Shown piece by piece: positions 1 through 64,000 of a DNA stretch of 64,000 nt. The stretch comes from Isurus oxyrinchus. Lineage: Eukaryota. Both the position numbers and the translations under genes were made by a program. Within the stretch, counting starts at the first letter, position 1. Each line of letters starts with the position of its first letter. The stretch is taken from positions 930,001 through 994,000 of the forward strand of contig JANJGN010000152.1 of the NCBI GenBank assembly GCA_026770705.1. Direction: 5' to 3'. A model generated the notes under the pieces. It was not told where the DNA came from and did not search any database. It saw only the letters and a list, made by a program, of their open reading frames with translations.

Positions 1-301
1 TGCCACAACGATCCCACAATTACTCTATTGCCACCTCCAATAGAACAAGTCTTACTGGAAGCGACCGTGACCTTAACCTGCATCGTTTCTAATGCTCCTT
101 ATGGAGTCCTCGTGTCCTGGACACAAGAGAAGAAGCCTTTGAAATCAGAAATCGCGGTCCAACCAGGAGAGGATCCCGACAGCGTGGTCAGCAACGTAAA
201 CATCTCGACACAAGCCTGGCTGAGTGGGGCTGAGTTCTACTGCGTGGTGAGCCATCAGGATCTGCCGACTCCTTTAAGAAGTTCCATCCACAAGGAACCA
301 G
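1..301 (+). CDS. IGHM: IgM heavy chain CH3 exon (5' boundary at or before window start)
   Basis: Frame 1 reads [27 protein letters not shown]...VSW...[24 protein letters not shown], a C1-set Ig domain with both Cys and the Trp. Phase-1 donor G|GTGAG at 302. Confidence 0.95.
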
Positions 302-499
302 GTGAGCGGTGAGATTGAAGCAATAAATTGTTCGATGTGTCTATTTCCAGTGTAAGTGTAAGGATCAATATTTACTATTCATTGTATTCATGCTCTACTC
401 TGATTAGCAATTTCGCCAACTAAATGCCCTGGGCCTGTGAAATTTCAGGGGGAAATTGATAAGTAGATGAATGAAAAATGAATTGAAGGTTGTGCCATT

Positions 500-600
500 G
501 GGTTTAGATGAAGCAAGATGGGAGGAGCCTGGTGCGAAGCTAAAACACCAACATGGACCAGTTGGGCAGAATGGCCTGTTTCTGTGCTGTAAACTTTGAG
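500..600 (+). mobile_element. CR1 LINE 3' terminal fragment in CH3-CH4 intron
   Basis: gggcagaatggcctgtttctgtgctgta matches the CR1 3' ends seen at 10900, 33410 and 34490. Confidence 0.6.
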
Positions 601-684
601 CAACTTTCTCGTCCAACCCCAGGGAAAAGGATTGTGCCACATCTGCTCCAAGCTGGAAAGCCGGACAGATCCCAAAGTATTTTA

Positions 685-885
685 TTTATTAATTCATGGG
701 ATGTGGGCGTCGCTGGCTGGGCCAGAGTTATTGCCCATCCCTAATTGCCCTTGACAAGGTGTTGGTGAGCTGCCTTCTTGAACCGCTGCAGTCCATGTGG
801 TGTAGATACACCCACAGTGCTGTTAGGGAGGGTGTTCCAGGATTTTGATTCAGCTATAGTGAAGAATCGGTGATATATTTCCTAG
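685..885 (-). mobile_element. 3' fragment of the tRNA-headed LINE family
   Basis: Reverse complement of the 3' ends at 20300-20490 and 44770-44970. Confidence 0.8.
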
Positions 886-1005
886 AAGTGGATAATGAAA
901 AACCTTAATATTCATCACAAAACACGTTTCTCTCACATCTAACCAGCCGTTTCATTGTCTACGAAAGTATCCAGCTTATTGACATTTATTGTACATTTTC
1001 TGCAG

Positions 1006-1397
1006 TTAAAGACCCGCGGGAACCGTCCGTGTCTGTCCTCCTGCCCTCGGCAGAAGATGTCTCCGCTCAGAGGTCCGTCTCCCTCAGCTGCTTAGTGAGA
1101 GGTTTCTCCCCCCGAGAGATCTTCGTCAAGTGGACCGTCAATGACAAGCCGGTGGCTCCCGGAAACTACAAGAACACCGAGGTAGTGGCAGAGAATGGCA
1201 ATCGCTCCTTCTTCATGTACAGCCTGTTATCCATTGCAGCGGAGGAGTGGGCCAGCGGCGCTTCTTACTCCTGTGTGGTGGGACATGAAGCGATCCCCTT
1301 GAAGATCATCAACAGAACGGTTGATAAATCCAGCGGTAAACCGAGTTTTGTGAACATTTCCCTTGCACTGATGGACACCGTTAATTCATGTCAATGA
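1006..1397 (+). CDS. IGHM: IgM heavy chain CH4 exon plus secretory tailpiece
   Basis: Acceptor ttttctgcAG ends at 1005. Reads (V)[12 protein letters not shown]...[17 protein letters not shown]...[23 protein letters not shown], then tailpiece [20 protein letters not shown] with an NIS glycan site and penultimate Cys. Internal donor G|GTAAAC at 1336 serves the membrane form. Confidence 0.96.
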
Positions 1398-1424
1398 GAA
1401 TCTCTCGGTGCCATTTCAAACTAC

Positions 1425-1440
1425 AATAAAAAATAATAAA
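1425..1440 (+). terminator. Secretory-form poly(A) signals
   Basis: AATAAA at 1425-1430 and 1435-1440, about 30 nt after the stop, followed by GT/T-rich sequence. Confidence 0.85.
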
Positions 1441-1829
1441 GTCCTTTTCTCCAATCGTGATTTAAATGCACAATCGTTTAATTAATGTTGTTTTCCACTT
1501 TTGATCATTTTAGACGTGTTTTGTTAAAATCGGATACTCACAGGGCTCAGACCCAAGTCTTGTACATCCAGTGCTCCCAGCTCAGATACACTCTGGGTTA
1601 AAGACAGAGTAAAGCTCATTCATTGCAGGATTCTGCAAAATAACTTCACCAGCTCTCCTCCCGCTGAGGAGAAATCTGACAATTTCTCATTTCTGAGAAA
1701 ACAAACACAGCACATTTAGATCTCGGTGTTCCTGCCTCTTTTGTCGTCCATCCCTTTAAAATAGATGCCAGCTTTAAGCTTCTGCATCATACTCACTGGG
1801 AACTGAAGTGAGGGTCACACAGAAATATG

Positions 1830-2390
1830 TCCCAACAATCCCCCACCAGAGAGAGGGGGAAGGGAAATTGTTACCCCACTGCACCTCCACCTCCCCAACA
1901 GAGAGAGGGAGAGTGGAAATTGTTAACCCACTGTACCTCCACCTCCTCAACAGAGAGAGGGGGAGTGGAAATTGCTAACCCACTGTACCCCGACTTCTCC
2001 AACAGAGAGAGGGGAGGGGAAATTGTTAACCCACTGTACCTCGACTTCTCCAACAGAGAGAGGGGAGGGGAAATTGTTAACCCAATGTACCCCCACTTCC
2101 CCAACAGAGAGAGGGGAAGGGGACATTGTTAAACCACTGCACCTTCACTTCCACAACAACAGGTGGGGGGGGGAATTATTTAACCACTGTACCCCCACTT
2201 TCCCAACAGAGAGAAGGGAAGGCAAACTGGTAACCCACTGTACCTCCACTTACCCAGCAGAGAAAACTGAAAGGAAAATTTTAAGCCAATTTTACCTCCA
2301 CTTGCTAAACAAAAAGACGAGGAAGGTCATCGGCTAACCCGGTGTGTCTCCACCTTCTCAGCAGAGAGAACCGAAAGGGAAATTGCTTAG
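1830..2390. repeat. Minisatellite, 51-52 bp unit, about 10 copies degenerating 3'
   Basis: Unit cccactgtacc(c/t)c(g/c)acttctccaacagagagaggggaggggaaattgttaa recurs at 1877, 1929, 1981, 2032, 2083 and onward. Confidence 0.9.
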
Positions 2391-2884
2391 ACAACCAGAC
2401 AGAGCAAAACTATTAACTCACTGGACACTCAGGCCCCGAGCAGAGAATCTGGAAGAGAATGGGTCTCTACTATAAAGACTCAGTTACCAACAGTCTAAGT
2501 CAGCTTCTAGCTTACTGGCCAAGATTTTAAACTCCCATCATGCTTTGGATGTTGTAAAAACATCTATTTATGCAACATAACTTGAAGATGTTTTAACACT
2601 CTTGTCCCTGTTAAGCTTATGCTAAGATTGATTTCCCATCATCCAAATCTAAATTGGTGATTGAATCGTCCTTGGGTTGTTCAAGGTTCTGTCCCTGAAT
2701 TTTTATTAGGCACATGGTTGATTGTTTGCATTCGTTCATCTGATATCACCTTGCATCTCACAGAAAACATGTTTATACACAGAACATTGAAAATATTCAC
2801 CAAATTTTTCACCATCAAGTTCAGACTCGATCATTGGTACCTGGTGAAATTTGGAAAAATAGTAAAAATACACACAACTGATAC

Positions 2885-3910
2885 AAATTGACAGACACAA
2901 ACATGCGTACACACACACACAGGCACAGACACACAGACACAAACACACACAGGTACAAGCAGACACATGTACACCCACACATGCGCACCCACACAAACAC
3001 AGGCAGAAACACATAGACAAATACACACGCACAAACACACACATTCATAAATACACACACACAATCACACACATACAGAAATATACACACAGACACACTC
3101 GCTCACACACATATACACTATCACACACACACAAACAGATAAAACCAGACAAGCAGACTCATACAAGGATACAAAGCACAAATGTAACTTTTCGCATATG
3201 CATTATCACACGTTCACAATGACAGAAATACAGACAGAAAGACACACACTATCGTACACATTAAAACAATGCATGGACATACATTAACACATGCACACAC
3301 ATGAGCAGACGACACCCAGATACAAAAACACAGAGGAACCGACTAACACATTCACAGACACCCATGTGGACACAAACATGAACATACTCATACACACTAG
3401 AACACAAAAAACACACGTTGGTACATATGAAAACATAAACACGCATTGATACATAGTTCTAAATATCAATCAACACACAAATGCACACATTAAAAACTAT
3501 ATCTCTCTCTTGCTGTGTCTTACACACACACACACACACACACACATACACACATACACACACACAGACCCTGTGACACAGACTTTAATATGCTGACACA
3601 CAGTGGAACACAAAAAGAAACATTAACGCTCATATTAGCAGGCAGGAACGCTGAAACACACATTAACACAGACAGTAATAAGTCAACATAGACATCATTA
3701 CACAAACACGCACAATAACACACTCATACATACACATTGGCAGAAAAACCAAATATACGTACAGACGCAGACTCAAAAATACACAAATCAGCACTCATTG
3801 GCACATGAACACACACATTAACACACATTAACACCGATGGACACACAAACAAACAGTAATGCAAAGCGCGAGATACTGATGCACACACATACAAAAGCTA
3901 AAGCACAACA
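2885..3910. repeat. CA-rich low-complexity tract including pure (CA)n
   Basis: About 1 kb of degenerate CA repeats, with a pure run at 3522-3545. Confidence 0.9.
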
Positions 3911-4452
3911 CAGAGGCCAGGCTATTGAATAAAGTATAATTCAAATGTACTTTTTTAATGGGCATATCCTCCGGCAATTGTCTCTATTACATAATAACCC
4001 AATAAACACACTGAAACAATGCTCTTACTGAGAAACTGATTTAAATTAATGATGCACCAAACATTCCCATATCACAAATAGACAATCAAGATGGGAACTC
4101 ACATCCGAGCTTTTAAAAAGCAACGTTCACAGTTTCCAAATAAGTAGCTCAGTGAATCTTTCCCGATACCCATCATAATATTCTCCAATAATAGATCATA
4201 CGAAATTGTTCGAAAATAACCTGATACTGGAGAAAATTTGCAATTTTTTCCGACATGGACTGTACAAAGATTGTAAAGGGAGAACAGCTGTGGAGATAGT
4301 TACAGAGATGGGTTACTGAGTGTCCCTTAATAGTAGATATACATTGAACATTGAATACATTAATAACTTATGAAAGAGTAAAGGAATTTTTTTAAATGAT
4401 ACCCTAGATTAATAAACAACCTAATTATATTTCCTCGGCTATATCCCCGTAG

Positions 4453-4580
4453 ATTCCACAGACCGCATCTGGATTGAAGACTCTGAGGATGATAACGGCA
4501 ACATCTGGACAACCGCTTCCACATTCATCATCCTATTCTTCCTGAGCATTTTCTACAGCACTGCCGTCACTCTGGCAAAG
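4453..4580 (+). CDS. IGHM: IgM membrane exon TM1
   Basis: Acceptor cccgtAG at 4451-4452. Reads (D)STDRIWIEDSEDDNGNIWTTASTFIILFFLSIFYSTAVTLAK, an acidic spacer plus the conserved antigen-receptor TM motif. Donor GTGAG at 4581; phase matches the CH4 internal donor. Confidence 0.93.
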
Positions 4581-4718
4581 GTGAGAAGATTCAATCCACT
4601 CACACTTCAAACTGACAGAAGCGGTTTGAAAAATCTCTCAATGTTTCATTGATTAGAACTCTAACATAAATGTCCCAGATTATAAACATCTGCTTCATTA
4701 TTTCATCCTCTTTTACAG

Positions 4719-4727
4719 ATCAAGTGA
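4719..4727 (+). CDS. IGHM: IgM membrane exon TM2 (I-K-stop)
   Basis: ttttacAG|ATC AAG TGA, giving cytoplasmic tail K-I-K. Confidence 0.85.
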   Translation: MK

Positions 4728-5141
4728 CCGATTGAATTTTGGACACCGTAGATTTTCCTCAGCTCTTTATTGAGACCTCTGTATTCCGAATTTAAAATAT
4801 ATCCTCTCGGTGACTGTAAAAATGAAATACCTTCAGTTTATGTTTCCGAATTGTAACTGAGACAATTATGAACGGTATTTCCGTTTCTCTGTTTCAAATG
4901 TGCGAGATAATTATGATTCATTGCAACAGCAGCTTATAATTTCCCAGTAGTTTGAATTCCCTGTGTAAATAAGTAACTTTTCTCATTCCTCATTCACAAT
5001 TAATCCCTGCCCTTGATATTGAGCTCCTGTTTTCTCTTTCTGGTGTCTGTTACAGTTGTACACAAAGTTGGCAGCTCAGAGCGAATGTGCTCTGTTCTCA
5101 ATGTGACTCTCAGTCATTATATTCACTTCAGTTAACTTTAA

Positions 5142-5183
5142 AATAAACTTTTCTGTAAAATGTTCCCTGAAATTGTTAATAAA
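5142..5183 (+). terminator. Membrane-form poly(A) signals
   Basis: AATAAA at 5142-5147 and 5178-5183 downstream of TM2. Confidence 0.65.
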
Positions 5184-5309
5184 TCATGAATGTGAAACGA
5201 ACTGACTTTGCTGAACTCCTTTCTCTCAGACCCATCGACATCGCTCCATTTTCCCTATTACACTGTTTTCCCCCCTTTCCCAGGCAGGCATTTTTAACCA
5301 GACTTGTCT

Positions 5310-5420
5310 GGGATCTGAAACAAAAACAGAAAATGTTGGAAAAACTCAGCAGGTCTCACAGCATCTGTGGAGACAAAAAACTGAGTTTACGTTTCGAGTC
5401 CTCATGACTTCTTCAGAGCC
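5310..5420. mobile_element. Penelope-like terminal repeat fragment
   Basis: ggaaaaactcagcaggtct..cagcatctgtggaga..cgtttcgagtc motif shared with 7460, 8765, 21410, 45180 and 46385. Confidence 0.65.
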
Positions 5421-5739
5421 CGAGATCCTTCAGTGAAAGAGTCACCGCGCCACCCAGCGACCCATCGGTGTTAATACACCTTTACCTCTGCCTTTTTATG
5501 GCAAATTCCAGAGGCAAAATGATTGCACAGCGAGGAGAATCTCGGTGATTTCACTCATACTCAGGCCTGTCACAGTCACATGTCAGGTAATTGTAAACAG
5601 CAGGGGCTGTTCATCAGAGGCCCATACAGGACAGTATATGGAGGATGAAAGTTTCCTTTACACTGTCCCATTAATCACTCCCAGCGTCGGTGCAGCAGGG
5701 TTTAGATAGAGAGAAAAAGTTTTGTTTTTCCCTCTTTAT

Positions 5740-6060
5740 CCTTTCATGAGATACGGGTGTGGCTGGCAAGGCTGCTCTGAACAGTCCGCCTTCCGAGGCC
5801 ATTTCAGAGGGCAGTTAACTGTCAACCGCATTGCCGTGGACCTGGAATCACATGTCGGCCAGGCCAGATGAAGATGACAGATTTCCTCGAAAGGACTTGA
5901 GTGCAGCAGATGGGTTTTTACGACAATCGGTGATAGTTGTCATGGTCACCATCACTGAGGCCAGTTTTCAATTCCAGATTTTATTAATTGAACTCACATT
6001 CCAGCAGCTGCCATGTTGGGATTTGAACCCCAGCCCCGAGAGCATTCGCCTGGACTCTCT
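5740..6060 (-). mobile_element. tRNA-headed SINE (short form of tRNA-headed LINE family)
   Basis: Reverse complement has B-box ggttcaaatccc, body ...ggaaatctgtcatc...ttaactgccctctgaaatggcc and a LINE-type tail. Homologous to 22015-22335 and 20078-20700. Confidence 0.75.
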
Positions 6061-6386
6061 CTACCTTGTCCAATTAAACACTCACAAGGCAGAACGTCAC
6101 AGGCCGCCTTCTCAAGTCTATTAGGGATGGGCAATAAATGCTGGCCCAGACAGCCACACCCGCATTGCATAAACGAATAACAAAAAAATACATATATACT
6201 ACAGACGGTACAGTTGATACAAACCATTGGATGATTCCTAGAGACTAGGGCCGATCTGACACAGAAACATTATCGAAGAGTAATTCTGCAAAATTATTAC
6301 TACAGTTTGGGGCTTATCAGGGACACCAGGGAGCACAAATCGTGGAAATTCCCAGGCCCTGCGGCCTGCCCGACGCAACAAACAAA

Positions 6387-6825
6387 TGAACTCACTAAGC
6401 ATCGCCCCAGGGATCCTCTCTTCCTGTTCCATTCCATCTGACACCATTCTCCTGGACTCACTGAGCATCACCCCAGGGATCCTCTCTCCCTGCTCCATTC
6501 CCTCTGATACCATCCTCCTGAACTCACTGAACATCGCCCCAGGGATCCTCTCTCCCGGCTTCATTCTCTCTGATACCATCCTCCTGAACATCGCCCCAGG
6601 GCTCCTCTCTCCCGGCTCCATTCCCTCTGATACCATCCTCCTGAACTCACCGAACATCACCCCAGGGATCCTCTCTCCCGGCTCCATTCCCTCTGATACC
6701 ATCCTCCTGAACATCGCCCCAGGGCTCCTCTCTCCCGGCTCCATTCCCTCTGATACCATCCTCCTGAACTCGCTGAACTTCGCCCCAGGGATCCTCCCTT
6801 CCTGCTCCATTCCCTCTGATACCAG
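6387..6825. repeat. Tandem repeat with 66/57 bp units
   Basis: atc(g/a)ccccaggg(a/c)tcctctc starts at 6401, 6467, 6533, 6590, 6656, 6713 and 6779. Confidence 0.92.
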
Positions 6826-6948
6826 CTCTGATGGGAAGCTTCAACTCTCACTCCACTGATTCTGGCAGAGGCTGTTATGCATTTTCAGTTTTAAACCAAT
6901 AAAAAGAACTCTCTGTTTAAGCAGTGTGACATGAGCAAAGAACCCTCA

Positions 6949-7020
6949 TTCCCAAACCAGAAATGTAATCCGGGCCGCAGCGTTGAAAGGGCTGAATTCT
7001 AACCACATGGTCACCAGGGA
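6949..7020 (-). pseudogene. tRNA-Glu(TTC) pseudogene
   Basis: RC tccctggtgaccatgtggttagaattcagccc-TTC-aacgctgcggcccggattacatttctggtttgggaa aligns over 72 nt to vertebrate tRNA-Glu. T-loop/B-box is degraded. Confidence 0.8.
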
Positions 7021-7454
7021 CATTATCCTTGTGTTTTGATAAATGATACTTTTGCCTTTTATTTTCATTTCAGACTGCTTTATCCAGAGACAAAATGGCC
7101 TATTCAGGTAACTAAACAACCATTGCCATTGGCTGGAACATGAAATTGACAGTGTGGTGAAATAGTGCCAAAAGCGGTGAATTGCAAAATTCAATTTTCA
7201 AAACCCACCAATCTAATCACTGCAGCTCCTGTGCAACTTGCAAGGCAACACACGACAGACATTCATCACTGTAAGTAATTGACCGACATAAAAGTTTTCC
7301 ACTTTCATGTTACATCTTCTAACTCCTAACCTCCACCTCAGTCATTTCCAGTTCTATTTAATACCCACGTGGAACTTTAACTCTGCTCCTCGTTCCACAG
7401 ATTTTGGCCGACTTGCTATGCATTTTATATTATAATAAAGCCAGGAATTTGTGC

Positions 7455-8350
7455 TCTAATAAAAACAGGGGTGCTGAAGTTCCCAGCAGGTCTGGCAGCA
7501 TCTGTAGAGACAGAAACATGTTGAATGTTTTCAGGCCATGTGGCTCTTCTTCAGAACTGAAGGGAGATAGAAATGTGATGGATTTTATGCTACTGACGGG
7601 GCGGGGTGGGGGTGGGGGGGGGCGGTTTAGAAAATGGAGCAAAAATGTTCAGGGATAGGTTGGAGATCTGGAGAGATTAAATGACAAAGATATCATGGAA
7701 CACAAGTCAAAGGCAAAGGGAATGATATTATTAATTATGAAAGCAGGTGTTAATATTTAGACAAAGGTCAGCACTGACTGGAAGCAAAATAGCAGAATGT
7801 GTTAATAGCAGAAAAAGGGTCGGCGCTGTCTGAAAGCAAAACATGAGAACAAGATGCAAACTGGCACTTGGGGGTTGGGAGGCTGCAGGGAAATTAAAAT
7901 GGAGGATGGAGTTCATGGTGTGAATCTGTTGACCTCAATGTTGAGTCCAGAAGGCTGTAGAGTGCCTATTGAGAAGATGAGGTGCTGTTCCTCCAGTTTG
8001 CATTGAGCTTCACTGGAACATTGTAGAAAGCTGAGGACAGAAATGTGAGTGTGAGCCAGATGGTGATGGGCAGGTCTGGGTTATGCTTGTGGACTGAGTG
8101 AAAGTGTTCCACAAAGCGGACAGTCAGTCTGTGTTTACTCTCCCCAGTGTAGAGGAGACCACCTTGAGGGCAGTGAATGCAGCAGCCTGAATTGCATGAA
8201 GTGCAAATAAATCTCTGCTTCATCTGGAAGGAGAGTTTGGGATCTTGGAGGGAGGCGGGAGGAGGTAAAGGGGCAGGTGTTACACCTCCTGCAATTGCAT
8301 GGGAAGGTGCCGTGGGAAGGGGATGAGATGTTGGGGGTGATAGTGTTTTT
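7455..8350 (-). mobile_element. Penelope-like element 3' portion with GIY-YIG endonuclease remnant
   Basis: ORF 7966-8469 contains FICTSCN..CIHCPQGGLLYTGESKHRLTVRFVEH, a PLE GIY-YIG pattern. The PLE terminal repeat is at 7455-7560. Confidence 0.8.
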
Positions 8351-8391
8351 TGGATCAGAAATTGGTTTCTGGTTGTGATATTTTGCACAAC

Positions 8392-8456
8392 AGCGAGACC
8401 GGGAATCAAACCTGGGCGATGAAAGCACTGAATCCTAACCACCAGGTCACCAGGGT
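8392..8456 (-). pseudogene. tRNA-Glu(TTC) pseudogene with internal deletion
   Basis: RC accctggtgacctggtggttaggattcagtgc-tTTCa-tcgcccaggtttgattcccggtc; variable-arm region deleted. Confidence 0.75.
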
Positions 8457-8759
8457 GCTTGTGAATCATCCTGTTTAGAGAATTCAGCTGTCAACCAGAA
8501 CATTGGTGGTTTGACACCATCTAGGGCCAGTAGATTCTCTCTATTCCTGCTTCTACTTATATTACAGACACAGTTCTGCTTTTAGTCTTTTGGTTACAAG
8601 GAAATGTTGCCCTAACTTTTCCAGCCCTGCTGTTATCCAGTAAGTTCCCAGGCAAATAGTTATATGAATTTTTATTTCAAAGAAAATTAGATAAATTAGA
8701 GCAAACATGTGCATAACATCCAACTCGTTGGGTTCAAAGCAACAAATATAAATTGATAC

Positions 8760-8850
8760 AGAAACAAAAATAGCTGGAAAAACTCAGCGGGTCTGACAGC
8801 ATCTGCGGAGAGGAACACAGTTGACGTTTCGAGTCCGGATGACTCTTTGA
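8760..8850. mobile_element. Penelope-like terminal repeat fragment
   Basis: Same motif as 46385-46480. Confidence 0.7.
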
Positions 8851-9026
8851 ATAGACTCTCAAATAGAAATTGATTCTGTGATTGCACATATAGAACTGGA
8901 ACAGACCATCGCACCGAGTGAATCCATTGTCTGTTTACATGTTGCTCAGTGAAAATCTCAATCATCCTTGACTTTGTGGCATTCGGGTACTGAATCGGTA
9001 AGCAGTCTATACTCAAAAGGCATGTG

Positions 9027-9830
9027 AACATACGAATTAGGAGCAGGATTAGGCCACTCGGCCCTTCAAGCCTGTTCAGCCATTTAATAAGATCATGGCT
9101 GATCTGTTTCTAACTTCCGACCAATCCCCATGAATCTTTCAGCCTCTTGTTAAATATACCTATCTCTGCCTTAAAAAGATTCAAAGACTCTGCTTCCACT
9201 TACGACACTCTGAGAGAAAAAGAATTCTCTCATCTCTGTCTTAAATGAGCGAACCCCAATTTTTAAACAGTGACACCTATTTCCAGATTCTCCCACAAGA
9301 GGAAAGATCCTCTTCACACACACCCTGTCAAAACCCCTCAGAATCTGAAAGATTTCGATCAAGTCACCTCTTAGCTTTCTAAATTCCAGCAGATACAGGC
9401 CTAGCCTGTCCACCCTTTCCTCATGAGACAGCCCGCCTATCCTTGATATTAGTCCAGTAAGCCTTCCCTGAATGACTTCTAATGCATTTACATCTTTCCT
9501 TAAATAAGGAGGCCAACACTCTCCACAGTACTCCAGATATGGTCATACCGGTGTCCTGTACAACTGAACTATAACCTCCTTACTTCAATTCCCCTCACAG
9601 TGAATGATAACGTTCAATCAGCTTTCCTAATTACTTGTTGTGCCTAAATAGTTCCACTTATTTATCAAATTTTTTCAGACCTCCTGAATAGCTATGCACA
9701 TGTGGAAATTATTCTCTCATGTTCCATCCCTGTTACCCTGACATGTCTAAATCTCTTCACAGCCGATATACTCCTCTGTATCCTCCTCACAGCTTACATT
9801 TGCATCGTTTTCATCAACTAATTTTTGTCT
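9027..9830 (-). mobile_element. CR1 LINE 3' fragment
   Basis: ORF 9171-9413 DRLGLYLLEFRKLRGDLIEIFQIL...FFSQ is the CR1 ORF2 C-terminus. Confidence 0.85.
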
Positions 9831-10564
9831 ACATGCACCAGCGAGGGTCGAACTCAGCACCCGATTTGGTAAATCCACTGTTTTAACCACTGGGTTGCCC
9901 CAACGCAGTAAAGGTCCTCTTGCAACTTTTAAAACTACTATTATTCTCTGTACCATTTACCATGAAGACACATAACTAAAGTGAATAAAGTTTCCGATGG
10001 TAAAAATGCGTTTATCCCTCTCAGGGAACTAAACCACATTGACACACGCAGAGGAACACACACACACACACACACACCGATAGTGACAGCTGTCTAAGGA
10101 AAGAAAAATGTCCAGAAAGCAAGGATGTCACCAGATTGGCTCCGTTTTTGTTCCATTTCCAACTGCAAATTTGGTGAATGCCTGCGGATGAACAGAAATG
10201 AAAAATACTGGGAAGCGTTTGAAATATTTTTTTAATAGATAATTAATTCTGTAACTCATTCTTAAAGCAGGAACAGTGAGAAATGTAAACTATTAAATGT
10301 AGTTTGCAGGTTCAATATGTAGGATTTGAACTTGTATCAGGGAACATAAAATGGTTTCAAGCCCATTACATAAGCAACTCAGCTCCATCCATTGCTGCCA
10401 TCTACCTTTTAATGCTTTGTACATAAAGCGACAGAGTGGTTACAGCTGAGAATGAAGACATGTAGCCCCATCTATTCCTGGCTGCCCTGCAATTTCTGCT
10501 GTCTCTCCTCGATCTTTCCTCCAGAATGGAGCACTGTACACTGAACGTGCACAGGAACACACAT

Positions 10565-10945
10565 GTGATTGAGGTGCATAAAATTATATGGGGTATAGGT
10601 AGGGTAGACAGGAAGGAGCTTTTCCCCTTAGTGGAGGGATCAATAACCAGGGGGCGTAGATTTAAGACAAGGGGCAAAAGGTTTAGAGGGGATGCAAGGA
10701 AGAATTTTTTCACCCAGAGGGTGGTGGGAATCTGGAACACACTGCCTGAAAGAGTGGTAGAGCCAGAAACCCTCAAAACGTTAAAGAAGTATTTGTATGT
10801 GCACTTGCGATGCCATGGTATACAAGGCTATGGGCCTAGTGCTGGAAAATGGGATTAGAATATTTAGGCACTTGTTTGACGGGCACAGACTCGATGGGCC
10901 GAAGGGCCTTTTTCTGTGCTATAGGCCTCTATGACTCTATAACTG
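10565..10945 (+). mobile_element. CR1 LINE 3' fragment
   Basis: IEVHKII..GRVDRKELFPL..TRG..FFTQRVVGIWNTLP, followed by a ctctatgactctat tail. Confidence 0.9.
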
Positions 10946-10990
10946 AAAGGTTTGGCAAAATTGATTGAAAATATGAACTGTCTGAAACTC

Positions 10991-11072
10991 TGACAATGGA
11001 GAGATTTGAACCCACGCTTCCACAAAAAGTAGAACCTAACTCCAGCATCTTGGACCACTCGGCCACGCAACC
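10991..11072 (-). pseudogene. tRNA-Leu(TAG) pseudogene
   Basis: RC ggttgcgtggccgagtggtccaagatgctggagt-TAG-gttctac...gcgtgggttcaaatctctccattgtca: 82 nt with a long variable arm and several stem mismatches. Confidence 0.8.
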
Positions 11073-12852
11073 GCTAGTGTCAAAAATTGTCCTTGCCATG
11101 ACTGAAATTTTCAATCACTCTCCACATTGTAACATTCAGTAACTGAACGGTCTCCACTGAAAAAACATACAGAAAGAAACATTCTCCTCTTGCATCTTTC
11201 CAACCTGCTTTTTCTTTCTGAACCTTTTTAATGAAAAGCTACACAACTAATGTGAGTGAAGTTTGCGATGGTAAAAATGGGTCCATCCCCTCATGGAACC
11301 GAACCGCTTTGACACATTCCTGATCCGAACCACTCGTTGTGCAACATAGAAGCCCCTTTAAAACTGTAACTATTATTTTCAGTTTCCTCTCCTCTCCGAC
11401 CAAAATGAATCACTTCACACTTCCAGACATTAAATTTCAGCTGCCACTTGTCCGTCCAAATGGATTTGTTGAAGGGCCCAAAAGGAGAACCGACTCAAAC
11501 TGGGAATGAAAGAGTGAGAATGAAAGAAGAGACGTGATGGGTTTTGTAGATCCCGGGGGAAAGAGATTCCAGGATCAGTTCATTGTGACAGTTCACACAG
11601 CAACAAGGAAACAACATTCCCTGATGAGAGCCAAACCAGGGCGGCAGGAGCGGGAGTGCCAAATAACAGCCTGTTTAGTTAAAACATAGAAGACTTCTTC
11701 AGCCAATAACTGCATCGAGTGTGTTCAACATGGACATGAAGTGAACAGTGAGGGGAAAATAGTGCCACAAGCTGCGGATGTACAACGTTCAATTTCCAAA
11801 CCCACCAACAGAATCAATGTGGCTCCTCTGAAACTTTCAAGGCAAATATTGATCCTTTATCAGATGCCGTTCCCAGAACTATACACAGTCCTCCAGGTGT
11901 GACCTAACCAGGGCTTTGTATAGCTGCAGCAAACCTTTCCCTCTTTTCTATAACAGTCTCTGTAACAGGTTGTACAGCAAGAGGAATTAGATTGTATAAG
12001 GCGACTGAGAAAAACGAGGACATGCTTGATCTGAATCAATCTCTTTGGAAAGTTTGGTATGAAATCAGCTGCATAAATACATTTATGGTTCAAAAACTAT
12101 ATCGGAATCTAAAGTCCAACTCCTGATGTCATTGGGTCAGGGAAATTTTGTTGATGATCACACAGTGCGCATGGGCACTGCAGAAACTCCTGCAACTCTT
12201 TCAATATTGTTCTTTAATTTCATAAGCTCCATGAAATCTCTGTTTAACCTCCTTTATTCTAAAGAGAACAATCGCGGCCTCTATAATCTCTCCACAAAGC
12301 TGAATTTCCTCATCTATGGACATGATGCAAGGTGAAAAATTGCAATGAGATTTTAGAAAATATTGCCAGCTAGCAGTTGGGAAGATGCAAAAGGAACCAA
12401 AGCAAAAAACCCAGTCTCCAGCTTTGCAAAGCTTTCGAAATTCTTTGGGAACCGGGATCAGAGGAGAACGAAGGGCAAACTGTCCGACTGACCGTTCAAG
12501 GTACCGTTCCCCTCTTTAAGGCACTGGAACATTGACTCTGATGTTATCATTGAAATTAACTGATCTGAGACATGGAAAGGATTCTCCTCACTGCACATCA
12601 GCAATTCAAGCCGAATATTGGTTTCGGGACAATCAGAGCACTTGGTGACAGACAAGGCACCAAAAGGATCGAAGGGAGACTGTAGGAGAGCTGGTTCCAG
12701 GTGACATGGATGTGTCTGCAGTGGGTGGGATCAGACTGTTTCCATATATCCAAATCAATGCCTCACCCTTTATTTTGGAAAGGTAAAACTCGTAGAGAAC
12801 AATGATCATTCTGATAGCGGCATCTGAACCTTTAAGTACATATCTTGCGACT

Positions 12853-12930
12853 TTTTCTGTGGTGCAATTGGTCAGCGTGTTCGGCTGTTAACCAGAAGGT
12901 TGGTGATTCGAGCGAGACCACCCGCCGACG
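12853..12930 (+). pseudogene. tRNA-Asn(GTT) pseudogene
   Basis: tctgtggtgcaattggtcagcgtgttcggct-GTT-aaccagaaggttggtgattcgagc; acceptor and T stems disrupted. Confidence 0.8.
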
Positions 12931-13799
12931 AAGCTTTCACCGTTTGTCAGCCCATCACATTCATCACCCCACAACTCTGGGTTGTCAAGGTGCATATTGG
13001 CTTCAAGAAAATAATCCACAATCGAGGCACATGTTTCTGTTATTCAGTGACCCCACACAAACAGTCGCTTTCTTATGAATATTTCAAATGTAAAGAGAAA
13101 ATGATCAGACCTGCCATGTACCTATATCTAATCCATTGGAAAGATATGAAGTTATGAGATTCAAACAAACCCATCAGTGATTCTCTCTTCTTCAGCTCCA
13201 GTGAGTGGGATAGGGAAGAGTGGAGAAGCAGCAATATTCTGGCCCCACACTCTCCAATCACCCGCTGCCAGCAGAAAGCAGCGACAGTAGCTTCAATCAG
13301 TGGCTTACTGCCCATCCCTGGGATGCAAGATACTCCAACACGGGCTAAACTTCCCAATACACTGAGCACAGGCTCAGGGAAAGGCAGGTAAATTATATCC
13401 CGTTCACTAAGCCTCCAAGCACCATTTACAAAATACCCTAGTGAGGGAGTCACAAATAAAAACAACAACAACTTTCTAAATCTTTTCACTGTGAAATTCC
13501 ATCTTTTTATTTAAAAACTGACAGTTGTGCATCTGAAAATGAGCACCATGGGATTTGTGTTACTGATGACTTGTTTTCCATTGTTTGTCTGTCAGGTTTG
13601 CTACTCAATTTGTGTTGGAGATTGAAGCGAATCTGATTTCAGAACGAGGTCACAAAGCAGGTCAATATTAAACCCAGGAACACATCCTGAGGAAAATAGA
13701 TCACAATGTTTGGAAGGAGGTGCAGCTAAGAAATGGAATCTGTGAATGATGTTATTGATGATTGATGGGAAAGCATTGGACCCTTGGGCTTCTGGTAGT

Positions 13800-14285
13800 C
13801 AATTCCCTTCTCTCCCATTGCATTCAGACAGTTAACTTGCTGTGATGTTTTCCCTTCCCACACTCAGAGCAGGTTAATGGCCTCTCCCCAGTGTGAACTT
13901 GCTGGTGTCTCAGCCAATGGATGCATGAGTGAATGAATCCCTTCCCACACATGGAGCAGGTTAATAACTTACCACCAGTGTGACTGCATTGGTGAGTTTC
14001 CAGCTAAGATCAGTGGCTCAGTCCTTCCTCACATTCCCCACATTTCCGCAGATTCTCGTCAGTGTAACCGCGCTTGTATTTAGACAGGCCAGATGATCCC
14101 GTGAATCCTCATCCACACACAGAGCACGTGTACAGTTTCTCCCCACTGTAAACGGTGCTTTTTCCTTCCATGTTCAAACTCTGATGATATTCAGGCTACG
14201 ATAAATTGGGCAACTCAGCCAGATCCTAGTGTGATGTTTGGTTAGAATTTCCTGACTGCAAATCTTCCCCTCCTAATACCCAGTG
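13800..14285 (-). pseudogene. C2H2 zinc-finger pseudogene (type A leader)
   Basis: RC reads ttgaacATG gaa gga aaa agc acc (ATG at 14171), then about 4 degenerate fingers with indels. Confidence 0.8.
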
Positions 14286-14372
14286 AGGGGGAGATAAAGA
14301 TGGAAATAGAGAGAGAAAATGAGGGAAATATGCAAAAGGAGAGATGGAGAATGACGTGAGAGGGTAAGGTTC

Positions 14373-14398
14373 AGAGGGAGAGAGAGATAGAGAGAGAG

Positions 14399-14433
<35 letters not shown>
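14373..14433. repeat. (GA)n microsatellite
   Basis: Direct inspection. Confidence 0.9.
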
Positions 14434-14437
<4 letters not shown>

Positions 14438-14539
14438 AAAGTGGCAGGGGTGAAAGAGAGGGATTTCATATCAAATTGACCAGAACTTTGACAGAATGTC
14501 CCAAACCCTGAATCTACACCATCTAGAAGGAGCAGGGTA

Positions 14540-15415
14540 ACAGGTGTATGCAAACGCATCCTGACTTGTCTGGCATCCAGTGCCGCGTGAACAGAAATGT
14601 CCTCCAATTAAATATTGGAAAAATTAAAGCCATTGTCTTTAGTCCCCCCTACAAACGTCACTCCTTAGCCACTGGCTCCTCTCCTCTCTGCTGCAACTGT
14701 CTGAGGCTGAACCAGATTCTTCTCAAATTGGTGTCATTCTTCAAACATATCTGCATCATCACAAAGACCGCCGATTCCCACTTCTGTAACATAACCGACC
14801 CCTGTCCTAGTCTCAGCTCACCCAATTCTGAAACTCTCATCTATGCCTTTATTAACTCTAGACTTAACTACCCTAACGCACCCCAGGCCACATCCCACAT
14901 TCACCTCCCCAGTAAACTTGAGGTAATGCAACACCCTGCTACCCATGTGTTTGTTTGCAGTAAGTCTTGCTCACTCATCACCTCTGTGCCCACTGACCTA
15001 AAAAGGCTCACGTTTAAGAAGCATCAACATTTTAAAATTCTCAACCTTGTTTTCAAATCCCTCTGTGGCTGCAATCACCCCTTTCTCTGTGATCTCCTCC
15101 AAGCCCACAACCCTTTGGGATCACTGCGCTGATCTAATCCTGATCTCTCGACCATTCTCAATTAATCACTCCATCACTGGTTACCATTCTTTAAGTTTCT
15201 AAGGCCCCAAGCTCTGAAATTTCCTCCCTAAACCTGCCCACATCTCTATTCACTTTCTTCCTTTAAGATACTCCTTAGCCTTACTCTTTCACCAAGCCTT
15301 TGGTCACCTGCCCTTATGTGGCTCGGTGTCAAATGTTGCTTTGTAATATTTCTACAAAATGCTTTGGAACATATAATTACATGAAAGATGCTATATAAAT
15401 ACAAATTATTGTTGG
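14540..15415 (+). mobile_element. L2 LINE 3' fragment
   Basis: RNVLQLNIGKIKAIVF..SETLIYAFINSRLNYPNA..FKILNLVFKSL, ending in a gctatataaatacaa tail. Confidence 0.8.
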
Positions 15416-15764
15416 TTTGGATACATATTACTGTTCCTTCATCACTACAGGGTGAAACGTTCTGTAACTCCCTATCTAACAACATTGTGGGAGCACCTTC
15501 ACATGGGTTGCAGAGGTTCAAGAAGGTCAAACATCATCTTCCCCACAGGTAAATGGGGATGGGCAATATCCGCTGCAGGTCTTGTTAATGGCACTGAAAT
15601 CTCAAGGTACACCTGTGTCAGATGGGGCAGTCCTTCCTTTAAACTCCATCTGAGAGGAAAGTGACTGCTCCCGAGAGCTGGATGAGAGGAGGCAACACAG
15701 AGTCAGATGCTGAACACACCGCAGCCCACACGGACATTACAAACTGCCCCCTTTCTTGCTGCAC

Positions 15765-16170
15765 ATAGGAACAGAAGCAGGCCATTCAGCCCCTCAAACC
15801 TGCTCCACCATTCTATTTGATTGATGCTGATCTGTACCACAACCCCCTTTTCCCATCTTTGATCAAATTACTTTTATATCTTTGCTTAACAAAATTCAAT
15901 CTATTCATGTCTTGAAAAATTCAATTGACCCCCAGCATTCACAGCTTTTTGGGGAGGTTGGTCCTGATTCCCACAACCATTGTCTGAACACGTCGTTCCT
16001 GATTTCACTCCAGGTTCTACCGTTTTCATTCTGCCCCCTTGTTCTCGATTCCCCAGCAGAGCAAATGTTTTCCCTGTATCTACCCTCACAAACACATTGA
16101 TCATTTAAAAAAAACAGCATCATATCACCACTGAAACTTCAATATTTCATGAAATACAAACCTATTTTCT
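15765..16170 (-). mobile_element. CR1 3' fragment
   Basis: Begins with the RC of the CR1 tail (ggccattcagccc); same family as 9027. Confidence 0.65.
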
Positions 16171-16179
16171 GCAGCCTGT

Positions 16180-16490
16180 TCACCTTGAAGTGCAGCAGCA
16201 TTGACTTTAATGACTTGGAGGAGCTTTCTACCAACTGTTCAGAATGGCGACAACTTATCCATCAAGCAGCATCACACTTTGAGTCACAGTGTCTTCATGA
16301 TGAGGCACAGCAGCAGCAAAGAAGTGGAATCAGATGCTGTGCTCCAGATTCCAATACTTCATGGATGTCCTGCCCCATGAGTCCAAATATCTGCAGGTCA
16401 AGAATCAGTCTGTTCAGTCACAAGAAGACCCATGGCAGAAACTCACCACCCTGAGTAGACATCATCCTTGAATCGAGAGGCTGCTGACGC
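16180..16490 (+). mobile_element. RTE-like LINE 3' end
   Basis: WRQLIHQAASHFE..CPM..ICRSRISLFSHKKTH, an RTE C-terminal motif. Second copy at 22480-22660. Confidence 0.65.
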
Positions 16491-17349
16491 AGTATTAAAC
16501 AACAACTAACACAGGCACTTGGGGACTGAGAGAATACACACAGATGAACAGGTTGTTTAACAGAATTCTGACCACAGAAAGTTCATTCCAGTGAAGCCAG
16601 ACTGAACATGAAGATGAGGCAGAAATAGCGGCAGACATAATAGCCCAAGATTAAACATAATGCAAACTGAATTAGAATCACCATTGGAGCAGCTTTATTA
16701 GATTCACAATAACTATGCATAATAAACAGAGGCCTTTCATTGTAGGATAATGAAAATACTGGACAAAGATAGGAATAGTTTGATTCTGAGGGGTTGAGGA
16801 GAGGCTTGGTAGAGGATAGACAAATGGTGTGGCTTCTGCAGCTTCTGTAGTTCTGCACTCTCACAAGGAAGGAGGTGGTTAGATTATGCAAGTGTCCCCA
16901 TTAAGCTGCAAACATAAAATCAAGGCTTTATTTAAGCAATGAAATGGATATGGAAATGAAGAGGCTCTGTCGGTTCAATGGAACTTGAGGGATTTAGGGT
17001 CATTAATAAAAATGAAACATTCCCGCCTCTGAGCCAGAAACTCCTCTGCAGACAGTCCTGGTGAGTGAAGACGGCTCTCCAGCTCATTCTGGGTTGACAT
17101 CAGGCAGGATAGGTGTATCCGGCGGGTCTGGCTGTTCTCTCCCACTGTGTGAGCTGATCAAACTCTCCCGGCTAATGCCGGAACAACAAATCGGCTGGAA
17201 TTAAATGCTTCCAGACACGGAAGTGGGGTTAAGCAGCCTGCGAATTCTTCCACTAATTCACACTGTTCTCCAAGGGATGAATTCAAAGAGAAACAATCAC
17301 TACGCCCTGTCATTTCCCGAAATAATTCCTGTTGCCTGTCCTGTCTGAA

Positions 17350-17650
17350 TCCATTTCAGCAGCAAATGTTGAAATGTTTGCTCCACACCCAGAGATGTAG
17401 ACAGTTTCATCTGTTTAAAGCCTCAAACAGAAAGGTCCAGTTTTCTCTTGGAGTTTGAGACGAATCAACTTTCAAAATGATGCAGTTTCTGGCAATGAGG
17501 GAGATCCGGACTCAGCCCCGCCCCTCATTCACTCCAATTGCTTGGAGGACCAGCCACTTTCGCGTGGTCCTCCAGTCCCGCCCCGTCTTCCTATTGGTCG
17601 CGAGTTGCCGTCAATCAGTCTCGGGCATTGTGATCTGAGCATGTGCAGGC
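17350..17650 (+). promoter_or_regulatory. ZNF-family promoter cassette copy
   Basis: Two GC boxes (ccccgcccc), inverted CCAAT (attgg) and gcatgtgc. Homologous to 27510-27790, 45620-45840 and RC 61190-61460. Confidence 0.65.
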
Positions 17651-18194
17651 CATGGCAACGGACGGTAAGAGAGCTCGAGCTCTCTTAAAATGGAGGGTTT
17701 ACAAAGACCAAATGCGGATCCAGAACCCAAAATATAACCTGCAACATTTTCTATTTAGGACGCGACTAGAAACCGTAAACATTATCCCTGACTCCCCGGT
17801 TTCTCCCGCTCAGGTCTGACTTTGGAGTGAGTCCGACGAGGCCCCAGCGCATGTGCAATGTCAGCTCATTCAGGAAGCGTCTGTAAATGTAGAGAAAGTG
17901 ATAAAGGTTAGGGAGCGTCTCTAAAAATGGTGATTTCGGGAAATGTCTGCAAATGAAGGACATGATGACTGAGCATGGAGTGCTTAAAAAGCAAGGGAAC
18001 GTGCTGATGAACAGGGAATGTCTGTAAAGAATCATTGAGTCATAGAATTGTATAACACTGTTACCAGAGAAGAAGATGATGCTTGACCTTGAACCTTTGC
18101 AGTCTGTGTGGTAAACTGCTACCACATTTCTGTGAGATAAGGAGTTACAGGAATTTCACTCAGTGATGATGAAGGAATGGTGACATGTCCAAAT

Positions 18195-20075
18195 CAACAA
18201 CAACAATGTGTGTTTATATGGCGCCTTTCGTGTAATAGAAAACTCCAAAGTGTTTCACAGGAGTTTTATGAAGCAACTTTTGCCACTGAGCCCACAGAAG
18301 GAGATGTTTGGCTAGATGACCAAAAGTTTGGTCAGAGATAGGTTTTAAGAATTATCTTGGTGGTTATGAGGCTGGAGAAGATCACAGAAATAGGAAGGAG
18401 CGATATCATGAAGAGATTTGAAAGCAAAAATGATAAATTTAAAATTTAAGTGCTTCTTAGCCTGGAAACTTTGTACCTCAGAGACCATGATGGTGATGAG
18501 TGAACAAGACTTGGTGGAGTAAGCACATGGGCAGCAGAGTTTTGAATGACCTCAAGATCACTGGGAGGTTTAATGTGGGAGGCCGGCTGGGATTGCGTTA
18601 GGATAGTTAAGTCTATAGGTAACAAATGAATAGATAAGAATTTCAGCTGCAGAGCAACTGAGACTAGGATGGAGTTGGATGATACTGAGGTGGAAAAGGG
18701 CAGTCTTGGTGATGATAAAGGGGAGCCTGTCGACATACTGTACTTAGATTTCCAGAAGGCATTTGATAAGATGCCACATCAAAGGTTATCGCGACAAATA
18801 AAAGCTCATGGTGTAGGATGTAACATGTTAGTATGGATAGAATATTGACTGGCTGGCAGAAAACAAAGAGAATGCATAAATTGGTCTTTGTCTTATTGGC
18901 AGGATGTGATGCGTGGAGTCCCACAGGATCTGTGCTGGCACGTCAACTTTTTACAATTGATATCAATGACTTAGATGAGGGGAGAGAAGCCATTGTAGCT
19001 AAACTTGCAGATGACATGAAGATATGTAGGAATGTATGTTGTGAAGAGGACATAAGGAGGTTGCAGATGCATATAGATAGGCTGACTGATTGGGCAGAGA
19101 TCTGGCAAATGGAGTTTAATGTTGGAAAATGTGAAGTTGTTCACTTTGGCAGGAAGAATAAAAAAGCAGAATGTTACTTAAATGGAGAATGACTGCAGAA
19201 TTTCAAGGTGCAGAGGGATCTAGGTGTTCTAGTGCATGAGGCACAAAAAGTTAGTATGCAGGTATAGCAAGTAGTTAAGAAGGCTAAGGGAATGCTTTTC
19301 TTTATTACGAGAGGGATTGAACATCAAAGCAAGGATGTTATGCTTCACTTATACAGGGCATTGGTGAGACCACATATCGAATACAGTGTGCAGTTTTTGG
19401 TCCCCTTATTTAAAGAAAGATGTAAATGCATTGGAGGTGGTTCAAAGGAGGTTTATTAGTTTGATACCTGGATGAACGGATTGTCTTTTCAGGATAGGTT
19501 GGACAGGCTGGGCTTGTTTCCACTGGAGTTTAGAAAAGGGAGGGGTGACTTGATTGAAGTATATAAGATTCTGAATGGTCTTGACAAGGTGGATATACAA
19601 AGGATGTTTCCTCTTGTTAGTGAGTCCAGAACTAGGGGCATTGTTGTGAAATTAGGAGTTGCCCTTTTAGGACAGAGATGAGGAGAATTTTTTTTCTCTG
19701 AGGACTCTGGAACTCCCTGTCTCAGAAGTCAGTGGTGGTGGAGTCATTAAATATTTTTAAGGCAGAGGTCGATAGATTCTTGTTAGGCGCAGGAATCAAA
19801 GTTTCTCAGGGGTAGATGGGAAGGTGGAATTTGAAATGCAAGTAATCAGTCATGATTTTATTGAATGGCGGAATGGCCTTGAGGGGCTGAATAACCTACG
19901 TATTTTCCTATTTTGCATGTTCGCATGATGCAGATATGTGGTTTGAAGGTCAGTTTGGGGTGAAACATGACACCAATGTTGTGAAAAGTCTGGTTCAGCC
20001 TCAGACAGTTGCTAGGGAGATGATGGAGTCAGTGGCTGTGGAGTGGAGAAGGGACTGAAGACAATGGTTTCAGTT
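18195..20075 (-). mobile_element. L2 fragment interrupted by CR1
   Basis: L2 RC tail at 18200; homology resumes at 19930 exactly as in the uninterrupted copy near 23150. Confidence 0.75.
18718..19925 (+). mobile_element. CR1 LINE ORF2 3' half (RT)
   Basis: YLDFQKAFDK, PTGSVL..LFTIDINDL, KLADD, WQMEFNVGKC; short tgatg duplication on both sides. Confidence 0.9.
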
Positions 20076-20077
20076 AT

Positions 20078-21050
20078 CGGGGAGACATTGGCATAGTGGT
20101 ATTGTCACTGGACAAGTAATCCAGAGATCAGGGTAATGCTTGAGGGTCCCAGGTTCAAATCCTGACACAACATCAGGCTTTCACCAAGACACCTTACACA
20201 GCACCTTCCAAACCCACAACTACCTAGGAGGACAAGGGCAGCAGATAGATGGGAACACCACCACCTGGAGGTTCCCCTCCAAGTAACTCACCATCCTGAC
20301 TTGGAAATATATTGCCGTTTCTTCACTGTCACTGTGTCAAAATCCTGGAACTCCCTTCGTAACAGCACTGTGGGTGTACCTACACCACATGGACTGCAGC
20401 GGTTCAAGAAGGCAGCTCACCCCATCTTCTCAAGGGAAACTAGGAATGGGAAATAAACGCTGGCCCAGCCAGCGAAGCCCATGAGTGAAAAAAAAAGTTT
20501 ACAAGACAGATGGTGGAATTAAATTTCAATGAAAAGTCTAATGTTGGCAACAAAACCATTGTCGATAGTCGTAAAAGCCCATCTAGTTCACTAATGTCCT
20601 TTAGGGGAGGAAATCTGCCATCCTTACCTGGTCTGGCCTACGTGTGACTCCAGACCCACAAGAATGTGGTTGACTCTGAAATGCCCTCAGTTGTATCAAA
20701 CCACGACCAGAAAATGATTAAGGAATGAAACCAGACCACCTGGCATCGGCCCAGGCACCAGAAGCGACAAAGGCAAACTCAGCCCTGTCAACCCGATGAA
20801 GTCCTCCATATTAACATCTGCAGGCTGGTGCCAAGAATGAGAGAGCTGTCTCACAGAGGAGTTAAGCAACAGCCTGACATACTCATATTCACGGAACCAT
20901 AGTTCTTGTGGAGACAAAGTCTCCTCTTCACATTGAGGATACCCTCCATTGTGTTGTCTGGTATTACAACCCTAGATCTCAAACAGATCATGCAACCATG
21001 AGGTGCTGTGAGCCATCAGCAGCAGCAGAATTGTACTCAACCGCAGTCTT
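20078..21050 (+). mobile_element. tRNA-headed LINE 5' part (A/B boxes, body, APE endonuclease start), with a 3' fragment of the same family nested at 20171-20497
   Basis: A box tggcatagtggt at 20089; B box ggttcaaatcc at 20152; INICRLVPRMRELSHRGVKQQPDILIFTEP at 20810-20899. Confidence 0.7.
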
Positions 21051-21579
21051 CACTTTTGCTTTGAATCATCATCCCCTTGATCATTTACTCAGTCTTCCAT
21101 CCTATCGCAGACCGTTTGTTCTTTTCTCCTCTCCCCCTCTCTTTTACCTGACCCTATATTTGCTGGAAAAGTATTAAATCTTTCACTCTTTCCTGTTTGG
21201 ATAAAGGGTCACCGATGTGAAACATTCACTCTGTTTACCTCTCCATAGATACTGTTTGACCTGCTAAGTGTTTCCAACATTTTCTGTGTTGAGGTTGGAT
21301 TTCTAGCATCTGCAGTATCTTTTTTTGGGGTCACTGTGCTTTCTCTCATTTATCGTTACCTGTATAAAGGTGAAGAAGAGCTTTTAAAGAATGAGACAGC
21401 AGTAATTGTCTTGAAGGGTCATTCGGACTCGAAACATTAACTGTGCTCCTCTCCACAAATGCTGCCAGACCTGCTGAGTTTTTCCAGGTATTTTTGTTTT
21501 TGTTTTAGTAATTGTCACCCTGATCGACATGAAACTAAACTAATTGTTAATTCCTCATTGGTAATAATTTTAAACACAA

Positions 21580-21650
21580 AGTTTCGGCCGGGATTGAACC
21601 GGAGACTCTCTCATGTAAAGTAAATGTGATAATCACTGCACTGGGGAAAT
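21580..21650 (-). pseudogene. tRNA-Val(TAC) pseudogene
   Basis: RC atttccccagtgcagtgattatcacatttactt-TAC-atgagagagtctccggttcaatcccggccgaaac aligns to vertebrate tRNA-Val. Confidence 0.75.
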
Positions 21651-21789
21651 GAGTGTGAATCCCCCCAGACAGAGGGGAACTGACCATCCATCTCTAGCTC
21701 TAATTTCCAAACAGAAAATGCTGTCAAGAATCAGCAAGTCAGGCTGAGTCTGTGGCCGCTCTCAGCGTCTGAAACCGTCACAATTGCTC

Positions 21790-21960
21790 CAAACCAATAG
21801 GAAAAGGGGGCGGGACTGGGGGGCACGTGCACGCGAGAGGCTGGCCCTGCAACCAATGAGGAGGCGGGGCTGACTGAAGCATGCGTAGTGCGGATAATGG
21901 GGGTCCACAATGGGTGAAGGCGGGGGGGATGGCAGGGCGGAGCGAGCGATGGACAGAGAC
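21790..21960. promoter_or_regulatory. CpG-rich promoter (inverted cassette core) upstream of ZNF at 23898
   Basis: ccaat at about 21795 and 21853, ggggcggg twice, cacgtg and gcatgcg. Confidence 0.7.
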
Positions 21961-22014
21961 ATGTTGTGTAAACCCGCAGCCGTGTTCGGCTCAGGCTAAA
22001 GGCCCCATCATTTT

Positions 22015-22335
22015 TTATTCACTCCTGGGATGTGGGTGTTGGTGGCGGGGCCAGCAATTACTGGCCATTCCTAAGTGTCCTTGTTCAGAGGGCAGTTAAG
22101 AATCATCACATTGCTGTAGGCTCTGGGGTCACAGATAGCCCAGACCAGGTAAGGATTTTTATAACAATCGACAATGGTTTCATGGTCATCTTTAGACTTT
22201 TAATTCCAGATTTTTATTGAATTCAAATTTCACCATCTGCTGTGGTGGGGATTGAACCCACATCCCCAGAGCATTACCCTGGGTCTCTTGAATACGAGTA
22301 CATCACAATGCCACTATGTCACCACAATGGCCACG
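22015..22335 (-). mobile_element. tRNA-headed SINE (short form)
   Basis: Head and body as at 20078, joined directly to the LINE tail ...gctggccc..cccacatccca...aataaaaaa. Confidence 0.8.
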
Positions 22336-22889
22336 TGCATGACCAGCATCTTTGTAGGGGCCAATGTTTTAATGACTGGGAGGAGCTTGTTACCCATTGT
22401 TCAAAATGATGACAACTTGTCCATCAAGCTGTATTAACCTTTGAGCTGATCAATAATGTCTTATTGATGAGGCAAAGCAGCAGCAGAGAAGGCAAGCAAA
22501 GGAAGAAAATCCTGCTCTCCTGATCTCACTACATCATAGATGACCTGCCCCATGTGTCCAAAGATCTGTGTGTCTGTTCAGTCACATGAAGACCAATGGC
22601 AGAAACTCACAACCCTGAGTAGACATCACCCTCTAATCAAGGGATTGCTGATGACAATGAGGGACAATGTGCAGAGGACACATGTGAGGTCATCCTGGAC
22701 CAGGAAGGAGGAGGAGAGAATGCTGTGAATTTCTATGCTGGGATGGATTTTGGAAACTCCTTTTACAGGGGGTTAGAAGGGGAGGATTTATGCACAGCAA
22801 ACTCAAAGCAAGAAAATATTTGTCTCCTCTGAATTTCCATCCTGGACTGATAGTGATTGCTTCTATGAACTCATGGGGTACCGGAAGCA

Positions 22890-23350
22890 GAGGTCTTTTT
22901 AAAGGAGTATCTTAAAGGAGGAAAGGAAGATAGAGAGGCAGACAGGATTAGTAATGAAAACCCAGAAAACCTATAGCTTGGCAGCTATAGGTACCAAATG
23001 TGGAGCAAATGAAATCAGGAATTGTCAGTAAGTCAGAAGTAGAGTGCAGACATCTCAGAGGGAACAAAGGAATGGATGATGGTTTCAGCAGCAGATGAGC
23101 TGAGACTGGGGTGGAGTCTGGCGATGTTAGTAAGGTGGAATCCAGTCTTCATGATGATGCAGGTATGTGGGTGGAGCTTGCCTTGGAGTCAAATATGACA
23201 CCATTGTTTTGAACAATCTCTTTCAGCCTCAGGCAGTTGACAGGGAGGGGTTGGAGTCGGTGCCTAGGGAGTGAAGTTTGTACTGGGGACTGAAGTCAAC
23301 GGCTTCAGTCTTCTCAATATTTAAATAGAGGAAAATTCTCCTCATCCAGT
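22890..23350 (-). mobile_element. L2 fragment
   Basis: RC encodes WMRRIFLYLNIEKTEAV, the L2 ORF2 motif. Confidence 0.7.
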
Positions 23351-23897
23351 GCTGGGTGTTGGGCAGGTCAGGATGGTGTGTGACTTGGAGGAGAACCTGG
23401 AGGTGATGGTTTTCACATACACCTGCTACCCTGGTCCTTCTAGGTGGTGGAGATTGAGGATTCATGAGATTCTGTCAAAGTTCTGGTCGATTTGCACAAA
23501 TATAAATAATATTCCTCTCGTTCTCTGCTTCTGCTCCCAGGCCTCTTTCACTCTTCTCCCCCCATATTCCAGAGTCTTGTATAGGACCAGACTGGGTGGC
23601 ATGTTTCCTTCCCTGAAGCACATTAGTGAACCAGTTGGGGTTTTACGACAGTCCAGCAATTTTCATGGTCACTTTTTCCTAGTGTCGGCCCCACAAATCA
23701 GCAGATTCATTCAGCTCAATTTCACAACCTGTCTTTGTGTTTTTGTGGGGTCTCTCTCATTTTTTTCTATTTTAAAACATTTTGACAGGTTTTTAGAAGG
23801 GGAGGATTTCGAGTCCGGAAACTCAAACCAAGCATCAAATCAGGATCTGACAGAGTCACCCAATTTATCGTAACCTGAATATCATCGGATTTTGAAC

Positions 23898-24683
23898 ATG
23901 GAAGGAGAAAGCACCATTCACAGCAGTGAGAAACCGCACACGTGTCCTGTGTGTGGACGAGGCTTCAGCCGATCATCTGGCCTGTCGAAACACAAGTGCA
24001 GTCACGCAGGGGAGAAACCATGGAAATGTGGAGACTGTGGGAAGGGATTCAGATCCCCTTCTGAGTTGGATACTCATCAACGCACTCACACTGGGGAGAA
24101 GCCGTTCATCTGCTCCATATGTGGGAAAGGATTCATTTGGTCAGCAAACTTGCTGACACACCAGCGCGTTCACACTGGGGAGAGACCGTTCACCTGCTCT
24201 GAGTGTGGGAAGGGATTCACTCATTTATCGTCCCTGCTGAGACACCAGCGAGTTCACACTGGAGAGAGGCCATTCACCTGCTCTGCATGTGGGATAGGAT
24301 TCACTGATGCATCCAACCTGTTGAGACACCAGCGAGTTCACACTGACAAGAGACCTTTTAAATGCCCAGACTGTGGGAAGTGCTTTAAAAGTTCTGGGGA
24401 TCTGATGTCCCATCAGCGTGTTCACACTGATGAGAGACCGTTTAATTGTCCAGAATGTGGGAAATGCTACAAAAGGTTCTGGGAACTAATGTTTCATCAA
24501 CGTGTTCACACTGACGAGAGACCGTTCAGGTGCTCTCACTGTGGGACTGGGTTCAGGCGATCATCTGAACTCACTGTACACCAGCGACTTCACACTGGGG
24601 AGAGACCATTCACCTGCTCCGAGTGTGGGAAGAGATTCACTCGGACATCCATCCTGATGAGACACCAGCAAGTTCACAAGTAA
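23898..24683 (+). CDS. Poly-C2H2 zinc-finger protein, 9 fingers, no N-terminal effector domain (type A)
   Basis: Intact [16 protein letters not shown] followed by 9 C2H2 fingers with TGERPF/TDERPF linkers. Splice acceptor ttgacAG at 23787-23788. Confidence 0.88.
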
Positions 24684-24879
24684 CTACAGTGATTGGATTT
24701 AGCTGTTAATCACATTCAGGACTGAACCATGTTCTTTGGGGTCTGTTTCTGCTGATATTAGTAAACTCCAAACCAGTTGTAGGTTTTAGTATTGTTGAAA
24801 TTTAAAAAAGATTAGTTTTGTGTAAAGTACACAGTGAGGCGAATCTTTTTAATCTCTCTAACTCACCAAGTTCCTTTTG

Positions 24880-26335
24880 AAGGGCTGTCCCTCTCCTCTC
24901 TCTTCTCCATACTCACCCCAACAAGTGTGAGGAGCTCATGGAGCTTCCTTGTCACTAAGATTGAGACAATCCCATCTGCTGACTCTGCTGCTTCCCTCCC
25001 TTCCACTGGTCCATCGGGCAAAACTGTCTTTAAAGCTCTTCCTTGTCCAAGTCCTGAACTCGCATCTTTCCCCAGTTTCTCTTCTATCTCTCCCTCATTC
25101 CCTTCAGTGCTCATCTTATCCATGAGACCCACTTTCTGCTCTACTGACCCTATTCCCACTAAGCTGCTGACATTCAACTCTCGCTCTCTCCTGGTACTAT
25201 CCCTCTATCTTTTAATCCACCATCATCACCCATTCCATAAAAAAAAATCTTTAACCCCATCTCCAAACTCCCTTTCCTTTCCAATGTCCTTGTCCTTGGT
25301 GTCCCCCAAGGATCTATCCTTGGCCCCTCCTATTTCTCATCTACCCGCTGCCACTATGTGACACCATCCAAAAGCACCGTGTTAGTTTTCACATGTACAC
25401 TGACAACGCCCAGCTCTACCTCACCACCATCTCTCTCCATTCCTCCACTGTTACTAAATTATCAAACTGCTTATCCCACATCCAGTACTGAAATGAGCAG
25501 AAATTTCCTACAGTTAACAATTTGGAAGACCAAAGCCATTGTCTTCAGTCACCACAATAAATTCTGTTCCCTAACTGCCAAGTCCATCCCTCTCCCTGGG
25601 AACTGTCTGAGGCTGAACCACACTCTTCACAATCTTGATGTCATATTTGACCCCAAGATGAGATTCTGACCACATACCCACACCATCACGAATACCAGAT
25701 ATTTCAATCTCCATAACGTCACTTGTCTCCCCCCCCACCCCAGCTCATCTGCTGCTGAAACCCTCAAACATGCCCATGTTACCTTTAGACTTGACAATTC
25801 CAATACATTCCTGACCAGCCTCAATACATTCACCCCACCCCCACACGGAAACATGAGATCATCCAAAACTCTGCTGCCCATGTGTTTTCTCACACCAAGT
25901 CCTGTTTATCCATCACGCCTGTGCTCACTGACCTACATCGACTCCTGGTCAAACAATGCCTCAATTTTAAAATTCACATTCTTGATTTCAAATCCCTCCA
26001 TGGCCGTTTTCCTCCCTATCTCTGTAATCTCCAGTCACAGAACCTCTGAGATATACGCACTCCTTACCCTGGCCTCTTTAGCATCTCGGATTTTAATTAC
26101 TCCACCATTGGTCGCCATGCCTCAGTGCGAAGCTCTGAAATTCCCCCCCTAAACCTCTCCCCTGATGACAAATGCTTGTTCCAATCTGACTCTCCAATCC
26201 AGGTTTTGACCATCTACCCTTTGATCACCCTATGTGACTCAGTATCAAATTTTCTTTATGAAACTCCTCTAAAGCACCTTAGGACATTTTATTACATTCA
26301 ATGTGTTACATAAATACCAAGTTGTTATTGTTTCA
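24880..26335 (+). mobile_element. L2 LINE, deleted and degenerate
   Basis: GVPQGSILGPLLF remnant near 25298, MSRNFLQLTIWKTKAIVF, and an L2 tail near 26310. Confidence 0.8.
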
Positions 26336-26759
26336 GGAAGCCAGTTTGGGCAAAGTAAGATTCCACAAGTGGCAAGCAAGTGACCGATTAATCCAGTTTT
26401 TTGCTGGTATTAGTTAAACCACGAATGTTGGTCCCACTGTACCAGGAGAACTCCCCTGTGGACAGTATATGGAATTGTTGAGGTCTCCTGAGCTAAGAGT
26501 GGAGCTAACTGAGCTGTAAGGCCTGCAGTGTACCTTGAAGAACCGCTGTCTGGGATCTTTCCTCTTTATTCACTGACTTCCGGTTGAAGTTGTTTCTGCA
26601 GCAAAATAGTTAACTTTGAACATCAATCTCAATTTCATCTTTGGAGCAAAATCGAGAATTTTAAATCAGTTGTAAAAAAGAAAGTTCTTTATTAATTTAG
26701 AATCTTTCACTGCCTTAAAGCCATCCCAAAGTGATTCACAGTCAATGATGTATTTTGGA

Positions 26760-27240
26760 AGGATGAATGAGGAGAGGCAGTATAAACTAAATGGTACAAT
26801 TTTAAACAGAGTGACCTGGGTGTGAAAGTAAAAAAAAAAATCTTGGAATGTGACAGGACTAGTTGATCAAAGTGATTGATAAAAGCTAATGGAGACCTTA
26901 GTTTTATTAACAGAGGCATGGAATACAAAAGGAAGGAAGATACAATGAATCTTTATAAATCTATGGTTAATTCTTAACTGAACTATTATGTCCAATTCTG
27001 AGTACGATACATTCGGAAAGCTGTCAAGAAATTGGAAAGGGTCTAGGGAAGAATGACTGGGATAATCTCAAGGATGAGGGATTTCAGTTTTGTGGATAGA
27101 CTGAAGAAGATAGGATTAAGGAGAGATTTAATAGAGATGTTGAGGTTTTGAGGAATTTTCATCTACACAGCGAGAAATTGTTTTCATTTGCAGAATGGTA
27201 GGTAACCACAGAACACAATATAATTGTTCGATTGAGAAAA
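26760..27240 (+). mobile_element. Old CR1 fragment
   Basis: Degenerate RG(I/M)EYK..LYKSMV..L(E/N)Y.VQFW motif. Confidence 0.65.
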
Positions 27241-27279
27241 CATACAATTTTTAAAGACGTTAAATTATGTATGTATCTG

Positions 27280-28230
27280 ATCCATACATACTGCAAGGAG
27301 ATGTCTTTGAGATCAGTTTTTCCTTTACATTCTGTGTTGTTCTGAATAATAACAGTATTAACTTTCCCCCTAACCTGTCCTAAACCTTCTACCACTTTAT
27401 CTATTGAAACCAGGGACTCTCTTTGTTCTAATGGTGACATTCCCTGTCTGCCCAGTTATTCCTTTAATTCGGCCCTTGAATTATTTGTACATTGTTTCAT
27501 TATTTTCCCATATTTCAGCAACAAATGTTGAAATGTTTGCTCCACACCCACAGGGTTTCATCTGTTTAAAGCCACAAACAGAAAGGTCCAGTTTTCTCAA
27601 GGAGTTTGAGACAAATCAGCTTCCAAAATGATGCAGAGTTTCAGCCCCGCCCCCCATTCACTCCGATTGGTTGGAGGACTAGCCGTTCTTGCTGTGTCCT
27701 GCAATCCCGCCCCTTCTTCCTATTGCTCCGGAGCTACTGTCAATCATACACCCCCCGGGGTATTATGACCTGGAGCATGCGCAGTGCAGGTGATGTCCAC
27801 AGACAGAGGCTTGTTTATCTCATCTTCAGGCAGGAAGGAGGCGGAGAAGCGGCGGCAGCGTTAGGGGCAGTGGGTCGGAGGGGAGGCTTCACAAACACCC
27901 AGTGGAGGCGTCAAACGCCAAAGAAGGAGCCACAGGTAACGCGTTTGCACCAATCGGGGCGGGAGCTTTGGGACTTTTCTCGGTCACAGGGCGACGTGGG
28001 CTCCAACTGGAGTCAATGGAGCCGGAGAGAGGGAGGAATGGAGTGGGCAGGAAGCTTGAAAATCACTCAGTGGAGGCCTGAGACCGCGAAGAACAAACTA
28101 CCGGTCGCGGGGTTGCAGCGAATGGTCCGGTTGCAGCTGTGGCCCGAGTCTCCCCTCGGAGACAGGCCCGGGTTAACAGCCGCCATCTTTATAGGTCAAT
28201 GTGCAGCGGGGCGCATGCGCGGCCATGCAT
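27280..28230 (+). promoter_or_regulatory. ZNF promoter cassette and CpG island
   Basis: GC boxes at about 27645 and 27706, attgg, gcatgcgc at 27776, YY1 gccgccatctt at 28179-28189 and NRF1 gcgcatgcgc at 28211-28220. Confidence 0.75.
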
Positions 28231-28711
28231 GTCCCTGTCAGCAGGAGGAGAGGATGTTGTGAATTTCTGTCCTGGACTGACCGATGGATTTTGGAAACTC
28301 CTTTTATCGAAGGTTAGAATCCGGTTTCAAGACAAAAAACTCAACTAAACATAACATTCAGATCTGTCATTGTCACTGAATTAATCAAATGTTTAAATGG
28401 AGGAAGGTACTGCATGTGGTACATCCAGTACATCCTGACAAGTCAGGACCGTGTGACTTGGAGGGGAATTTGGAGGTGATGATGTTCACATACACTTGCT
28501 GCCCTGATGATACTGGGCAGTGGAGGCTCAGGGTTTGGGAGATTCTGTCAAAGTTTTGGTTGAGTTATACATATATAAAATCCCGCTCCTTAGCCCGCTG
28601 GTACCCTGCCAATCTCTCTCTCTCTGCCTCTCTTCCTCCTCCCACAGAGGCCAGATTCAGTGTAGGTCCAAGCCAGGGTGGCAGGTTCCATTCCCTGAGT
28701 GACATCAGTTA

Positions 28712-29595
28712 AGAATCTCACAGTGCAGAAGAGGCCCTTCAGTCCATTGAGCCTGCACCAACACGTGAGAAACAACTGACCTACCTACCTAATCCCATTT
28801 ACCAGCACATGGCCCATAGCTTTGAATGTTATGACATGCCAAGTGCTCATCCAGGTACTTTTTAAAGGATGTGAGGCAACCCACCTCCACCACCCTCCCA
28901 GGCAGCGCATTGCAGACCGTCACCACCCTCGCATCCTCACATCCCCCCCAAACCTCCTGCCCCTCACCTTGAACTTATATTCCCTTGTGACTGACCCTTC
29001 AACTAAGGGGAACAGCTGCTCCCTATCTACCCTGTCCACACCCCTCATAACCTTGACACCTCGATCAGATCGCCCCTCAGTCTTCCATGCTCCAACGAAA
29101 ACAACCCAAGTCTATCCAACCTCGCTTCCCAATTTAAATGTTCCATCCCAGGCAACATCCTGGTGAATCTCCTCTGCACCACCTCCAGTGCAATCACATC
29201 CTTCCTAAAATGTGGCGACCAGAACTGCACACAGTACTCCAGCTGTGGCCTCACCAAGGTTCTATACAACTCCAACATGACCTCCCTACTTTTGTAATCT
29301 ATGCCTCGATTGATAAAGGGATTTTATATATGTCCCATTTGCCTTTTTCACCGCCCCACTAACATGCCCCTCCGCCTTCAGAGATCTTTGGAAACACACA
29401 CCAATGTCCCTTTGTTCCTCAGAACTTCCTAGTGTCATGCCATTCATTGAATACTTCCTTGTCAAATTACTCCTTCCAAAGTGAATCACCTCACACTTTT
29501 CAGGATTAAATTCCATCTGCCACTTATCTGCCCATTTGACCATCCTGTCTATATCTTCCTGTAGCCCAAGACACTTGACCTCACTGTTAACCCAA
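28712..29595 (-). mobile_element. Young CR1 3' fragment inserted in ZNF intron
   Basis: MVKWADKWQMEFNPEKC and LEYCVQFWSPH; nearly identical to 34676-35647; absent from the paralogous intron near 23625. Confidence 0.92.
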
Positions 29596-29855
29596 GAAGT
29601 AGGGATTTTATGACAACCCGGCAGCCTTCATGGTCACCTTTTCCTAGTGCTGACTCTACAAATTACCAGATTCATGCAGCTTAATTTCATAACTTGTTAT
29701 TGTGGGTTCTCTGTCACTCCCTTTAATCTGTTTTAAATCAATTTCACAGGGTATTAAGGAGGGAGGATTTGCATTCATGAAGCTCAAAAGAAATCACATC
29801 AGGATCTGACAGTCGCCCAATTTTCTCCTAACCTGAATATGATTGGATTTTGAAC

Positions 29856-30644
29856 ATGGAAGGAAAAAGCACCATTCACATTGGAGAGAAACCGTACACG
29901 TGTTCTGTGTGTGGACGAGGCTTCAATCAATCATCTGACTTGTTGAGACACAAGCGCAGTCACACTGGGGAGAAACTGTGGAAATGTGGAGAGTGTGGGA
30001 AGGGATTCAGTTACCCATCCCAGCTAGACATTCATCGACGCATTCACACCGGGGAGAAGCCGTTCAACTGCTCTGAGTGCAGGAAGGGATTCACTCAGTT
30101 ATCCAGCCTGCTGAAACACAAGCAAGTTCACACTGGGGAGAGACCATTCAGCTGCTCCAAGTGTGAGAAGACATTTGCTCGATCATCCATCCTGCTAAAA
30201 CATCAGCGAGTACACAGTGGGGAGAAGCCATTCACCTGCTCTGAGTGTGGGAAGGGATTCACTCAGTCATCCAATCTACTGTCACACCAACGAATCCACA
30301 CTGGGGCGAGACCATTCACCTGCTCCAAGTGTGGGAAGGGATTCAGTCAGATATCTGATCAGCTGAAACACCAGCGCGTTCACACTGGGGAGAGACCATT
30401 CACCTGCTCCGAGTGCGGGAAGGGATTCACTCAGTCATCCCACCTGCTGAGGCACCATCGAGTTCACACTGGGGAGAGACCTTTTAAATGCCCAGACTGT
30501 GGGAAATGCTATAAATGTTCTGGTGACCTGGCATATCATCAACGTATTCACACTGATGAGAGACCATTCAGGTGCTCTGACTGTGGGAGCGGCTTCAGGA
30601 GATCATCTCAACTCACTATACACCAACGAATTCACTCTGGGTAG
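29856..30644 (+). CDS. Poly-C2H2 zinc-finger protein, 9 fingers (10th cut off by TAG) (type A)
   Basis: Intact [16 protein letters not shown]...; acceptor cacAG at 29748-29749. Confidence 0.85.
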
Positions 30645-31139
30645 AGACCATTCACCTGTTCCGAGTGTGGAAAGGGATTCACTCAGTCGTCCTATCTGCT
30701 GAGACACCTGCAAATTCACAAGTAACTACAGTGATTGGATTTTTCTGTTAATTTCACCCAGGACTGACCCTTGTTCATTGGTGTCTGTTTCTGCTGACGT
30801 TAATAAACTCTATTCGCATTACTGGGGTTAATATTTTGGATAAAAGTCAAGTAGATCAGCTTTGTGTTAAACATGCACAGTGTGTTGAGTCTTTTTAATA
30901 TCTCACTAACAAAGTTAGTTTCTTTTGAAGGGCTCTCCCTCTCCCTGTCTCCGCCATTCTCACCTCCAACAACACATTTGAGTTGCTCATGAAACTTCTT
31001 TGTCACTAAGATTGAGAGAATCTTATTAGCTGCCTCTGCTTCTTCCCTCCCACCCACTTGTCTACCAGGATAATGCCTCTGAACTTCCCCCTCACTGACC
31101 TCCAAACCACATCTTTCTCTAGTTTCTCTCCCATCTTTC

Positions 31140-31650
31140 CCTGTTTGTTTTGTCTGTGGGAAAAGATTTCAAACATCAGTGTGACTGGAAAAGCACCGAA
31201 ACACACAAACACCTGAGTGAGGGTGTTCCAGTGAACTCGCTGTGGAAAGAGCTTTAACCAGTGTTACAGCCTGAATAAGCGCCACACCATTCATAGCAAG
31301 GAAAAACCATGCACGTGTACTGTGTGTGGACGAGGCTTCAGTTGGTCATCCAATCTGGAGAGGAACAGCATCCACACCATGGAGAAACCGTGGAAATGTG
31401 GGGACTGTGGAAAGGGATTCGATCATCCACCCGAGCTGTTAGCTCATCGGCGCATTCACACAGAGGAAAGGTTGTTCGCCTGCTCCGTGTGGGAGGGGAT
31501 TCATTCAGTTATCCAACATGTTGACACACCAGCGAATTCACACGAGGGAGAGACCTTTTAAGTGCCCAAACTGTGGGAAGTGCGATAAATCTTTGGGCGA
31601 AGTGACCCACCATCACACCGACGAGAGACCATTCAGGTGCTCTCACTGTT
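31140..31650 (+). pseudogene. C2H2 ZNF pseudogene (type B leader), truncated by insertion
   Basis: Dead-finger leader, [10 protein letters not shown] at about 31378 and frameshifts; ends mid-finger at CSHC. Confidence 0.85.
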
Positions 31651-32410
31651 GTCACGCCTCACTGGGGATAGTGCGCTGTAATATCAAGCCCCTCTGTTCT
31701 GAGTCTGACAAATGTGAAAAGTTTGACCAAACCACCAAATTGGCCCAATTCTACCTAACTGTTTAACTTAGGTTAACAGAATAGGAGCACCAGGTTTGTA
31801 AATTTAATAAGTAAATAGTTGTTTATTACAAATTGTTCTCCGAGTCTGACAAACGTGAAAAGTTTGACTAAACCACCAAATTGCCCCAATTCTACCTAAC
31901 TGTTTAACTTTGGTTAACAGAATAGGCGCACCAGGTTTGTAAATTTAATAAGTAAATAGTTGTTTATTGAACAAATTGTTTTTAACCAGTGGCAAAAATA
32001 GGAAATATGAACTTATACACACACATAAGACACACTAAACATGGATTTTAAGGGTGGGATAAAACAATTCAATAGCACCAGTCCCGAGTACAGGATTTGA
32101 TGGTTGATTTTGATCAATGTCTGCCAAATTCCTTTCAGTTCTTTGTTAGTGACATGAGGTGGTCTTCCAGCACTTTCAGTTTTTATTTCTCTGGTTGTGA
32201 ACTTGCTTTTCAATGTCTCTAACAGTGGTTTTCCCCTTTTCTTTTTACAGGGGTTTCCTTAGAGCAGGTTATAGAGATATAAGGAAAAGAGAATTTAGGT
32301 GTTTTCTCTTTGCAAGCCAGGAACTTTCTGCTGCACTTTCAGCTACACAAACCTTGGTCACCTGGTCTGGAGCCAATTAAAATGCTGTTGTCAGTTGGCT
32401 CCCTTGGTCC
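31650..32410. mobile_element. Probable LTR-type insertion with internal ~139 bp tandem duplication
   Basis: Starts TGTCACG abruptly inside a finger; 31696-31834 is repeated at 31833-31975. Confidence 0.45.
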
Positions 32411-33922
32411 AGGACTCCTATCTACAAACATTCACTCCCTCCACCACTGACACACAGCAGCAACAGTGTGTACCATCTAAGAGATGAACTGCAGGAATTC
32501 ACCAAGGCTCCTTACACAGCAACTTCCAAACCCATGACCACTACCATCTAGATGGACAAGGTCAGCAGACACATGGGAACACCACCACTTGAAAGTTCCC
32601 CTCCACGTCACTCACCATCCTGACTTGGAAATATATTGCCATTCTGTTAGACTCACATCTCCCAAGACTGAAGTTTACTTTTACAAAATGGAAGGATTTG
32701 GCATGATCTGGACGTGTGGACGCTAACCTGGGATTTTTTTTTAAAAAAGGTCATAAATTCACCTTGGGACTGTCAACAAGCTGGCCTCTTCCAAGAAATC
32801 ACCTGACCTATACGGTTCTTGAGAAGGAGTTGTTTGATTTGATAGAACTATTCAGTCATGAGGGGTCCAGACAGAGTAGATAGGGAGAAATTGTTCCTAC
32901 TCGTGAAAGGATCCAGAACAAGAGGGCACAGATTCAAAGTAATTAGTAAAAGAAGCAAAAGTGATATGAGCAGAAATGTATTTTTATGCAGCGAGTGGTT
33001 AGGGTCTGGAATGCACTGCCTGAGGGTGTGGTGAAGGCAGGTTCAACTGAAGCATTCAAAAGGGAATCAGACTGTTACCTGAGATCAAAGAATGTGCAGG
33101 GTTAGGGGAAGAAGGCAGGGGGATGGAACTCGGTGAGTTGCTCCTGTACACTCTTTAGAATTGTACCCTTTATTTCTATATTGTCTCTCCGTGCTCCTCG
33201 TACCAAAATGAATCACTTCACATTTCTCTGCATTGAACTTCATCTGTCCACCCATTCCACCAGAGAAATGGCCACATCGCAGCTTAGGAGCCAGGAGGCA
33301 GAAAGGAAGAAGTATTTAGATGAGCACTTGAAACACCACAGCATCCAAGTGCTGGAAAATGGGATTAGAATAGATCAGGGTTTGATGGTCGGCACAGACA
33401 CGATGGGCTGAAAGACCTGTTTCTGTGCTGTATAACTAACTCTATCTTTGAAATGAGTGACTACCAGACAGTCCAAGAGAACTAGGCAGGTATTGCGCTC
33501 ATCGATCAATTTTGTTTTGTTCACTGGTGAGAACATTGGTTCCTCAGAGGTGTGCAGTCAGAGCCAAGTTTGTGGCACCACGAGCAGCTCTGCTGTACAG
33601 GAGGAGAGGAAGAGAGGAAGAGCTATAATAATAGATTTGTTATTTTGGGGAACAGACAGGTACTTCTGTGGCTATATACATGACTCCAGGATGGTATGTT
33701 GCCTCTCTGGTGCCAGGGTCAAGGATGTCATGGAGCGGCTGCAGGACACTCCATGGGGGAGGGTGATCAGCCAGAGATCGTGGTCCACATTGGTACCAAT
33801 GACTTAGGTAGGAAAGGGGATGAGGTTCTGCAAGCAGACTTTAGGCATCTAGGGAGGGCACTGAAAAGCAGGGCCACTAAAGCAGTAATCTCAGGATTAT
33901 TCCCAGTCCCACAAGCAAATGT

Positions 33923-34013
33923 GGCTCTGTGGTGCAATGGACAGCATGTTGGCCTTCTCATCAGTGATAGGTCAGGTATTCAAAGGTTGTGGGTTCAAAT
34001 CCCACCAGAGTCA
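33923..34013 (+). tRNA. Intron-containing tRNA-Arg(TCT) copy (retroposed, probably non-functional)
   Basis: GGCTCTGTGGTGCAATGGACAGCATGTTGGCCT-TCT-C, 18-nt intron atcagtgataggtcaggt (33960-33977), ATTCAAAGGTTGTGGGTTCAAATCCCACCAGAGTCA. Confidence 0.85.
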
Positions 34014-34530
34014 CATTTTAAGGATGTGATTGCACTAGAGAGAGAGCAGAGGAGATTTACCAGGATGTTGCCCGGGCTGGAGAGTTTTAGTTGTGAGGAG
34101 AGATTGGATAGACTAGGGTTATTTTCCCTGGAGCAGAGGAGATTGAGGGGGACATGATTGACGTGTATAAAATTATGAAGGGCATAGATAAGGTAGCCAG
34201 GAAGGAACTTTGCCCCTTGGCGGTGGGATCAATAACCAGGGGGCATAGATTTAAGGTAAGGGGCAGGAGGTTTAGAGGGGATGTGAGGAAGAATTTTTTC
34301 ATCCAGAGGGTGGTGGGAACCTGGAACTCACTGCCTGAAAGGGTGGTAGGGGCAGAAAGCCTCATAACATTTAAGAAGTATTTGGATGTGCACTTGTGAT
34401 GCCATGGTATACAAGGCTATGGGCCTAGTGCTGGAAAATGGGATTAGAATAATTAGGTACTCCTTTGACCTGCACAGACTCGATGGGCCAAAGGGCCTTT
34501 TTCTGTGCTGTAGACCTCTATGACACTATG
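34014..34530 (+). mobile_element. CR1 3' fragment fused to tRNA-Arg
   Basis: [19 protein letters not shown]..., ending in a ctctatgacactatg tail. Confidence 0.92.
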
Positions 34531-34675
34531 ACAAGCGAGTATAGAAATAGGAGAACTGAGCGAATAAACAAATGGCTGGAAAGTTGGTGTTGGAGGGAGG
34601 GCCTCAGATTTCTGAAGCATTGGGACCAGTTCTGCGGAACATGGGACCTATACAAGGTCTACACCTGAACAGGGA

Positions 34676-35647
34676 TCTGTGCTCGGTCCCCTATTATTTG
34701 TCATTTATATAAACGGCAGAGATGACTATGTGGGGGGTAGGATTAGTAAGTTTGCATATGATACAAAGATTGGCCAGGTAGTTAACAGTGAGGTTGAGTG
34801 TCTTGGGGTACAGGAAGATATAGACGGGATGGTCAAATGGGCAGATAAGTGGCAGATGGAATTTAACCCTGAAAAGTCTGAGGTGATACACTTTGGAAGG
34901 AGTAATTTGACAGGGAAGTATTCACTGAATGGCATGACACTAGGAAGTTCTGAGGAACAAAGGGACCTTGGCATTTGTGTCCATAGATCTCTGAAGGCAC
35001 AGGGGCATGTTAGTGGGGCAGTGAAAAAGGCATATGGGACACTTGCCTTTATCAATCAAGGCATAGATTACAAAAGTAGGGAGGTCATGTTGGAGTTGTA
35101 TAGAACCTTGGTGAGGTCACAGTTGGAGTACTGTGTGCAGTTCTGGTCGCCACATTATAAGAAGGATGTGATTGCACTGGAGGGAGTGCAGAGGAGATTC
35201 ACCAGGATGTTGCCTGGGATGAAACATTTATGTTATGAAGAGAGGTTGAATAGACTTGGGTTGTTTTCGCTGGAGCAGAGAACACTGAGGGGCAACCTGA
35301 TCAAGGTGTACAAGATTATGAGGGGCATGGACAAGGTGGATAGGGAGTAGCTGTTCCCCTTAGTTGAAGGGTCAGTCACAAGGGGGCATAAGTTCAAACT
35401 AAGGGACAGGAGGTTTAGGGGGGATGTGAGGAAAAACTTTTTTACCCAGAGGGTGGTGACGGTCTGGAATGCACTGCCTGGGAGGGTGGTGGAGACTTTA
35501 AAAAGTACCTGGATGAGCACTTGGCATGTCATAACATTCAAGGCTATGGGCCAAGTGCTGGTAAATGGGATCAGGTAGGTAGGTCAGGTGTTTCTCATGT
35601 GTTAGTGCAGACTTGATGGGCTGAAGGGCCTCTTCTGCACTGTGATT
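34676..35647 (+). mobile_element. Young CR1 3' fragment nested in older CR1 ORF1
   Basis: 223-aa RT C-terminal ORF; caggga duplicated at 34670-34675 and 35648-35653. Confidence 0.92.
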
Positions 35648-38600
35648 CAGGGAAAAATATCCTCACAAGGAGGTTTGCTAATGCTGTTGGAGTGCAGGGG
35701 ATGGGGCAGACGGGTTTGGTTTAAACTAGATTGGCAGGGGAATGGGAACCTGAGGGAAAATTCAGAGCAGGGAACAGGAGATGGAGAATTAATGAGTGAC
35801 TCTGAAAGACAGAAGCAGCACAGGTTAAAAAATGTACAGCACAGGAACTTGGCAGTGTTAAAATGTGTATTTGTAAATGCAAGGAACATAGTAAATAAAG
35901 CCGATGAGCTGAGGGCACAGGTAGGCACATGGCAGCATGATATCATTGGTATAATGGAAATCTGGCTTAAGGAAGGGCAAAAATGGCAGCTCAACACACC
36001 TGTATATAGAGTTTTCAAGCAGGATAGGAGGGGGATAAAGAAGTTGGGGGTGCAGCATTATCAATTAAAGGATCAATTACAGCTGTGAGGAGGGATGCTA
36101 TACTAAATGAAGCATCAAATGAGGCCATGTGGGTTGACCTCAGAAATAAAAAAGGGCAGCCACACTGCGAGGAGTGTACTATCAACCTCCAAATTGTGGA
36201 AGGGAGTTAGAAGAGCAAATATGTGGACACATTTCTGAGTGCAAAAACAACAGGGCAGTAATAGTTGGGGACTTCAACTACCCTAATATCAATTGGGATA
36301 GGAACACAGTGTGAAGGATACAGAGGACGCATAATTCTTGAACTGCATTCAAGAGAACCTTTCTGGCCAGCGCGTAACAAGCCCAGTGAGACTGGGTGCA
36401 ATTCTAGAATTAGTCTTAAGAAATGAAGCTGGGCAAGTGGATGAAGTAGCAGTGGGAACCACTTTGGAGATAGTGACCATAATCTGGTTAGATTTAGCAT
36501 CATTACAGAAAAGGACAAAGATAGAACAGGAGTAAATGTTCTAAATTAGGGGATGACAAATTTTCCAAAGCTGAGAGGTGAGCTGGCAAGAGTGGACTGG
36601 ATACGGCTATTAGAAGGAAAAACTGTCAAATCAGTAGGAGGCATTCAAAGGCGAGATTCTACGGCACAGTGTAGACGTGACCTTTCAAAGAAAAAGGGTG
36701 GTACTGCCAAATCTAGATCTCCCTGGTTGTTCAGAAGAATACAGGCCAAGATAAAACACAAAAAGAAAGCTTATGATAGTCACAAAAGACTTACTGAAGG
36801 AAGCCTAGAGGAGTATAGAAAGTACGGGGGTGAAGTAAAAATGGAAATTAGGAAAGTAAAGAGAGGATTTAAAGAAATATTGGCAGGTAAAATCAAAGAA
36901 AATCCTAATATGTTTTACCAGTACATTAAGAGCAAGAGAATAACAAAGGAAAATAACTAAGGGCCAATCAGAGATGTACAAGGTAGCTTGTGGTACAGAT
37001 GGTGTGGGCAGGGTTCTCAACAAGTACTTTGTCTTTGTCTTCATTAAGGAGAGGGATAATACAGACATTCCAGTTAAAGAGGAGTGTGAATTATTAGATA
37101 CAATAAGCATAGTGAGAGAGGAAGTACTGGAGGGGCCGGCAGCCTTGAAGACGGATATATCACCAGAGCCAGATGGATTGTATCCCAGGCTGTTGAATGA
37201 AGTCAGGGAGGAAATAGCAGATGTTCTGAAGATCATTTTCCAATCCTCACTAGATATAGGCGAGGTCCCAGAGAATTGGAGGTCTGTGAACATTGTACCA
37301 CTATTTAAAAAGGGTGCAAGGGATAGGCCAGAAAATTATAGGCCAGTCAGTCTGACTTCTGTGGTGGGCAAATTATTAGAAACAATTCTGACAGGATAAC
37401 TTGTCTCTTAGAAAGACACAGATTGATCAGGGATAGTCAGCATGGTTTTGTTAGGGGGATATCATGTCTTACTAACTTAACAGAGTTTTTTGAGGAAGTG
37501 ACAAGGATTGATGAGAATAGTGCAGTGGATGTTGTCTACATGGATTTCAGTAAGACATTTGACAAGATCCCACATGGCCGACTAGTCAGGAAAGTGAGAT
37601 CTCATGGGATGCGGGGGAAGGTGGCAGGTTGGATCCAAAGTTGGTTCAGTGACAGGAAACAAAGCGTAATTGTCAATGGCTGGTTTTGTGAAGGGAAAAT
37701 GGTTTCCTGTGGTGTTCCACAGGGCTCAGTGTTGGGGCCCTAGCTGTTTGTTGTGTATATTAATGATTCAGACTGAAATGTGGGAGGCATGATTGGGAAA
37801 TTCACATATGATATAAAAAATGGCTATGTAGTTGATAGTGAAGAGGATAGCTGTTGACTCCAGAATGATATCAATGGTTTGGTCGAGTGGGCGGAGAAGT
37901 GGCAAATGGAATTCAATCCTGAAGAGCTGGAGGTAATGCATTTGGAGTGGGCAAATAAAGCAAGCGAATTCTCAATAAATGGGAAGTTATTGAGAGGGGT
38001 TGAGGAACTGAGAGACCATGGAGTGCATGTACATAGGTCCTTGAAGTTGGCAGGACAGATGGACATGGTGGTAAAGAGAGAATATGGAATGCTTTCCTTT
38101 AGTGGGTGAGTTATTGAACACCAAAACAGGCTGTAATAATAAAACTGTATCAAACGTTGGTTAGGCCACAGCTGGAATTTTGTGTACAGTTCTGGTCACA
38201 TTATAGTAAGGACACAAATGCTCTGGAGAGAGTACAGAGGAGATTTACAAGAATGTTTCCAGGGCTTGAAAATTGCAGCTATGAGAGAGATTGGATAGGC
38301 TAAGGTTGTCTTCCTTTGAACAGAGGAGACTAAGGGGTGACCTAGTTGAGGTGTACAAAATTATGAGGGGCCAAGATAGGGTAGACAGGAAAGACTTGTT
38401 TCCCCTAGATGAGGGGTCAATTACCAGGGGGCACAGATTTCAGGTGGTAGAAAGGTTAGAGGGGGACATAAGGCAAATCGTTTTCACCCAGAGGGTGGTG
38501 GGCATCTGGAATTCACTGCCTAAATTGGTGGTTGAGGCTGAAAAGCTCAAGTCATTTATAAGGTACATGGATCTGCATCTGAAGCACTGTAACCTGCAAC

Positions 38601-39094
38601 ACTACCGACCAGGTGCTGGAAAGTAGGATTAAAATGAGCAGTTAGTTTCTTTACTTTTTTTTGGCCGGTGCAGATGTAACGAGCTGAAGGTCTCTTTCTG
38701 CACCGTAACTTTTCTATAGTTCTACCAACTTATATACGTCCTTTTGAAATTCTTCACTCAGTTCACAATTCTTCCAAGTTTTGTATCATCTGCAAACTTT
38801 GAAGTTGTACCCTGTACACCAAGGTCTAGGTTATAAAACTGGTGACTCAGGCACCCACTCCTTCACTCTAATTCTAACAAATAATGCAGCTCACAACAGC
38901 ATATCAGTAATAATGACTTTATTAGTCATTTTGAATATATGGAAAGGATCACCTTTTCCCAATTGTGGAGAACAGGAAGTCCAGTGGTTAGTTCAGAGCT
39001 TCCTTCTCCCCAAGTCTATTCTAACAAGTTGTGACTATCTGAGTTACATTTATACAGACTCACTCACTCAGTCAGTGATCAGGTCTGACTGAGC

Positions 39095-39380
39095 GACAAC
39101 AACATCAACAACAACTTATATTTATATCGAGCTTTTAACATAATAAGACATCCCAAGGAGTTTCACAGGAGCATAAGGACATATGAGGTAAGATGACCAA
39201 AAGCTTGGTTAAAGAGGTCGGTTATAAGGAGTGTCTTAAAGGAGGAAAGTGAAGTAGAAAGGTGGACAGGCTCAGGAAGGAAATTCCAGAGCGTAGGGCC
39301 CAGGCAGCTGAAGGCACAGCCAGTAATGGTGGAGTGATTTAGATTAGAGATGAAGGACATTGAGTAATGGTGCTCCATGT
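39095..39380 (-). mobile_element. L2 3' fragment
   Basis: RC encodes AFSCLGPTLWNFLP..SSFKTLL; (caa)n tail. Confidence 0.75.
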
Positions 39381-40539
39381 AAGTGGGCCCGATAGCCCAG
39401 GCTCAAGGCCCAAATTTGAACTTTGCGACATAGTTTGGCCATCGCTGGTCTCAGAGAAAAGCAATTCCTCATACAAACATCTTGTAAGATCTTTGTTTAT
39501 TGATAACAGAAAAAGTTAGCATCAGTTGAGTCCTCCTGTGCACTCGATGGGGATTGACTTTAACAGATTTAAAATCCCCTGGATTTCAGTGTTACAACAA
39601 GAATGTTTTAATAAAAAGAAAACATATATAAATCCTGGAAAACTAAAAGAACAAAAATGGGGAAATACACAGCAGCTCAATCATTTCAAAGTGATAAATG
39701 AATGGTCACTGGTTCAGGTGGGACTGTTTCAGGATGAATACTTCCCACCAGCAGCACCAACCCCCTGCCCCCCTCCCGTTCACTAAATATTCCTTCACCC
39801 ACTCATCCACCAATTGCACATCCACCTAATGGCTCCCAGCCCGGATTGACATTCAACATGAACCCAGTGAGAGGGTGAGCTGGCCCTCGGGATGTCAGAA
39901 TGGACAAGAGCTGGAAATGGTTCCAATCAATACATTTTCTGTGCCATTACTTAAAAAGGAAATTAATATTTTATCAAACTCCCCTGTGCACCCTTGGTGA
40001 ATTACAATTTCCAGCCCAGACCCTTCCTATTGCTTCTACATGGTGCATCCTGTGTGGTTTCAGCAGAGGGAGAGACAGGCTGCTCACATCCCTGCTCTCA
40101 CTGCCAAGACGCTTGTGGTCTCCATCCTCTGGGTTTCAGAGCCCTTCAGGGTCCCGGCAAAGACTGACCCACCTGTATCTGTGCAGGGGCAGATTCAGCT
40201 GGTGGGAGATGGGGTATTGTGTAGGCTACTGCCTGGGGGGTACGTATGTTGGGTGGGGAGTGCATGAGCATTGGGAACGCTTTTGAGTAAAGTTCCCACT
40301 TCCAGGTCTCCTTTCTCCATCATCCCTCTCCTGGACTAGAGTCACATCATTCCTCCCACTCTGCTGCAGACCAGCTTGGTGAAGATCAGTGACGTGCTGT
40401 AAGGTCACAGATGCAGTGTCTGCCATCCTGTTTAAGGCAGCAGACATCTCCTGCACGGCTGTGGTCATGACTTGCATGGGCCTATTTCAGAGCCGTTCTT
40501 GAAGCTCCATGGAGACAACCCCTCTCCATGACAGACAGT

Positions 40540-40810
40540 CTCTGGAACCTCCTCCAGCCCTACAACCCTCTGAGCTCCTTATGCTCCTCCAATTGTGACC
40601 CTTTCCATTACTCCACCATGGGAGACCGTGATTTCAACTCCCGAGGTCCTGAGCTCTGGAATTCCCTCCCTAAACCTCTCCCTCTCCTTCTTTAAAATAC
40701 TTCTAAAAATCTACCTCTTTGACAAAGTTTTTGATCATCTGTGAAGCACCTTGACATGTTTTACTATGTTAAAGGTTCGATATAAATGCAACTTATTGTT
40801 GTTATTGCAT
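40540..40810 (+). mobile_element. L2 3' fragment
   Basis: ctctggaattccctccctaaacc...atataaatgcaa tail. Confidence 0.75.
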
Positions 40811-41133
40811 TGTGTTGGTAGATTCAGGAATGTCACACAAACATTTTCAATCCTCGTACCATACTCACTGGAAATCTAAAGCTGCCGTTTCACTTTCAGT
40901 CAGGAACAGATCAGTTTTACACCAATCTCTGATTTGACAGCACATTTCCAGTATTCACCGTTGTTCTTCCTGACTCTAAACCCAATTGTAAAGATACCTT
41001 CTCTTCCATGTCTAGGAGCTATGAATGATGGACACGGCTGGGACACATTTCTTACATATCTCAGGATTAAACCACACGTTCAGTCCTGGATGTGATTCAC
41101 AGCAACTGAAACAGCAGAATCCAACCCCTGCAG

Positions 41134-41892
41134 TCACTCGTGAACCTGCTGGTGTCTCCGCAAGTGGGATGACTGAGTGAATCCCTTCCCACACACAGAG
41201 CAGGTGAACGGCCTCTCCCCACTGTGAGTGCGTCGGTGTCTGTGCAAATGAGATGACCGAATGAATCTCTTCCCACACTCAGAGCAGGTGAACGGCTTCT
41301 CCCCAGTGTGAACTCGCTGGTGGGTCAGCAGGGTGGTTGACACACGGAATCCCTTCCCACACTCAGAGCAAGTGTACGGCTTCTCCCCAGTGTGAGTGCG
41401 CTGATGTATCAGCAGTGTGAATGACCGAGCAAATCCCTTCCCACACTCAGAGCAGATGAATGGCCTCTCCCTAGTGTGAGTGTGCTGGTGTGTCAGCAGA
41501 TGGGCTGACTGAGTGAATCCCTTCCCACATTCAGAGCAAATGAACGGTCTCTCCCCAGTGTGAACTTGCTGGTGCGCAGTGAGTTGAGATGATCGCCTGA
41601 ACCCAGTTCCGCAGTGAGAGCATATGAACGGTTTCTCTTCAGTGTGAACATGTTGATGGGACCTCAGTTCCCCGGAATTTTTAAAGCACATCCTGCAATC
41701 TGGGCATTTAAATGGTCTCTCCCCAGTGTGAGTTCGCTGGTGGGTATGTAAGCTGGATAACTGAGTGAACCCCTTCCCACATACGGAGCAGGTGAACGGC
41801 CTCTCCCCGGTGTGACTGCGTCGATGAATTTCCAGCACAGACGGGGATCTGAAGCCCTTCCCACAGTCCCCACATTTCCATGGTTTCTCCGT
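41134..41892 (-). CDS. Poly-C2H2 zinc-finger ORF, 9 intact fingers, family start codon present as ACG (type B)
   Basis: RC acc ACG gag aaa cca tgg aaa tgt (paralogs have ATG); open to TGA at 41134. Confidence 0.65.
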
Positions 41893-42624
41893 GGTGCAGG
41901 TGCCCTATCTCTCCAGGTTGGATGATAGGTTAAAGACTTGTCTACATACAGAACACGTGTACAGTTTCTCCCCACTGTGAATGGTGCGATGTTTTTTCAG
42001 GCTGTGTAACTGATTAAAGCTCTTTCCACATTCAGTTCCCTGGGGCACTCACACCAGCGCTTTTCCAGTCACACTGATGTTTGAAATCATGCCACAGAGT
42101 AGACAAACTTTTCTCCTTCCACATTCAAAGTCTGATGGAATTCAGGGCCTGATGAATCGAGTGACTCTGTTAAATCTTGAAAGTTGGAGTTTCCTGTCTG
42201 TAAATACTCCAATTCTAATGCTTGAAAATGGAGTCACTGTAAGAAGACGACAGAAATTCAGAACAGACAATTCTAGTTTCTATGGAACAATTTTCCCCAA
42301 GGCTGTAAATCCCCGTCCCACACAATCTTCCCCCTCCCTGTGCTGAAATCCAAACCCATCTCACCATCTCTTTCTTCCACCCCCAGTTTTCTCCCTCTCT
42401 CTATTCTGACTGGGTTCAGGGCTCCAACCCTTCTGTGCATAGTAAAGTGAATCAGTCAATCATTTCTCTCCTGGTCACTGGAACCCTGAAGCTCTGCCCA
42501 TTGTCTGTTTCCTCTTGAAGATGGTCACGCATGCACCCTGCCAGCTGAAAATGCCTCTCTCAAGATGCTGGCCAGTTGCCTGGGTGATCTGGGCCTGTCA
42601 CCGAAGAAGACCCACCCCTCTGAT

Positions 42625-43830
42625 TCATCCTGACTCCCTTTCTTAAGCAGTCCCTCAGGATTGAGGATGATTTGCTTCCATTCTCGTTCAATTGGCTTAG
42701 AGATAAGTCCAAGGCATATTCAGCAAACTCTGTCATATATAGGCAGGTGGTGATTGAAGGGTTGGATAGATAAGGTGTTGGTGGGTTATGTGCTTTCTGA
42801 TGCCTCAACCTGGCCCCTGTATATGTGGTTTCGTCAGCGCTGTCAAGACCATCTACGACCCAAGCACTCAAGGGCCAACCCCACCAAGAGCCAAGCATGG
42901 AGGGAACCTCTTCAAGGAGAGGGAGGCAGTCAGTACTCACTGGAGAGAACATTATGGAGAACTCCTCAACCAAGGCCCTGTTGTTGACTTGAATGTCTTC
43001 AACTCCATTCCTCAATACCCCATCCTGCTCAGTCTCGGTGCTACCACAGTCCAGGATGAAAATGAAAAAGTTATTTGACAGCTGAAAAACAACAAGATCT
43101 GGAGCAGATGGAATCCCGGATAAAATTCTGAAACATGGCAAAGTTACGCTGCTGGCTGGACAATCTGATATTCCTTACTGGGAAGAAGGATGCATGCCAG
43201 GGGATCTCTGGGACACTCTGATTGTGGCTGTATTCAAGAAGAGAGACAAGTCCGAATGCGGTAATTACAGAGGAACCTCCCTGCTGCCTGCCACAGGGAA
43301 AATCATTACAAGGATCCTCCTCAACCACTTTCTCTTAGTGGCCAAAGAGCTCCTTCCAGATTCACAGTGCAGTTTTCCCCAATCGAGAGGCACCACAGAC
43401 ATAATCTTTACTGGTCAGCAAACCCAAGAAAAATCCAAGGAACAGCACCAATTGCTGTACTTGCCCTTTTTCAACCTGACAGAAGTCTTTTACACTTTCA
43501 AACGTGAAGTTTTATGCAGTATTCTCCTCAATCTCGGCTGCCCTCAGAACTTTATCACTATCCTCTGCCTACTCCACAATGACATGAAACCCGTGATCCT
43601 CATCAACGGAACCACCAGAAATCCTATCTCAGTGAAGCTGGGGTCAGACAAGACTATGTCATTGCACCAAACCCATTCTCCATTTTCCTCTCTGCATCTC
43701 ACCTTGAGCTATTTACCCCCAAGCATGGAGATAATCTAAAGAACAGACAGGAAACCTATACCGCCTTCAAAACAAAAACAGAATCAGTCCAACCTCAGAC
43801 ATTGAGCTCCAGGGTGCAGATGCTTTATCT
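42625..43830 (+). mobile_element. RTE-clade LINE fragment
   Basis: HWREHYGELLN, FKKRDKSECGNYRGTSLLPATGKIITRILL, SQCSF..RGTTDIIF. Confidence 0.85.
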
Positions 43831-43929
43831 GTTTGTTAAATCCAAACCGCATTGATTCCATAACCGTTAATATCCTTGCCTCATAAACATCCAGCAATCT
43901 CAGTTTTTCAATTTTCAATACCTAGCACC

Positions 43930-44975
43930 AAAGGAAGATGGCTGAGGTTGTTGGAGGTCCATCATCTCAGCTCTAGGACATCACTACAGAAATTCTTCAG
44001 GGTAGCGAGCTAGGCCTAACCATCTTCAGTTGCTTCATCAATGACCTTCTTTCCATCATGAGGTCAGAGGTGGGGATGTTCGCTGACAATTGCACAATGT
44101 TCAGCACCATTCACGACAGCTCAGATACTGAAGCAGTCCATGTCCAAATGTAGCAAGACCTGGACAATATCCAGGCTTGGGCTGACATGTGGCAAATCAC
44201 ATTTGCGTCACAGAAGTGCCAGGCAATGACCATCTCTAACAGGAGAGAATCTAACCATCAAGACTTGACATTCAATGGCATTACCATCGCTGAATCCCCC
44301 ACTATTAATATTCTGGGAGTTACCATTGACAGAAACTGAATTCGACTATCCATATAAATACTGTGGCTACAAAAGCAGGTCAGAGGCTAGGAATCCTGTG
44401 GTGAGTAAGATACTTCCCAACTCCCCAAAGCCTGTCCACCATCTACTAGGCACAAGTCAGGAGTGCGATGGAATACTCCCCACTTGCCTGGATGAGTGTA
44501 GCTCCCACAATATTCAAGAAGCTTGACACCATCCAGGACAAAGCAGCCTGCTTGATTGCCACCCCATCCACAAATATTCATTCCCTCCACCACCAATGAA
44601 GCATGGTAGCAGTGTGTACCATCCAGAAGATGCACTGGAGGAACTCACCAAGGCTCTTTCACAGCAGCACCTTCCAAACTCATGGCTGCTGTGATGTAGA
44701 AGGACAAGGGCAGCAGACACATGGGAACACCATCACCTGGAAATTCTCCTCCAAGCCACTCACAATCCTGACTTGGAAATATATCGGCCGTCCCTTCACT
44801 GTCGCTGGCTCAAAATCCTGGAACTCCCTACCTAAGAGCACTGTGGGTGTACCTACACCACATGGACTGCAGCGGTTCAAGTAGGCAGCTAACCAACACC
44901 TTCTTAACGGTAAATAAGGATGAACATTAAATGCTGGCCCAGCCAGTGACGCCCACATCCCATTAATCAATTTTT
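43930..44975 (+). mobile_element. RT-bearing 3' part of the tRNA-headed LINE family
   Basis: QGSELGLTIFSCFINDL and MFAD remnants at 43998-44090; 3' end matches the SINE tail. Confidence 0.8.
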
Positions 44976-45169
44976 TAAAAATTGACGAAATCTCAACAGA
45001 ATTCCAGTTTTCCACTGTATTTTCTGTGAAGTGATTTCTGACATTGTTTCTGAACAGCCGAGTCTCAGTTACATAAATAAATATAAATAATAAATGATTT
45101 GTACATTTAAATGGTAACAATTATTTAACTCTTAACTAGTCATGCAACATTTTTTTAGAAAAACATAAT

Positions 45170-45330
45170 TTTAGTAAAATACTGTGGATGCTGGAAATCT
45201 GAAATAAAAACAAAGTTCTGGAAATCCTCAGCAGGTTTGGCAGCTTCTGTGAAGAGAGAGAAACAGATTTAACATTTCCAATCCAATATGATTCTTCTTC
45301 AGAACTGAGTATTTCCAGCATTCTGATTTC
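45170..45330. mobile_element. Penelope-like terminal repeat with inverted tail
   Basis: Shared PLE motif; degenerate hammerhead on the minus strand. Confidence 0.65.
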
Positions 45331-45469
45331 ATTTAAAACACATAATTGATGTAAACTTTATTGTCCTTACAGGTATCTGGATGTAAATCTGATTTCAGAC
45401 CTTCCACTGAACAGTTTTCAAACTGACTCCAGCTCATTGTCCATTCCTTCACTAAAGATCCAGATGGAA

Positions 45470-45980
45470 AACCCTCAGCACAAGATGGCGGCGGCCGGTT
45501 GCCCGGGTAACCCGGGCCTGTCACCAGGAAGGAAGCCCCGCCTCCCTGATCCGCCCTGACTCCCACTCGCAAGATAGCGGCCAGTGAGCCCGCTGCCCCC
45601 GGGCCTGTCACCGCGAGGAAAAAGTCCAGTTTCCGGCTGGAATTTGTGACAAATCAGCTTTCAAAATGATGCAGAGTTTCAGCCAATGAGGGAGATCCGT
45701 GATGAGCCCCGCCCCTCATTCACTCCGATTGGTGGAGGACCTGTCGCTGCCTCTCGAGCCTCCTGTCCTGCCCCCTCTTGCTGTTGGTCCGGACCTGCCA
45801 TCAATCACCGGCCTTTGTGAGGTGAAGCATGTGCAGTGCTAATGCTGTAGCTGGAGTGAGGCATGTCGGCCCCAAACCTGAAAAAGAGGCTTCTGGTCCC
45901 GCGTTTGTATCGAGTGGGGGAAACAGGCGCGGCTTCTCCCGGCAACAGGCCTGAGTTAACGGCCGGCATCTTTATAGAGG
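45470..45980. promoter_or_regulatory. CpG island and candidate bidirectional promoter between divergent ZNFs (41.9 kb minus, 47.3 kb plus)
   Basis: YY1 caagatggcggc at 45481; cassette at 45620-45840 with GC boxes and attgg; YY1-like ccggcatctt near 45963. Confidence 0.7.
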
Positions 45981-46384
45981 CAGCAAATAAGCAGGAGGCA
46001 AAAAATCAAAGAGAGAGTTTGTTGTGAAATCAATGGGTTGTTGTAAATCAGGAGGTCAGGGTTACAGCCAACAACTTCCATTTATATAGAGCCTTTACCA
46101 TCAGGAACCATCCCAGTGCAATTCACAGGAAAACTATAAAACAAAGTGTGACACCGAGATACATGAGGAGATATGAGGGCAGGTGACCAAAAGCTTGGTC
46201 AAAGAGGTAGGTTTTAAAAAGTGTCTGAAAGGAGGAAAGTGAGGTAGAGACGGAGAGGGAATTCCAGAGCTTGGGGCTGAGGGAACAAAACACGGCGACC
46301 AGGGGTGGAGAAACCACCTTCACGTTGCTCATTAAATCTCCACACAGTAAGTTCTGGACACAAGGCTAATGTGTTATTCTGTAT

Positions 46385-46690
46385 CAAAACAAAAACACCT
46401 GGAAAAACTCAGCAGGTCTGACAGCATCTGCGGAGAGGAATACCGTTAACGTTTCGAGTCTGAATGACTCTTCATCAGAACTAAGGAAAAATAGAAAAGA
46501 GGTGAAATATAAGCTGGTTTAAGGGTGTGGTGGTGGGGGGTGGGACAGGTAGAGCTGGATGGAAGGCCAGTGATAGGTGGAGATTGCCAAAAGATGTCAT
46601 AGACAAAAGGACAAAGAGAAGTGCTGAGTTTTTCTCAGTATTTTTGTTTTTGTTTTGGATTTCCAGCATCCGCAGTTTTTTGCTTTTATC
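46385..46690. mobile_element. Penelope-like terminal repeat with inverted segment
   Basis: 46385-46415 is inverted at 46622-46655. Confidence 0.75.
46445..46482 (-). ncRNA. Minimal type I hammerhead ribozyme
   Basis: RC agtt-CTGATGA-a-gagtc attca gactc-GAAA-cgtt-aac: catalytic core, 5-bp stem II, palindromic ACGT stem III and gtt/aac stem I. Confidence 0.65.
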
Positions 46691-47296
46691 TTATGTATGG
46701 TCAGTCAGAGTGTTTCAGATTAATCTTTTAACATGAATAATGAATGAAGTGAATTATCAAACATGTTGTTATCTCTAGTTATACAAATTTGTTAAAAGGA
46801 TACAGAAAGAATTATCCAATACTTTATCTGCATTTCAGCCCAGGGAGAAGGGAGAGTGTGTGCAATGGGGTTCTGCAGCTTTGAGGAATAAGAGAGGAAA
46901 AAAATGTTCCATTGAAACTAGAATTGTCTGTTCTGAATTTCTATCCTCTCCTGACAGAGATGACTTGTGTAAATCTCTTTTACAGGATATTAGAAAGGGA
47001 GAATTTGTAGACACATAATTTGAATCGAACATCACATCAAGATCTGACAGTCACTTGATTCATCAAGACCTGAATATCATCAGCCCTTGAATGTGTAAGG
47101 AGAAATGTTTGTCCATGGGAAAAGGTTTCAAACATCAGTGTGACTGGAAAAACACTGAGAAATGCACACACCAGAATGAGAGTGTTCCAGTGCACTGACT
47201 GTGGAAAGAGCTTTAACTGGAAAAAAAATTGCATCATTTACAATGGGGAGGAACTGTTCTGTATGTAAAAAAGGCTTCATCTGATCATCAAACACC

Positions 47297-47971
47297 ATGG
47301 AGAAACCATGGAAATGTGGGGACTGTTTGCAGGCATTCACTACCCCCTCCAAGCTGGAAACTCATCGACGCACTCACACTGGGGAGAGACCATTCACCTG
47401 TTCTGAGTGTGGGAAGGGATTCACTCAGTCATACAGCCTAGCATTACACCAGCGAGTTCATACCGGGGAGAGGCCATTCACCTGCTCCGTGTGTGGGAAG
47501 AGATTTGTTAATTCTTCCAACCTTCTGAGACACCAGCACGTTCACAGTGAGGAAAAACCATTCATTTGCTCTTATTGTGGAAAGACCTTCAGTCTTTCAA
47601 CCATCCTCATCTCACACCAGCGAGTTCACACCGGGGAGAGGCCATTCATCTGCTCTGTGTGTGGGAAGGGATTCACTGAGTCAGCTAACCTAGCATTACA
47701 CCAGCGAGTTCACACTGGGGAGAGGCCATTCACCTGCTCCATGTGTGGGAAGGGATTTATTAATTCATCCAATCTGGTGTCACACCAGCGAGTTCACACT
47801 GAGGAGAAACCATTCAGCTGCACTTCCTGTGGAAAGAGCTTCAAGCATTCAAGTAATCTCAGTGTGCACCTGCGAGTTCACACAGGAGAGAGGCCATTCA
47901 CCTGCTCCCATTGTGGGAAGGGATTCACTTGTTCCTCTCACCTGGTGAGACATCAGCAACTTCACAAGTGA
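47297..47971 (+). CDS. Poly-C2H2 zinc-finger protein, 8 fingers (type B)
   Basis: Intact [10 protein letters not shown]...HQQLHK*; accATGG Kozak context; acceptor tttacAG at 46984-46985. Confidence 0.88.
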
Positions 47972-48492
47972 CTACACAGATTGGATTCTAATGTTTTTGC
48001 TGCTGTTAATCTTATCCAGGATTGAACCATGTTCATTGTGACAGCTGGGGTTTGTCTCTGCTGATGTTAATAATCCCTGTAACTGGGCTGGAGTCTAATA
48101 TGCTGAATCTATAGCTGATTGTGTTCTCGGGGCGGCAGTGTCCCTTTAAGAACTGCTGTCTGATCTTTCCCCACAACTCTGTGACACTCATCAGAAATTA
48201 GTTTACAACAAGAGCATGAACTTTTTCTTCAATCCTAAATTGATCTTTGGTACGAACTCTACAATTCAGTGTCTGAAAGGTTCCACTGATTAACATCTCC
48301 ATTTAGAAAGTGCTGATTAATCCCTGCTGACAATTCTTACTGACTTGCACATTACACACAGTGACACCTCCATTATCCACCAGAAAGAAGGGGATTGGGA
48401 TTTGGAGAATTGAGAGTACCCAGATGTTACCCCTCCTGTCTGGTACAGAAATCCCCTTGGCATGGAAATGGGGCCAAGTCCAATCCAAGTAA

Positions 48493-50566
48493 TGGACTAA
48501 GAAATCGCCATCTAATAATCTTACGAAATCTTCAGAAATTTATGGAATATTATCGAAATTGTTCACTCACTCTCTCTTATGAAGGAAGCTTCCATAGCAG
48601 CTTACTGGATGACAAACACAGGACAGGCCTGTTATCTCTGCCAAGGAGGCCTCAAGCACATTTCCTAAAACAAGACATTTCTAACCCTGATACGATTGAA
48701 TCTCATGACCCATATTTAAACCAACTGTCTGTCTGAAGGTTAAAAAAGGCTCTCGAAAGCAAAAAGATTTCAAAGTGAATCGCAATGGCTTCAGCCCAGC
48801 ACCCGCACTCTGGTTCACACCAGTAAACCATTCAGAGGAGATTGCAGCCACCAGCTACAGAGACCAGCACTCATTCTGCATCATCCGTCCGTTTGTCCTC
48901 CGGGACTGGTCAACCAGTCTGACCTGTCACGGGTCATCTGTTTTCCTGTCTATTTAGCTCATTGATCATATTTAAACTGTTTCTTCTCAATAAACTACTT
49001 TCAAATCACTTCTGAGCTCAACCCCCTTTTACGGGTAATCTGTGACTCCCAGACCTAAATCTTACAAGGAGTGTTAGGAGCAGGATCACAGTGTTCGAGG
49101 TCCTAGGCTTGAGAAGTAACAGTCTTAGTTAAATGTGAATGGGGAAGTTCCTAAGTGAAGGCAGGAGTATGTAATGACATTAACATATTACAGGGAACGA
49201 TGGACAGATAGACTGACAGAGAACATGGGCACGCCAGGGGTGAGAGATATCCTGGGGATTGTAGAAGGATATGATGAGAATTACAAACATATCTTGATAG
49301 ACTTTCTAAAGAGGTTCAAAAAGGCCAAATTGAATTGAAGAAAGTCCAGAATCAGTTGGAAAATATCCACCAGGTGGATGCAGGTGAAGAAAGAGCTGGA
49401 AAATCTTTAAATTCCGTGCATGAACTTTTGTTTGAACCATATGTATTTTCGACATGCCAATAATTTAGAATTATGTGAGATTTTCTGCAGGTGGGGAAGA
49501 TGAATCGAAATTGATAGCTATCATATTTACTGGATATAGTTTTTACATTTATTCTTGTTGGCAGCACAAGGGTTTGTGTTGCTGATTCTGATAATTCTAG
49601 TAGTTTTAGTATGTTATTGATGGTATGTAATCACGAAATTATGAAAACAAGCTCTTAGCTTAGAAGTAGCTTGGTTAGCCAGGATATTTCCTTCTCAAGG
49701 TGGGGAGATGTGGAAGAAATCATTGTCCAATAACCATGTAATTTTTAAAGAAATTTACTGATTGTAGGAATAGCTCTCTCTCTCTCTCTCACTTATGAAG
49801 AAAGTTTCCTGGGTTGACAAACACAGGACAGTGAGGCCTGTTATCTCTGCCAAGGACATGTCTCCAGCACAGACCCTGAAACAAGACAAACTTGATCGGG
49901 TCAGTGGAGGGTGGGGGCTGGGTGATTTCATGACCCATGTGTAAACCCACTGTCTAAGTAAAGGTTAACAGGATGCCCTAGAAAGTGATGAGCCACTAAA
50001 TGACTTCAAGGATTTCCAATGGAAATAGGAGGGATTAACTTGAAAATCTATCCCTTGATAATTGAATAAGTGATTGACAAAAGACCCCCAGAAATAATAT
50101 ATATAAACAGCCTTTCAAGAGGGAAATTACTTCAGAGAAGAAAGAACTTCTCAGTGATCCATGTTGGCTTCGGCTGAACACTTTGGCTCAAAGAAACCAA
50201 GAAAGGAAGAGACTGTCACCTCCAGCCATGGAGATCAGCATCCCACTGATCCAGGAGCAGTAAACCATTCTGAGGAGACTGTCACCTCCAGCCACGGAGA
50301 TCAGCATCCCCCTGATCCAGGAGCAGTAAACCATTCTGAGGAGACTGTCACCTCCAGCCCCGGAGATCAGCATTCCCCCCTTGCTCATCCACATCCATTT
50401 GTCCAATCAGAGACCAGTAAATCGTTCTCACCTGTTATGGGTCGTATGTTTTTTCTGCCTATTTAACTAATGTGTCATATCTAAATATATCTAAAATGCT
50501 TTAAAATCACCTACGACCTCGACCTCCATTTTGGGTAATCTGTGACTACTGGACTAAAATCTTACA
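48493..50566 (+). mobile_element. LTR retroelement remnant: two related LTRs flanking an env-like C-terminus and PPT
   Basis: Both LTRs end gggtaatctgtgact...aatcttaCA (49066 and 50566). PPT aaggtggggaga at 49697-49708 precedes TG at 49709. Hydrophobic GFVLLILIILVVLVCY near 49570-49617. Confidence 0.65.
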
Positions 50567-50624
50567 CTTGTCCATGAGAGTAACTGAAGGTACAAGAACT
50601 GAAATAATCTAGAGTAATGATAAA

Positions 50625-51075
50625 GTGTTAGTTGTGGTTCAGTGTTTGTATTCTTATCTCTCAGTTGGGAGGCTGTGGGTTCAAATCCACATCCAGAAAC
50701 ATGTGTATAAAATCCAGGTTGATATTTTGATGCAGTACTGAGGGAGCACGGCACTGCCAGAGCCCCGTCTTCCAGATGAGACCTTCAACTATGGTCCCAC
50801 CTGTCCTCTCAGTTGGTGTAAAATTTCCCAGGATGTTATTCCAAAGAGCAGGGGATTTCTCCCTGCTGTACTGCTTCATTTTTATCCTCAGCAAACATAA
50901 CTGAACAGATTATCTGGTCACAATCACATTTCTATTTGTGGGATCTTGCTGTGCACAATTTGGTGACAGCATTTCGTACATTACAATAGTGACTACACTT
51001 CAAAAGAACTTCATTGGCGGTAAAGCACTTAGGGATGTCCTGAAGTTATGAAAGGTGCTACATAAATACAAGTCT
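50625..51075 (+). mobile_element. Deu-domain-like tRNA SINE with L2-type tail
   Basis: B box gggttcaaatcc; central gatgagacc..aagagcagggg..ctccc motif recalled from DeuSINEs; tail gtaaagcactt...gtgctacataaatacaag. Confidence 0.6.
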
Positions 51076-51329
51076 CCATTAACAAAGGAGAAAAGGCCCA
51101 AAAATACAACAGTCGGCAACAGGACATCAATCAGTCTCCTCTGATCTTAGAGAAATCAAGGACTTGAATACTCTGTGTTTGACACAAAGCTGATTTATTT
51201 AACCTATACCAAGAATATTAAACTCCAGTCCAGTTACAGGGATTACTAACAAACTCCAACTTTCAAAATAAAATCCTTCAGTTCTGGATGTGATTCACAG
51301 CAGGAATAACAGCAGAATGCAAGCCCTGC

Positions 51330-52495
51330 AACTTGTGAACTCGCTGGTGTGTCTGCAGGGTGGATGAACAAGAGAATCCCTTCCCACAGACGGGGCAGGT
51401 GAATGATCTCTCCCTGGTGTGAATGTGCTGGTGTTTCAGACTGAGGGAATGCTGAATGAATCCCTTCCCACACACAAAGCAGGTGAATGGCTTCTCTCCA
51501 GTGTGACTGCGCTGGTGAGTCAGCAGGTCCATTTTGCCTTTAAAGCTCTTATCACAGTTGGAATATTTAAAAGGTCTCATGTCAGAGTGAATACGTTGGT
51601 GTGAAGTGAGGTGGGGAAGCTGAGTGACTCCCTTTCCACACAGTGCACACGAATGGTCTCACCCCACTGTGAATGTGCTGGTGTCTAGGCAAGGTGAATA
51701 ACTGAGCGAACCCCTTCTCACACACAGAGCAGGTGAACGGCCTCTCCCCAGTGTGAACTCTCTGATGATCCAACAGTTTTCATAACTGAGTGAATGCCAT
51801 CCCACAAGAGGGGCAGGCGAATGGTTTCTCCCCAGTATGAACTCGCTGGTGTAACTGAAGTCTGGATAACTGAGTGAATCCCTTCCCACACATAGCACAA
51901 GTATACGGCCTCTCTCCAGTGTGAACTCGCTGGTGAGTCAACAGGTTTTGTTTTCTTTTAAAGCTCTTCTCAAAGTTAGAACATTTAAAAGGTCTTGTAT
52001 CAGAGTGAACAACTTGGTGTGCAGTGAGGTGGATTAGTCGAGTGAATCCTTTCTCACACTCAGAACAGATGAACGGCCTCTCCCCGGTGCGACTGCATCA
52101 ATGAATTTCCAATGCAGATAGTTTTGTGGATCCCTTCCCACAGTCTGAACATTTCCATAGTTTGTCTGTGATGTCAATGTCCTTGTGTCTCGCCATGTTG
52201 GATGATTAGTTGAAGACTCGTTCACACAGAATACATGTATGGTTTCTCCCCACTGTGAATGGTGCAATGTATTTTCAGGCCGTGTAACTGGTTAAAGCTC
52301 TTTCAACAGTCAGGGCAATGGAACACTCTCACTTGGTTGTGTGTGTTTTGGTGTTTTCCCAGTCCCAGGCAGAACATCCAAAAAATTCTCCTTCCACATT
52401 CAAAAGCCAATGAAATTCAGGTCCTGAAGAATCGAGTGACTTTGTCAGATCTGAAGAAGTATCTCGAAATTATCTCCTTCCAATCCCTGGAAAAG
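51330..52495 (-). pseudogene. C2H2 ZNF pseudogene (type B)
   Basis: About 10 fingers split across frames (ORFs 51278, 51582 and others); family ATG lost. Confidence 0.85.
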
Positions 52496-52739
52496 GATTT
52501 GACAGTGTCAGTATCACTATCAGCCCAGGACAGAAATTCAGAATAGGCAATTCTAGTTCCTACAGAAAATTCTTTCTTCTCTTGTTTCTACAAAGATGTG
52601 GTTCAATCAAGGTAAAAGAAGCGACTATACCGGGGCTGCAAAATCTCACACTGAATGTCTGCATGGCCCATTGACTCCTCGAGGCTGCAAACATCACCTG
52701 GGCTCCATTAAGTTCATCGGACACTAGGACCCGGTTGGG

Positions 52740-53010
52740 AACAGAGGCCGTGAAAGTCCGCCCATTCGGTTACGTCACCAATACGCAAGCGCTCTGCTCC
52801 CTGCGGAACCAACAGGCCTGTTTCGTGGGAAGAGACCCGAAGCTGCAGATGGGGGAGCTACAGGTTCGTATTCGGGGCTTGAGACATTCCCCAGGTGTTT
52901 AGAAACCCTCCCCGTCGATTCCGCATCCATTTTGGGGATACGGCAGACAAGCGGCTCTCCAGATTCATCAATGCGCATGCTCCAAATAATGGGCAGAAAC
53001 GCGCATGTGT
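52740..53010 (-). promoter_or_regulatory. CpG-rich ZNF promoter remnant
   Basis: ccgccc, ttacgtca, ccaat and tgcgcatgc at 52972; 52865-52985 is homologous to 61072-61205. Confidence 0.6.
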
Positions 53011-54029
53011 ACTGTTCTCCTGTAGTGGGGATAGGGGACATTCAACATTGAGAGGGATGCTGGGTAACGTCCCCGCCATGGAAAGTCCTAACCAGTGTGT
53101 GTAAAGATTTATTTTGGTATGACGTGCATTTTGGGGCGCGGTGGTGTGGAAATCAATTAAATTTGGAACCAAGTTATACAGAAACCCGAGTAAAACTCTC
53201 CTTCCATCTTCTGTGCATAAGCCAGCAGTTTTCCATCCATGGGTCTTTTAATGCTCCAGGGTCAGGGAATCCAGCCAGAACTAGTTTGTGTACAAGATGA
53301 TTGCGTGGATCCTGAGCTGTGGAGAGATTTCCATAAAACAATGGTAATTTTAAAGGCTGAAGGCATCAAAATTTTTACTCCATTCTGAAAACCAAGAATG
53401 TTACTTTAACCACTGAAAGAGTGAAAAAGTGAAACGTATTGGAAATAGGTTCAAAATGACAGGGATATCAATCTCTATATTTTAACAGATATTGGCATGG
53501 AAAGAGGGAAATTAATGACCTTTAGAGACTTGTGAATCAATCACCACTGGCCAATACACTGTTACACTGTCAGTTCAGGGGATCAGAGGGAAAAAGAAAT
53601 TGCGGCTGTGAATCTAATTTGGGAAATACAGTTAAATAAACAAGATTCAATTGATAAACTAAAGTATTGAAATTCAAATAACAATAATTGTTTCCAGTTA
53701 ATATATTCATTTTGCCCAGCACTGGTGGGGAGTAGGTGTGGGAAATGTTCACTGTTTTATACTATTCTATTTTTCTATGATTATGATGCATGACCTTCCT
53801 CTCCATTCTGTTACATATATTCTACCCAGAATGCTCCATGTGGGTGAATATGGCCAATCTCCATCAGAAGGGCCGTAATGTACAGTTGCGGGAAGGTCCT
53901 GCCTCTCCCGGAAGGAAGGGATCTGCTGGACGTAGCCTCTCCCACCTTAGAAATATCTGGAGCTTCTTCGTATTGCAACATCCCAGCCAATCCGTAGTTG
54001 TGAGATTGCAGGAGAGTAATGTCTTTACT

Positions 54030-54315
54030 CAGGCTGGGAGAGTTTGATGGGACAGAGTCGAGGGAGTTTAACTCTCTATCAAAACCATTCTGTACCTGCT
54101 CTGGGGCACTGTTTGATGTGGCACGTTGCGGGAGTTCTCTGTATCTAGCCTGGGCTGTGTACTCGCCCTGGATATGTTTGATGAGATGATTTGGAATGAG
54201 CTTTGTTCAGCCTCTAATTCTAACATGTGTTGTACCTACCTTGGGAATATTTGATGGGAAACTGTAGCAGGACCTTTACTCTGTTTCTAATACATGTTGT
54301 ACCTGCCCTGAGTGA
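54030..54315. repeat. Degenerate ~66 bp tandem repeat
   Basis: Motif ctggg..gtttgatggga..gt.gaggga..ttactct..atcta..c.tg.tgtacct repeats about 4 times; single RC copies near 1575 and 5655. Confidence 0.7.
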
Positions 54316-57300
54316 ATTCCACATGGGAATAGGTATTGAGATAATGTCATTCCTCTTCTCACAATTTGTGACAGAAAATCTCATCTTTTCTGAGAGACCT
54401 AATAATGTCTTTGTATGAGCTCATCTCCTGACCCTCTGGCCCAGTGTCAAGAACATGCATTATCTGTCCTTCAGATCATTGATCTATTCATGTCCAATCT
54501 TATCCTCAATAGGACCTCCTCAAACATGCTCCGATTGTAGTTTCTTAGTCTTAATGTGTGTAAGTGTTTTTACTATTGGGATATGTTTAATAAAGTTATT
54601 AGAATTATTCAGATCTTCCTCGCCTGGCTTCCCTCTGTCTACATTCCCCAGCTCGAGGCTCAAGAATGTTCTTCCTTTTGTAGCTTCAAAGCTTTTCTCT
54701 TGGTCAGTGCAAACATTTCCATTATATCCTTTCTCCTTGTTACCTGTCTTTGAATTCTCTTCATCAACCAGGCCATGAACATTAGAGGAATTAGCACCAT
54801 CAGTAATATCAAGAGGAAATTAGAGGCAGTTATTATACAAGGATGTTGTTCTGTATTTCACACTATCCGCCACGGGGGCTGATCACCCAATGTAACAATG
54901 GACCACACAATATTAACAGTAAGAGGTGGAATTCAATGTGTTTATTTCTATCCTGATTGTTTTAAAGTCTGTTTCTCCATGGAGTATGTGTAATGCATTG
55001 ATGATATAAAAAGTCTCATCCTACTAACCACATTAATCACTTTATGTTGTTGTGTTGTTGAGTTCCCGAGCATGCCTGGGATTCATTCCTCAGAGCAGGT
55101 TCACCATGCATTTCCACATGTTAGTTACTTCACATGTAACCAATCACATCTACGCACTCACACCAGTATCCCAACATCATGCTACACATGCCGTCTGATA
55201 CAAACCATTCATGTCTTTCAGGTAATCTTACCAAAATATCAGGAGGGTGTCTGATGATCTTGACTTATCTCCCCACTGCATGGTGCAATGCCTCAGATAC
55301 TGACCAGACAATTATATGCAGTTACCTTGAAAAATTCAGAGGCAAGGAAACTAAAATCTCCAAGAAAAGGCTTTCAATTTATTAGTCTCATCTACACTTT
55401 CCTTTCTTCCAATTAAGTGTACAAGGAAACAAAATTGAGCTATTTTATTGACCTATACCCAGGATGAGTTCTTCCAATTTCCATTTGTTGGTATGATTTT
55501 CTCTATCTTTTACTCTAAGTGGGCCATCCCATTAATTACCATTCTATCTCATTTATGAGCTCTGGAGGAACTTTACTGTCCAACTCAATATTCACGTAAT
55601 ATGGTGTTTTTACATGAGAGATAGAAATACTTACAATTCAGTTTAGACCTAACTGCCATTTCTCCCATTATCAAGCACTTTGTCTTAAAAGGTAACAAAT
55701 GGGACAAAGCCAAACCTTTAAAAGGCAAAGTCTTTAGTTCAAATTGTCACAGTGGAAAGGGTTAACTATTCTGCTTGTTTGCAGAAAGGTTGGAGCAAAC
55801 GTTCTCAAATGTGCACAATTGTATCAACTTTACATAACTTTTCTTTTCAGAGCAAAGATGAACCAAACACGATTTTTGTTTCTCCAATGCTTTTGGTATT
55901 TCTCATAGCTCTTTTGTTCTCTTTTCAGGTTACTATTACGATCCCAGCTGACATTCATACTGGACAATAAGATCCTGGAGTGAATCCTGGTTTGACAGAT
56001 CCTAATTTTCTTTGAAGAAACAGTGGAGGAAAATTCATCAACAGGAGTTTGTTGTCGAATTTCTAATGCAAGGAAAAAATTATTTATTAAACAGGAAAAA
56101 ATGAACTATATTATGCCAGATAAAAAATGGGAAAGATCTCAATACCAACACAAGAAGACACTTCAGACACACACTCTTCCTTTACCCCAGCAATATCTTT
56201 ACAGTGAAGAGTTACCACTAGATTGACACAAAAGCTTCTCGCTTCGGACTGGCACAGTTGCAAACAATTTTCTTCTGGTGAAATCCTGAGGATTCACTTG
56301 ATGCTTATCACCCAACTTGTATCTCTCCCTGAAACACTAAAAAAAACTCTGAACTCTTTGCTTCTTCAACTGCAAAGTGAAAAAATGAGTTCCCTAAACT
56401 CTATCTTCCAGCAGCACCTCTGCTAAACTGATCAATTTACTGAGTTCTATTAGCTGATTATTCAGTTAACTACTGTCCCCAAGAGCCTCATAATTTTTCT
56501 TATCAGAGAGCTTAAAATTCCTGTCCTCTCTCTGACACACTCTGAACTCAATGACAGATGCAACCAAAGCAGATTCCATGGATTTCTCAACAACCCACCC
56601 AGACGTTTGTCATATTGTGAGCCAATCAATCCCACAGAAACTTTGTCTTTCTCATGAGGGTTTCCGATCTCTCCATCTGAGGATCTCACCTTGGAATTCT
56701 TTCCAAAAGTCATTCCAACTCGGGCAGTTTCAACAATGGCCCACCTCACAGGGTTTCAATCTCCTGAGATTCCTTTCCCCTGGATTCTCAAGCACACTCA
56801 AGCATCACATTCCAAGCACAATTTCAGATCTTTGGCTGTGCCAAGCAGAACACCACTGCTTCAAAGAGGTACCCAACAGCCCACAGCATGGAGTCACCGA
56901 CCTTCAGCTGCCTTCTCGGATCTTCAGGGCTTCTCTCAAGCTCACTTCACTATAAGTCTGTTCACTGCAGCTCCTTCTTTAACTCTGACCCTATTTCTCT
57001 GCTCCTTTCCTTTACCTCATTCAAGGGGACCTATTCCTGTCCTCTCTCTTTATTCCTTGCCTGGAACTACCTTTTGGGACCTCTCCCTGGTTTGGGAGCT
57101 TCTCCCTGTCCTTGTCCCAAGTCCTGCTTCCTGCTCCCTGGAACACCTCCAAGATAATGGTTCTCCGTTTCAGGTCATCTGACTTGCATTTCCAAACTGA
57201 ACTAACAGAGATGAGTTGAGGTTTCACACACGCCTTTCAAAATAAGTCTAATATAACTGAAGAAAAATTAAACTAAATAAGTTAGCATTGAAGTTTCAAC

Positions 57301-57489
57301 CTTCTTAGACCAAAAAGAGTCAAAGAGGGTGGAGCTTCCCACGGCTTATCAACTCCAGCTCATAACTTCGAGGCTGAAGCTTATCTTTAGGGAATCCAAC
57401 TTTTCAGTGCCTTTGATAATTCTACAAGCAAATTGTGATTAATGCTAAAAAGTTTAATTTCATCAGTAATTGTAACGTTTCACTTTTCT

Positions 57490-58410
57490 CAGCACAGAAG
57501 CTGGCAGCATTTTAAATCCCAATTGTACGCTTCTCTTGTAGCTGGTGTATGGATAAGATCATGTCCACTGTAGATCCGCCAGCACAGAAACTGCACTGTG
57601 TTTCTGGGTACACTCAGTCTGCAAAAAGTTAAATTGTTTAAGCATGACCACAGTGAACGTCTTCCCTGTGATGCTAAGGAATGAGATACCCCTGTAGTTG
57701 CTGCAATCTCCTCTGTCACCATTGTTTTTGTATATTGTGATGAGTTTTGCATCATGCATATCTTGCGGAACAGATCCTACTTTTCAGAGAAGGAGGTGGT
57801 CACAATATCTGGGACTTCCTGTGCCTGAGCAGTTTGGTTAGATCTCTTTCTTTGCTGGGTGATTTACTGCTTGCTAAGCTAGAATTGACCTTTTCAAACT
57901 CAAATGATGCGGGTTCCTCATCCAACTCAACCATGATGGGAAGCTGCAGGAGAGTCAAACGGAGACTGAGAGATGTACGTCTCACAGGAGCACAGCTCAC
58001 AGTAATGTTCAACCCACTGCGACATCTGTTTACTTCTGTGAGTGAGTACGTCACCATCCGTGATTTCAGGGGTCAACTTTGGTGATGGTTGGACCAAGCA
58101 CCTTCTTGATCCCATCATACATAGCACATTCCACTGGTCACAGGCAGTTTGGATTTCTTAATATAGGCTGATCCACTATTTATTTGCACAGGATCTCCCT
58201 GTCTTTTACATGACTGTCTTGACTACTTTCAAGTTATGCAGTGTTCTAGCTGTTGGGTTTATGTTGTGCATCAGGTTGGCTTTGCTTTTTGCTTCAATGA
58301 CAGATGTCATCTCTGCTGAATAGGTCTCAAACCAGCCTTTGTTGTGGGTTCCACCTTTACCAAATGTTGCTGCTGCTGTGTCAGAAATGATTGAACCAGT
58401 GACTTCCAAA
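57490..58410 (-). mobile_element. RTE-clade LINE fragment
   Basis: DAKLITIYKNNGDRGDCSNYRGISFLSITGK, WVEHYCEL and KGWFE. Confidence 0.8.
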
Positions 58411-58884
58411 CTTCATCAATATCAATGTTGATTGATGAAGCTTTTATTGATGTGCCTGTAAAATATTTACAGCATTGTTTAATGTTCCTTATTAATTTAA
58501 TCTCATGATGAAGGTGTCACTGAAGAATGTGCAAGTCAGTAAGAATTGTTAGCAAGGATTAATCAGCACTTTATAACCAGAGATGTAAAAAGTAGAACTT
58601 TTCTGACACCGAGTTATGGATTTCGCATCAAATATCAATTTAGGATTGAAGTAACAGTTCATAATGTTATTGTAAACTTGTAATTGAGAAGAGTTCTTGT
58701 ATTAAGGGGAAAGATCACAAATGGTGCTTTCAAAAGGGACATTGCAACCCCGAAAATCAGTGACATCTCCAGAATATTAAACTCCAGCTAGTTATAAGGT
58801 TGTGAATATCAGCAAAAACAAACCTAATATTATCGATCCTGGGTGTGATTGACAGCAGCAACAACAGCAGAGTCCAACCATTGT

Positions 58885-59830
58885 AATCACTTGTGACTCG
58901 CTGTTGTCTCAGCAGGTGTTGTGACTGAGTGAATCCCGCCCCACACAAGAAACAGGTGAATGGTCTGTCCCCAGTGTGATGTGTCAGCAGTTGGGATGAG
59001 CAAGGGAATCCCTTCCCACACACGGAGCAGGTGAACGGCTTCTCCCCAGTGTTCATTGGTGTTCGTTGAGGTCGGTTGATTGCCTGAAACTCTTTCCACA
59101 GGAAGTACAGCTGAATGGATTCTCCTTCGTTTGATGGTGTGACTGAAGGGAGAATACCTGAGTGAATCCCTTTCTACACACGAAGCAAGTGAATGGTCTT
59201 CCACCCGTGTGAATCCGTTGGTGTTCAGTGAGGATGGATGAAGACTCGAACCTGTGTTCTCAGGTTGTGCAGCTGAATGGCTTCTTCTCAATGTGAACTC
59301 GCTGGTGTGACTGAAGGCTGGATGACCGAGTGAATCCCTTCCCACACACAGAATAGTTGAAAAGATTCTCCCATGTGTGAATGTGCTGATGGATTTCCAG
59401 CCGAAATGAAGAATGGAATCCTTTACCACAGTCCTCACATTTCCATGGTTTCTCCATAGTGCTGCTGTCTTTGTATCTCTTAAGGTTTGACGATCAGTTG
59501 AAGCCTTGTCCAGACACACAGAACACATGTACAGTTTATCCCCACTATGAATGGTGTGAAGTTTTTTCAGGCTGTGTAACTGGTTAAAGCACTTTCCACA
59601 GTCAGTTTACTGGAACACTCTCATTCAGGTGAATGTGTATCTTGATGATTTTCCAGTCACACTGATGTTTGAAACATTTCCCCACAGACTGAACAGGCAA
59701 ACATTTCTCCATCCATATTGACAGGCTGATGATCTTCAGCTCCTGATGAATCGAGTGACTCTGTCAGTTTATGCTGTGATGTTCGGTTTGAGCCTCCTGT
59801 CTGTAAATCCACCCGTTCTAATATCCTAGA
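58885..59830 (-). pseudogene. C2H2 ZNF pseudogene (type B)
   Basis: MEKPWKCEDC at 59457, premature stop at 59260 and further broken fingers. Confidence 0.85.
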
Positions 59831-60734
59831 AAAGGAACTACAAACTCATCACTGTAAATACAGAACAGACAAGTCTTGTTTCTATGGAACATGTTTTCCT
59901 CTCTTGTTCCTGCAAATCCTCATCCCACACACTCACCCTCCTACCGTGCTGAAATCCAAATCCCAGAATGACCAACCGTACAGTATTTTACAGAATTGTC
60001 CCATATTTGAGAGTCAGTTATTCTGGTCTTCCTGGTGCCGGAACACTGTTTGTTCTTAAATTGGACCGGTCAATGGGACTAGCAGAATAATATTTTGGCA
60101 CAGACTAGAAGGGCCGAATGGCCTGTTTTTCTGTGCTATAGTGTTCTATGGTTCTGGTCGCTCCCCATACAGAACCCTGTCCCCCACTGTTTCTGTACTC
60201 CAACAGCTCTGGCAGCCAATTCACCACATCACCCCCAGCCTCAGGCAGCACCCCACCCAACAAATCCCCACCCACTCGTATGGACTCCCATGGCAGGCTG
60301 TCCCTCAATTTTCTCCATGTGATATGGTCATCCTGCCAAACCCCTCATACCATCTCCACCATTCCTTTCCTCACTCCCATTTTTATCCCTCCCGGTACTC
60401 TGGCTGGGTTCTGTTCTCAAATCCCTGTGTGGAGAGTGAGAATATAATCAATGAATCAATCACTTTCTCTCCTGGTCACTGGGACCCTGAAGCCCCGCCC
60501 ACTCACTGTTGCTTCACCAAGAAAGTAAAAGTCCCGGAGCTACAAACATGGGACCTGCAGGTTCTTATTGGGGGTTTGGGGCCTCCAGCGGATGTTTCTG
60601 AATCCTCCCCGCCCACCTCCCAGGGTTTCTTTCCCTCATCAGATCAGATTCTTCATTAAATAAGAGGTTACACTTTGGGCTCAAATCATTGTCCCCCCTC
60701 CCCCATCCTCTGATGTGAACCATCCTCCACTCGC

Positions 60735-61700
60735 TGACCCAGGATGGCGGCCGTTAACCTGGGCCTGTTCCCGGGAGGGAGAAGCCCCGCAGCTGCAAAC
60801 CAGGAGCTGATAATTATTCATAACGGTTACTCCAGCTCACAATGCCCGGGCAGTGATTGACGGCAGGGACGGACCAATAGGAACGAAAGCTGTTGATCCT
60901 CCAATCGGACTGAATGGGGGACGGGGCTGAGCACATAACTCCCTCATCCCTCATTGTCTCCGCAGGCGCCCCGGCTGCGCACTGTCCCTGATAAAGGTGG
61001 CGGCCGATAATCCGGGCCTGTTTCGGAGAAAAGCCCGAGAAGCTGTTGCCTTTCAAATACTGTGCCCAAGCTTCGTATTCGGGGCGTGAGGCTTAAACAA
61101 GGTGTTTATGAAGCCTCCCTCTTGACCCACTCGGCGGTAACTAACCGGCTGAGAATTTCCACACAGCCGCTTCAGTCATCCACCATCCAGCAATGCGCAT
61201 GCTCCAGCTCACAATGCCCATCATCAATAGGCACATTGGGCGGGGCTGGAGGACGGAGAGGGAGCGGCTGTCCCTCCAACGAATCGGAATGAATGAGGGG
61301 CGGGGCTGAGCCCGGATGTCCCTCATTGGCAGAAACTCTGCATCATCCTGAAAGTTAATTTGTCTCAAACTCCAGGAGAAAACTGGATCTTTCTGTTTGT
61401 GGCTTAAAACAGATGAAACCCAGTTGGTGTGGAGCAATTATTTCAATATTTGTTACTGAAATGTGGGAACACGATGAAACAATGGACACACAATTCAAGG
61501 GCTGACTTTGAGGAATAACTGGGTAGACAGGGAATTTCACCATTAGAACAAGGAGAGTCCCTGGTTTCAATAAATGAACCGGCAGAAGGTTTAGGACAGG
61601 TTAGGGAGAAGGTTAATACTGTCATCATTCAGAACAACAAAGAATATAAAGGAAGAACTGATTTCAAAGACAAACTCTTGTATTATGTATGGATGATATG
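60735..61700 (-). promoter_or_regulatory. ZNF promoter cassette (two tandem cores) and CpG island
   Basis: 61190-61700 is an inverted copy of 27280-27790; second core at 60830-60960; YY1-like aggatggcggc at 60741. Confidence 0.72.
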
Positions 61701-62409
61701 CTGAATAAGTTTAAAAGGGGTTTTCTATATTAGACAAAATCTAGAACTCAGATGAGGGTATTGATTGGTGTTTGGTGGGAAGATCTGGATCAGTCTTTTA
61801 CTCCAGGAAGCCTTAAAGTCAGAGTGACACTATTTCAGAACAGATTTCTGTGATAGCAGCAATCCCATTGCAAACTTTCAGTATCACCAATGGAAGTATT
61901 TAAAGTGGAGACCAGAGGGGTGCTTAAGAATGATGGACACAAGGAATCTGTGAACTATCTGAGGATAACAGTGTGCAGAAAGGAAGGGATCTGGAAAGGA
62001 GCTGACACTTCATGTTGTTCTAGGTGAAGTGGGTCCTAGTTGTGTCGGTGTCAGGTTTTATACAGCACACGGTCAGCCTGTGGTTTCACCCTGGATGAAG
62101 AATCTCTGAATGGTACCATTCAAATCACTCGATGGGATTCTCTGAGAACCAACATCGTCTGCTCAAAGAGAGGAAGGTTTTGTGTTACAGCTAATGAGAA
62201 GCATCATACACACTCAGAGACCTACACACAAAGACCCATATCCTCTCTCACACACAAGCACACACATCCACATGCACACAAACTAACACACACAGCCATC
62301 TCCCCACCACCACCCCCCGCACATTCTCACAAGGAACAGGTCATCTGCCATCAGATGGGCACTTGCCACCCTGAATAAAACTGGGGATAAAGTATTGATG
62401 TCTGTAAGG

Positions 62410-63420
62410 GCCATAATATTAGATAAATCCAAGTAAATATTACTCTTGACTCCCTTGTAGATCAAAAATCTGTCTAACTCAGCCTTGAATATATTCAATG
62501 GCCTGGCCTCTACTGCTCTCTGGGGTAGAGAATTCCAAAGACTGACGACCCCCTGAGAGAAGAAATTCCTCATCTCTGTCTTAAATGGGAGACTCCTTAG
62601 TTTTAAACTGTGTCCCCTAGCTCTAGATTTCCTCATGATGGGAAACATCTGCTCAGTATTTACACTGTCATCCCCCCAGTAAGTTCACCTCTCATTCTTC
62701 TGTATCCCAACAAGTATGGATGCAACCTGTTCAACTTTTCCTCATAAGACGCCTTCATTTTAGGAATTGGCCTAATGAACCTTCTCTGAACAGATTCCAG
62801 TGTAAGTATATCATTCCCTAAGTAAGGAGACCAAAACTGTACAAGTACTCCAGCTGCTGTCTCACCAATGTCCTGTGTAGTTGTAGCAAGTTCCCGTTTT
62901 TATACTCCACCCCTTTCCAATAAAGGCCAACACTCCATTTGTCTTCCTCATTACTTGCTGAACGTTCATGTTAATTTTTCATGATTCATGTACAAGGACA
63001 CCTGAGGGAATGGTAGAGGCAGGAACCCTCACAACATTTATGAAGTATTTAGATGAGCACTTGAAATGCCATAGCATGCAGGGCTATGGGCCAAGTACTG
63101 GAAAATGGCCGGCACAATTACGATGGGCCCAAGGACCTGTTTCTGTGCTGTATAAGTCTATGGTTATGACTCTATGACACCCAGATCATTTCTGTACTGC
63201 AGCATTGTGCAGTCTCTCGCCTTTTAAATAATTTTCTACTTTTATATTCTTCCCACCAAAGTGGCAAAGCTCCCATTTTCCCACATGATGCTCCATCTGC
63301 CAAATTTTTGTCCATTCAGGTAACCTATCCATATCCTTCTGCAGACTCTTGATATCCTCCTCACAATTTGCTTTGTATCATCTGTGATTTTGGCTACAAT
63401 ACAGTCAGTTCCTTCATCCA
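62410..63420 (-). mobile_element. CR1 3' fragment carrying a nested plus-strand CR1 tail (63003-63175)
   Basis: RARGHSLKL..RNFFSQGVVSLWNSLP; TSD gacacc at 62997-63002 and 63176-63181. Confidence 0.85.
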
Positions 63421-64000
63421 AATCATTATTAGAGCTGGCTGCTTTTGTCGTCTTCAGTTGTGGGTGATATTGGTCTCCATTCTCCTGGACACTGAATCCA
63501 TCTTGTTCTAAACTGGGTTCAATGTCAGACAGTTCAAGGAGTCAGGAATCATTCACCCTTAGACCTACACGGACAGACAAAACTGCAGACAGTTTTCAGT
63601 AAGGATTCCTCTGGTTCCTCACCATATATTAGTCAGGATACTGAAACCCAGCTTTCTTACAGTCCACTTCTGGAAGCCCCATTCCCTGAGCCTACAATCT
63701 TCAGCAGGGTCAGTGGTGGAGTTCCACAGTGGGAGTGATCTCAGAGTAATTATCAGGAATGCACTCTTGGGGATGTTCCAAGGCATATGGTTTTAGTTAT
63801 CCTGGTGTCTAACACACACACACACACACACACACATGAATAAAACAGGGAATTTCTGAAAACATGCTGCAGGTCCTCCTTTATCTGGAGATCAAATGTC
63901 GGCTGTATGATTGTCCCAGAAGTTAACAGGCTTCTGTGAATCCTCCAGTTAGATGTTCCCTGTTTTAAATTGGTTTATTTTAAATGTATTAACACCAGCT

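What the first reader, a model, noticed from the sequence alone, without database searches (positions are those of the whole stretch)
33911..34542. Retroposed chimera: unspliced pre-tRNA-Arg(TCT) fused to a CR1 3' end
Seen in sequence: a full tRNA-Arg(TCT) retaining its 18-nt intron and lacking CCA is joined directly to a ~517 nt CR1 3' fragment. The unit interrupts an older CR1 ORF1 (SGLFPVPQA ... SEYRNRRTERINKWL resumes after it) and is bracketed by acaagc (33911 and 34531; 9/12 match when extended), a likely target-site duplication. The junction cacatttt is both CR1 sequence (compare RC near 29200) and a plausible oligo-U pre-tRNA trailer. Established: U6/L1 chimeras form by template switching or RNA ligation, and tRNA-head plus LINE-tail is the SINE architecture. 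Inference: CR1 RT captured a nuclear pre-tRNA, giving a snapshot of SINE birth. The TTTT after the head would stop Pol III, so this copy is probably a dead end.
Basis: partly seen in the sequence, partly recalled or inferred. Interest (0 to 1): 0.75.

Follow-up and report, generated by a model that had tools for sequence, protein, structure and literature searches.

The report
Unspliced tRNA fused to CR1 end
A decayed copy of a transfer RNA that still carries its intron sits joined to the tail of a CR1 jumping gene inside an earlier CR1 copy; it was likely made when the element's reverse transcriptase jumped onto an unspliced tRNA precursor, giving a rare, probably dead-end version of the fusion thought to found SINE families.

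Summary
The structure is real. A full, sense, intron-bearing tRNA-Arg(TCT) copy (33923-34013; Rfam 50.1 bits; 9-11 differences from four comparator genes, many CpG-type) is joined through CATTTT to the last 513 nt of a CR1, and the 610-nt unit interrupts a CR1 esterase ORF1 that resumes in register. In reads from two animals (probably close relatives) the tRNA part is 440-830 times rarer than the tail (roughly 5-26 loci, real genes included), and uninterrupted hosts are seen, so this is not an established SINE. The junction is ambiguous: oligo-U trailer (about 65%) or microhomology. Five T4-T6 runs, not one, stand in the way of Pol III. Best reading: one CR1 insertion with a template switch to an unspliced pre-tRNA. 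Small-RNA/LINE chimeras are known (U6/L1, U6/L2, 21 human tRNA/L1 loci; a tRNA-CR1 chimera is proposed as the PittSINE founder), but none of those 21 keeps both exons and an intron. No genome was available to find the source gene. A variant of a known kind.

The parts
33630..33921 (+). Host CR1 ORF1 (esterase/SGNH type), left half, decayed; start approximate
   Evidence: 58% identity over 53 aa to P0001 residues 186-238; weak Pfam Lipase_GDSL_2, E 0.0011, below its cut-off; P0001 carries PF13472; translation
33916..33921 (+). Left copy of the duplicated target in host register (CAAATG); inferred
   Evidence: empty-site joints and register check; 4 of 6 identical to 34532-34537; rough likelihood 3.5-29 times that of the acaagc readings
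33922..33922 (+). One unassigned T (last leader base, untemplated base, or part of a longer duplication)
   Evidence: sequence
33923..33959 (+). tRNA-Arg(TCT) exon 1, with A box (33930-33941) and anticodon TCT (33956-33958); position 37 reads C, not A
33960..33977 (+). tRNA intron, 18 nt (17 if a C was inserted before it)
   Evidence: comparator introns 17-19 nt
33978..34013 (+). tRNA exon 2 with B box (about 33993-34003); ends at N73, no CCA
34014..34019 (+). Junction CATTTT: pre-tRNA trailer with Pol III oligo-U end (favoured), or altered CR1 sequence at a microhomology
   Evidence: loose ends before 34020; comparator trailers
34020..34532 (+). 5'-truncated CR1: end of ORF2, 3' UTR with terminal hairpin (about 34472-34508) and tail repeat (34518-34532); T-runs at 34085, 34122, 34294 (T6), 34498 (T5)
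   Evidence: 88% to the copy at 10566-10943; ORF2 piece 70-93% to 18 proteins; hairpin (z -1.8, weak); loose ends behind 34524/34532
34532..34537 (+). Right copy of the duplicated target (CAAGCG); its first base is shared with the tail repeat
34533..34668 (+). Host CR1 ORF1, right half (S-E-Y-R-N-R...)
   Evidence: 50% over 32 aa to P0001 residues 241-272

Best explanation
An intron-containing tRNA-Arg(TCT) copy is joined in sense to a 5'-truncated CR1 inside an earlier CR1 ORF1, most likely because in a single insertion the CR1 reverse transcriptase copied about 513 nt of its own RNA and then switched template to an unspliced pre-tRNA. Steps: (1) the endonuclease nicks the host at the S-E codons and priming uses the tail repeat, which shares a base or two with the target (nesting shown; mechanism from established TPRT biology); (2) RT copies the CR1 3' end (shown by sequence); (3) RT jumps to the 3' end of a nuclear pre-tRNA, most likely its CA-UUUU trailer (inferred, about 65%), otherwise by microhomology at the tRNA 3' end (about 35%); (4) RT copies exon 2, intron and exon 1 to G+1 or one base beyond, so the template had likely lost its leader but not its intron (inferred); (5) the break is sealed leaving about 6 duplicated bases (inferred). 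The copy then decayed (all 3-4 exon CpGs changed; about 5% non-CpG divergence judged from the tail) and did not spread, since Pol III would have to pass five T4-T6 runs to reach the tail that CR1 RT recognises (inferred).
For: Both ends of the tRNA part coincide with RNA ends, G+1 and a T4 two bases after N73 (in the comparators L002, L003 and L005 a T4 or longer run begins 4-6 nt after N73, while L001 has none in the 16 nt shown). No host letters lie between tRNA and CR1, no CR1 lies upstream of the tRNA and no trailer follows the CR1 tail. The host resumes in register with nothing lost. Depth over the two inner tRNA bins is 3.7-7.1 against 3112-11200 over the tail in two raw-read runs; contigs of two more runs show the same dip. 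Ages agree roughly: tail 10.3% non-CpG pairwise to its nearest window copy (39 of 378), tRNA exons 6 non-CpG differences of 73 to L001 and L003, some of them probably source-gene variants. Template switching of several LINE clades onto Pol III RNAs is documented (PMC4476161 section 10) and was proposed for a tRNA-CR1 chimera (PMC5729268 passages).
Against: The in-register duplication is only 4 of 6 identical, and the competing 12-nt reading (9 of 12) is not excluded. The source gene was not found, so the trailer is unproven; CATT and GTC-like matches to CR1 just upstream of the junction may not be chance, and the window copy at 38195 has lost the same 3 nt that the microhomology reading needs. 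No listed read or contig spans the tRNA-CR1 junction (one search shows 15 of 300 joints and 16 of about 78900 pieces), so neither this locus in organisms A/B nor independent support for the assembly was seen. The read tool drops human-like reads, which lowers tRNA depth by an unknown amount. The runs hold only 0.39-0.63 of the sampled words, so they may be relatives rather than the same species.
Confidence: 0.63

Rival explanations
1. Daughter of a small family: a tRNA-CR1 chimera arose once elsewhere, was transcribed (leaky Pol III or read-through from upstream) and left a handful of copies, this being one; an aborted SINE.
For: Depth allows about 5-26 loci resembling the tRNA part for assumed genome sizes of 2.5-7 Gb, and human-like reads are filtered; Pol III terminators leak (PMC3141230 passages); the A and B boxes are nearly intact.
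Against: That depth must also hold the real intron-bearing tRNA-Arg genes and their pseudogenes; five T-runs including T6 and T5 precede the tail repeat; one copy only in the 64-kb window.
Confidence: 0.14
2. RNA ligation first: an RtcB-type ligase joined the pre-tRNA 3' end to a broken CR1 RNA and the chimeric RNA was then retrotransposed, as shown for U6/L1.
For: The junction reads T4 then a 5'-truncated LINE with no overlap, the U6/L1 signature; RtcB is the tRNA-splicing ligase (PMC6789731 passages).
Against: Ligation needs a 2',3'-cyclic phosphate; on a pre-tRNA that end arises at the 5' splice site, not at the trailer (recalled). In the human table the three sense chimeras of intron-bearing tRNA types stop at positions 35-38 (PMC13174262 supplement 3), as ligation would predict (my inference); this one does not.
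Confidence: 0.1
3. Two events or DNA capture: the CR1 piece inserted alone and a tRNA retrocopy landed at its exact 5' edge, or a stretch of tRNA gene DNA was patched in while the 5' junction was repaired.
For: The window holds two other weak tRNA-like relics, so free tRNA copies occur here; the TSD is imperfect; an intron is what gene DNA would carry.
Against: No separate duplication around either part; the tRNA piece starts at +1 and stops at the terminator, which random DNA breaks would rarely give.
Confidence: 0.1
4. A working tRNA gene or an assembly artefact.
For: The cloverleaf still scores 50.1 bits; no listed read spans the junction.
Against: Position 37, an anticodon-stem base and all exon CpGs are changed; ARAGORN cannot call the anticodon or miscalls it; the host ORF resumes in frame on both sides, which a misjoin would not arrange.
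Confidence: 0.03

Closest known systems
U6/LINE chimeric retrocopies (U6/L1; U6/L2, U6/RTE; one unconfirmed U6/CR1 in turkey) - PMC4476161 (passages and section 10), PMC6789731 (passages)
   Same: Full Pol III RNA in sense, T4 at the joint, 5'-truncated LINE with intact 3' end, short TSD (1-9 bp in platypus U6/L2).
   Different: The head is an unspliced pre-tRNA with its own internal promoter; its 3' end is not expected to carry the cyclic phosphate that lets U6 be ligated; CR1 clade, where that paper could not confirm a case.
Human tRNA/LINE-1 chimeras, 21 loci - bioRxiv 10.1101/2025.02.02.635956 (passages, section 21) = PMC13174262 (supplement 3, tRNA sheet, all 21 rows)
   Same: tRNA joined to a LINE 3' piece in one insertion; one row is tRNA-Arg-AGA, the same tRNA type.
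   Different: 16 of 21 are antisense and most are halves. Of the 5 sense rows three are 5' halves (Tyr 1-37, Tyr 1-35, Arg-AGA 1-38) and two near-full tRNA-Glu; none lists both exons of an intron-bearing tRNA.
TguSINE1 and PittSINE of passerines - PMC5729268 (passages)
   Same: tRNA head directly on a CR1 tail; a TSD-flanked tRNA-CR1 chimera made by template switching is their proposed founder.
   Different: Those are amplified families with short tails; this is single or very low copy, with a 513-nt tail, an intron and terminators.
HE1 V-SINE / HER1 LINE pair of sharks and rays - PMC3747384 (table passage)
   Same: tRNA head and CR1-type tail, probably in the same animal group (group recalled from the look of the repeats, not tested).
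   Different: No central V domain: only 6 nt lie between tRNA and CR1 ORF2; not amplified.
Tailless and pre-tRNA retropseudogenes (Schmitz et al. 2004; paper not held; seen only as cited in PMC4476161 and PMC3747384)
   Same: Nuclear pre-tRNA used as a template by a LINE reverse transcriptase.
   Different: Those are primed on the tRNA itself, truncated and without a LINE tail.

Membership tests
Small-RNA/LINE chimeric retrocopy (U6/L1 type) | Full small RNA at the 5' end, in sense, joined directly to a 5'-truncated LINE with intact 3' end | tested here: met
Small-RNA/LINE chimeric retrocopy (U6/L1 type) | Both parts interrupt the target at one point, with no target sequence between them | tested here: met
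   empty host forms, P0001 alignments, register check
Small-RNA/LINE chimeric retrocopy (U6/L1 type) | One clear TSD around the whole unit | tested here: inconclusive
   6-7 nt of host duplicated in register but 4 of 6 identical; alternative 9 of 12 needs a 4-nt deletion
Small-RNA/LINE chimeric retrocopy (U6/L1 type) | Oligo-U end of the Pol III transcript at the joint | tested here: inconclusive
   CATTTT needs no change as trailer, at least two as CR1; source gene not available
Small-RNA/LINE chimeric retrocopy (U6/L1 type) | Both parts inserted on the same branch (orthologous empty site) | not testable with these tools
   no genome held
tRNA-derived SINE (TguSINE1/PittSINE, HE1) | tRNA head with A and B boxes and a LINE-derived 3' tail | tested here: met
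tRNA-derived SINE (TguSINE1/PittSINE, HE1) | Many dispersed copies sharing the head-tail junction | tested here: not met
   tRNA bins 437-833 times below the least-covered tail bin in 2 of 2 raw-read runs; limits: human-like reads filtered, runs may be relatives
tRNA-derived SINE (TguSINE1/PittSINE, HE1) | No Pol III terminator between head and tail | tested here: not met
   five runs of T4-T6; transcription itself not tested
V-SINE (HE1) | Conserved central domain between head and tail | tested here: not met
   CR1 ORF2 begins 6 nt after N73
Functional tRNA-Arg(TCT) gene | Conserved body, A37 and intact anticodon stem | tested here: not met
   9-11 of 73 exon positions differ from four comparators, including 31 and 37
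Tailless retropseudogene | 3'-truncated tRNA without LINE tail | tested here: not met
   full tRNA followed by 513 nt of CR1

The most novel reading that the evidence does not exclude
CR1 reverse transcriptase recurrently jumps onto the oligo-U end of unspliced, nuclear pre-tRNAs, so CR1-rich genomes hold an unrecognised class of full-length, sense pre-tRNA/CR1 chimeras, the tRNA counterpart of U6/L1. Those captured at the trailer inherit their own terminator and die; only those captured at a processed end can found SINEs, which makes the rate and filter of SINE birth countable.
Probability: 0.3. Interest if true: 0.6.

Novelty: new variant of a known kind. Interest (0 to 1): 0.38.

Why it matters
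The template-switch model for the birth of tRNA-head/LINE-tail SINEs is usually inferred from finished families; a single unamplified fusion is the predicted intermediate. The retained intron dates the capture to before tRNA splicing, which places CR1 reverse transcription beside nascent Pol III RNA, and gives a clean case for the CR1 clade, where the U6 survey could not confirm one. As one decayed locus it has no likely function; its value is as a lead for a genome-wide count.

Tried and rejected
Whole-genome BLAST, the decisive test, was not possible: no genome is held. The acaagc TSD was tested against empty host forms and set aside as the less likely register, not excluded (the likelihood uses assumed rates). 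An established SINE family was rejected on depth. A 7-nt match between a CCA-bearing tRNA end and CR1 (GTCGCCA) looked attractive, but the closest ORF2 relative (P0002, 93%) reads W-N-P there, so the tail's own subfamily may lack it. The metagenome scan gave 5 tRNA-Arg loci, none with this intron, so no source trailer. Folding the tRNA alone was uninformative (z -1.5). Pfam found nothing for the tail or the right host half. ARAGORN at lowered thresholds gave mostly noise. Earlier findings of this scan: nothing by sequence or words; the 8 partial hits do not concern this structure. Literature searches for a described unspliced-tRNA/CR1 chimera (some searches were for mechanism) listed none; the library lacks most subscription papers and Repbase/Dfam entries were not searched. 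PMC4494074 (passages) and PMC13343379 (passages) gave background only.

Full report
Observation. The window holds one tRNA at Rfam's gathering score, 33923-34013 on + (50.1 bits). A pattern scan of metagenome contigs returned five intron-bearing vertebrate-type tRNA genes; four are complete, and ARAGORN with introns allowed names three of them Arg(tct). The window's 73 exon positions differ from these four at 9, 11, 10 and 10 places; against L001 all 3 and against L003 all 4 exon CpGs show a CpG-type change, and positions 31 and 37 are altered. The intron is 18 nt (17 if a C was inserted), within the 17-19 nt of the comparators. So this is a decayed, unspliced, CCA-less tRNA-Arg(TCT) copy, not a working gene.

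The tail. From 34020 the sequence is CR1 ORF2 (18 relatives at 70-93%) and 3' UTR, 88% identical over 378 nt to a copy at 10566-10943, ending in two CTATGAC units at 34532; contigs of the family stop matching at 34524 and 34532. Its length is 513 nt. That the animal is a shark or ray is my recollection of what these repeats look like and was not tested; the run table codes organism names.

The host. The halves on either side align to a single uninterrupted esterase-type ORF1 protein, to residue 238 on the left and from 241 on the right. Reads and contigs that skip the whole insert exist in all four runs laid. Of the 7 listed empty forms with their in-between letters (12 of 138 such rows were shown), 5 fit the host register with no indel, 1 is 1 nt short and 1 is 19 nt short. 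In that register about 6-7 bases occur on both sides: CAAATG at 33916-21 and CAAGCG at 34532-37, 4 of 6 identical, one difference of CpG type. A rough likelihood with assumed rates favours the in-register reading 3.5 to 29 times over four parameter sets. Either way the tRNA and the CR1 piece lie inside one interruption.

Copy number. No genome is held, so I laid four runs of the 24 listed, two of raw reads and two of contigs, at 80% likeness. In the raw runs depth was 3.7-7.1 over the two inner tRNA bins, 3112-11200 over the tail and 167 or more over the host; the least-covered tail bin is 437-833 times the tRNA bins. For assumed genome sizes of 2.5-7 Gb that is 5-26 loci like the tRNA part, true genes included. 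Against this: the tool drops human-like reads and warns that a dip alone is no finding, the runs hold only 0.39-0.63 of the sampled words and may be relatives, and no listed piece spans the tRNA-CR1 joint. A family of hundreds or thousands is very unlikely; a family of a few is not excluded.

The joint. After N73 come CATTTT and then AAGGATG. About 5000 reads per raw run leave the alignment before 34020 with CR1 sequence ending CACATTATAGG; 0 of 17 informative ORF2 relatives read H-F-K-D (one of the 18 had no upstream match and was left out). As a pre-tRNA trailer the six bases need no change; in three of the four complete comparators a T4 or longer run begins 4-6 nt after N73. As CR1 they need a substitution and a 3-nt loss. 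But the likeness to CR1 at that very place is suspicious, the copy at 29214 has the T and the copy at 38195 has lost 3 nt nearby, so a microhomology-guided switch keeps about 35%. Only the source gene can settle this.

Mechanism. Both ends of the tRNA piece are RNA ends, which argues for an RNA template over captured DNA. A template with a trimmed leader, an intron and a trailer is an expected nuclear intermediate (order of processing recalled, not read). Template switching onto Pol III RNAs is reported for L1, L2 and RTE, with one unconfirmed CR1 case (PMC4476161, section 10). RtcB ligation, shown for U6/L1, requires a cyclic phosphate (PMC6789731, passages), which on a pre-tRNA would lie at the splice site. 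In the human tRNA/L1 table 16 of 21 are antisense, and three of the five sense rows are Tyr, Tyr and Arg-AGA pieces ending at 35-38 (PMC13174262 supplement 3), the pattern I would expect from ligation; the present locus is joined at its far 3' end instead. I therefore put a one-off template switch at 0.63, a few-copy family at 0.14, ligation at 0.10 and separate events or DNA capture at 0.10.

Dead end. The A and B boxes are nearly intact. Human Pol III reads through T4 and even T5 to some degree (PMC3141230, passages), so the first T4 is not an absolute stop; but T4, T4, T6 and T5 follow before the tail repeat, the last two (and a T4 elsewhere) also present in the sister copy. A full-length Pol III transcript would be rare, which fits the lack of amplification.

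Comparison and novelty. It works like a U6/LINE chimera and has the layout proposed for the founder of PittSINE (PMC5729268, passages). It fails two defining SINE tests (copies, terminators). Searches listed no described intron-retaining tRNA/CR1 chimera; subscription papers, Repbase and Dfam were out of reach, and Schmitz et al. 2004 on pre-tRNA retropseudogenes was seen only as cited. Verdict: real, a new variant of a known kind, modest interest as a single decayed locus, higher if a genome-wide screen shows a class.

Noticed in passing
window 34669-35680 (+): The host ORF1 does not continue into its own ORF2: at CAGGG (about 34670) it jumps to the RT region of a CR1 91% identical to the copy at 29591-28885 (7.6% non-CpG; junction). 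Either an internal deletion at a microhomology or a separate 5'-truncated insertion of a younger family.
   Followed up: partly
window 12858-12924 (+): tRNA-like relic, Rfam 19.7 bits (below gathering), cut off in the T arm; it resembles tRNA-Asn(GTT) (name recalled); possibly a tailless retropseudogene.
   Followed up: partly
window 10991-11072 (-): Decayed tRNA-like sequence, Rfam 15.9 bits, resembling tRNA-Leu (name recalled), about 50 nt past the 3' end of the sister CR1 copy at 10566-10943, on the opposite strand.
   Followed up: partly
window 22236-22330 (-), 6007-6091 (-), 50600-50700 (+): B-box-bearing heads followed by non-tRNA sequence; the first two look related to each other and like tRNA-derived SINE copies.
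   Followed up: no
PMC13174262 supplement 3, tRNA sheet, rows 12, 14, 16: Three of the five sense human tRNA/L1 chimeras are 5' exons of intron-bearing tRNA types (Tyr, Tyr, Arg-AGA) ending at 35-38, which would fit ligation of spliced-off 5' exons to L1 RNA by RtcB; I did not see this stated in the passages read.
   Followed up: no
window 34044-34149: Many reads of the CR1 family go back 87 nt here, pointing to a subfamily or satellite with an 87-bp tandem duplication of the ORF2 end.
   Followed up: no
L003 285-628: The comparator tRNA-Arg(TCT) gene lies 177 nt from a tRNA-Thr(TGT) gene on the same strand.
   Followed up: no
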